From Methanocaldococcus jannaschii DSM 2661 (GTDB taxonomy: Archaea; AGJL01; Methanococci; Methanococcales; Methanocaldococcaceae): 32,000 bases of DNA. This document shows, in pieces, positions 1-32,000 of this stretch (the first letter of the stretch is position 1; each line of letters starts with the position of its first letter). The position numbers and the translations under genes were made by a program. The stretch lies in contig NC_000909.1 in NCBI RefSeq assembly GCF_000091665.1, positions 790,712 through 822,711 on the forward strand, written 5' to 3'. The notes beneath the pieces were generated by a model, which did not search any database, was not told where the DNA came from, and saw only the letters and a list, made by a program, of their open reading frames with translations.

Positions 1-531
1 TAACTCTTTGGCTTTATTAACGATTTTTTCTCTTGGATAAGATATTAGCCCACCTCTTGCTATTTTCACAATGCAGTAACTGCAGTTTCCTATACAACCT
101 TCACATATTGGCAATGGAGTAATTAATGATGGTTTTAAGTAATCTAACTTCTTATAGAGTGTTTTGTTGATGTCCTCTTCAATATATGGCATTCTGTAGT
201 GTTTTTCAACGTAATTTTTCAATATCTCTCCAGCTTTGTGAGCTTCTCTTGGATATATATGTAGGAATCCTTTAACCTTATTCTTTAAAGCCTTTGGCAA
301 ACATCCAGCAACAACAACCTCCTTTCCTAAATTTTTAAGTTCGTTTATTCTGTAAATCATTCTATTCTCTGTTTCTAATCTAACAACACATGTGTTTATT
401 ATTGCAATATCTGCCTCTTCTAAGTTATTAACTACTTCAAATCCATGTTTTTTTAGAGAATTCTTTATAATTTCTGTATCAGCGGTGTTTAAAACGCATC
501 CATAGCCCTCAACATATACTCTCATATCCAT
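1..531 (-). CDS. MiaB/MtaB-like radical-SAM tRNA methylthiotransferase, N-terminal part (the gene continues past the window start)
   Basis: The reverse strand translates as M(D)MRVYVEGYGCVLNTADTEIIKNSL...EADIAIINTCVV..., which is a UPF0004/MTTase N-domain. It then reaches PICEGCIGNCSYCIVK, a CxxxCxxC radical-SAM cluster motif. In-frame ATGs lie at 531 and 525. There is no stop inside the window. Confidence 0.75.
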   Translation of the reverse strand, partial: MDMRVYVEGYGCVLNTADTEIIKNSLKKHGFEVVNNLEEADIAIINTCVVRLETENRMIYRINELKNLGKEVVVAGCLPKALKNKVKGFLHIYPREAHKAGEILKNYVEKHYRMPYIEEDINKTLYKKLDYLKPSLITPLPICEGCIGNCSYCIVKIARGGLISYPREKIVNKAKEL

Positions 532-645
532 CACCACTTGTAAATAATATAACCACATATTTAAATTTTATGTTGTGCATTATTTAATAATAACCAAATA
601 AGAAATAGAAAATAAAATAGCAATAGCAAGTTAGAGTTTATAAAC

Positions 646-1029
646 TTACTCAATCAAATCAGAAAATAGCTTTATGATATCCTTTGAGCTTAAAACACCA
701 ACAATTTTATCTTCACATGGTGATTTCACATATAAATGATGAATCCCTTTTTCAGCCATAATCTCAACGGCTTTTTCTAATGGAGCTTCTGGGCTAACAG
801 TTATTGGATTTGTTGTCATTATCTCCTCCGCTGTTTTATCTAAATCATTATAGTGTTTTAATACATCTGTATCTGTTATAATTCCCCAGAATGTCTCTCC
901 ATCAGAAACTACGACAGATGATATATCATACTTTGCCATTGTTTTAATAACATCGCTTAATTTTGTATCTAAGGTTACTTCAACAACTCCCTTTTTCATA
1001 ACATCTCTAACCAAATACTTTGATATCAT
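646..1029 (-). CDS. Stand-alone CBS-pair domain protein
   Basis: The 127-aa ORF has two CBS-like halves (VMKKGVVEV...ISSVVVSD and IMTTNPITV...IHHLYV...[11 protein letters not shown]). Confidence 0.8.
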
Positions 1030-1244
1030 GCTTACACCTCCTCAATTATATATTTACTATTCTTAGGTTTTTATAAATTCTCTTCTTTTTGAAACATACT
1101 GTAGTTATAAACCAAAATCTTTATATAGTCAAATATGACAATTGATGTATGATAACCTTCATATATTTCTTTGGCAATATCATCTATTACCTCCCAATTT
1201 ATTCATATATTAACAATTACAAATTTATGCTTATGGTGATAATA

Positions 1245-2207
1245 ATGGATGATTTAACTCAACTACCTGGTGTAGGTCCTACAACAGCTGAGAAGTTAAA
1301 AGAAGCTGGTTACACTGATTTTATGAAAATTGCAACTGCATCCATCGGTGAGCTAACAGAAATAGATGGAATTAGTGAGAAAGCTGCAGCCAGGATTATA
1401 GAAGCTGCAAGAGAACTCTGCAATTTAGGGTTTAAAAGTGGAACTGAGGTTTTATCCCAAAGAAAAAATATATGGAAGCTCTCAACTGGAAGTAAGAACT
1501 TAGATGAGATTTTAGGAGGAGGCTTGGAGAGTCAGTCAGTTACTGAATTTGCTGGAATGTTTGGTTCTGGTAAAACCCAGATAGCTCATCAGGCATGTGT
1601 TAATTTGCAGTGCCCAGAGAGAATAGTAGCAGATGACGCAATAAAGGATGAGATTTTAAATGAACCAAAGGCAGTTTATATTGACACAGAAGGAACATTC
1701 AGACCAGAAAGAATTGTCCAAATGGCAGAAGCTTTGGGTTTAGATGGAAATGAAGTTTTAAATAACATCTTTGTAGCAAGAGCCTACAACTCAGATATGC
1801 AAATGTTGTATGCTGAAAATGTTGAGAATTTAATAAGAGAAGGGCATAATATAAAGTTGGTTATAGTTGATTCATTAACATCAACATTCAGAACTGAGTA
1901 TATAGGAAGAGGTAAATTAGCAGAGAGACAACAAAAATTAGGAAGGCACATGGCTACTCTCAACAAATTAGCTGATATATACAACTGTGTTGTTATAGTA
2001 ACTAACCAAGTAGCTGCAAGACCAGATGCTTTATTTGGACCTTCAGAGCAGGCAATTGGAGGGCATATTGTTGGGCATGCAGCAACATTTAGAATATTCC
2101 TAAGAAAGGCAAAAGGAGATAAGAGGGTTGCTAAGCTTTATGATTCTCCACACTTACCAGATGCTGAAGCAATGTTTAGGATAACCGAAAAGGGAATTCA
2201 TGATTAA
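1245..2207 (+). CDS. radA: DNA repair and recombination protein RadA
   Basis: It has an N-terminal HhH motif ([20 protein letters not shown]), a Walker A (GMFGSGKTQ) and a Walker B-like VIVDSLT. I placed the start at ATG 1245, which follows GGTGAT at 1235-1240. The longest ORF begins at 1149 but adds a nonsense-looking hydrophobic 32 aa. Confidence 0.9.
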
Positions 2208-2273
2208 TTCTTTAAATTAATTTTTAAAATATATCTTTAAAAAATAAAAGAAATAAAACATCTAAAAAATTAA

Positions 2274-4136
2274 TTAGCAGATTTCTTTTTTCATCAACTC
2301 TTTTACTTCTTCTAAGAACTTTCCATACCCAACTCTTTTCATAACTGCAGCTAATCTTTCTCTTTGTGGTTTTTCAGCATATTTGCCATAAACAACCAAC
2401 ACCTTATCAATAAAGTTTATAATTTCATCAACACTCATCAACTTCATTTTAACTCCTTCAACAACCTCTCTTCCAGTTTTTCCACCAACATAAACTAAAT
2501 AACCCTCTTCTTTAACTTCCCTTGCCTCATTTGGACAGTTTTTAATACATTTTCCGCAGCCAACACATACGTTGTAATTTGTGTAAGATGTTTCTCCTCT
2601 AATATCAATTGCCTCAACCTTACAAACCTCAGCACATCTTCCGCAACCGTTACATTTTTCTTCATTTACCTTTGGATATTTTACTCCAGCTATTCCAATA
2701 TCATGAACTTGTGGTCTTACACATCCGTTTGGGCAACCGCTAATTGCAATTTTAAACTTATATGGAGCAGGTCTCTCTTTGAAGTTATCTTCAATGATTC
2801 TTGCAAGTTCTGTTGTATCTACTAAACCACTGCTACAGTTTCCTCCTCCAGGACAAGCCAATGTTGCTCTGACTAAAGGCCCCTCTGAACCTGTTAGAAG
2901 ACCTTTTTCTCTCAACCTTAAAACAATATCTTCAACATCAAATCCACTAATACCGTGAAGTTCATAGCCAGCTCTATCAGTTACTTTTATCTTTGCATTG
3001 TATTCTTCTGCAATATCTAAAATTTCTTTTATCTCCTCTGGCTTATACCATCCTCCTGGCTTAGCTCTAACTCTTATAAAGTATGTTCCATCTGCTCTCT
3101 TTCCAATTCCTCCGTAATCTGCAGTCCAGTAGAATGAAACATACTCATTATTTTCTCTCCTTCTCTCAACTTCTTTCTTAAATCTCTTTAATTTTAGCTG
3201 TCTTAATTTCTCAATTTCTTCTAAATTAACTCCTTCTTTTAATTCTACAGCATTTTTAATTTCCTCTCCCTTTTCAGTTCTTATTATGATTGTTGAATAA
3301 CCATCTGGACTTCCAACACACCCAACTGAAACATCCGCCATCTCTGCATCAAAATCCCTACACATCTTACAGCCAGAGCAGATTTCAAACTCTTTTAGGT
3401 CAAATTCCTTCTTCTCTCCATTTACATAAACGAGGAGTTTTCCTTTCTTAATGTCAAATTTCTCAACTTTTTCAATATCTATTCCATGTTTTGATAGAAC
3501 TTCCTTCATGTTGTCGTATCTAAACTTCTCAGTGCAGAATAAGCCAATTAAATACTCTATTTTTGGCAGTTTTACTGGCTTTCCATTTCTTCCTAATTCA
3601 AGGTCGTGCTTAGCATGGTATGGGAAATACTGCAGTTTTCTCAATCCGTTAATTTGGCAAGGCAATCCAACAACAGCAACTTTCTCTAAACCCATCTCTC
3701 CAGCCTTTCTTAATGCATCTAAGGTTGAGATTGCATATTTTGATTTTGCAGTTTTTAATAAATCCTCTGCATTTTGAACAACCAATGAAACTGGTTTCCA
3801 GCATTCATCTCCAACGACTATAGCTCCATCTATCTTTCCGTTTTCTAATAGGTATTTTAGAAATGCTGTAACAACTCCCCCATCTTGTCCTTCAATATCA
3901 CTTTTTGCATAATAGTATTTTTCATAAAACTTCTCTCTAATCTTTATCTGATACTTTGCAGAAGAAACTCTTGGACATACTTCAAAACACATTCCATGAC
4001 CTTTTCTTAAACATTCATCGATTAACTTTGGTCTTTCATCAAAGGTTAATATACCATTAGGACATACTATAGTGCAGGTCCCACATCTTGCACATACTCC
4101 ACTATCGACTATTTCATTTAACTTCCACTCATACAT
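2274..4136 (-). CDS. fsr: Coenzyme F420-dependent sulfite reductase (FrhB/FpoF-like N-half fused to a siroheme sulfite-reductase C-half)
   Basis: The 620-aa ORF carries several 4Fe-4S ferredoxin motifs (CARCGTCTIVCP, CNGCGRCAEVCK, CVGCGKCIKNCP). The N-half looks like an F420-hydrogenase beta subunit and the C-half like a sulfite/nitrite reductase (CPGGGNC...SGCPNGC). I recognise this architecture from the M. jannaschii Fsr literature. Confidence 0.85.
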   Translation of the reverse strand: MYEWKLNEIVDSGVCARCGTCTIVCPNGILTFDERPKLIDECLRKGHGMCFEVCPRVSSAKYQIKIREKFYEKYYYAKSDIEGQDGGVVTAFLKYLLENGKIDGAIVVGDECWKPVSLVVQNAEDLLKTAKSKYAISTLDALRKAGEMGLEKVAVVGLPCQINGLRKLQYFPYHAKHDLELGRNGKPVKLPKIEYLIGLFCTEKFRYDNMKEVLSKHGIDIEKVEKFDIKKGKLLVYVNGEKKEFDLKEFEICSGCKMCRDFDAEMADVSVGCVGSPDGYSTIIIRTEKGEEIKNAVELKEGVNLEEIEKLRQLKLKRFKKEVERRRENNEYVSFYWTADYGGIGKRADGTYFIRVRAKPGGWYKPEEIKEILDIAEEYNAKIKVTDRAGYELHGISGFDVEDIVLRLREKGLLTGSEGPLVRATLACPGGGNCSSGLVDTTELARIIEDNFKERPAPYKFKIAISGCPNGCVRPQVHDIGIAGVKYPKVNEEKCNGCGRCAEVCKVEAIDIRGETSYTNYNVCVGCGKCIKNCPNEAREVKEEGYLVYVGGKTGREVVEGVKMKLMSVDEIINFIDKVLVVYGKYAEKPQRERLAAVMKRVGYGKFLEEVKELMKKEIC

Positions 4137-4194
4137 TTTTTCACCACTAAATGTGTGATTGATTTATTCACACTTTAATGCTATTTAATAAAAC

Positions 4195-4202
4195 TATATA
4201 AA
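4195..4202 (-). promoter_or_regulatory. Probable TATA box of fsr
   Basis: TTTATATA on the minus strand lies about 60 nt upstream of ATG 4136. The SD GGTGA is the reverse complement of 4141-4145. Confidence 0.45.
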
Positions 4203-4210
4203 ACTTACTA

Positions 4211-4233
4211 ATGTGTTCATGAATTACACACAT
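4211..4233. promoter_or_regulatory. Palindrome ATGTGT-N11-ACACAT, a candidate operator between fsr and the divergent membrane-protein gene
   Basis: The half-sites are perfect inverted hexamers. AATGTGT recurs at 4150-4156, 4210-4216 and 4248-4254. Confidence 0.4.
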
Positions 4234-4312
4234 ATAAATTTCCCCCAAATGTGTATTTATATTTTTTGATATTTTTTGAATTGAGAATTGAATGTTATTT
4301 TAATAATATTAG

Positions 4313-5266
4313 GTGATAGTTGTGGATTACATAACTCCATTAATGGAGAGTATGAAAATCTCTGCTTATTATACCATAAGAATATCTATTATTGTTTTAA
4401 CAACGGTGTTTATTGTTAATTACATTATGAGTACTGGCATCATGAAGAAGCTAAGTAATATGTTATCTCCAATTTTAAGAAGGCTTAAAGTTAATCCTCT
4501 TTCAATATCCTCTACTTTAGCATGCTTTTTCAGCCCAACAGTAGGATACTCAATTTTAGCAGAGGGATTGAAGGAGAATAAAGTAAATGAAAGAGAGGTT
4601 ATAGGAGCTTCTTTAGCAAATTCATTCCCTTCAGTTTTGTCCCATACATTCACATTTTTTATTCCAGTTGTTGTTCCAATTTTAGGACATACAGGAGTTT
4701 TATATGTCTTGATAAGGTTGGGGGTAGCTTTAGCAAAGACAATAATTGGATTTTTATATTTATCAATTATATCAGAGGATTATTCCTTTGAGATGCCAGA
4801 GATAAATAAATTAAACAAAAAGGAGAATGCAAAGAAATCATTTAAAAGCACTATTAGATTTGCCAAGAGATTAATACCAATAATGTTTTTTATGATGACA
4901 TTGGTTCTCTATTTGTCTAAAATTGGATTTTTTGATTATGTTGAGAAATTTGTTCAACCAATAACAAACTTGCTAAATTTAAATCCCAACGTTGGCATTT
5001 TGGCATTGACAGAGATTATGAATGTGCAGGCAGCTATAGTTATGGCTGGTGGATTTTTAAATGAGGGAATTTTGAGCTCAAAAGAGGTTTTAATTGGTTT
5101 GATTATTGGGAATGTTTTGACATTCTCAACAAGATATGTTAAGCATTCCTTACCTTTGCATGTTTCTCTATTTGGAGCTAAGTTAGGGACTAAAATAGTT
5201 ATGGTTAATGCAGCAATCACTTTGTTGTTGGATATCTTTATAATAGCGGGGCTTTTATTAATTTAA
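4313..5266 (+). CDS. Multipass membrane protein, paralog of 14690-15616. Homologs are, as far as I recall, annotated as nucleoside-recognition/FeoB-type Gate-domain proteins.
   Basis: The ORF is about 315 aa and very hydrophobic. It shares the motif SPTVGYSILAEGLKENKVNEREVI with NPTVGKSMLSGFYKENKVNEKEVI in the paralog. The likely true start is GTG 4322, just after AGGTGAT at 4311-4317 (VDYITPL aligns with MDILPYL of the paralog). Confidence 0.55.
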   Translation: MIVVDYITPLMESMKISAYYTIRISIIVLTTVFIVNYIMSTGIMKKLSNMLSPILRRLKVNPLSISSTLACFFSPTVGYSILAEGLKENKVNEREVIGASLANSFPSVLSHTFTFFIPVVVPILGHTGVLYVLIRLGVALAKTIIGFLYLSIISEDYSFEMPEINKLNKKENAKKSFKSTIRFAKRLIPIMFFMMTLVLYLSKIGFFDYVEKFVQPITNLLNLNPNVGILALTEIMNVQAAIVMAGGFLNEGILSSKEVLIGLIIGNVLTFSTRYVKHSLPLHVSLFGAKLGTKIVMVNAAITLLLDIFIIAGLLLI

Positions 5267-5306
5267 TGTATTTTAAATAAAAATAAACCAAAAGATTTAA
5301 TTAATT

Positions 5307-6482
5307 TTATTTGATTTTGTAATAGTATTTTAAATCATCGTCTCCTCCAAACAACTCTGGGTGAATCATCTTTGCAAAGTCCATCATATAACCAGCTGGG
5401 TCTCTTGCCTCCCAAACATAATAATCTGGATGAGACACATAGAACCTTCCAGTTTTAAATGCTTTAAATTCAGCAAAGTTTGGATTTATTTTTAATAAAT
5501 CTTCTTTTGTCTTAACATCTCCATAGAACCATATTAATATAACAACATCTGCGTTCATAGCCCTTTCATAAAACGTTTCTTTATCTACATATTGATAGCC
5601 TCTATTATAATCATCAAATACATTTTTACCTTTAAACTCAGCAATCATTTTGCTGTAATAACTATCATTTCCATAGATTCCTGGCATATTTTTGGTTTTT
5701 GACCAGCTGAAGATAACAACCGTTGGTTCATTTGTTACATTTTGAACCTTTTTCAATATATTTTCTCTTACTTTAACTACATTTTCAAACCATTTATCTG
5801 CTTTTTTATATGCGTTGGATCCCCAGAATGCCGCGGCAAATTTTATCCACTCTACTCTTCCCATGTATGTTGGTTCTTGATAGGTGTAGAATCTTGAAAC
5901 AGTTACTCCCAATTCTTTTAGTTTCTCTTCAACCACATCTTCACTCTTCCAGTCACCTAAAAAAACAATATCTGGAGTCAAATTTACTATTAACTCATAA
6001 TTTACTCCTTTACTTGGACTTCCTATATCTACCACTTTTCCTTCATCAAACAATTCTTTAAGTTTTGGCGACTTTTCTACAGCATACTTTGGAGCCCCAA
6101 CTATAGTATGATGATAGGCATTCAATATGTCTGCTGCTGATATAATTGGGCAATAAAAGTCTGTAACGATTCTTTTTACAGGAACTTTTATTATCTTCCC
6201 ATCTGAAATGTTAGGAGCCTTAGCATTTCCTTCAACCAAAACAAACTTGTTACCCACAGAATCAGCAACTACACAATAACCCTCATCCCAGTGAGGATAG
6301 AGTTTGAACGTTTCTGCGTATCTAACCACATTAACTCCTAATTTTGGCTGAGTTTCAGCTTTTTGTGATTCAGATTGGGTAGTTTGTTGAAGCTGAGTTG
6401 TAGTTTTACTCTCTTCCACACATCCTGCAAATGCAACTATAACCCCAATCATTAAAATTGATAGTAAGAATAATTTTCTCAT
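5307..6482 (-). CDS. ABC transporter substrate-binding lipoprotein (Fe-chelate/corrinoid-type periplasmic binding fold)
   Basis: It has a signal peptide plus lipobox (MRKLFLLSILMIGVIVAFAGC) and a Thr/Gln-rich tether. The body is paralogous to 12435-13679 (RVEWIKFAAAFW vs RCEWVKMFAAFY; IHPELF vs LHPEAF). I chose the start at ATG 6482, which is preceded by GTGAT. The longest ORF starts at 6524. Confidence 0.75.
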   Translation of the reverse strand: MRKLFLLSILMIGVIVAFAGCVEESKTTTQLQQTTQSESQKAETQPKLGVNVVRYAETFKLYPHWDEGYCVVADSVGNKFVLVEGNAKAPNISDGKIIKVPVKRIVTDFYCPIISAADILNAYHHTIVGAPKYAVEKSPKLKELFDEGKVVDIGSPSKGVNYELIVNLTPDIVFLGDWKSEDVVEEKLKELGVTVSRFYTYQEPTYMGRVEWIKFAAAFWGSNAYKKADKWFENVVKVRENILKKVQNVTNEPTVVIFSWSKTKNMPGIYGNDSYYSKMIAEFKGKNVFDDYNRGYQYVDKETFYERAMNADVVILIWFYGDVKTKEDLLKINPNFAEFKAFKTGRFYVSHPDYYVWEARDPAGYMMDFAKMIHPELFGGDDDLKYYYKIK

Positions 6483-6647
6483 AATATCACTCTGTTCATA
6501 TTTTTTAAAAAAAATTAATAACATTTAGGACTATAAAGATTATCTAATATAAATTTTACTATTATTATTGTTATTAATTGTTAGGAGTTATTAAGTATTT
6601 CATATCATAAATTATAAAAAACCTTATTTTATTTAAAAATCATTTGA

Positions 6648-7529
6648 GTGATGCTTATGTTGAAAACAGAAAACTTATCTGTTGGATATGGAAACTATGT
6701 AGTAGTTGAAGGCATAAATTTGGAAATAAACAGAGGAGAAATTTTGTGTATTATAGGCCCTAATGGAGCAGGGAAATCAACACTCTTAAAAACAATAGCA
6801 ACTTATTTAAAACCAAAGAAGGGAGTGGTTTATTTAAATGGAAAAAAGATTCATGATTTAAAGCCAAAGGATTTAGCAAAGGAAATGGCTGTTGTTCTAA
6901 CAGAGAGGGTTAATCCAGGAAACATGACAGGTTTTGATGTTGTAGCAATTGGAAGACACCCATATACTGATTTATTTGGTAGATTGACAGAGAGGGATAA
7001 AAAGATTATAATCGAATCGGCAAGGGCAGTTAATGCAGAATATTTGTTGGAGAAAAATTTCTTTGAGATGAGTGATGGAGAAAGGCAAAAAATAATGATA
7101 GCAAGGGCATTAGCTCAAGAACCAAAGGTTTTAATCTTGGATGAACCAACATCATTCTTAGATGCCAAGCATAAAATTGAATTAACTTTATTATTGAGAA
7201 AGTTAGCAGATGAGAAAAATTTAGCCATAGTTGTTACTTTACACGATATTGAACTTGCTTTAAGAATTGCTGATAAGATGGCTTTGATAAAGAATCATAA
7301 AGTTATTGCTTATGGATATCCTGAAAATGTTATGAAAAGGGAGATAGTTAATGAACTCTATGATTTAAAGAATGCCAATTATAGTGAGGTTATTGGTTAT
7401 TTTGAATTAAAGAACAATCCAATAAAAAATAAAAAAATATTTGTTATATGTGGAGGAGGAACTGGGGCTAATGTTTTGAGATATTTGGTTAAGAATAGAT
7501 ATGATGTTGTTGTTGGCCATCTTGCATAA
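6648..7529 (+). CDS. ABC transporter ATP-binding protein (FepC/BtuD-like) whose C-terminal extension is interrupted by a frameshift
   Basis: It has Walker A (GPNGAGKST), a signature-like MSDGERQK, Walker B (LILDEPTSFLD) and an H-loop (TLHD). The probable start is ATG 6657, after GAGTGAT. A glycine-rich IFVICGGGTG begins an extra domain at about nt 7437. Confidence 0.85.
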   Translation: MMLMLKTENLSVGYGNYVVVEGINLEINRGEILCIIGPNGAGKSTLLKTIATYLKPKKGVVYLNGKKIHDLKPKDLAKEMAVVLTERVNPGNMTGFDVVAIGRHPYTDLFGRLTERDKKIIIESARAVNAEYLLEKNFFEMSDGERQKIMIARALAQEPKVLILDEPTSFLDAKHKIELTLLLRKLADEKNLAIVVTLHDIELALRIADKMALIKNHKVIAYGYPENVMKREIVNELYDLKNANYSEVIGYFELKNNPIKNKKIFVICGGGTGANVLRYLVKNRYDVVVGHLA

Positions 7530-7782
7530 AAATGATGCTGATTACTTTATAGCAGAGGCAATGGGAGTTAAGATAATTGAGGAAGAGGCATATAAAAAGA
7601 TATCAAAAGAAACATTTGAAGAGGCATTAAAAGAATTAAAAAATTCGGATGTTGTTGTTTATACAGATTTCCCTATAGGAGAGATGAATGAGCTAAATTT
7701 AAAGCTTATTGAAGAGGCAAAAAATTTAAAAAAGAGGATGATTTTTTACGAAGATGATATTTCAGTTTTGAAAGAGATTTAA
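7501..7782 (+). CDS. Continuation of the ATPase C-terminal domain in the +1 frame. It is probably not an independent gene.
   Basis: This ORF overlaps the ATPase 3' end by 29 nt. Removing one C from GGCC at 7515-7518 joins ...RYDVVVG to ILHKNDADYFIAEAMG... There is no SD or TATA of its own. Confidence 0.5.
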   Translation: MMLLLAILHKNDADYFIAEAMGVKIIEEEAYKKISKETFEEALKELKNSDVVVYTDFPIGEMNELNLKLIEEAKNLKKRMIFYEDDISVLKEI

Positions 7783-7836
7783 CTTTTAGAATTAGCTTGG
7801 TGAATAATATCTCTTTTTTAGGTATATTCATAAAAG

Positions 7837-7843
7837 TTTATAT
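7837..7843 (+). promoter_or_regulatory. Probable TATA box of the TPR-HEPN gene
   Basis: AAAGTTTATATG lies about 58 nt upstream of ATG 7899, and a G-rich SD lies at 7888-7892. Confidence 0.4.
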
Positions 7844-7898
7844 GTAGTAGGAAGTATAATATCAAATATAGTAATTTAAATTTGAATAGGGGGTTTGT

Positions 7899-10145
7899 AT
7901 GGACTCTAATATCTTAAATATTAGAGAACTTAGAAAACAGGCTGTTAACTTAGAGAAAGAAGCAAAAAAAGAAAAACAGAATGGAAATTATAAGAAATCT
8001 GCAGAATTATTTTTAAAAGCATCAGAAATTTATAATAAAATTAGGGATGAGAAAAACAAAAAATGGACACTTGCTAATTATTATTCTATTATGGCGAAAG
8101 AATATTCGTTTTCTAATGAATTTGATAAAGCGAGGGAATTTTATAAAAAAGCTGAAGAATTATTTTTAGAACTAGGGATAAAGAAATCCGCTATGTATTG
8201 TTTTTATTATTATTTAAAGACCTACATATATGAAGAAAAAGAAAAAGTAGAGAAAAAAGACAACGATAAATATTTAGAACTTTTAAACAAATATATAATT
8301 GAAGCTGAACAATTTTTAGAGAAGTATAAAGAGTTTTCAGATATTTGGATGTATTTTGATATAAAAATATACTATTATAAGAAACTATCAATAAAACATA
8401 GGAAATTCGAAGGAAACCTCGATAAAGCCATAGAATTAACAGAGAAGTGTTATAAGTTAGCGGAGGAATCATACAATAAATTTAATGACAAAAACTACAA
8501 AAAAGCAGAAATTTTTAATAAACATTTCTACTACAATTTGATGGCTCAAAAATTTGAGAGTGAAAGGAAATTTAAAGAAGCTGCAGAATATTATAAAAAA
8601 TCTGGAGACACAATAAAAGAAATTGATGAAAAAATTGCTTATGATGAATATGCAAATAGCTACAAATGGTTGGCTATTGAGAACAAATACAACAAAGAAA
8701 AATTTGAGGAGTATATTAACAAAGCTATAGAATTTTCAGAAAAAAGAGGAGATAAACTACAGGAATACTATTATTTGGGATTAAAATATGACCATTTAGT
8801 AAGATTTGCTAATGATTTGGAAGAAAAAATCGATTATATCAAAAAATCAAAAGAATATTATTACAGGTCTAAAAGCTTCGAATTCGCTAAATATATGGAA
8901 TATTTAGAGTATTATTATCAATTTAAGTATGAATTACTCAATGGAAATTATGAAAAAGCTTTAAATTTCTTACAAAAAGCTAAAAAATCTTTAAAAAATG
9001 TGAAAATATCAAATATAATCTTTTCAAAATATACTCTGGAGTGCGATGAACTTATTTGTAGATTTTATTTAAGTATTTCACAAGGAGAGTTTAAAAAGTC
9101 TGTGGAATTATTGGATGAATACTTAGAAATATCATTAAAAATATTATCCGATTGGAAAAATACAAGAAAATATAAGTTCTATGAATATTTAAAACCTTGC
9201 GTAGAAATCTTAAGTAAAGAGTCATTTACAAAAGATGATTTGTTCTTATTAGAAGATGTTATCTTAGAGGTAAGAAATGAAAAAATTAGCCTTAATTTAT
9301 ATAAAATATGCTCTTTAACTTATGCTTATGTTTCATTATGGAAAAACAAGATAAGAGATAAAGAAATACTTGAAAAAATAAAATTAAAGATTATTAAACA
9401 AATTACAACCGAAGATGTTTCAAAAGATTTAGAAAATAGAATAAAAATCCAAATGGCAATAGAAAGAAATGATTGGTTATTGAGATTACCACCAGCACTT
9501 GTTGAAAATTTTGATAATTGCATATACTTCTTAGAAGAAGTTTTAGATGAGTTTAAACATGCTGCATATAGGGAGTTTTATAGATTGTTGGAAAATTACC
9601 TAAAAATTATTGTTGAATTTAATGCTATGGCATTATGGGGGGATACTTGGAAACAAATATTAGAAGAAAAAATATCTAACAGAAAAAAACCTTTCGAAAT
9701 ATTTACCTTTGGAGATTTTGCTCAATCTCTAAGGTTACTTAAAAATGAAGGTTGTGAATATTGTAAAAATATCGATGACGAGATTTTTGATTTATTGGAC
9801 AAACATGTTAAAATTAGAAATAATTTATCTCATGATTTCAATGCAAAAGCTCCTGAAGATATTGATATAAAGGGAGATACTCTCAAAATAATCTATAGCA
9901 CGTTAAATGCATTTCCGATATGTGTAAAGGTAACACACGATAAAAAGAAACCTTGGTATGGTGTTGAGGTTATATGGAATCAATTACCTAAAAAAATGTC
10001 ATTATACTCAAATACTGAACTGAAAAAAGGATGTTTATACTATATCGAGCCATATTCAAATATTTTAGATAAAAACAAAATGCATCCAAAAATCATAATA
10101 CCAATTGAAGTATCAAAAGATATTGTTTATCCAAATAAAAATTAA
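7899..10145 (+). CDS. Uncharacterised 748-aa protein: N-terminal TPR-like helical repeats, a Swt1-like HEPN domain (RX4H) and a beta-rich C-terminal tail
   Basis: The ORF is long and clean, with its own TATA (7837-7843) and a G-rich SD (7888-7892). The motif F[DK][KE]AxE[FY]YKK[AS] recurs ([45 protein letters not shown]). The C-terminal part reads [32 protein letters not shown]...[10 protein letters not shown]...[11 protein letters not shown]. Confidence 0.55.
9816..9833 (+). other. Candidate HEPN catalytic motif R-x4-H (R640 NNLS H645)
   Basis: The codons aga aat aat tta tct cat are in the frame of the 7899 ORF. The motif sits at the end of a predicted helical segment, as in HEPN RNases. 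Confidence 0.5.
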
Positions 10146-10147
10146 AA

Positions 10148-11203
10148 TTAATCAATCTTTATTTTCTTTTCACCCTTATAAACCAAATATACAACCAACA
10201 TCCCTCCCAATATATCCAAAACTGCTCCAATAGGAAGAGGGGAGGCGGGCCTATTTATTCCATAGAGGTAGTGGATTGGAAGATAGTATTTCAATGAAAG
10301 GATATGACATGAAACCATCAAAATAACTCCCAAAAACATTGTTGCTGGAACTAAGTATCTATGGTCAGAGGTTTTTATTAATGGTCTTGCTAAGTATGGA
10401 GCAATAATTCCAATAAACGCAATTAAACCTACATAAGGAATTATAGCTCCAGTTATAAACGAAGCGAAGAATAAAACTAACAGTCGTGTCTTTTTTATAT
10501 CCAATCCAAAACTTTTCGCATACTGCTCTCCAAACAGTAGGGCGTTTAAAGATTTTATTAAAAACATAACTCCAATAATAAATATAATTGAGCAGATTGT
10601 CATTGGAATTACATCTCCTAATGTTATCTTAGATAAAGAACCAATTGTAAATCCCCAATACTCTTGAATCTTCAACTCTTCAGCATTTGCAATTAAATAG
10701 GCTCTTAAACCCATAAAGAAATAACTCAGCAATAAAGCAACAATTATAACCCCATTTGCCTCTCTAACTCTCAAAGCAATAATAATTAGCAAAATCATTG
10801 AAAATATTCCTCCACACCAGCCAGCAACTAAAATGCTCTTTTCTCCAAAAATCTCAAATAAATGTGAGAGAGAATCAATAAATATAACCAGTGCAACAAC
10901 CATTAAAACTCCAGACGATATTCCAGTTGTGTATGGAGAGGCTAATAAATTCCTAAATAGAGTTTGAAGCATTAATCCAGCTACAGATATGGTTAATCCA
11001 ATAAGAACCGCTCCAATTATTGGAGGCAGTCTAACATCTTTTATTATTATATCTTTAAACTCATTTCCAGTAGTTCCCTTTAATAGGAAATTAATTATGT
11101 CTTTTACAGTTATTAAATGGGTATCTCCAGCCAAATATAGGGCAGTAAAGGGCAATATTAAAGAGAGGATAAATAAAATTAACAAAATCCCAACTTTATT
11201 CAT
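10148..11203 (-). CDS. FecCD/BtuC-family ABC transporter permease
   Basis: The 351-aa ORF is multi-TM and has the family-typical N-terminus (LLKGTTGNEFKDIIIKDVRLPPIIGAVLIGLTISVAGLMLQTLFRNLLASPY). Its ATG at 11203 directly abuts the upstream permease stop (TAAATG), which suggests translational coupling. Confidence 0.85.
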   Translation of the reverse strand: MNKVGILLILFILSLILPFTALYLAGDTHLITVKDIINFLLKGTTGNEFKDIIIKDVRLPPIIGAVLIGLTISVAGLMLQTLFRNLLASPYTTGISSGVLMVVALVIFIDSLSHLFEIFGEKSILVAGWCGGIFSMILLIIIALRVREANGVIIVALLLSYFFMGLRAYLIANAEELKIQEYWGFTIGSLSKITLGDVIPMTICSIIFIIGVMFLIKSLNALLFGEQYAKSFGLDIKKTRLLVLFFASFITGAIIPYVGLIAFIGIIAPYLARPLIKTSDHRYLVPATMFLGVILMVSCHILSLKYYLPIHYLYGINRPASPLPIGAVLDILGGMLVVYLVYKGEKKIKID

Positions 11204-12251
11204 TTAAATCCCCATTTTTCTTATTTTTAGGTAGATTATAATTGCTATTGGTGCCCCAATTATTGATAGAGGGCAGAGTAGAGGAAGGACATTCGTTGAT
11301 GATATTAAAACTCCCGGTCTTGTTAATATGTCTGCAACAACTAAAAATACAGCTCCTAAGAGCATGGTTACTGGAATTACATAGATATGTTTGGAAGTTC
11401 CACAAATCATTCGTGCAAGTATTGGGCAGGTTATTCCAACAAACGCTATCGGTCCAGTAAATGCTACAACTGTTGCAGTTAAAACGCAAGAGAGAATAAT
11501 AAGCCACATCCTTAAAGATTTTATATCAACTCCTACACTGATTGCATACTTCTCCCCTAACAAATTTGCATCCAATTTTTTTGATAGAAAGATGTGGGTT
11601 AAAATTGAGAGTGGGATAATTAATTAAAGCCATTATAACAACCATGTCCCATGTTAGATTATTTACTGAACCCATTTCCCACATCAAAAAGCTTGAAAGA
11701 TTGCTATTTTCCTCTCCAATATAATCTCCCAAATAAATAACAATAGTAGAAAATCCAGAAGCGATTGCTCCAATCATTAAACCGCAAATTAACAAAGTTG
11801 AAACTTGCTTAACAACCCTTGCAATATTTATTACTATAAACATCGTTATAAATGCTCCAATGTATGCAGATATTATAAATCCATAAATGTTGTGTGGAAT
11901 TCCTAATTTGAAGAGCATGTAGGTAAAGAGGTATAAAACAACTCCTAACGATGCCCCACTTGCAACTCCCATTAGGTAGGGGTCTGCTAATGGGTTTCTA
12001 AAATAGCCCTGCATTAAAATCCCTGCTAATGCAATGGCAATTCCAGCAACAATTGCTCCAATAGTTCTTGGCAATCTCAACTTAAAGATAATTTTATCCT
12101 TTATTTTGTTTCCAGTTGTGCCTTTTAGTAGATAATCAGCTAATTCTTTATTTTTTATAGAAATGGTTCCTAATTTTATGCTATAGATTGAAGAAATCAC
12201 TAACAAAATACTTAGGATTATTGATAAGGTTAAAAATCTTTTAAGTTTCAT
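11204..12251 (-). pseudogene. Second FecCD/BtuC-family permease, split by an apparent 1-nt frameshift near 11619-11627
   Basis: The 241-aa ORF (12251-11526) reads correctly up to ...VVIMAL, then degenerates. The +1 frame is open from 11623 and reads [33 protein letters not shown]... through to the 123-aa ORF ending at 11204. The repaired length would be about 348 aa, matching the 351-aa paralog. Confidence 0.7.
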
Positions 12252-12359
12252 AATAACACACTCATTTACTATTTAATTACGTTATTATGATTACTTACTA
12301 CGTATATGAGTAAGAGGTAATAATGTAATATATTTTTTAATATGGCTTGGATAATAAGA

Positions 12360-12367
12360 TTTATATA
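12360..12367 (+). promoter_or_regulatory. Probable TATA box of the second SBP gene
   Basis: A consensus TTTATATA lies 68 nt upstream of ATG 12435. Confidence 0.45.
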
Positions 12368-12434
12368 CATGCCAAAAATAAAGATTACTGAATAATTTAT
12401 AAAACTTCTTTTAATAAGGTAAGGAGGTTTTATT

Positions 12435-13679
12435 ATGAAAAAGCTTTTGGCTATTGGTATATTGTGTATAATGGTAACAGCTGTAATGTCTGGATGCGTA
12501 AGTGAGAAAGAGATAAACATAAATAATTCCAATAAAATCACCACTAACATGCCAGTATCTGAAAAAAATATTACAAAAATTTTAAAATACGCTAAAAATA
12601 TGAACCTAATATATTATGATGAAAATGGAAATATTGTGAATCCCTACAATGGGGATAAGTGGAAATATAAGGTTTTTATTGATGCAACGGGACAGAAGTT
12701 TTTATTGAAGAACAAAGATGACCCAGTTCCAAGTTGGGCAAAAGAGAAGTTGGGAGATAACTTCAAAGTTATAAATGTGCCTTTAACAAGGGTTATTGTT
12801 ATGAGTTCTACAGAGATTGCGTTAATGGAGGCAATAAATGATGATGGTTCAGTTATAGGGTCAGTTAAAGGAATAATGTGGGGAAAATCCTATAAGTGGT
12901 ATTTTAAAGATATAAACAAAAGTTTAGCAGAAGGAAAAATAATTGATGTTGGTTCATCAAGTAATCCAAATTGGGATAAAATTATTGAAATCAACCCACA
13001 GGTTATATTTGTATATCCTGGCTATGATGGAGATAAGATTATAGCAAAATGTAAAGAGTTAGGAATAACCTATGTTGCTGATGCGGAGTATTTAGAAAAC
13101 GACCCGCTTGGTAGGTGTGAATGGGTTAAGATGTTTGCTGCCTTTTACAACAAAGAACCTGAAGCAAAAAGATATTTTGAAAAAGTTGAGGACAATTGTT
13201 TAAAAGTTATAAATAAAACTAAAAACTGTCCAAAAGTTACAGTTGCATGGGGTTACAACTCTCAATGGGGATGCTATGTTCCAGAAAATAATTCTTATGT
13301 TGCTAAGGAAATAATGTTCTACTGCAATGGAGATTATATTTTCAAAGACCTCAATGGAACAGGCAGTGCAAAAATCAACTATGAGACGTTTGCTGAGAGG
13401 GCAAAAGATGCTGATGTTTGGGTTGTTCCTTCAAGTACAGCATGGTTATCAACATTTAAAGAAGATAATCCAGGATATGAAACATTTAAAGCAGTTAAAA
13501 ATGGAAGAGTATTTTGTGAGAGTGATGATTACTGGCAACTTGGATTGCTAAAAACTGATGAGGTTATAATGGATTTAGCGACTATTTTGCATCCAGAAGC
13601 ATTTAAAGGAAGAAAAACACACTTCTTCCTAAAATATAACATAGAAAATAACACTGCGACACCATTCATTGCTAAATAA
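12435..13679 (+). CDS. ABC transporter substrate-binding lipoprotein (paralog of 5307-6482)
   Basis: It has a signal peptide plus lipobox (MKKLLAIGILCIMVTAVMSGC), a strong SD (GGAGGT, 12423-12428) and a TATA (TTTATATA, 12360-12367). The body shows paralogous blocks with the other SBP. Confidence 0.75.
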   Translation: MKKLLAIGILCIMVTAVMSGCVSEKEININNSNKITTNMPVSEKNITKILKYAKNMNLIYYDENGNIVNPYNGDKWKYKVFIDATGQKFLLKNKDDPVPSWAKEKLGDNFKVINVPLTRVIVMSSTEIALMEAINDDGSVIGSVKGIMWGKSYKWYFKDINKSLAEGKIIDVGSSSNPNWDKIIEINPQVIFVYPGYDGDKIIAKCKELGITYVADAEYLENDPLGRCEWVKMFAAFYNKEPEAKRYFEKVEDNCLKVINKTKNCPKVTVAWGYNSQWGCYVPENNSYVAKEIMFYCNGDYIFKDLNGTGSAKINYETFAERAKDADVWVVPSSTAWLSTFKEDNPGYETFKAVKNGRVFCESDDYWQLGLLKTDEVIMDLATILHPEAFKGRKTHFFLKYNIENNTATPFIAK

Positions 13680-13705
13680 AAATAACAAAATAAAAATAAC
13701 ACTTG

Positions 13706-13724
13706 TTTCTTTTTTATTTCTTTT
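13706..13724 (+). terminator. Oligo-T tract, a candidate archaeal intrinsic terminator after the SBP gene
   Basis: TTTCTTTTTTATTTCTTTT begins 27 nt after the stop. A 150-nt AT-rich spacer precedes cfbC. Confidence 0.35.
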
Positions 13725-13828
13725 ATAATTAAAAAGTTATTAAATCATTAAATAATACATTAATAATATTAGCAGTTTATTTATTAACACTATATAATAT
13801 TTTATAATAAAAATTTTGGTGAATAATT

Positions 13829-14668
13829 ATGAGAAAATTTTGTGTCTATGGAAAGGGAGGAATTGGAAAATCTACAACTGTCTCAAATATTGCAGCAGCT
13901 TTGGCAGAAGATGGAAAGAAGGTTTTAGTTGTTGGTTGTGACCCAAAAGCAGATACGACAAGAAATTTAGTTGGAAGAAAGATTCCAACAGTTTTAGATG
14001 TTTTTAGAAAAAAGGGAGCAGAAAATATGAAATTGGAGGATATAGTTTTTGAGGGTTTTGGAGGAGTTTATTGTGTTGAGTCTGGAGGACCTGAGCCAGG
14101 GGTTGGATGTGCTGGGAGGGGAGTTATTACAGCGGTTGATATGCTAAACAGATTAGGGGCTTTTGAAGAACTAAAGCCAGATGTTGTTATTTATGATATT
14201 TTAGGGGATGTTGTTTGTGGTGGTTTTGCAATGCCTTTACAAAAACACTTAGCAGATGATGTTTATATTGTAACAACCTGCGACCCAATGGCAATCTATG
14301 CGGCAAACAATATATGTAAAGGGATAAAGAGGTATGCAAGTAGGGGAAAGATTGCATTAGGGGGGATTATTTACAATGGGAGGAGTGTTATAGATGCTCC
14401 AGAAATTGTAAAAGATTTTGCCAAAAAAATTGGAACTCAAGTTATTGGAAAAATCCCAATGAGCAACATTATTACAAGAGCAGAGATTTACAAAAAGACA
14501 GTTATTGAATATGCTCCAGACAGTGAGATAGCAAATACATTCAGAGAGATTGCAAAGGCAATTTATGAAAATGAAAATAGAGTTATTCCAAATCCGTTAT
14601 CAGAGGAGGAATTGGATGAGATTACAGAAAAAATCGATGTTCTTTTAAAAGAGAGTGTTAAAGGATAA
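13829..14668 (+). CDS. cfbC: NifH-like ATPase (group IV Nfl): Ni-sirohydrochlorin a,c-diamide reductive cyclase component CfbC/NflH
   Basis: It has Walker A (GKGGIGKST), CDPKADT, and the cluster-ligand contexts GVGCAGRG and VCGGFAMP typical of the NifH/BchL family. The assignment to CfbC relies on established knowledge of methanogen NifH homologs, since this organism is non-diazotrophic. Confidence 0.8.
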
Positions 14669-14689
14669 TTCTTATTTTTTTGGGATAGT

Positions 14690-15616
14690 ATGGATATCTT
14701 ACCATATTTAACTAAAATAATACTTCTTTCATCTATTGGAATTACTATTGCAAGTATTATAGTGGAAACCAATCTAATAAGCAAAATTAAAAAAATAACA
14801 AAGCCAATTTGTTTAATTTCTAACCTTCCAGAAGAGTGTGTAGTGTCTTTATTAGGAAATTTTATAAATCCAACTGTTGGAAAGTCAATGTTATCCGGTT
14901 TTTATAAAGAAAATAAGGTTAATGAAAAAGAAGTTATAGTAACAACTATAATTAGCCCTTTACCCACAATTTTAGGAGAGAGTGTTTTTAGAGTTCAATT
15001 GCCATTAGCTGTTGTTATTTTAGGCTATAAGTTGGGACTTATCTATGTCTCTCTTAACGTTATCTCTGGATTTTTACAGGCTTTAATTGGAATTTTGTAT
15101 GCAAATATATTTTTTGAACGAAGGCAGATAAATATTGATAACAACAACAATGAAAAAATCGTATTTAATAGAGAAGTTATAATTAAAGGCTTTAAAAAAT
15201 CATTAAAAATCTTAAAAAAAGTTATTCCAATGATTGTTATCTTTACCCTATTAATAAACTTCTTGATAAAACTTGGTTTAATGGATGTTGTTAAAGGACT
15301 GTTTAGCCCGATATTTAGAATTCTTGATTTGCCAGGTGAGGCAATAACTGTTTTGATAGCAAATCTTGCCCATTTTTCTGCTGGATATACCACAGTTGAT
15401 ATTTTGATAAAAAATGGTGTTTTAAATGAGAAACAGGCATTAATAGTTTTATTGATTGGAAATATTATCAGTGTTACCATGATTTATTTAAAGCATTCTA
15501 TTGGAACATACATATCTTTATTTGGAAGGTTTGGTTTAAAGTTGGCGGTAATAAATTATACAATAAGTGTTATGATTAAGATATTGCTGATTTTATTGCT
15601 TATCGCCTTTTTTTAA
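14690..15616 (+). CDS. Multipass membrane protein, paralog of 4313-5266 (possible Gate-domain transporter)
   Basis: The 308-aa ORF is hydrophobic and starts 21 nt after the cfbC stop, so it is likely co-transcribed. It shares a motif with the paralog (see 4313-5266). Confidence 0.55.
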   Translation: MDILPYLTKIILLSSIGITIASIIVETNLISKIKKITKPICLISNLPEECVVSLLGNFINPTVGKSMLSGFYKENKVNEKEVIVTTIISPLPTILGESVFRVQLPLAVVILGYKLGLIYVSLNVISGFLQALIGILYANIFFERRQINIDNNNNEKIVFNREVIIKGFKKSLKILKKVIPMIVIFTLLINFLIKLGLMDVVKGLFSPIFRILDLPGEAITVLIANLAHFSAGYTTVDILIKNGVLNEKQALIVLLIGNIISVTMIYLKHSIGTYISLFGRFGLKLAVINYTISVMIKILLILLLIAFF

Positions 15617-15626
15617 TATTTTAAAA

Positions 15627-15682
15627 TTATTCTTCAAATATAAACTTAAACACTCCTTTCTGAACGTGCAATCTATTCTCTG
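15627..15682 (-). repeat. Orphan diverged copy of the argF 3' end (would encode [17 protein letters not shown])
   Basis: 42 of 48 nt are identical to 15812-15859. All five internal differences fall on synonymous third-codon positions of the argF frame. Confidence 0.85.
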
Positions 15683-15704
15683 TGAAACTTTTAGTAAAAG
15701 TTAA

Positions 15705-15793
15705 ACAAAAACCCGAAAAGTTTTTGTAGCCCGAAGCTAACGCTTCGGTTTCATCAAAACAGGATACACTGCCTCGCTACGCTCGGCAGTGCC
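15705..15793 (-). ncRNA. Candidate small structured RNA or inserted element (GC-rich hairpin cluster). The strand assignment is tentative.
   Basis: There are four consecutive hairpins: 15686-15702, 15707-15725, 15731-15748 (7-bp GC-rich stem with a tetraloop) and 15767-15791 (7-bp stem). On the minus strand a TTTATATT lies about 25 nt upstream (15813-15820), and a T-run (CGGGTTTTTGTTT) follows the last GC-rich hairpins. Confidence 0.35.
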
Positions 15794-15800
15794 TCTTAGA

Positions 15801-16718
15801 TTACTTTCTCTCAAATATAAACTTAAATACTCCCTTCTGAACATGTAACCTATTCTCAGCCTCATCATAGACAACTGAATGCTCTCCGTCAATAACATCG
15901 TCTGTTATCTCATATCCTCTATTTGCTGGGAGGCAGTGCATAACTATAACATCATCTTTAGCATACTCTAAGAGCTTGCTATTAATTTGGAATGGTGGAA
16001 AGATTTTTAAAACCTCTTCTTTGTCTTTATCATCACCCATACTAATCCATACGTCGGTGTATAATACATCAGCATCTTCAGCTGCCTCTATTGGGTCGTT
16101 GGTTAATGTTAAAGAACCTTCTCCATAATTATTAATAATCTCCTTAGCTTTTAAGACAACTTTAGCATTAGGTTCATAACCTTTTGGTGTTCCCACATAA
16201 GTATCCATTCCTACTAAAGCAGAGCCTAAAATTAAAGAATTACAGACGTTATTTCCATCTCCTAAATAAGCTATTTTTAAACCTTTGAATTTGCCTTTAT
16301 ACTCTTTTATAGTCATCAAATCAGCCAATATTTGGCATGGGTGAGCTAAATCGCTTAAAGCATTTATAACAGGAACTGAGGAATATTTAGCCATCTCCTC
16401 TAAATGTCTATGCTTATAGACCCTTGCCACTATAGTATCAACATATCTGCCCATAACCTTTGCAGTATCTTTTATTGACTCTTTCTTTCCTAAATGTATC
16501 TCATTCTGGTTCATTATTAGTGGATGCCCTCCCAACTCATAAACTGCAATATCAAAACTCATTCTTGTTCTTGTTGAGGGTTTTTCAAATAAAATCGCTA
16601 CACTCTTCCCTTCTAAGATTTTTTCATGTTTTCTTCTATTTTTTTTGAAGTATATTCCATATTCAATAATTTTTAGTACATCTTCTCTACTCAACACATC
16701 CAAATCTAAGAGATGCAT
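15801..16718 (-). CDS. argF: Ornithine carbamoyltransferase
   Basis: It has the carbamoyl-phosphate motif [12 protein letters not shown], plus HPCQILADL and MHCLPA. The SD (GGTGAT) is the reverse complement of 16723-16728. Confidence 0.92.
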
Positions 16719-17066
16719 TTTATCACCTTTTATACTATTAAAAACTATTTTATATTATCATGAGCCATTATTTATATTGTTGTAGTTTCTTACGTAATGA
16801 TAGACGATATTTGCAAAATTACACGTTTATGTGGTTATTGAATGAAATTAAATAAATAAGGGCAATATTTATGGGAATTAACAATTAACTATTAATAATA
16901 TTTGATGTTTTTGTAATTCTTTTTATTTATTAACTTTGTGTTATATTTTTCAGTGCTATAAGTTTTTTAAGAACTGTTTTATTATTGTATTTTTTATAAT
17001 AAATTAACTGTTTAAGAATTTGTCATAAAATATTAACAAATACTGAAATAAGAGCACGGTGATAGA

Positions 17067-17660
17067 ATGCACTATTTCTCTGAAAAGCCAACAACTAAAT
17101 CAGATGTAAAAATTGTTGAAGACATTTTAAGAGGAAAAAAATTAAAATTTAAAACAGATAGTGGGGTTTTCTCTTATGGAAAGGTTGATAAAGGAACAAA
17201 AATTTTAGTTGAAAACGTAGTTGTTGATAAAGATGACGACATCTTGGATTTGGGCTGTGGTTATGGTGTTATTGGCATTGCCTTAGCTGATGAAGTTAAA
17301 TCAACTACAATGGCTGACATAAACAGGAGGGCAATAAAATTAGCCAAAGAGAATATAAAACTAAATAATTTAGATAATTATGATATTAGGGTAGTTCATA
17401 GCGATTTATATGAAAATGTTAAAGACAGAAAGTATAATAAGATTATAACAAATCCACCAATAAGAGCTGGAAAGGAAGTTTTACATAGAATTATTGAGGA
17501 AGGTAAAGAACTTTTAAAAGATAATGGCGAGATTTGGGTAGTTATTCAAACAAAGCAAGGGGCTAAGTCATTAGCTAAATATATGAAAGATGTCTTTGGA
17601 AATGTTGAGACAGTTACAATAAAAGGAGGTTATAGGGTCTTAAAAAGTAAGAAATTATAA
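17067..17660 (+). CDS. Class I SAM-dependent methyltransferase (RsmC/RsmD-like N-methyltransferase family)
   Basis: Motif I is ILDLGCGYGVIG and motif IV is ITNPPI. The SD (GGTGAT) lies at 17058-17063. Confidence 0.8.
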   Translation: MHYFSEKPTTKSDVKIVEDILRGKKLKFKTDSGVFSYGKVDKGTKILVENVVVDKDDDILDLGCGYGVIGIALADEVKSTTMADINRRAIKLAKENIKLNNLDNYDIRVVHSDLYENVKDRKYNKIITNPPIRAGKEVLHRIIEEGKELLKDNGEIWVVIQTKQGAKSLAKYMKDVFGNVETVTIKGGYRVLKSKKL

Positions 17661-17684
17661 AAATTATAATAATTTGGTGATTCT

Positions 17685-18695
17685 ATGCCGTTATGCCTAA
17701 AAATAAACAAAAAACATGGTGAGCAAACAAGAAGAATATTGATAGAGAATAACTTATTAAACAAGGATTATAAAATAACTTCTGAGGGAAATTATCTCTA
17801 TTTACCAATAAAAGATGTTGATGAAGATATTTTAAAAAGTATTTTAAATATTGAGTTTGAGTTAGTTGATAAAGAGCTTGAAGAGAAAAAAATAATTAAA
17901 AAACCAAGTTTTAGAGAAATAATATCAAAAAAATATAGAAAGGAAATTGATGAGGGCTTAATATCCCTCTCTTATGATGTAGTTGGTGATTTGGTAATTT
18001 TGCAGATTTCAGATGAGGTTGATGAAAAAATAAGAAAGGAGATTGGGGAATTGGCTTACAAACTAATCCCATGCAAAGGGGTTTTTAGAAGAAAGAGTGA
18101 GGTTAAAGGAGAGTTTAGAGTTAGGGAGTTAGAGCATTTAGCAGGAGAGAATAGAACTCTAACAATCCATAAAGAGAATGGTTATCGTTTGTGGGTTGAT
18201 ATAGCGAAGGTTTATTTCTCTCCAAGATTGGGAGGGGAGAGAGCAAGGATTATGAAAAAGGTCTCTTTGAATGATGTGGTTGTTGATATGTTTGCTGGAG
18301 TGGGGCCTTTCTCAATAGCTTGCAAAAATGCCAAAAAAATCTATGCCATAGATATAAATCCACATGCAATAGAGCTTTTAAAAAAGAATATAAAGTTAAA
18401 TAAATTAGAACATAAGATAATTCCTATATTGAGTGATGTTAGAGAGGTTGATGTTAAAGGGAATAGGGTTATAATGAATTTGCCAAAATTTGCTCATAAA
18501 TTTATAGATAAGGCATTGGATATTGTAGAAGAGGGAGGAGTTATACACTATTACACAATTGGAAAGGACTTTGATAAAGCAATAAAATTGTTTGAGAAGA
18601 AATGTGATTGTGAGGTTTTGGAAAAAAGAATAGTTAAGAGTTATGCCCCAAGAGAATATATATTAGCTTTGGACTTTAAAATTAATAAAAAATAA
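17685..18695 (+). CDS. trm5: tRNA (guanine37-N1)-methyltransferase Trm5
   Basis: The SAM motif is VVDMFAGVGPFS and the catalytic-loop motif is MNLPKFA. The N-terminal D1/D2 region is typical of archaeal Trm5. Confidence 0.85.
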   Translation: MPLCLKINKKHGEQTRRILIENNLLNKDYKITSEGNYLYLPIKDVDEDILKSILNIEFELVDKELEEKKIIKKPSFREIISKKYRKEIDEGLISLSYDVVGDLVILQISDEVDEKIRKEIGELAYKLIPCKGVFRRKSEVKGEFRVRELEHLAGENRTLTIHKENGYRLWVDIAKVYFSPRLGGERARIMKKVSLNDVVVDMFAGVGPFSIACKNAKKIYAIDINPHAIELLKKNIKLNKLEHKIIPILSDVREVDVKGNRVIMNLPKFAHKFIDKALDIVEEGGVIHYYTIGKDFDKAIKLFEKKCDCEVLEKRIVKSYAPREYILALDFKINKK

Positions 18696-18728
18696 TAATA
18701 CTAATTGTCTTAATAATAAGGTGGTTCC

Positions 18729-19075
18729 ATGGCTATTGCCTATGCTAAATTATATGAGTTGATATATAAAAATGTTAAGAATGAAAAAAGGCGGAAGAGT
18801 TGTATAAAATAGTTGAAGAATTTATAAAAGAAAATGAACAGAAGATTGAAAATAAATTTAAGAATGAGAAGATTATTATTAAAAATGAATTAAAGGATGA
18901 ACTAAAAAAAGAATTGGCTACAAAGGAGGATGTTTTATTGGTTGAAGAGAGATTAAAAGGGGAAATTAGAGCTACAAAAGAAGAAATATTAAGAGGTGTT
19001 GATAATAAATTCAACCAAATAAAAATATTGATAATTATTGTTTTATTTGCAATACAAATAACAAATCAAACGTAG
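18729..19075 (+). pseudogene. Small coiled-coil protein with a C-terminal TM anchor, apparently frameshifted in an A6 run
   Basis: A strong SD (AAGGTGG, 18718-18724) precedes ATG 18729, which encodes MAIAYAKLYELIYKNVKNEK... and stops at 18813. The -1 frame is open from 18785 (KKAEELYKIVEEFIKE...) and runs to 19075. One extra A in 18784-18789 would fuse the two frames. Confidence 0.5.
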
Positions 19076-19132
19076 TTGAGTTAATAAAACTATTATTTGG
19101 ATTAAAATAATTAGCTATAAAAGGGATAATCT

Positions 19133-20683
19133 ATGTTAAGTTGGGTAGAGAAGTATAGGCCAAAATCATTGAAAGATGTTGCTGGGCATGAAAAGGTTAA
19201 AGAGAAACTAAAAACATGGATTGAAAGTTATTTAAAAGGGGAAACTCCAAAACCGATTTTGCTTGTAGGCCCTCCGGGATGTGGAAAAACAACATTGGCT
19301 TATGCATTAGCAAACGATTACGGATTTGAGGTTATTGAACTCAATGCAAGTGATAAAAGAAATTCTTCTGCAATAAAAAAGGTTGTAGGGCATGCTGCTA
19401 CTTCCTCATCCATCTTTGGAAAAAAATTTTTAATTGTATTAGATGAGGTTGATGGAATCTCTGGAAAGGAAGATGCTGGAGGGGTCTCTGAGCTTATAAA
19501 GGTTATAAAAAAGGCAAAGAACCCAATAATTTTAACTGCAAACGATGCTTACGCTCCATCAATAAGGAGTCTTCTACCTTATGTTGAGGTAATTCAATTA
19601 AATCCAGTGCATACAAACTCAGTCTATAAAGTTCTAAAAAAGATAGCTGAGAAAGAGGGGCTTGATGTGGATGATAAAACGCTAAAGATGATTGCTCAAC
19701 ATTCAGCTGGAGATTTGAGGAGTGCAATAAATGACTTAGAGGCTTTAGCTTTATCTGGAGATTTAAGTTATGAAGCAGCTCAAAAATTGCCAGATAGAAA
19801 GAGAGAGGCAAATATCTTCGATGCTTTAAGAGTTATTTTAAAAACTACTCACTATGGAATAGCTACAACTGCCTTAATGAATGTTGATGAAACGCCAGAC
19901 GTTGTAATTGAATGGATAGCTGAAAACGTTCCAAAAGAGTATGAAAAGCCAGAAGAAGTTGCAAGGGCTTTTGAATATTTATCAAAGGCAGATCGATATT
20001 TAGGTAGAGTGATGAGAAGACAAAACTATAGTTTTTGGAAGTATGCTACAACGTTAATGACTGCTGGTGTTGCTCTCTCAAAGGATGAGAAGTATAGGAA
20101 ATGGACACCTTACAGTTATCCTAAGATTTTTAGATTATTAACAAAAACAAAGGCAGAGAGGGAGATATTAAATAAAATATTAAAGAAAATTGGTGAAAAA
20201 ACCCATACATCCTCAAAGAGAGCAAGGTTTGATTTGCAGATGCTTAAACTCTTAGCTAAAGAAAATCCTTCTGTAGCTGCTGATTTAGTTGATTACTTTG
20301 AGATAAAGGAGGATGAGCTAAAAGTTTTAGTTGGAGATAAGTTAGCTTCTGAGATATTGAAGATATTAAAAGAAAAGAAAAAATTGGAAAGAAAGAAGAA
20401 AAAAGAGAAAGAGAAGTTAGAGAAAGAAAAGAAGAAAGAAGAAAAAGCTAAGGAAAAACAGTCAAATCTGATTATACAACCTAAAGAAATTAAAGAAGAG
20501 GTAAAAGCTGAAGTAGAGAAAAAAGAAGAAGTTAAAGAAAAGATAGTAGAAAAACCAAAAGCTGAAGAAGTAAAAGAAAAATCAAAAACAGAAGAAAAAG
20601 AAACTAAAAAAGATAAAAAGAAGGGAAAGAAAAAGAAAGAAGATAAAGGAAAGCAACTAACTTTAGATGCTTTCTTCAAATAA
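19133..20683 (+). CDS. rfcL: Replication factor C large subunit
   Basis: It has WVEKYRP, Walker A (GPPGCGKTT), Walker B (LDEVD) and sensor-like [15 protein letters not shown]-rich tail ends in the PIP box QLTLDAFF. Confidence 0.88.
20368..20650 (+). repeat. Purine-only low-complexity tract encoding the K/E-rich tail of RFC-L
   Basis: The plus strand is almost entirely A/G. It encodes the [30 protein letters not shown]... and EEVKEK-type reiterations. Confidence 0.8.
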
Positions 20684-20685
20684 AT

Positions 20686-23600
20686 TTATTTAAAAAACTT
20701 ATCTAATGTTAATTGAGCTCCTTCTTTCTTCAACTCATTTTTTGAAACTCCTACGGCTTCCATAATTCTCAAAACTGGAGGAAGAATCTGATTATCTATA
20801 TAGTAATTTACATCAATATCATCGATATCAACCTCTTCTGGAAGTTTTGCTCTCTCACTTATAGATTTTGTTCCTTTAACTATTATATAACCAATTATAT
20901 CCCCAACTTTTATCCTCTTTCCTTCTCTCATCAATTTTTTAGCTATCTCAACGTGTGGGGCTGTGGTTTTATACTCCTTAGGGTCTTTTGTTAGTTGAGT
21001 GTAAATAATTAAGTCCTCTTTTTTTATTTTCTTCTCTCTCAAATCTTTAATAACATCTTGGATTATCTTTTTAGCTTTCTCTATACTACCTTCAACCAAT
21101 AAAGCTTCTAAAACCCTCCTTTGTGTTATCTTTGCAATGTTAGACCAATCTCTTCTAACGAACTCCAACCCTTTAACTGTAACTCTTCCATTCTCATCGA
21201 TTAATGCATATCTCTTTTTGGTAACAAAGATACCTCTCTTAAAGTAGCCCTCAAACTCCAACTCCATAGTTCCAGGTAGTTTTGAGTTTATGTATTCAAC
21301 AAATTCCATAGCTTTCTTTATTAATTCCTCTTTGCTAATTTTTTCTTTCCAAATGGCATAAAATCCATCAGTGTCAATATATAAAACTTTAAATCCAAAC
21401 TTTTCTGCCTCTTTAACTGTCTCTAAGATATATTTTCTTCCTAAATAAGTTACAATTTCAGCACATTCTCTGCTGTAAAATCTCGCCCTTGGAAAAGCTA
21501 AATAGCCATAGACGCTGTTATGAGCGTAGATATTATTAACTAAAAAGTTTTCGTTATCTTCAACGCTTAAATCATAAACATAGCCGCTATATTCAAATGC
21601 TTCAATTTCTTTAACTTCATCAAGCATTAAATCTTTAACTGTTCCATACTTTGGATTTAAGGTTAATTTGTATCCTTTATTTTTAACTGGTGTGAATCTC
21701 GTTGGAATTCCTACTAAATTAAATAATATCATCAACTGGTTTAAATATTTCTCATCTTTAGCCATAAATGTTGAAGTTCCTTTGTGAGAGTTTTTCTTTG
21801 CCTTTAAAAATCCGTCTAAAAAGCTTTTTATAACACTTTCACTTGCTAAAAACAGCTCTTCAGGAATGTGTTTTTTGTCTTTATCCCCACATTTAAAGAT
21901 ATACTTTAGAACTAAATACACAATTTTGTTGTCCATTGTAACCTTATCTTTGACCATAGAACCTGCCCCAAACACTTCCTTAAATGTTTCAGCAATTTCT
22001 TTCTGATATTCTGGTAATGACTTATAGACAGAAATTTCATAAACTGTTTCTCCTTTTAATTTCTGTTTTTTCAACCTTCCCCTTGTTACAAAGAATCCTA
22101 AAAATTTAGCCAACTTTTCATCTAATTTTAAAAGGGCATTTATTTTTCCACTATATGCTCCTATCTCACAATCCTCAAACTCTTTATCGGGAATATTTGC
22201 TATATAATCCTTAATTTTTATGTATTGGATGTTACATCTGCCTTTTTTGAAATTACCGTGTTCTATAACCGTGTCGAAATATTTTTTGTATGCTTTGAAT
22301 TTTTCCTCATCTAATATCTTTATATCTACCTTGTTTATCTTTTTAATGATGTTATAGTCTATTAGCCCAAGTTCTTTTAAATACAAAATGCAATCATCAA
22401 AAATAACTTTTAATTTGTTGTTTTCTATATCCTCAAGTGTCTTTTTCAATTTAACGAAAAACGCTTTATCTTTATGTTTTGTGATTACAAGGTCTTTTAT
22501 TTCCTCTTCATCAGCATTAATTAATCTCTTTGGAATATTTATAACAACCTCTTTATCCACACAAGTAAGTTTCTTTGGGACAACTATCAAGTCACCAAAC
22601 CTTACATCATCTCCTTTAACCTCTACAATTTTCCCATTTTCATATTTAAATAAACTATGTCCTCTTGTTACCTTTATTGTTCTTCCTGACCTCAATTTTA
22701 TTTTATAAGCTTTCCCAAAATATGGATGTCTAATCAATGCCTTAACTTTTTTTATCTCACATTTTTTAGTTATTTTATCAAATGAGAATGTTTTTAAATT
22801 TTTAGTTTCCAATATTTCGCTGATGCCACTAAATTTAATTTTATCCTTATGTTTTCTCATTAAATCATCAATATACTCTCCAATTTTTACTACTTTTATA
22901 CCATCTTCCTCAATTATTGTTAAATATTCGTCTGGTAGAATGCTGTTAGCTAAAATCTTCAATGATTTCTGCTCATAATCTAAGAGGTTATATTCTTCAT
23001 TAATTTCTCCAATCTCAGCCATCTTTTTCATCCTCCTCTTAATATTTATCCTTCTTTCAATCAAATTTCTTAGGGTTTTTGGAATCAATCCTTCTTTCTT
23101 TTTACAGAACCAATGTCCCAATATTTTTTCACTAACATCTTTACAACACTCACAATCCAACGTATCTGGACTTATATTGTAGGATATGATTATTGATGGA
23201 TACAAAGAGTTATGGGTTAAAATTCCATTTGCAAAATAGTATGGTCTTCCTTCAAGGGTTAAATCATAAACTTCCCCTTTATAACTCTCCAAAGAAACAC
23301 AAACATCATCTAAATCATAGAATCCATAATCTCCAATTTTGTATAATGTTTTTTGTCTTATAATTTCATTAAGTAGATTGTTTTTTCTCCTACTGATAAA
23401 ACTAATTAAGATAGAAAACTTTATTAAATCTCCTTTTGAGAAAATCTCAATAACGTATCTTTTTAATTTTTTCCCTCTTTCTTCATAAGAATAGGTATAG
23501 AAACTGTATTTTATCCCTAATCTATCAAGAAGTGAGGCAATAAATTTAATTTTATCATAATTATTTGTTCCCTGATTTACAACTACTGCCCTTCTCACTG

Positions 23601-25590
23601 TATTTACATAACCATCTCCTTCAAAGAATCCCCTTAATATCGCATTTGGAAGATATTTTTCTTTATTTTTTAAGATTTCTTCAATCTTCAAATAAATATC
23701 TTTTTTAGCACAACCAAGTGTTATTGCCTTAGTTCCTTTTTTTCTTCTTACATATAGCTCATAATTAAACAGTTTTTTAAATATATATTTTATTTTTTCA
23801 ATAAAATCCTTTTCATCTTCATTGACAGTAATTTCAACTCTGTATTGATGAGAAATTCTTTTTTTGCCTCTTGAAGAGTCGAAGTATTCAATATCTCTCC
23901 TTAACAAATGCCCTTCTGCCAATAAAATACCAATAAGCTCACTTTTTAAGATAAAGTCCTCATCCATATCATTAATATATTTTTCGTAGTTTCCAATCGT
24001 TTCAAAGTCCTTACACAAAATTAGCTTCCCCTCTCCCTTGAATTTTGTTAATAATGATTTTGCATAAATATCTCTAACTAAATAATCATTTTTATTTATT
24101 TTTTTATGTTTAATTTTATATCTCAGTGGAATTTTATGGTTTGGAGTGCATTTTAATCCATTCACATTTATTAATTCGCCTTCATACTCATACTTCCAAA
24201 CCTTCTTTACTTTCTGCCAGCCATCTATTCCTAAAACGTAATTTCCCTCTTTAACGTCTTCAATATTAACTATACCTTTTCCTTTAACAACAACCTTTGT
24301 TCCTTTTGGATGACATCTGAAATCCATTGAAATGATGTCCTCAAACATCCCCTTTTCTGGTTCTTTAACATATCCCCCCTCATAGGTTGTTAATACCCTC
24401 CGTCTATACTCCTCTTCATCTGGTTTGTTTGGAACAATCATATTTTCTTTAAAAGCTCGCTTCATCAATAGATATTCAACCATCTGTCCAGAACTCATCC
24501 TTGTAATCTCAAAAGGTGTTTGATTAACAATCCTTGAGAACATCACTTCCAATGGGAAGAAGTATTTTCCAATTTTGTATGTGTATTTGGCATCTTGCAG
24601 GGAATATTCAATAAGAGTTTTATCATTATTTGCCCAATAATCTACAATCTTTGTATGTGGGATTTTTAGCTTTTCAATTCCAAATAAATTATAGACAACA
24701 TCTTCCAAAGTGTATTTTGTTAATTTTAGCAATCTTCTTGATATTGGATATAAATCAATATGCACCCTCCCTGGAATGTAGCTTCTATACTCCATACCTC
24801 CTCTTTTTATCTTTAGCTCCTCTCCATCCTTTCCTAAATTGATATCTATCCCATATATTTTAGCCCTTGCCTTTAAATAAGGAAAATCGAAGTTATCTCC
24901 GTTGTAGGTGTAGATGACATCATACTCCTTTAGAGTTTCAATAATTTTTTTGATTAGTTCTTTTTCATTTTTAACAACTTCTATATTTGGGTGATTAAAT
25001 TCTTTGTAAGTTATAACCTTTCCTCCGTTCTCATCCCAAAAGCTTGCCATTAAAATAGGGTCTCTCTCTGGGTTTGGCTCAGTATCTCTATTATAAACCT
25101 CCATATCAAAAGCTACTGATTTTAATTTAGGAATTTCTATGCTAACTGGCTTTTTATTTTCAAAATCCCAGTATGTCATTGGGATTATTTCATTATCTAT
25201 TAGGTATCTTTTAGCAAATGGAATATCATGTTCATAAATCTCTTTAACTATTTCACACTCTTTAATTTTCCTAAGTTTTGGAACTTTCTGTGGGTGAGTT
25301 GCTATGATTTTAATTACTTCCTTTTCCTTTCTAAGAATTATTTTTTTAACAACCTCAATATTTTCAACAAACTTTAATAAGTCATTTTTTAAAAGGAATT
25401 CCTTTATTTTCTCAATATCTTCATTTTCAACTTTCTCTTTATGTAGTTCAACGTAGAAATACGGTTTAAAATCTCTATCTTTTAGAATAGAGTTGATTAA
25501 ATAAAGATAAATAACTGCTTTATCCTCAATAGTTTTGTATGTGTTGTCTATTAGAGCATCAATTTTTATTTTTCCCATACTCATCCCCAA
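20686..25590 (-). CDS. polB: Family B DNA polymerase precursor containing two inteins
   Basis: The exo motifs are FDMEV and YNGDNFDFPYL. Motif A (DFR|SLYPSII) and motif B (KILAN|SVYGY) are each interrupted. Motif C is YIDTDG and the C-terminal PIP box is QLTLDKFF. The ORF caller starts at TTG 25590; ATGs lie at 25584 and 25578. Confidence 0.95.
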   Translation of the reverse strand: MGMSMGKIKIDALIDNTYKTIEDKAVIYLYLINSILKDRDFKPYFYVELHKEKVENEDIEKIKEFLLKNDLLKFVENIEVVKKIILRKEKEVIKIIATHPQKVPKLRKIKECEIVKEIYEHDIPFAKRYLIDNEIIPMTYWDFENKKPVSIEIPKLKSVAFDMEVYNRDTEPNPERDPILMASFWDENGGKVITYKEFNHPNIEVVKNEKELIKKIIETLKEYDVIYTYNGDNFDFPYLKARAKIYGIDINLGKDGEELKIKRGGMEYRSYIPGRVHIDLYPISRRLLKLTKYTLEDVVYNLFGIEKLKIPHTKIVDYWANNDKTLIEYSLQDAKYTYKIGKYFFPLEVMFSRIVNQTPFEITRMSSGQMVEYLLMKRAFKENMIVPNKPDEEEYRRRVLTTYEGGYVKEPEKGMFEDIISMDFRCHPKGTKVVVKGKGIVNIEDVKEGNYVLGIDGWQKVKKVWKYEYEGELINVNGLKCTPNHKIPLRYKIKHKKINKNDYLVRDIYAKSLLTKFKGEGKLILCKDFETIGNYEKYINDMDEDFILKSELIGILLAEGHLLRRDIEYFDSSRGKKRISHQYRVEITVNEDEKDFIEKIKYIFKKLFNYELYVRRKKGTKAITLGCAKKDIYLKIEEILKNKEKYLPNAILRGFFEGDGYVNTVRRAVVVNQGTNNYDKIKFIASLLDRLGIKYSFYTYSYEERGKKLKRYVIEIFSKGDLIKFSILISFISRRKNNLLNEIIRQKTLYKIGDYGFYDLDDVCVSLESYKGEVYDLTLEGRPYYFANGILTHNSLYPSIIISYNISPDTLDCECCKDVSEKILGHWFCKKKEGLIPKTLRNLIERRINIKRRMKKMAEIGEINEEYNLLDYEQKSLKILANSILPDEYLTIIEEDGIKVVKIGEYIDDLMRKHKDKIKFSGISEILETKNLKTFSFDKITKKCEIKKVKALIRHPYFGKAYKIKLRSGRTIKVTRGHSLFKYENGKIVEVKGDDVRFGDLIVVPKKLTCVDKEVVINIPKRLINADEEEIKDLVITKHKDKAFFVKLKKTLEDIENNKLKVIFDDCILYLKELGLIDYNIIKKINKVDIKILDEEKFKAYKKYFDTVIEHGNFKKGRCNIQYIKIKDYIANIPDKEFEDCEIGAYSGKINALLKLDEKLAKFLGFFVTRGRLKKQKLKGETVYEISVYKSLPEYQKEIAETFKEVFGAGSMVKDKVTMDNKIVYLVLKYIFKCGDKDKKHIPEELFLASESVIKSFLDGFLKAKKNSHKGTSTFMAKDEKYLNQLMILFNLVGIPTRFTPVKNKGYKLTLNPKYGTVKDLMLDEVKEIEAFEYSGYVYDLSVEDNENFLVNNIYAHNSVYGYLAFPRARFYSRECAEIVTYLGRKYILETVKEAEKFGFKVLYIDTDGFYAIWKEKISKEELIKKAMEFVEYINSKLPGTMELEFEGYFKRGIFVTKKRYALIDENGRVTVKGLEFVRRDWSNIAKITQRRVLEALLVEGSIEKAKKIIQDVIKDLREKKIKKEDLIIYTQLTKDPKEYKTTAPHVEIAKKLMREGKRIKVGDIIGYIIVKGTKSISERAKLPEEVDIDDIDVNYYIDNQILPPVLRIMEAVGVSKNELKKEGAQLTLDKFFK
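21517..22944 (-). mobile_element. Intein 2 (476 aa) in polymerase motif B, with degenerate LAGLIDADG blocks
   Basis: It starts at Ser (SILPDEYLTIIEEDG) after KILAN and ends ...NNIYAHN before SVYGYLAF. The endonuclease-like blocks LAKFLGFFVTRGRL and SFLDGFLKAKKN lack the usual acidic residues. Confidence 0.9.
23209..24315 (-). mobile_element. Intein 1 (369 aa) in polymerase motif A, with a LAGLIDADG homing-endonuclease domain
   Basis: It starts at Cys (CHPKGTKVVV) right after DFR and ends ...GILTHN right before SLYPSII. The LAGLIDADG blocks are LIGILLAEGHL and ILRGFFEGDGYV. Confidence 0.9.
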
Positions 25591-25628
25591 TAGTTAATTT
25601 TGGGGACAATAGTTTAAATAATTTATTT

Positions 25629-27491
25629 TTATCCTCCCCATATAATTTCTCCACAGTTATCTGGCTTTTTAAATGGTAATTTGGCAGTTTTTAAAGCTTT
25701 AATAAAGTTTTGAACATCCTCATCGTTAAATCTCTCCTTTCTAATTAAGAAGTCATAATGTTCATTAGCCAATGGAATAAAAGCTAAATTATATTGTTCT
25801 GCAACTGTCCTTATGCCTAAACCAATATCTGCCTTTTTCATTGCTATAGCTGTAGCAACTGCTGAATGTGTCTTTGCCTCTATGTTGTAGCCTTTAATCT
25901 CTTTTGGATTTATATTATAATCTTTCAAAAACTTATCAAACAATATTCTTGTTCCAGAACCTTTATTTCTATTTATAAACTCTAATTTATAAATATGTTC
26001 TATAATCTCCTCTATAGATTTAAAGCCTAATTCTTTCCTAAACATAAATCCTTGCTCCCTAATATATCCTCTAACTAATACAGCATCTTTAACTTTATAC
26101 TTCTCTAAGAAAGGGATGTTGTAGGTGTTGGTTTTTTCATCCAACAAATGAATTCCGGCAATATCTGCCTCTCCTCTTTTTATTGATAATACTCCACCTA
26201 AAGAACCAACATTTATAGTTTTTGCTAATAACTTTGCCTCTTTTAAGATTATATCTACACCAATACAATGACTGCCAATAATATTTAATCCAACTTTAAC
26301 ATCTCCAAATAGATGAACTTCTACATCTTCATTCTCTAAAATCTCTTTATTTTCATCAATAATTATATACCCATCTGCCTCTGATAAAGAGGTTATAGCT
26401 CCGCTTCCTTTAGTTATTGGATAAGCTGAGAATCCATTCTTATGCTTAACTAATATAACTGGTAGATATTCCACCCTCCCCTTTGCTGAAATATATCTCA
26501 CTGGGAATTTTGCCTTTACAACATTCTTTTCGTCTCCAAATAGGACATCGAATATAGTTAGGCATGAGGTCGGATAGCCAGGCAATCCGACAATTAACTT
26601 ATTATCAATTTTCCCAATTATAGTTGGTTTTCCTGGCTTTATCTTTATTCCATGAACTAAAATTTTCCCACCAAGCTCTTTTATAGCTGTTTCAGTTAAA
26701 TCCCCGACACCTGCAGAAGTTCCCCCACTTAATAAGATTATATCACATTTTAGAGCTTTTTTAATCTTTTCTTTTAATTCTTCTTTATCATCTTTGGCTA
26801 TTCCAAAGAATTCAAAATCATAGCCAAGAGTTTTTATGTAAGATACTAATGTATAAGAATTTATATCGTAGATTTTTCCAAACTCTAACTGCTCATTTGG
26901 GCTTATAATCTCATTTCCAGTTGATATTATTCCAAATTTTAGTTTTTTATAAACTTTAACTTTGCTTTTACCAATAGCAGCTAAAACCCCAATATCTCTT
27001 GGGGTTAATTTAGTATTTTTTCTTAAAACAAGCTCTCCAGCCATTATATCTGAACCAGTGAATTGGATGTTTTCCATTGGGGGGACTGCCCTGTATATCT
27101 TAACTCTATCATTATCTCTTTCAGTGTATTCAACCATAACAACGGCATTAGCTCCTTTTGGAATTATTGCTCCCGTAGCTATCTCTACACATTCTCCATT
27201 ATTTATTTCTAAGTCTTTAATCTCCCCAGCTTTTAAAGAACCAATAACCTTTAACTCTACTGGATTGTCTTCATCTGCTTCATAGGTATCTTCTGCTTTA
27301 ACTGCATAACCATCCATCTTTGCCCTATCATAAGGTGGGATATCTATATTAGAAAATACATCTTCAGCCAAAACTCTTCCAATGGCGTTAAATAAATCAA
27401 CCTCTTCAACTTCATTTTTTAATTTTTTTAAACTCTCATTTATTATGGATTTTGCTTCTTCAATGCTGTGTAATGTTAAATATCTTGTCAT
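25629..27491 (-). CDS. moeA: Molybdopterin molybdenumtransferase MoeA fused to a C-terminal periplasmic-binding-protein-like (ModA/LysR-substrate-like) domain
   Basis: The N-terminal roughly 400 aa look like MoeA ([27 protein letters not shown]). The last roughly 210 aa resemble a type-2 PBP fold ([12 protein letters not shown]...NRNKGSGTR...IGLGIR). Confidence 0.85.
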
Positions 27492-27493
27492 AT

Positions 27494-28150
27494 TTATCTC
27501 CTCTTTACCACAAATCTTCCAGCTGATGAATGCTTTGGCTCTACATCAATTCCTAAGCTTTTTAGATAATTTTTTGTATATGTATCATTTCCATGGATGA
27601 ATATCTCTCCCAAATCTTCTGGTGTGTTTATATCAACAGAGATTAAAAAGGAATCGTAAATGTAATATCTTAAATTTCTCTTTTTTGCCTCTTCTAAATG
27701 TTTTAAAAAACTAAAGCCCTCGTATTTTATCTCAATTAAATCTTTAGATTTTAAATATAATAAGTTAGTTCCCCCTCCTCTTGATGGAGCTATAATTAAA
27801 TCATAATTCTTAGAAAGTTTTAAGATATCCTCAATATGCTTTTTCTTAATTAATGGGATGTCTGCTGGAATAATGATAACTTCTTTATCTTCAATTTCCT
27901 CAAATGCCTGTTTTATTGCATTGTTTAATCCTTTATATTTTTCTTTAATAGTTTCTGCCTTTAATTCATTTTTAGCAAAATCCAAAATTTCCTCATCTCT
28001 GCTAACTATAACAATATCTAAACCATCTAAAGCTTTAATAATATCTTTAAGCATATTTAATAATAGGTTTTTCCTCTCCTCACCACTTAAAAATTCTGAT
28101 AATCTGGTTTTTAGTGAGTTTATTGGTGATACAGGGATTATAACTTTCAT
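27494..28150 (-). CDS. cofC: 2-phospho-L-lactate guanylyltransferase (F420 biosynthesis)
   Basis: [18 protein letters not shown]...IIPADIPLI shows an MobA-like nucleotidyltransferase layout. I recognise it from the characterised M. jannaschii CofC. I chose the start at ATG 28150; the longest ORF starts at 28168. Confidence 0.8.
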
Positions 28151-28172
28151 TTTTATCCCACAATTCATTTAT

Positions 28173-28793
28173 TTATATAAAAAGTTTTGCATAGCTAAAA
28201 GCCATCCTATCTCCAATTTCTCCATGTCCGGGGTATAATTTATCTATATTCCTTTCATTTGCTATTCTTTCCAATAAATTTATGGAGTTTCTCAGCTGAA
28301 TGACATCTCCAGTAGGTAAGTCCCATCTTCCAACTCCATAGGCAAAGATTGTGTCTCCAGTTATTAAACTATTTTCATAGATTATTGAGATAGAACCATA
28401 GGTATGTCCAGGAGTTCTTATAATCTCTAAACCATAACTTTTTAACTCCTCTTCAATTTCAGATAAGGGGATTATTTCTTTTGGAGGATTTAACTTAGCT
28501 CCAAATAGGGATGATACAGTAACTTCATCTCCATTTTTTAAATGCTTAACTTCTTTATCTTCTATTATAGTTGGACAGTTAAAATATTCCTCAATTAAAT
28601 AATCTGCTGATGTGTGGTCAAAGTGGCAATGTGTGTTTATTATTAAGTCAATATCTTTTATTCCATTCCTTTCTAATTCCTCCATTAATATATTAAATGT
28701 CCCAGAAGTTCCTGGGTCTATGAGAATATTTTTCTTTCCAATTATTAAGTAAGAGTTTGAGCTGTAACCGTATCCATTAAGTTTTAGAATCAT
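28173..28793 (-). CDS. Metallo-beta-lactamase-fold hydrolase (glyoxalase II-like)
   Basis: It has the HxHxDH motif (THCHFDHT), plus a downstream TPGHT and a C-terminal PGHG. Confidence 0.8.
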   Translation of the reverse strand: MILKLNGYGYSSNSYLIIGKKNILIDPGTSGTFNILMEELERNGIKDIDLIINTHCHFDHTSADYLIEEYFNCPTIIEDKEVKHLKNGDEVTVSSLFGAKLNPPKEIIPLSEIEEELKSYGLEIIRTPGHTYGSISIIYENSLITGDTIFAYGVGRWDLPTGDVIQLRNSINLLERIANERNIDKLYPGHGEIGDRMAFSYAKLFI

Positions 28794-28893
28794 TCTCTCA
28801 CCAACTAAAAAGTATAAATTATAAATAAATAAAGTATAAATATTGTTAAAAACTTAAGTTAATTAAATTTTCAAATTTATTGTGGTGGGGTTT

Positions 28894-30291
28894 ATGATTG
28901 CCCTCTCTGTTTCAAGTGGTTATTTGCTCGATAATAATTATAGTGAGTATTCCTACTATATATTGGATAATGATGAGGACTTTCTTGTCTTTGTTATATG
29001 CGATGAGCCAAATACATTAAAATGTGGATTTAGAATATCTGAAATATTTTCAAGAGTTTTTTGCAATGCAGTTTATAACAACAGATACATAACCAACTTA
29101 AAAAATCTTATAGAAGTTGGTATTTATGAGGCTCTTGAAAATATGGATAAATTTTTGAAACAAAAAGGTCTTGATTATAATGATTTAAATGTATCTATTG
29201 CTGGAGGCGTATATAGAAATGGTAAATTAATGCTATTTTCTTTAGGAAATTCACCAGTATTTGTTGTTGATAAAGATTATTACTTATATTGCCCATTTGA
29301 TTTAAATAAAAACTACAATCTAAAAGATTGGAAGAAATTCATAAAATTCAGCGAAGTAATAGAAAATCCGAAAAGTGTTGTCGCTTGCAGTAACAAACTC
29401 GATGGAAAGGTGTTTAAATTTAAAAATGAGAATAACAAACTAATTGCTGAACCATTTAAATATAGGATTATACAGTTAATAAATAGTATAATATCCAATA
29501 GAGAAAATATCGATAAAATAAAGGAAGAGCTAAAAACTGATTTAAATTTAAAAGATAATACTCCTCTTTTTGTTGCATCTTTTGATGAAAAACCAATAAA
29601 TGATGAACTTGTTAAAGTAGGAAAGCCAAAATTAAAAGTAAGAGGATGTACTCCCATATTATCAAAAAAGAAAGAGGAAACATCTCCGCATATTGAACCA
29701 AAAATAATTAAAAATATGGTATTGGCGTTTATTTTAATTTTAATTCTTATATTTGGACTGTTTGTAATGTTAAGTCATAACAATTTAAATGGAGGAAATA
29801 ATAGTGATATTGTCAATAACTCATCATATCAAGTAAATACTTCAAAAATTTCAATAATAACTGTAAATAATGAAAATAAATCAACAAATATTTCGCTAAA
29901 TCCAATACAAACTGTTAAGACAGTTTCTTCTCTAAATAATTTGGATTTGAATAATACAATCACTAAATCTAAAAACAAAGATAGTTTAAAAATATTAGTA
30001 AAGTTTCAAGTGGGTGAAATTTCAAAAGATATAAAGAAATTGCCAATCTCTATAATGTTCCCAGAACAAGGATATTACTATATCTCAATAAAATCAGAAA
30101 ATAGTAACTTAAAACTGATTGATGTAGAGAATGGAGAGGTTGTATATAAAAACACTACCTTAATTGAACTGTTTGAAAAAATTGATGGAAAAGAAAAAAC
30201 CTACAACTTAATAGTTGAGTATAACGGTTCTGAGATACCTTCAGAAAAGGGGATTAATATTTCAATCTTTGAAATAAAGATAATAAAGTAA
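28894..30291 (+). CDS. Single-pass membrane protein with a cytoplasmic degenerate PP2C-like domain and an Asn/Ser-rich, sequon-rich extracellular domain
   Basis: PP2C-like blocks are present but the catalytic Asp residues are replaced: VFVICDEPNT (cf. DGMGG), SIAGGVYRNGKLMLFSLGNSPVFVV (cf. GDSR, nt 29245-29256) and VVACSNKLDG (cf. SDGL). The TM segment is MVLAFILILILIFGLFVML, starting at nt 29716. Many N-x-S/T sites follow. The likely start is ATG 28894; the ORF caller used GTG 28882. Confidence 0.45.
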   Translation: MIALSVSSGYLLDNNYSEYSYYILDNDEDFLVFVICDEPNTLKCGFRISEIFSRVFCNAVYNNRYITNLKNLIEVGIYEALENMDKFLKQKGLDYNDLNVSIAGGVYRNGKLMLFSLGNSPVFVVDKDYYLYCPFDLNKNYNLKDWKKFIKFSEVIENPKSVVACSNKLDGKVFKFKNENNKLIAEPFKYRIIQLINSIISNRENIDKIKEELKTDLNLKDNTPLFVASFDEKPINDELVKVGKPKLKVRGCTPILSKKKEETSPHIEPKIIKNMVLAFILILILIFGLFVMLSHNNLNGGNNSDIVNNSSYQVNTSKISIITVNNENKSTNISLNPIQTVKTVSSLNNLDLNNTITKSKNKDSLKILVKFQVGEISKDIKKLPISIMFPEQGYYYISIKSENSNLKLIDVENGEVVYKNTTLIELFEKIDGKEKTYNLIVEYNGSEIPSEKGINISIFEIKIIK

Positions 30292-30303
30292 AGTAGTTAA
30301 TTA

Positions 30304-30717
30304 TTATTCAATCTTCTTTTTGAGTTTGATTAATACATAAATAGCCTCTGCTATCTCCCGTATTCTACTAACTTCATCCTCTTCTTTTAGTTTCATTACT
30401 AAATAGTTTATTTTATCCATTACTACCTTGTTTAAATCCAATATCTCATTAATTTCAGATTTTTTCCTCTCAATTTCATTTTTAATTTCTTTTTCATTTT
30501 CACCTTTTTCAATTGTCTCTTTATTTTTCAATTTTTCACATATGGGGCAATATATCTTTCCATCCTTTTCAAATAATGGACATCCACACTTTGAACAGTG
30601 AGTAGAAAGCATCTTTGCTCCTTTTAACAATTCATTAGATAAAACTTTTATTGCATCATCATTTTTCATGTTTTCACCAAAATTATAACATAAGTTGTCA
30701 ATAACAGTTTTTATCAT
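30304..30717 (-). CDS. Zinc-ribbon plus coiled-coil protein (UPF0148 / Sjogren-scleroderma autoantigen-1-like family)
   Basis: It has CSKCGCPLFEKDGKIYCPIC followed by a K/E-rich helix. An alternative start at ATG 30669 is preceded by GGTGA. Confidence 0.7.
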   Translation of the reverse strand: MIKTVIDNLCYNFGENMKNDDAIKVLSNELLKGAKMLSTHCSKCGCPLFEKDGKIYCPICEKLKNKETIEKGENEKEIKNEIERKKSEINEILDLNKVVMDKINYLVMKLKEEDEVSRIREIAEAIYVLIKLKKKIE

Positions 30718-30979
30718 GTTTATCCATTAGTTTATATAAATTTGGATTTGTTTAAATTTATTTGGCATAATCATTACGTTAATTTGCTATTTAAGATTCG
30801 ACTATCGTTTTACCTACACAAACCTCTACATAAACACCGATAAAATTGACTACGCAATAAATTACGCAAAAAGAATATATTTTAAGAAAATTACAGTTTA
30901 TAGTGAGGTGGATTGAGGAAAGTGTGGGGGAATTGTGTGGGGGAGGAAAATACTACAAGCAATTGAGGGATTAATATAC

Positions 30980-31175
30980 TCAGGTGATATGAGATGAAGG
31001 TCTTTGAGTTTTTAAAGGGTAAGAGGGGGGCCATGGGTATAGGAACTTTGATAATCTTCATAGCCATGGTCTTAGTCGCTGCAGTAGCAGCAGCAGTCTT
31101 AATTAACACAAGTGGATTCCTCCAACAAAAAGCAATGGCTACAGGTAAAGAAAGCACCGAACAAGTTGCAAGTGG
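30980..31175 (+). repeat. 196-bp block identical to 31716-31911 (flaB1/flaB2 SD plus 5' coding)
   Basis: I compared the two copies base by base and found no mismatch. Identity ends at ...GCAAGTGG. Confidence 0.9.
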
Positions 31176-31647
31176 TTTAATGTGTATTGGAGTTACAGGA
31201 CACTATGACAAAACTTTAGGAGGTATTGACAAATTAGCTATCTATATAACTCCAAATGCAGGAAGTGCTCCAATTGACTTAAAGAATGCTAAGTTGTTCT
31301 TGATATATGATGGGGAATCACATGTTTTAAACTACAGTACAGTTACAACTGCAACTTTAGGGGCTGATGATATATTTAACTCATCAGCAATAACTGACTG
31401 GTCATTAGCAGATAGCTCATCATATGTTGTGGGGGTTATCCAAGATGCTGATGGTTCATTATCAAATGGCGTTATTAACAAAGGAGATATTGCAGTTTTA
31501 TTAGTTAATGCAAATGCAGTATTTAATAAGGCAATACCTACAAGATCAGAAGTCTCAGGACAGTTCCAGCCAGAATTTGGTGCTCCAGCAGTTATCCAAT
31601 TTACAACACCAGCTGCATATACACAAACTGTAATTGAGTTACAATAA
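30994..31647 (+). CDS. flaB1: Archaellin (flagellin) FlaB1
   Basis: It has a class III signal peptide ([12 protein letters not shown]|[25 protein letters not shown]) and an SD (AGGTGAT, 30982-30988). Confidence 0.9.
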
Positions 31648-31715
31648 ATTCCTAATCAAAATTGACTCCACATCCTAAAAAGTGTAATTAACTTAAATAT
31701 CTTAAATAACAACTT

Positions 31716-31911
31716 TCAGGTGATATGAGATGAAGGTCTTTGAGTTTTTAAAGGGTAAGAGGGGGGCCATGGGTATAGGAACTTTGATAATCTTCATAGC
31801 CATGGTCTTAGTCGCTGCAGTAGCAGCAGCAGTCTTAATTAACACAAGTGGATTCCTCCAACAAAAAGCAATGGCTACAGGTAAAGAAAGCACCGAACAA
31901 GTTGCAAGTGG
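31716..31911 (+). repeat. Second copy of the 196-bp archaellin 5' block
   Basis: See 30980-31175. A second shared 35-bp block links 31234-31268 to 31974-31998+. Confidence 0.9.
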
Positions 31912-32000
31912 GCTTTCAACACTTCAAGTAATTGGAATACATGATAACAAAGCTATCAATTATTTAGCTATCTATATAACTCCAAATGCAGGAAGTGCAG
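31730..32000 (+). CDS. flaB2: Archaellin FlaB2, N-terminal part (runs off the window end)
   Basis: The SD and first 60 codons are identical to flaB1. The sequence then diverges (…[34 protein letters not shown]). Confidence 0.85.

Follow-up and report, generated by a model that had tools for sequence, protein, structure and literature searches.

Why does a single gene stand between the ATPase and the permease genes of an ABC transporter in Methanocaldococcus jannaschii, and what might its product do? The window, that is, the whole 32,000-nt stretch of DNA analysed here, carries at this point a plus-strand open reading frame for which the preliminary description had proposed a TPR-like repeat region followed by a Swt1-type HEPN RNase domain. 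The open reading frame was found exactly as described, from 7899 to 10145, with 748 codons for amino acids and the R640-H645 motif at nt 9816-9833. Judging by gene order, its locus tag is probably MJ0875.

A single gene within a transporter cluster

The elements of the locus are as follows.

6648-7782, plus strand: ABC-transporter ATPase with a C-terminal 'MJ0874' domain (Pfam ABC_tran), split by an extra C at about 7517; not part of the system
7783-10147, plus strand: accessory segment made of an intergenic leader and one gene only, missing between the ATPase and permease of M. vulcanius M7 and M. fervens
7837-7844, plus strand: TATA-like box TTTATATG, a putative archaeal promoter element 62 nt 5' of the ATG (sequence reading and regex)
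7888-7893, plus strand: Shine-Dalgarno-like AGGGGG, 5-11 nt 5' of the ATG (consensus resemblance only)
7899-10145, plus strand: complete coding sequence of the TPR-like/HEPN/OB-like protein, 748 aa, ATG start, with orthologs
10148-12251, minus strand: two convergent FecCD permease genes (Pfam FecCD), the second split by an extra A at about 11622; not part of the system

The open reading frame is a real, intact gene under purifying selection. Full-length orthologs were found, one with 80% identity (L006) and others with 43-52%, and against the 80% ortholog the dN/dS was about 0.08 for the whole gene (0.07 for the TPR part, 0.13 for the HEPN part and 0.04 for the OB part). The copies in three other M. 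jannaschii assemblies are identical, and in one assembly of the species the gene contains a homopolymer frameshift. The gene lies on the strand of the ABC ATPase and converges with a FecCD permease (the first of the two, 10148-11203, minus strand); as the preliminary description had pointed out, it ends 2 nt before the permease stop, and neither a nucleotidyltransferase nor an antitoxin gene lies next to it, both neighbours belonging to the transporter. The TATA and Shine-Dalgarno elements proposed earlier could both be located, within a leader of 116 nt, at the level of consensus resemblance only and are thus putative. The gene is also more AT-rich than its surroundings, with a GC content of 25.1% against 31-36% in the neighbours and 30.6% in the window. 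This deficit falls mostly on codon positions 1 and 2, the GC3 being only slightly lower (21.5% versus 23-29%), and therefore reflects amino-acid composition; a foreign origin deduced from AT-richness was rejected on this ground.

The insertion is precise. In blastn comparisons with the corresponding loci of M. vulcanius M7 and M. fervens, the match ended at 7782 and resumed at 10148 or 10149, and in both species the stop codons of the ATPase and the permease overlap in TTAA. Such a synteny check had been suggested by the preliminary description, and it showed that the gene is not universal at the site. The gene is, therefore, an accessory insertion within an otherwise ordinary transporter cluster. 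A transposon-like insertion was considered and rejected, the segment having no terminal inverted repeats of note; the TTAA, its sole shared end sequence, is trivial in DNA of 30% GC. The window contains no transposase, terminal repeats or tRNA gene as a target, and no Rfam match was obtained in it.

The ATPase and second permease do carry the reported frameshifts in this sequence, but the transporter decay at which they hinted found no support. Each is a single extra base, and both bases are missing from three M. jannaschii assemblies otherwise identical over 14.8 kb, so that the frameshifts look like errors in the record. Other M. jannaschii assemblies encode an intact 374-aa form of the ATPase, 100% identical, and intact permeases of 351 and 348 aa. 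The apparent decay is most likely the result of two single-base errors in the NC_000909.1 record.

Predicted architecture of the protein

Three parts can be distinguished in the protein, with a short family-specific motif just before the second and two predicted active-site motifs inside the latter.

7899-9440, plus strand: K/E/Y-rich alpha-helical repeats, TPR-like, a proposed sensor or scaffold (aa 1-514; Pfam TPR_12, DNA repeat family D1)
9474-9491, plus strand: family-specific motif W526-x4-P531 (DWLLRLP), just 5' of the HEPN bundle (W12 and P17 of the family alignment A3, at least 90% conserved in 50 relatives)
9492-9908, plus strand: HEPN domain, aa ~532-670 (AlphaFold model and recurring Pfam HEPN-clan matches)
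9591-9605, plus strand: E565-x3-K569 (LENYLK) in helix 2, with the upstream acidic residue of the predicted HEPN active site (E51 of alignment A3, at least 90% conserved)
9816-9833, plus strand: R640-N641-N-L-S-H645, predicted catalytic motif (Rx4H) closing helix 3 at its C-terminus
9918-10103, plus strand: five-stranded beta-barrel, OB-fold-like, a proposed RNA-binding module, aa ~674-735 (AlphaFold model and Foldseek)

The N-terminal 540 aa are as rich in lysine, glutamate and tyrosine as had been noted (K 16.5%, E 12.6%, L 10.4%, Y 10.2%). The recurring signature F[DK][KE]AxE[FY]YKK[AS] occurs in its strict form twice, at aa 75 and 225, and in a looser form in four copies at the protein level and five at the DNA level; the latter constitute repeat family D1, five copies of a G-N-Y-K-K-[AS]-x-E-L-F-type signature, irregularly spaced at 51, 150, 119 and 47 aa. 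The TPR-like reading was borne out by a TPR_12 match of 39.9 bits (cut-off 30.1, E 4.8e-10) over aa 27-89 (nt 7977-8165). Orthologs also match TPR_12 and TPR_2 in Pfam, and additional bona fide TPR arrays are present in relatives.

For the middle part, the AlphaFold model of the HEPN region (mf561b8ff77d9; pLDDT 92.9, pTM 0.87) places helix H1 at aa 532-547 (model residues 18-33), H2 at 550-593 (36-79), H3 at 627-645 (113-131) and H4 at 657-667 (143-153), and an insert at aa 594-626, with one helix (90-102), separates H2 from H3. The fold so modelled is the canonical four-helix HEPN topology with Rx4H closing H3, in agreement with the published HEPN definition. The Ex3[KR] feature, here E565-x3-K569, has been described for HEPN domains (PMC3710099). 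Conservation falls on the same residues: in the family alignment of 50 sequences, which reaches the haloarchaea and includes some relatives of only about 16-20% identity, R640 and H645 are the sole invariant columns, and N641, E565, W526, P531, W584 and G605 are each at least 90% conserved. The RNxxxH motif was found in nearly all of the more than 60 relatives, haloarchaeal proteins of ~940 aa included. The two residues singled out by the preliminary description are thus the most constant of the family.

In a Pfam comparison of the HEPN regions of the 50 members, each of the five families matched most often was a HEPN family. HEPN_Swt1 was matched by 25 of the 50 members (best E 1.8e-5) and HEPN_MAE_28990 by 12 (best E 1.1e-6); the other matches were to HEPN_RiboL-PSP (9/50), DUF4145 (7/50), HEPN_Apea (5/50), Abi_2 (4/50) and Ribonuc_2-5A (2/50), and no Pfam HEPN family reached its curated cut-off on any of the 50 members. 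The M. jannaschii protein itself gave E-values of 0.024-0.096 with Pfam HEPN families. Its match to HEPN_Swt1 (PF18731; 13.4 bits, E 0.096, aa 562-646 against profile positions 4-92 of 115) scored below the curated threshold of 27.5 bits, and, therefore, only membership in the HEPN superfamily is secure. By this profile comparison the protein is closest to Swt1-like HEPN and is not classed as a member. The Swt1-type label proposed earlier thus holds as regards the superfamily, but not the Pfam family.

Structure comparison gave a similarly divided picture: the recurrence of HEPN families and the HEPN topology speak for the domain, but the profile matches stay below the Pfam cut-offs and the Foldseek E-values are non-significant. 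The best PDB matches of the HEPN model by TM-score were the HEPN proteins 2q00, 4nqf, 1wty and 8jh1 (non-significant E of 0.9-7), and those with a TMq of at least 0.40 were, at similarly non-significant E-values, HEPN proteins only; 2q00 has been listed as HEPN-T (PMC3710099). Sequence and profile searches of the PDB returned nothing meaningful, the matches to FlhA, golgin and CYP17 at E of at least 0.02 looking like chance and HepS appearing at E 0.83. The M. jannaschii protein had no NCBIfam match, a homology search with the HEPN-only alignment gave back one family member and no bridge to annotated HEPN proteins, and Foldseek against viral structures found nothing significant.

The tail of about 100 aa, beta-rich as predicted, had been called of unknown type; model and Foldseek now make it OB-fold-like. 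In the AlphaFold model m0220bf52393b five strands lie within model residues 160-221. The PDB matches of this barrel, at Foldseek E-values of 0.03-0.2 overall, were IF1, aIF1A/eIF1A, a pre-40S subunit chain, the NfeD C-terminal domain, RimO/MiaB and proteasome Rpt chains. Among these, the small chains of OB type (IF1/aIF1A/eIF1A, the NfeD C-terminal domain and small ribosomal-subunit chains) matched with a probability of 0.97-1.0 and a TM-score (target) of 0.37-0.66, and RimO/MiaB and Rpt more weakly (probability 0.2-0.8). Conserved aromatic residues in the barrel are W686, Y687, W693, Y714 and Y715. No Pfam S1 or related profile matched the tail at E thresholds of 1 to 5.

Relatives and likeness to known systems

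The family is rare and archaeal (Methanococcales and Halobacteria) and forms a closed set of about 60 representatives: a search of 5.8 billion proteins gave 11 clusters, and one of 1.84 billion gave 60 representatives. Searching with a HEPN-plus-barrel profile retrieved only proteins of the family itself at E up to 1e-3, and a scan of viral contigs gave no relative. Public records call the members either 'tetratricopeptide repeat protein' or 'hypothetical protein' and nothing else, and since such names hold no mention of a nuclease, the predicted HEPN nuclease domain at present escapes annotation. The literature on MJ0875, on TPR-HEPN or on Swt1-like HEPN with TPR yielded nothing specific.

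The neighbourhoods of several relatives contain genes of conflict systems. One relative (L011) adjoins Fic, Mrr and AbiEii genes, two others (L005 and L019) lie near MNT-HepT pairs, and a fourth (L002) is near genes for a Cas4-like nuclease, an integrase and an SMC/AAA_15 protein; a haloarchaeal relative (L018) is flanked by two paralogous integrase genes, with type I restriction-modification genes and Fic nearby. No partner gene is conserved beside the family members. A conserved small downstream partner gene was looked for as a candidate and rejected, as none exists among the relatives. Comparison with the system-specific models of PADLOC-DB v2 gave no significant match (AriB at E 9e-4 for the M. 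jannaschii protein), and weak matches to the CARF_HEPN, Csx1/Csm6 and Cas13b models recurred in some relatives at E of at least 2e-4.

Among described systems, the Swt1-like/Abi2 clade (PF18731 HEPN_Swt1; Anantharaman et al., 2013, PMC3710099) is the closest in kind. It is the best-matching Pfam family, with an alignment spanning both the E and the Rx4H motifs; the R-N-x3-H motif is of the active type, and fusions of Swt1-like HEPN to 'STAND-ATPase, TPR, S1' are listed in Table 1 of that paper, as compared with HEPN, TPR-type repeats and an S1/OB-type barrel combined here in one polypeptide. Unlike the clade, the M. jannaschii protein has no STAND/NTPase domain and its barrel has no Pfam S1 match; neither the 748-aa protein nor its orthologs gave a P-loop/NTPase Pfam match, and a STAND/Avs-type central NTPase was not found. 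The TPR-fused LA2681 HEPN family, also listed in Table 1 (PMC3710099), shares the conserved Rx4-6H and the TPR fusion and is reported from archaea, a likeness drawn from its description only. With the RNase L/Ire1 KEN nucleases the protein shares a repeat or sensor region placed upstream of a HEPN RNase in one chain, and two of the 50 family members have weak Ribonuc_2-5A matches; the homology is at the superfamily level only, KEN domains being circularly permuted HEPN domains, unlike this family (PMC3710099). Moreover, these nucleases are eukaryotic and their sensors are ankyrin/pseudokinase or lumenal domains. Finally, HEPN-MNT (HepT/MntA) and CARF-HEPN (Csm6/Csx1) systems also use a HEPN Rx4-6H RNase effector, as predicted here, but the M. 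jannaschii protein lacks a CARF domain, and its gene has neither an MNT antitoxin gene beside it nor CRISPR-cas genes in the vicinity. The protein is, in these terms, a new and uncharacterised archaeal variant of the known repeat-plus-HEPN conflict proteins.

Proposed function and its alternatives

The reading that we favour, with moderate confidence, is that the gene encodes a single-chain, stand-alone RNase of the conflict-system (defence or abortive-infection) type from hyperthermophilic archaea. The stand-alone defence nuclease is plausible, and the proposed role in defence or RNA surveillance, as put forward in the preliminary description, draws on reasoning from the domains and from what lies around the genes of the relatives. 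Of the three outcomes that the preliminary description had named as refuting its reading, each was looked for and none was observed. What counts against a conflict system is, among other things, that housekeeping genes and not a defence island surround the gene both in M. jannaschii and in the 80% relative, and that the gene is as conserved as these neighbours (80% versus 68-91%), with no sign of rapid diversification.

The housekeeping surroundings would agree with a regulated nuclease for cellular RNA processing or quality control, an archaeal analogue of the Las1, Swt1 or Ire1/RNase L type that would act on host tRNA, rRNA or mRNA under stress and not on invaders. Strong purifying selection in all three parts, a barrel resembling the OB domains of translation factors and ribosomal proteins, and a closest Pfam family named after the eukaryotic surveillance nuclease Swt1 would also fit such a role. 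However, a factor central to RNA processing ought to be widespread among Methanococcales, and this gene is missing from the locus in M. vulcanius and M. fervens, its family is very rare and patchy, and its relatives adjoin restriction-modification, Abi, toxin-antitoxin and integrase genes; we, therefore, regard this explanation as unlikely. Those relatives near toxin-antitoxin pairs, and the haloarchaeal one between its paralogous integrase genes, could instead point to a toxin carried as cargo of a selfish or addiction-type element, kept by harming cells that lose it or by aiding a mobile element and not by protecting the host. The insertion of a single gene at a precise junction and the homopolymer frameshift in one M. 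jannaschii assembly would be in line with this. It is opposed by the lack of any antitoxin or partner gene conserved alongside, by a window free of transposase, terminal repeats and tRNA target, and by the persistence of the gene at the same locus in two lineages 20% apart in protein, with low dN/dS, and seems to us improbable to the same degree as the cellular nuclease.

A third view accepts the fold but not the catalysis: the HEPN part would be a non-catalytic RNA- or ligand-binding module and the protein a scaffold or adaptor, as proposed for the eukaryotic Swt1 HEPN dyad and for NT-associated HEPN. Inactive HEPN domains do exist (PMC3710099), and every profile match obtained here is below threshold. 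Since such domains have typically lost the Rx4-6H motif (PMC3710099), whereas R and H are the sole invariant positions of this family, with the polar N after the R and the upstream E conserved as well, this view appears quite improbable. The location between ATPase and permeases, on the ATPase strand, in M. jannaschii and one relative might finally suggest a coupling to the flanking transporter, for instance as an uptake regulator. But near-identical clusters lack the gene in M. vulcanius (ATPase 98% identical) and in M. fervens, the more distant members of the family all have other, unrelated surroundings, and the gene has its own leader with TATA-like and Shine-Dalgarno-like elements; a functional link to the transporter was rejected on the synteny, and we give it hardly any weight.

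If the gene does encode a stand-alone conflict-system RNase, its action might be pictured as follows. The gene would be accessory cargo with its own leader, placed precisely between the convergent stop codons of ATPase and permease and having no functional tie to the transporter. The TPR-like solenoid of ~510 aa would serve as the sensor or as an autoinhibitory scaffold, the HEPN domain as a catalytically competent effector with E565, R640, N641 and H645 as active-site residues, and the C-terminal barrel would help to hold the RNA substrate. HEPN enzymes are characterised as endoribonucleases that need no metal and produce 2',3'-cyclic phosphate ends, and the effector may, by analogy with them, be a metal-independent endoribonuclease too. 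A toxin encoded by one gene and without an antitoxin has to hold itself in check, and such self-restraint is assumed here, which weighs against the scheme: the nuclease would stay inactive until a trigger binds the repeat region, as in RNase L, Csm6 or HepT, whereupon two HEPN domains would pair into a composite active site and cleave cellular or invader RNA (tRNA, rRNA or mRNA), resulting in arrest of the infected cell. For the RNase activity, the dimer-dependent activation and the nature of the trigger, this scheme borrows from those analogous systems.

A bolder version of the scheme, which we offer tentatively and hold to be possible rather than probable, is an NTPase-free innate-immune RNase in a single archaeal polypeptide, whose solenoid directly recognises an invader protein or RNA and licenses the pairing of HEPN domains while the barrel selects the RNA target. 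It would then be a minimal, hyperthermophilic archaeal counterpart of the RNase L/Avs-type sensor-effector immunity, common to methanogens and haloarchaea. To our knowledge, tests of archaeal defence systems beyond CRISPR and restriction-modification have been few, above all in methanogens. The locus offers a clean candidate for such a test, with a single gene, apparently its own promoter, obvious mutagenesis targets (E565, R640, N641 and H645) and close relatives without the gene as a natural comparison. A practical by-product of the analysis is the correction of the apparent decay of the flanking transporter.

The TPR-HEPN gene and its flanking transporter

The protein and the segment that carries it comprise the following features:

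7899–10145 (+): TPR-HEPN coding sequence, a 748-aa ORF
aa 1–514 (+): TPR-like region, from a TPR_12 match and signature copies
aa ~532–670 (+): HEPN domain, from alignment, Pfam and an AlphaFold model
aa ~674–735 (+): predicted OB-like beta-barrel, from a two-domain AlphaFold model
7783–10147: window-specific segment, absent from M. vulcanius M7 and M. fervens

The gene is real and, judging from gene order, is probably MJ0875, a tag helped by the Pfam family 'MJ0874' on the ATPase C-terminus in the precomputed annotation. As the preliminary description had it, the gene lies between an ABC-type ATPase gene, upstream on the same strand, and a convergent FecCD permease gene, ending 2 nt from the stop codon of the latter, and a putative TATA-like element (7837) and a putative SD-like one (7888) lie upstream of its ATG. 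It is also more AT-rich than its neighbours, with a GC content of 25.1% vs 31–36%. Since the deficit falls at codon positions 1 and 2 (GC3 is 21.5% vs 23–29% in the neighbours), this mostly reflects amino-acid composition and is not strong evidence of foreign origin. One full-length ortholog is 80% identical and the others 43–52%. Compared with the closest one, dN/dS was about 0.08 and low across all three protein parts, a value that is approximate because dS is close to saturation.

Both transporter genes had been described as frameshifted, which holds for this sequence: an extra C at ~7517 splits the ATPase (ORFs 6648–7529 and 7501–7782, +, 293 and 93 aa) and an extra A at ~11622 splits the second FecCD permease (ORFs 11204–11575 and 11526–12251, −, 123 and 241 aa). 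Neither base is present in three independent M. jannaschii assemblies, otherwise without mismatches over 14.8 kb, in which the ATPase (374 aa, with the C-terminal 'MJ0874' domain) and the permease (348 aa) are both intact. The ATPase is 100% identical to a protein recorded under the name M. jannaschii. The extra bases are most likely errors in the NC_000909.1 record, or else mutations private to the clone that was sequenced, and do not count as evidence that the transporter is decaying. The read-set assembly L012 (ERR9765773, same strain) also has an intact 348-aa permease gene. It carries A5 for A6 at 8499–8504 (L012 ~261), predicted to truncate the TPR-HEPN protein; the change could be a mistake of assembly or a genuine variant that inactivates the gene. 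A6 is kept in ERR9765778, ERR9765745 and GCA_013329685.1.

Domain architecture

The K/E/Y-rich N-terminal region and the peptides quoted from the protein were all recovered in the 748-aa sequence. The signature F[DK][KE]AxE[FY]YKK[AS] occurs twice in its strict form and four to five times in a looser form, also visible as a 29-nt DNA repeat family with five copies. TPR_12 was matched at aa 27–89 with 39.9 bits (Pfam cut-off 30.1 bits), and orthologs match TPR_12 and TPR_2. Some relatives have long extra canonical TPR arrays, located at either end of the family members P0011, P0017 and P0034.

A profile of the C-terminal 234 aa recovered only 60 proteins among 1.84 billion representatives, nearly all with the same C-terminal module and almost all keeping R-N-x3-H. 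In the alignment of the helical part (50 sequences, down to ~16–20% identity), the only invariant columns were R640 and H645, the pair correctly placed by the preliminary description at nt 9816–9833, while N641, E565, W526, P531, W584 and G605 were conserved in at least 90%. When each of the 50 members was scanned separately with Pfam, HEPN_Swt1 was the commonest match (25 members, best 1.8e-5), followed by HEPN_MAE_28990 (12, best 1.1e-6), HEPN_RiboL-PSP (9), DUF4145 (7), HEPN_Apea (5), Abi_2 (4) and Ribonuc_2-5A (2). The recurrently matched families count as HEPN in the 2013 survey (PMC3710099); none of these matches reached the curated cut-off in the 50 members. The window protein itself gave E-values of 0.096 for HEPN_Swt1 (aa 562–646) and 0.024 for DUF4145. 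Recurrent weak PADLOC matches were to HEPN-bearing models (CARF_HEPN, Csx1/Csm6 and Cas13b).

The AlphaFold model of aa 515–672, built from the 50-sequence alignment, had a pLDDT of 92.9 and a pTM of 0.87. In it, H1 and H2 form a first hairpin with E565-x3-K569 within H2, followed by a one-helix insert, H3 ending in R640...H645, and H4 closing the bundle; the modelled helices agree with the published HEPN definition (PMC3710099). A Foldseek search of the PDB gave no significant E-value, and the four matches with TMq of at least 0.40 were all HEPN proteins: 2q00 (PaREP1 HEPN-T; PMC3710099), 4nqf, 1wty and Csm6 8jh1. Thus, of the Swt1-like HEPN claim, the superfamily part stands, with alignment, Pfam and model giving good support for a HEPN domain with an active-type site, and membership of the Swt1-like Pfam family is not established, the matches being below cut-off. 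We hold the domain assignment with high confidence.

The barrel is modelled with five strands (pLDDT 85) and resembles, by Foldseek, OB-fold IF1, aIF1A/eIF1A, small ribosomal-subunit chains and the NfeD C-terminal domain (probability 0.97–1.0, target-normalised TM 0.37–0.66), with RimO/MiaB and proteasome Rpt chains as weaker matches; E-values across all these matches were 0.03–0.2. The Pfam scan gave no S1 match in this region, and several aromatic residues are conserved. Across the family, what stays constant is the HEPN-plus-barrel module. In P0015, P0036 and P0041, a further C-terminal extension of 100–500 aa follows the barrel.

Distribution and proposed role

The 80% ortholog, from hydrothermal-vent metagenomes, occupies the same locus, where the gene for an intact 374-aa ATPase is followed by the TPR-HEPN gene, then by two FecCD genes in convergent orientation and a binding-protein gene. 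By synteny comparison, the gene is absent from the ATPase/permease junction of M. vulcanius M7, whose ATPase is 98% identical, and of M. fervens; in both, the ATPase and permease genes meet at a TTAA where their stop codons overlap. No terminal inverted repeats were found in segment 7783–10147 and no tRNA gene nearby. The gene order flanking the transporter cluster also differs in these two species.

Distant relatives lie between Fic/Mrr and AbiEii (L011), near MNT-HepT pairs (L005, L019), near a Cas4-like nuclease, sacsin-like ATPase, integrase and SMC/AAA_15 protein (L002), or among unknown genes and an ADP-ribosylglycohydrolase (L010). In Halobacterium bonnevillei (L018, WUUU01000002.1, 6802–12088), a 939-aa relative sits between two paralogous tyrosine-integrase genes (55% identical), with a type I R-M operon ~5 kb away and a Fic gene nearby, in what looks like an integrative defence islet. 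No neighbour was conserved among the loci compared, and the viral contigs scanned contained no relative. This distribution is that of an accessory gene that stands alone and travels with defence and mobile genes.

The protein unites a three-part architecture, an invariant Rx4H with a conserved N and an upstream E, purifying selection and accessory distribution, and we lean towards a role in conflict or defence. By analogy with HEPN enzymes (PMC3710099), the HEPN domain would cleave RNA independently of metal. As in RNase L, Csm6 and HepT, two HEPN domains may need to pair for activity; a trigger bound by the repeat region could control this pairing, the barrel might assist substrate binding, and growth arrest or RNA destruction would result. 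The M. jannaschii copy is about as conserved as its neighbours (80% vs 68–91%), which counts against a classical arms-race picture. A regulated nuclease of cellular RNA processing and the toxin of a selfish element are both rather unlikely, and equally so. A HEPN scaffold without catalysis is less probable still, and a function tied to the flanking transporter very improbable.

This kind of protein is already known, because HEPN-TPR fusions were catalogued in 2013, including the TPR-fused LA2681 family, some of whose members are archaeal, and Swt1-like HEPN fusions listed with 'STAND-ATPase, TPR, S1' (PMC3710099). Unlike the catalogued fusions, the present family is closed, rare and archaeal (Methanococcales and Halobacteria), and, in contrast to those Swt1-like fusions, has no NTPase domain. 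It has its own HEPN-plus-barrel module and W-x4-P, W and G-D signatures, and sits under every Pfam cut-off for HEPN families. Members are named only 'TPR repeat protein' or 'hypothetical' in databases, and our literature search found no paper on the family. It would not surprise a specialist, yet as a candidate defence nuclease of archaea it is well defined and easy to test.

Surroundings in the window

The window is a housekeeping region, encoding RadA, F420-dependent sulfite reductase, a NifH-like protein, OTCase, Trm5, RFC, an intein-containing PolB, MoeA, CofC and flagellin. Divergent Peripla_BP_2 genes at both ends of the transporter cluster (5307–6524, −; 12435–13679, +) adjoin a pair of 'Gate' nucleoside-recognition membrane genes and the NifH-like gene. 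The family-B DNA polymerase ORF (20686–25590, −, 1634 aa) is interrupted by two inteins, with matches to intein splicing, LAGLIDADG and PI-TkoII domains. A 469-aa ORF without a Pfam match (28882–30291, +) lies in a second stretch of marked AT-richness (GC ~0.25), flanked by genes for a metallo-beta-lactamase-fold protein and a small zinc-ribbon-like protein, and may be a further uncharacterised accessory gene.

Follow-up and report, generated by a model that had tools for sequence, protein, structure and literature searches.

Direct repeats of a gene end classically arise from elements that, on integration, replace the target gene's 3′ end. Integrase-less, att-flanked remnants of islands and proviruses that integrate at 3′ ends are also known, for example the cis-mobilisable elements of Streptococcus. 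Local G+C signal is the basis on which Klein, Misulovin and Eddy reportedly screened AT-rich hyperthermophiles for RNA genes in 2002.

The closest precedent for the locus described here comes from restriction–modification (R–M) gene complexes. Their 'insertion with long target duplication' (Nobusato et al. 2000; Furuta, Abe and Kobayashi 2010, PMC2853133) is defined by flanking repeats longer than 30 bp that align to a single copy in an empty-site genome and have no further copy in their own genome, the presence of R–M genes, an insert of less than 20 kb and no integrase, transposase or prophage genes. R–M units flanked by direct repeats of >30 bp that span a gene stop codon, and that lack mobility genes, are documented in bacteria (Furuta, Abe and Kobayashi 2010, PMC2853133). 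For a Haemophilus influenzae Type I system, the repeat is 46 bp long and overlaps a gene 3′ end; no archaeal case survived the 2010 screen (PMC2853133).

Here we analysed 32,000 nt of the Methanocaldococcus jannaschii DSM 2661 genome (the window; positions are counted from its first nucleotide), in which the 3′ end of argF is duplicated around a hairpin-rich insert. The feature is most likely an archaeal case of a known kind of event and not a new RNA gene. Specifically, we assign a probability of roughly 0.6 to the reading in which a genomic island inserted at the argF 3′ end and left the 177-bp unit (the copy A tail, a 118-nt insert and copy B) as its remnant. If so, an odd feature of a model archaeal genome becomes ordinary genome archaeology.

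Anatomy of the argF 3′-end repeat

The last 16 codons of argF are present twice (15635–15682 and 15812–15859), 177 bp apart and with 42 of 48 nt identical; the repeat finder gave 15634–15680 and 15811–15857 (89%, spacing 177). This spacing equals 59 codons, so both copies are in frame. The copies differ at positions 15651, 15657, 15666, 15669 and 15672 and at the edge position 15681. As the original prediction had it for the five internal ones, all of these mismatches are synonymous and lie at third codon positions of the argF frame; five random mismatches would all do so with a chance of (1/3)^5 = 0.004. When translated, the orphan copy yields 17 protein letters, and the in-gene copy ends in ...FIFERK*. 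The repeat is 47–50 bp long and occurs in two copies within the 32-kb window, with a single counterpart in the empty-site genomes of FS406-22 and M. bathoardescens. The elements of the locus are as follows.

15801–16718, minus strand: argF (ornithine carbamoyltransferase, 305 aa), intact; from the open reading frame list, with 100% identity to the M. jannaschii protein
15811–15860, minus strand: copy A, the in-gene copy of the 50-nt repeat, TTACAT/AAG allele; closest alleles in L100, L097 and L089
15801–15810, minus strand: copy A tail, G AGA AAG TAA, encoding ..E-R-K-stop and accompanying the insert; identical in MAG L100 and homologous at every filled site
15683–15800, minus strand: insert of 118–119 nt; collinear with the first ~115 nt after argF in the island-bearing MAGs L087 and L100
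15634–15683, minus strand: copy B, the orphan copy, TTGCAC/AAA allele, nearest to those of FS406-22 and L088; probably the resident 3′ end after displacement
15627–15633, minus strand: copy B tail, A GAA TAA, encoding ..E-E-stop; the DNA beyond resembles the native M. bathoardescens argF end (..E-Q-stop, TAATTTTG)
14690–15616, plus strand: convergent neighbour, a Gate-domain membrane protein; its stop lies 184 bp from the argF stop here versus 5–8 bp in empty-site genomes

At the gene-distal end of the M. jannaschii repeat, 17 nt are identical between the copies, and every A/B difference lies upstream of this run. The corresponding run is 26 nt in L092/L097, and other carriers have one at least as long. 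The tails that follow copies A and B are unrelated to each other.

Filled and empty sites in related genomes

The argF 3′ site is polymorphic among the relatives of M. jannaschii, being filled or empty by lineage. Empty alleles are found in FS406-22 and M. bathoardescens, where argF ends in a single copy and the convergent gene is 5–8 bp away. Copy A, a shorter homologous insert and copy B are present in M. vulcanius and in several metagenomic lineages (MAG L026 and contigs L092/L097/L098). These filled sites share the same junctions, and each has a closely related empty counterpart that carries copy B's tail and downstream DNA (L044 and L090 in the case of L026). For filled L092 the empty counterpart is L091: their argF genes are 98.8% identical, with the last 219 nt the same, and the sites differ by a clean 129-bp indel in DNA that is otherwise 99% identical.

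Among the relatives, real argF alleles differ within the 50 nt solely by synonymous changes, and both the A and the B allele occur as real argF ends elsewhere. Copy A tails are homologous at every filled site; that of L092/L097 is identical to the real argF tail of FS406-22, so the copy A end is a genuine argF end from elsewhere. Since the two argF copies are different alleles with different tails, the locus juxtaposes a donor and a resident end and is not an in-place copy. Five other lineages have DNA homologous to the spacer at the same site, as does the left end of the island described below. Between M. jannaschii and L026, the spacer differs at 4 of 71 positions, as compared with 29% of argF third codon positions. 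Divergence so far below that of neutral sites points to recent spread between lineages.

A restriction–modification island at the same site

After copy A and its tail, MAGs L087 and L100 continue with the same left ~115 nt as M. jannaschii and then with hsdM. The L100 contig stops at about hsdM; L087 goes on with toxin–antitoxin pairs and hsdS. A contig from the same MAG as L087 (L024) carries hsdR, a peptidase gene, copy B and then the genes found downstream in M. vulcanius. Taken together, L087 and L024 are collinear with a single cassette sharing 94% identity with the Type I system that M. jannaschii itself carries, and collinearity with L094 gives a gap of ~0.6 kb between the two contigs and an island total of ~10 kb. 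The full island is thus pieced together from two contigs of one MAG and the left junction in a second, and the R–M genes at this site are hsdM and hsdS on L087, hsdM on L100 and hsdR on L024. The original suggestion that an element replaced the gene's 3′ end gains support from the filled and empty lineages, from the hsdM end of the island after argF in two MAGs and from copy B after hsdR on the second contig.

When the M. jannaschii insert is compared with the island leader, the tail is identical, 34 nt match exactly, 79 nt match at 82% and divergence begins at the copy B junction. The insert in the window is 118 nt long and holds no gene. Because it has no R–M genes, the window holds a remnant and is not a strict member of the R–M insertion class. 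The ~115-nt leader does not belong to the R–M cassette as found at other loci, so leader and copy B may be older than the cargo. A scan of the 10 largest island ORFs gave no integrase, transposase or mobility domain, no integrase was seen among the called neighbours of any locus examined and no flanking repeats surround the R–M cassette at its M. jannaschii and M. fervens loci.

In three genomes, this R–M cassette sits at three separate loci. What lies just past argF varies by lineage: Type I R–M and toxin–antitoxin genes, a CRISPR array or the scar.

Which copy is foreign

The original prediction held that the orphan was a copy from another lineage and not a product of local decay. One copy does come from a different argF allele; in M. 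jannaschii, however, it is the orphan that looks resident and the in-gene copy that looks imported. The orphan differs from FS406-22 at 2 of 50 nt and shares its AAA Lys codon, and the orphan tail and downstream DNA are like those of M. bathoardescens. The in-gene copy, the ERK* tail and the first insert nucleotides match the island-bearing MAG L100. The assignment depends on 2 versus 5 differences in 50 nt, and because these counts are small, an imported in-gene copy and a native orphan are likely, not proven, from the alleles compared. Windowed identity along M. jannaschii argF gave 85–93% for all relatives, with no clear boundary of a foreign recombination tract.

We considered and dropped the idea that the orphan is native in every carrier. 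The orphan's left half (TTGCAC allele) looks foreign in M. vulcanius and L092/L097, where copy A is the allele of the closest empty relative.

Proposed origin of the locus

The layout of the locus, its filled and empty states, its homology to the left end of the island and the genes of that island are observed directly; from these we infer the following order of events and mode of recombination. The incoming DNA would have consisted of the last ~50 nt of argF from another Methanocaldococcus lineage, its short E-R-K-stop replacement tail and a non-coding leader rich in hairpins; in the one full-length version seen, ~10 kb of Type I R–M and toxin–antitoxin cargo came with it. Recombining with the resident gene within the conserved final 50 nt, this DNA would have ended argF with its own copy and displaced the resident end downstream as the orphan. 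An internal deletion may then have removed the cargo, fusing about nt 115 of the leader to a point 5–8 nt inside the orphan and giving the M. jannaschii form. A further 48-nt deletion would give the shorter form that is now present in several other lineages, and homologous recombination in argF and the orphan copy could bring this form in or out. As far as is visible, no integrase would be involved. Recombination between A and B would regenerate the 'empty' alleles that are seen, and gain and loss are thus indistinguishable.

Composition and folding of the insert

Mean G+C is 42% in the insert and reaches 51% over its richest 80 nt, as against 30.6% in the window. Other 80-nt patches of at least 46% all lie inside ORFs, so the description of the insert as the only non-coding G+C-rich patch is accurate. 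The four hairpins in a row that had been claimed are present: a 129-nt stretch forms them on either strand (z = −3.7 and −3.8). Strong folding is limited to the two G+C-rich hairpins (−17 and −12.8 kcal/mol at 37°C); the remaining pair is A+U-rich (−6.8 and −2 kcal/mol). From the argF stop outward, the insert contains the following segments.

15792–15800, minus strand: conserved leader UCUAAGAGG before H1
15767–15791, minus strand: hairpin H1, CACUGCC-GA-GC-GUA-GC-GA-GGCAGUG, −17 kcal/mol; from position and fold
15749–15765, minus strand: linker AUCCUGUUUUGAUGAAA, the best-conserved insert stretch in all six carriers; from the multiple alignment
15700–15747, minus strand: 48-nt segment with HA, HB and several T-runs; present in M. 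jannaschii and the island-bearing MAGs
15731–15748, minus strand: hairpin HA, −12.8 kcal/mol; from the fold
15705–15727, minus strand: hairpin HB, −6.8 kcal/mol; from the fold
15686–15702, minus strand: hairpin H2, AACUUUU-ACU-AAAAGUU, weak in M. jannaschii; from the repeat finder and the fold

The HA and H1 stems, CCGAAGC-TAAC-GCTTCGG (15731–15748) and CACTGCC-N11-GGCAGTG (15767–15791), each occur once in the window where 0 are expected by chance, and the window holds no further copy of either. As to dispersal of the MITE or REP kind, there is one copy of the insert in the window, and in 739 kb of fetched loci it is located behind argF only. A coding function was rejected, as two stops follow the argF frame and the spacing in M. 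vulcanius is not a multiple of 3.

The hairpins have been retained unevenly. H1 shows a compensatory change in L097 (CAUUGCC/GGCAAUG) and a U·G pair in L026; the multiple alignment shows it deleted in L087/L100 and degenerate in M. vulcanius. The 48-nt segment is deleted between two AAC triplets in L026, in L092/L097/L098 and in M. vulcanius, and H2 forms a perfect 9-bp stem in these deletion forms. HB differs between M. jannaschii and the MAGs by two compensatory changes and wobbles, and T-runs come after it. That two hairpins show compensatory changes hints at an insert that is more than junk.

Alternative explanations

The alternative that survives best, though we judge it unlikely, is that the copy A tail, the hairpin module and the left half of copy B (129–177 bp) form a miniature, non-autonomous integrative cassette that is itself mobile. 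A site-specific recombinase from a plasmid, a virus or the chromosome would move it in and out at an att core in the last 26 nt of argF, the hairpins would be sites for the recombinase or accessory proteins and the R–M island would be a later passenger. This reading can draw on the classic tendency of elements that replace a gene's 3′ end to leave repeats of this type, on the clean 129-bp indel between L092 and L091 and on the low divergence of the insert relative to neutral sites. All A/B differences lie to the left of the identical run of 17–26 nt, as a fixed crossover region predicts. The right boundary (..ATATTTGA) is the same at every filled site, although it falls where argF conservation stops anyway; on the left, copy B has one and the same boundary in four lineages whose downstream genes differ, but another in MAG L024. 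Decay of a longer insert is the simpler reading of the nested deletions, since the L087/L100 leader passes the M. jannaschii junction and L026 is short by 48 nt. A circle of 129–177 bp would also be very small for recombination.

No integrase was seen, moreover, in or adjoining any copy among the ORFs scanned and the neighbours called, and viral contigs and the records of phages and plasmids yielded nothing resembling an att copy. A circular form would be expected to have the junction ..AAAAGTTTC followed by the 50-mer and GAGAAAGTAATCTAAGAGG. A search of IMG/VR for an att copy gave 0 matches, and the four viral-contig scans in all returned nothing or chance 17-mers only. BLAST with the insert, alone and with its repeats, found no match in phage and plasmid collections from which Methanocaldococcus extrachromosomal elements are possibly absent. 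A fuller version of the idea, which we hold to be less probable still, is that the 129–177-bp unit is a self-contained mobile cassette that hops between Methanocaldococcus lineages with its own synonymous argF end and a selected RNA or DNA module, and that serves as a landing pad for defence islands. Having its own synonymous replacement end, such a unit would insert harmlessly.

We consider it improbable, too, that the locus is explained by a functional structured RNA read in the argF sense, whether as a small RNA transcribed from a promoter of its own or as a selected 3′-UTR element. The latter might stabilise the argF mRNA, terminate transcription before the convergent gene or insulate a downstream hsdM, with spread reflecting selection. 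Such an RNA would account for the folding z-score of −3.7, the strong H1 and HA hairpins in a 31% G+C genome, the T-runs after HB and insert conservation above neutral expectation. Base-pair changes point the same way: among six related sequences, four pairs are changed on both sides, 90% of cells are paired versus 32–49% in slid controls and wobble pairs are permitted solely on the argF-sense strand. However, these six sequences share recent ancestry. L087/L100 and M. vulcanius have lost H1, and L026, L097 and M. vulcanius have lost both HA and HB. At 85°C, HB and H2 are too weak, and empty-site relatives manage without the insert.

The more specific claim of a separate RNA gene of 85–90 nt finds no support here, given that no hairpin is kept in all carriers, that there is no Rfam match and that the TATA box is the K-F-I-F codons. 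No family of Rfam 15, which includes Hgc RNAs and C/D and H/ACA sRNAs, reached the gathering score in the window, and the only match below E = 10 was a chance one (E = 1.7). The proposed promoter motif TTTATATT is indeed present in the argF codons, but those K-F-I-F codons are found in every argF and force the motif. TTTATATW is common in the window (26 occurrences against 21 expected), so that TTTATATT is no evidence of a promoter. ARAGORN found no tRNA or tmRNA. A scan for bacterial-type terminators found none, and a sigma-70 scan is irrelevant to an archaeon. The literature searched contained neither transcript or expression data for the locus nor any mention of MJ0881. A C/D-box reading of the linker UGAUGA was rejected, there being no D box at a suitable distance.

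An RNA-level role may exist, as suggested by a few compensatory changes on the argF-sense strand; its simplest form would be an argF 3′ untranslated region. Within the island-remnant reading, we infer that the insert most likely serves today as nothing beyond an argF 3′ untranslated region and terminator, with two stable hairpins and several T-runs before the convergent gene.

A neutral, local tandem duplication of the gene end, its spacer G+C-rich by chance, would fit the direct, close and in-frame arrangement of the copies, but it is very improbable and is already contradicted by the comparative data: the mismatches are all synonymous and at third positions (P about 0.004), both alleles are real argF ends in other lineages, the spacer has homologs at the same site in five other lineages and in the island left end, and the tails of the two copies are unrelated.

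Comparison with known systems

The insert resembles the G+C-rich non-coding RNA genes of hyperthermophiles (Hgc RNAs in Rfam) in its local G+C peak and its stable hairpins in a 31% G+C genome. It differs from them in having no Rfam match, a mean G+C of 42%, hairpins that are lost piecemeal among carriers and a flanking gene-end duplication, and in being absent from sister species. Remnants of island ends can mimic RNA genes, a warning for G+C-based RNA-gene screens in AT-rich hyperthermophiles.

With integrase-mediated islands and proviruses, the locus shares the replacement of a gene 3′ end by an element-borne synonymous copy, the displaced end on the far side and a shared identical core. In contrast to those elements, no integrase was seen in or near any copy, no attP plasmid or virus was found, the target is a protein-coding and not a tRNA gene, and the unit measures 129–177 bp.

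Comparison with insertion with long target duplication shows several differences: the host is an archaeon, the window has no cargo and keeps ~119 bp of the left end, the two repeat copies are different alleles with different tails, and the scar recurs in several lineages. The locus is apparently the first archaeal example of an R–M-linked, gene-end-duplicating insertion, and it points to a hot spot for defence DNA just downstream of argF in Methanocaldococcus. The likenesses extend to the direct repeats of ~50 bp, which correspond to one copy in empty-site genomes and span the stop codon, and to the same-site cargo of relatives, which is a Type I R–M system in an insert of about 10 kb by collinearity across two contigs, with no integrase or transposase seen in the ORFs scanned. 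In these respects, the arrangement is close to the Haemophilus influenzae Type I case with its 46-bp repeat.

The argF repeat and its surroundings

The argF gene and a gene for a Gate-domain membrane protein converge, with 184 bp between their stop codons. The 3′ end of argF occurs there twice, once within the gene and once as an orphan, with a G+C-rich insert between the copies.

Features of the argF region
14690–15616, convergent with argF: gene for a Gate-domain membrane protein (ORF)
15634–15683: copy B, the orphan repeat
15686–15702: hairpin H2, A+U-rich
15705–15727: hairpin HB, A+U-rich
15731–15748: hairpin HA, strong (−12.8 kcal/mol)
15767–15791: hairpin H1, strong (−17 kcal/mol)
15801–16718, minus strand: argF, ornithine carbamoyltransferase (ORF; 100% identity to the M. 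jannaschii protein)
15811–15860: copy A, the in-gene repeat

The copies agree at 42 of 48 positions (15635–15682 versus 15812–15859). The five internal mismatches lie where the original prediction had put them, and in the argF frame each of them, like the edge mismatch at 15681, is a third-position change. The probability that five random mismatches would all be third-position is 0.004. The gene ends in FIFERK and a stop codon, and the copies are spaced by 59 codons. The longer Logan contigs encoding an identical ArgF (L101, L102 and L107–L109) all have the 184-bp spacer. Four short-read Logan contigs with the same protein (L103–L106) stop exactly 31 nt past the argF stop, as would be expected of a k=31 assembly graph that breaks on meeting the repeat.

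Empty and filled sites in relatives

Comparison with relatives, proposed earlier as a check, reveals both states of the site. FS406-22 and M. bathoardescens are empty, with a single 50-mer and only 5–8 bp between argF and the same convergent gene. Filled sites, consisting of argF with copy A, its stop codon, a homologous insert and copy B, are found in M. vulcanius, a metagenome-assembled genome (MAG, L026) and metagenomic contigs L092, L097 and L098. Their inserts, 71–82 nt long, correspond to that of M. jannaschii except that a 48-nt block with HA and HB (15700–15747) has been lost between two AAC triplets. The downstream gene differs from one filled lineage to the next, and for every filled lineage there is an empty-site relative with exactly the copy B tail (the last codons and stop following the repeat) and the DNA beyond it. 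These are L044 and L090 for L026, and L088, L089 and L091 for L092/L097; argF of L091 is 98.8% identical to that of L092, with the last 219 nt identical and the downstream DNA 99% identical. The genome-contig scan for this pattern returned uncultured and recently sequenced Methanocaldococcus genomes but not M. jannaschii, M. vulcanius, M. fervens, FS406-22, M. bathoardescens or M. lauensis, though all six match the pattern, and its negatives therefore do not bear on these genomes or their plasmids.

Two other arrangements occur at this position. In L097 (6087–6640), L098 and L091 (416–973), argF is separated from the Gate-domain gene by a small DUF8108_N gene, which adjoins argF in M. vulcanius; it is absent from M. 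jannaschii, FS406-22 and M. bathoardescens, and is a further indel at this junction. In the M. lauensis lineage (L086 6916–8260; L045 1–170), argF is followed by a different G+C-rich palindrome cluster and then by a CRISPR array of about 13 repeats.

A restriction–modification island at the same site

Two further MAGs, L087 (also L006) and L100, carry island genes at this site. Their argF genes close with a tail of the module type, which in L100 (GAGAAAGTAA) is identical to that of M. jannaschii. Next come TCTAAGGGGCACTGC, in which H1 is deleted, and then ATCCTGTTTTGATGAAAC, HA, a diverged HB and non-coding DNA leading to hsdM. The L100 contig stops just beyond hsdM; L087 continues through small toxin–antitoxin genes (DUF2283, UPF0175 and DUF3368) to hsdS at the contig end. 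L024, a second contig of the L087 MAG, contains a nucleotidyltransferase fragment, hsdR, an M48/M56-like peptidase gene, 40 nt and an orphan copy B, beyond which lie the same 310-aa and 123-aa genes found downstream in M. vulcanius. Together L087 and L024 are 94% identical to, and collinear with, a Type I cassette at another M. jannaschii locus, from which the missing piece is estimated at about 0.6 kb and the island at about 10 kb.

Type I restriction–modification cassettes
M. jannaschii: L094 5508–13390
M. fervens: L111 7561–13417
MAG: L087 11146–16073 and L024 1–4302

In these three genomes the cassettes comprise hsdM, hsdS, small toxin–antitoxin genes, hsdR and the M48/M56-like peptidase gene, occupy three different chromosomal loci and encode HsdR proteins 87–94% mutually identical. 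Their borders are tight against the adjoining genes, with long flanking repeats at the argF locus only. The stretch just behind argF appears to be a hot spot of defence-related DNA.

Aligned globally with L100, M. jannaschii shows three mismatches in the 50-nt repeat of copy A, identical tails, a 20-nt gap where H1 is missing from the MAG, and then 34 identical nucleotides. Homology is recognisable through HB to about AACTTTT..TAAA..GTTT, past which M. jannaschii joins copy B and L100 runs on toward hsdM. Judged by this alignment, the insert of M. jannaschii matches the left end of the MAG island. Losses from the right end are progressive. At the M. jannaschii junction with copy B, the L087/L100 leader instead continues toward hsdM; relative to M. 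jannaschii, the inserts of L026, L097 and M. vulcanius are 48 nt short; H1 was lost independently in the MAGs. On its left side, copy B of L024 (ATGAG|GCAGAG) is 5–8 nt longer than that of the four short forms, which have a common junction, AAAAGTTTC(G/A)|(C/A)(A/G)GAGAAT. In the simplest history, an island flanked by repeats of about 55 bp would have inserted first, one internal deletion would have left 119 bp, and the 48-nt deletion would then have produced the short form.

Origin of the two copies

Within these 50 nt, real argF genes vary only synonymously, and two synonymous alleles of the repeat, TTACAT and TTGCAC, both serve as functional argF ends and can be followed by the same DNA (L089 versus L088). 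A copy derived from another allele would thus differ only synonymously, which explains the key observation of the original prediction. The copy A tails are homologous across all filled sites, and that of L092/L097 matches the natural FS406-22 tail exactly. The distal part of copy A is therefore a genuine argF end of another lineage, travelling with the insert; the copy B tail and the DNA after it are resident. The FS406-22 end (L001 4907–4930, GAGAGAGACTAA, E-R-D-stop), also the insert-linked tail of L098, stands at an empty site. Either FS406-22-like lineages are the source of the travelling end, or the insert was lost there by a deletion other than A/B recombination.

In M. jannaschii, copy B differs from FS406-22 at 2 of 50 positions and shares an AAA codon with it, and copy A differs at 5 of 50, and at 3 of 50 from each of L100, L097 and L089. 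These few sites point to the orphan as the native end and to the in-gene copy as the import. The proposal that incoming DNA replaced the 3′ end of argF is upheld, but with the polarity in M. jannaschii probably reversed. The allele of the M. jannaschii group, TTGCAC, occupies the left half of copy B in M. vulcanius and L092/L097, and their copy A has the local allele. This pattern, also confined to few sites, would fit an origin of the short form in an M. jannaschii-like lineage, from which it spread along with the orphan's left half. Recombination between A and B within their identical last 26 nt would recreate 'empty' alleles such as L091, making gain and loss inseparable. The insert differs between M. 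jannaschii and L026 at 4 of 71 positions and between M. jannaschii and L097 at 7 of 70, whereas 28–29% of argF third codon positions differ in the same pairs, reflecting either recent exchange or constraint.

Hairpins and the question of an RNA

The spacer folds into four successive hairpins (z about −3.7 on both strands), of which only H1 and HA are strong. Both are positioned as predicted and unique within the window, and the insert is the sole non-coding patch there of at least 46% G+C. A further G+C-rich patch (31747–31878) lies within an ORF that has an archaellin-like N-terminus and runs past the window end, and is therefore coding DNA, not a second RNA candidate. The separate RNA gene suggested originally finds no support: Rfam gave no match in the window at the gathering score and one chance match below E = 10 (E = 1.7), ARAGORN found nothing, and the supposed TATA box, TTTATATT, is just the K-F-I-F codons, which all argF genes and the orphan contain. 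The window has 26 instances of this motif, with 21 expected.

A functional RNA on the argF-sense strand has some evidence in its favour but is unlikely. Across six aligned sequences, pairing in the four hairpins is 90%, compared with 32–49% when partners are slid, and four pairs are altered on both sides, including C-G to U-A in H1 of L097 and two such changes in HB of the MAGs; wobble pairs are permitted on the argF-sense strand only. Against this, the six sequences form a small and related set; the MAGs have H1 deleted and M. vulcanius has a degenerate form of it; three carriers have lost both HA and HB; H2 and HB are too unstable for 85 °C; and sister species lack the insert altogether. The literature yielded no transcript data for the insert. 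The most economical role would be that of an argF 3′ untranslated region and terminator, with T4–T5 runs at 15700–15727 on the argF-sense strand.

Relation to known insertions

An integrase-driven cassette is less likely than an island remnant: no integrase or transposase domains were found in the island ORFs scanned, and the viral, phage and plasmid collections searched held no record with an att copy. Furuta, Abe and Kobayashi (PMC2853133) described 'insertion with long target duplication' of restriction–modification units, in which the insert contains R and M genes and no other mobility genes, is shorter than 20 kb and is flanked by repeats longer than 30 bp that frequently span a start or stop codon. 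Their examples include a Type I system of Haemophilus influenzae whose 46-bp repeat overlaps the 3′ end of a gene, and they report that no archaeal system passed the screen. Over its sequenced part, the MAG island falls within this definition, and the M. jannaschii window probably holds a remnant of such an island. The feature in the window is most likely an archaeal, degenerate example of this known class of event.
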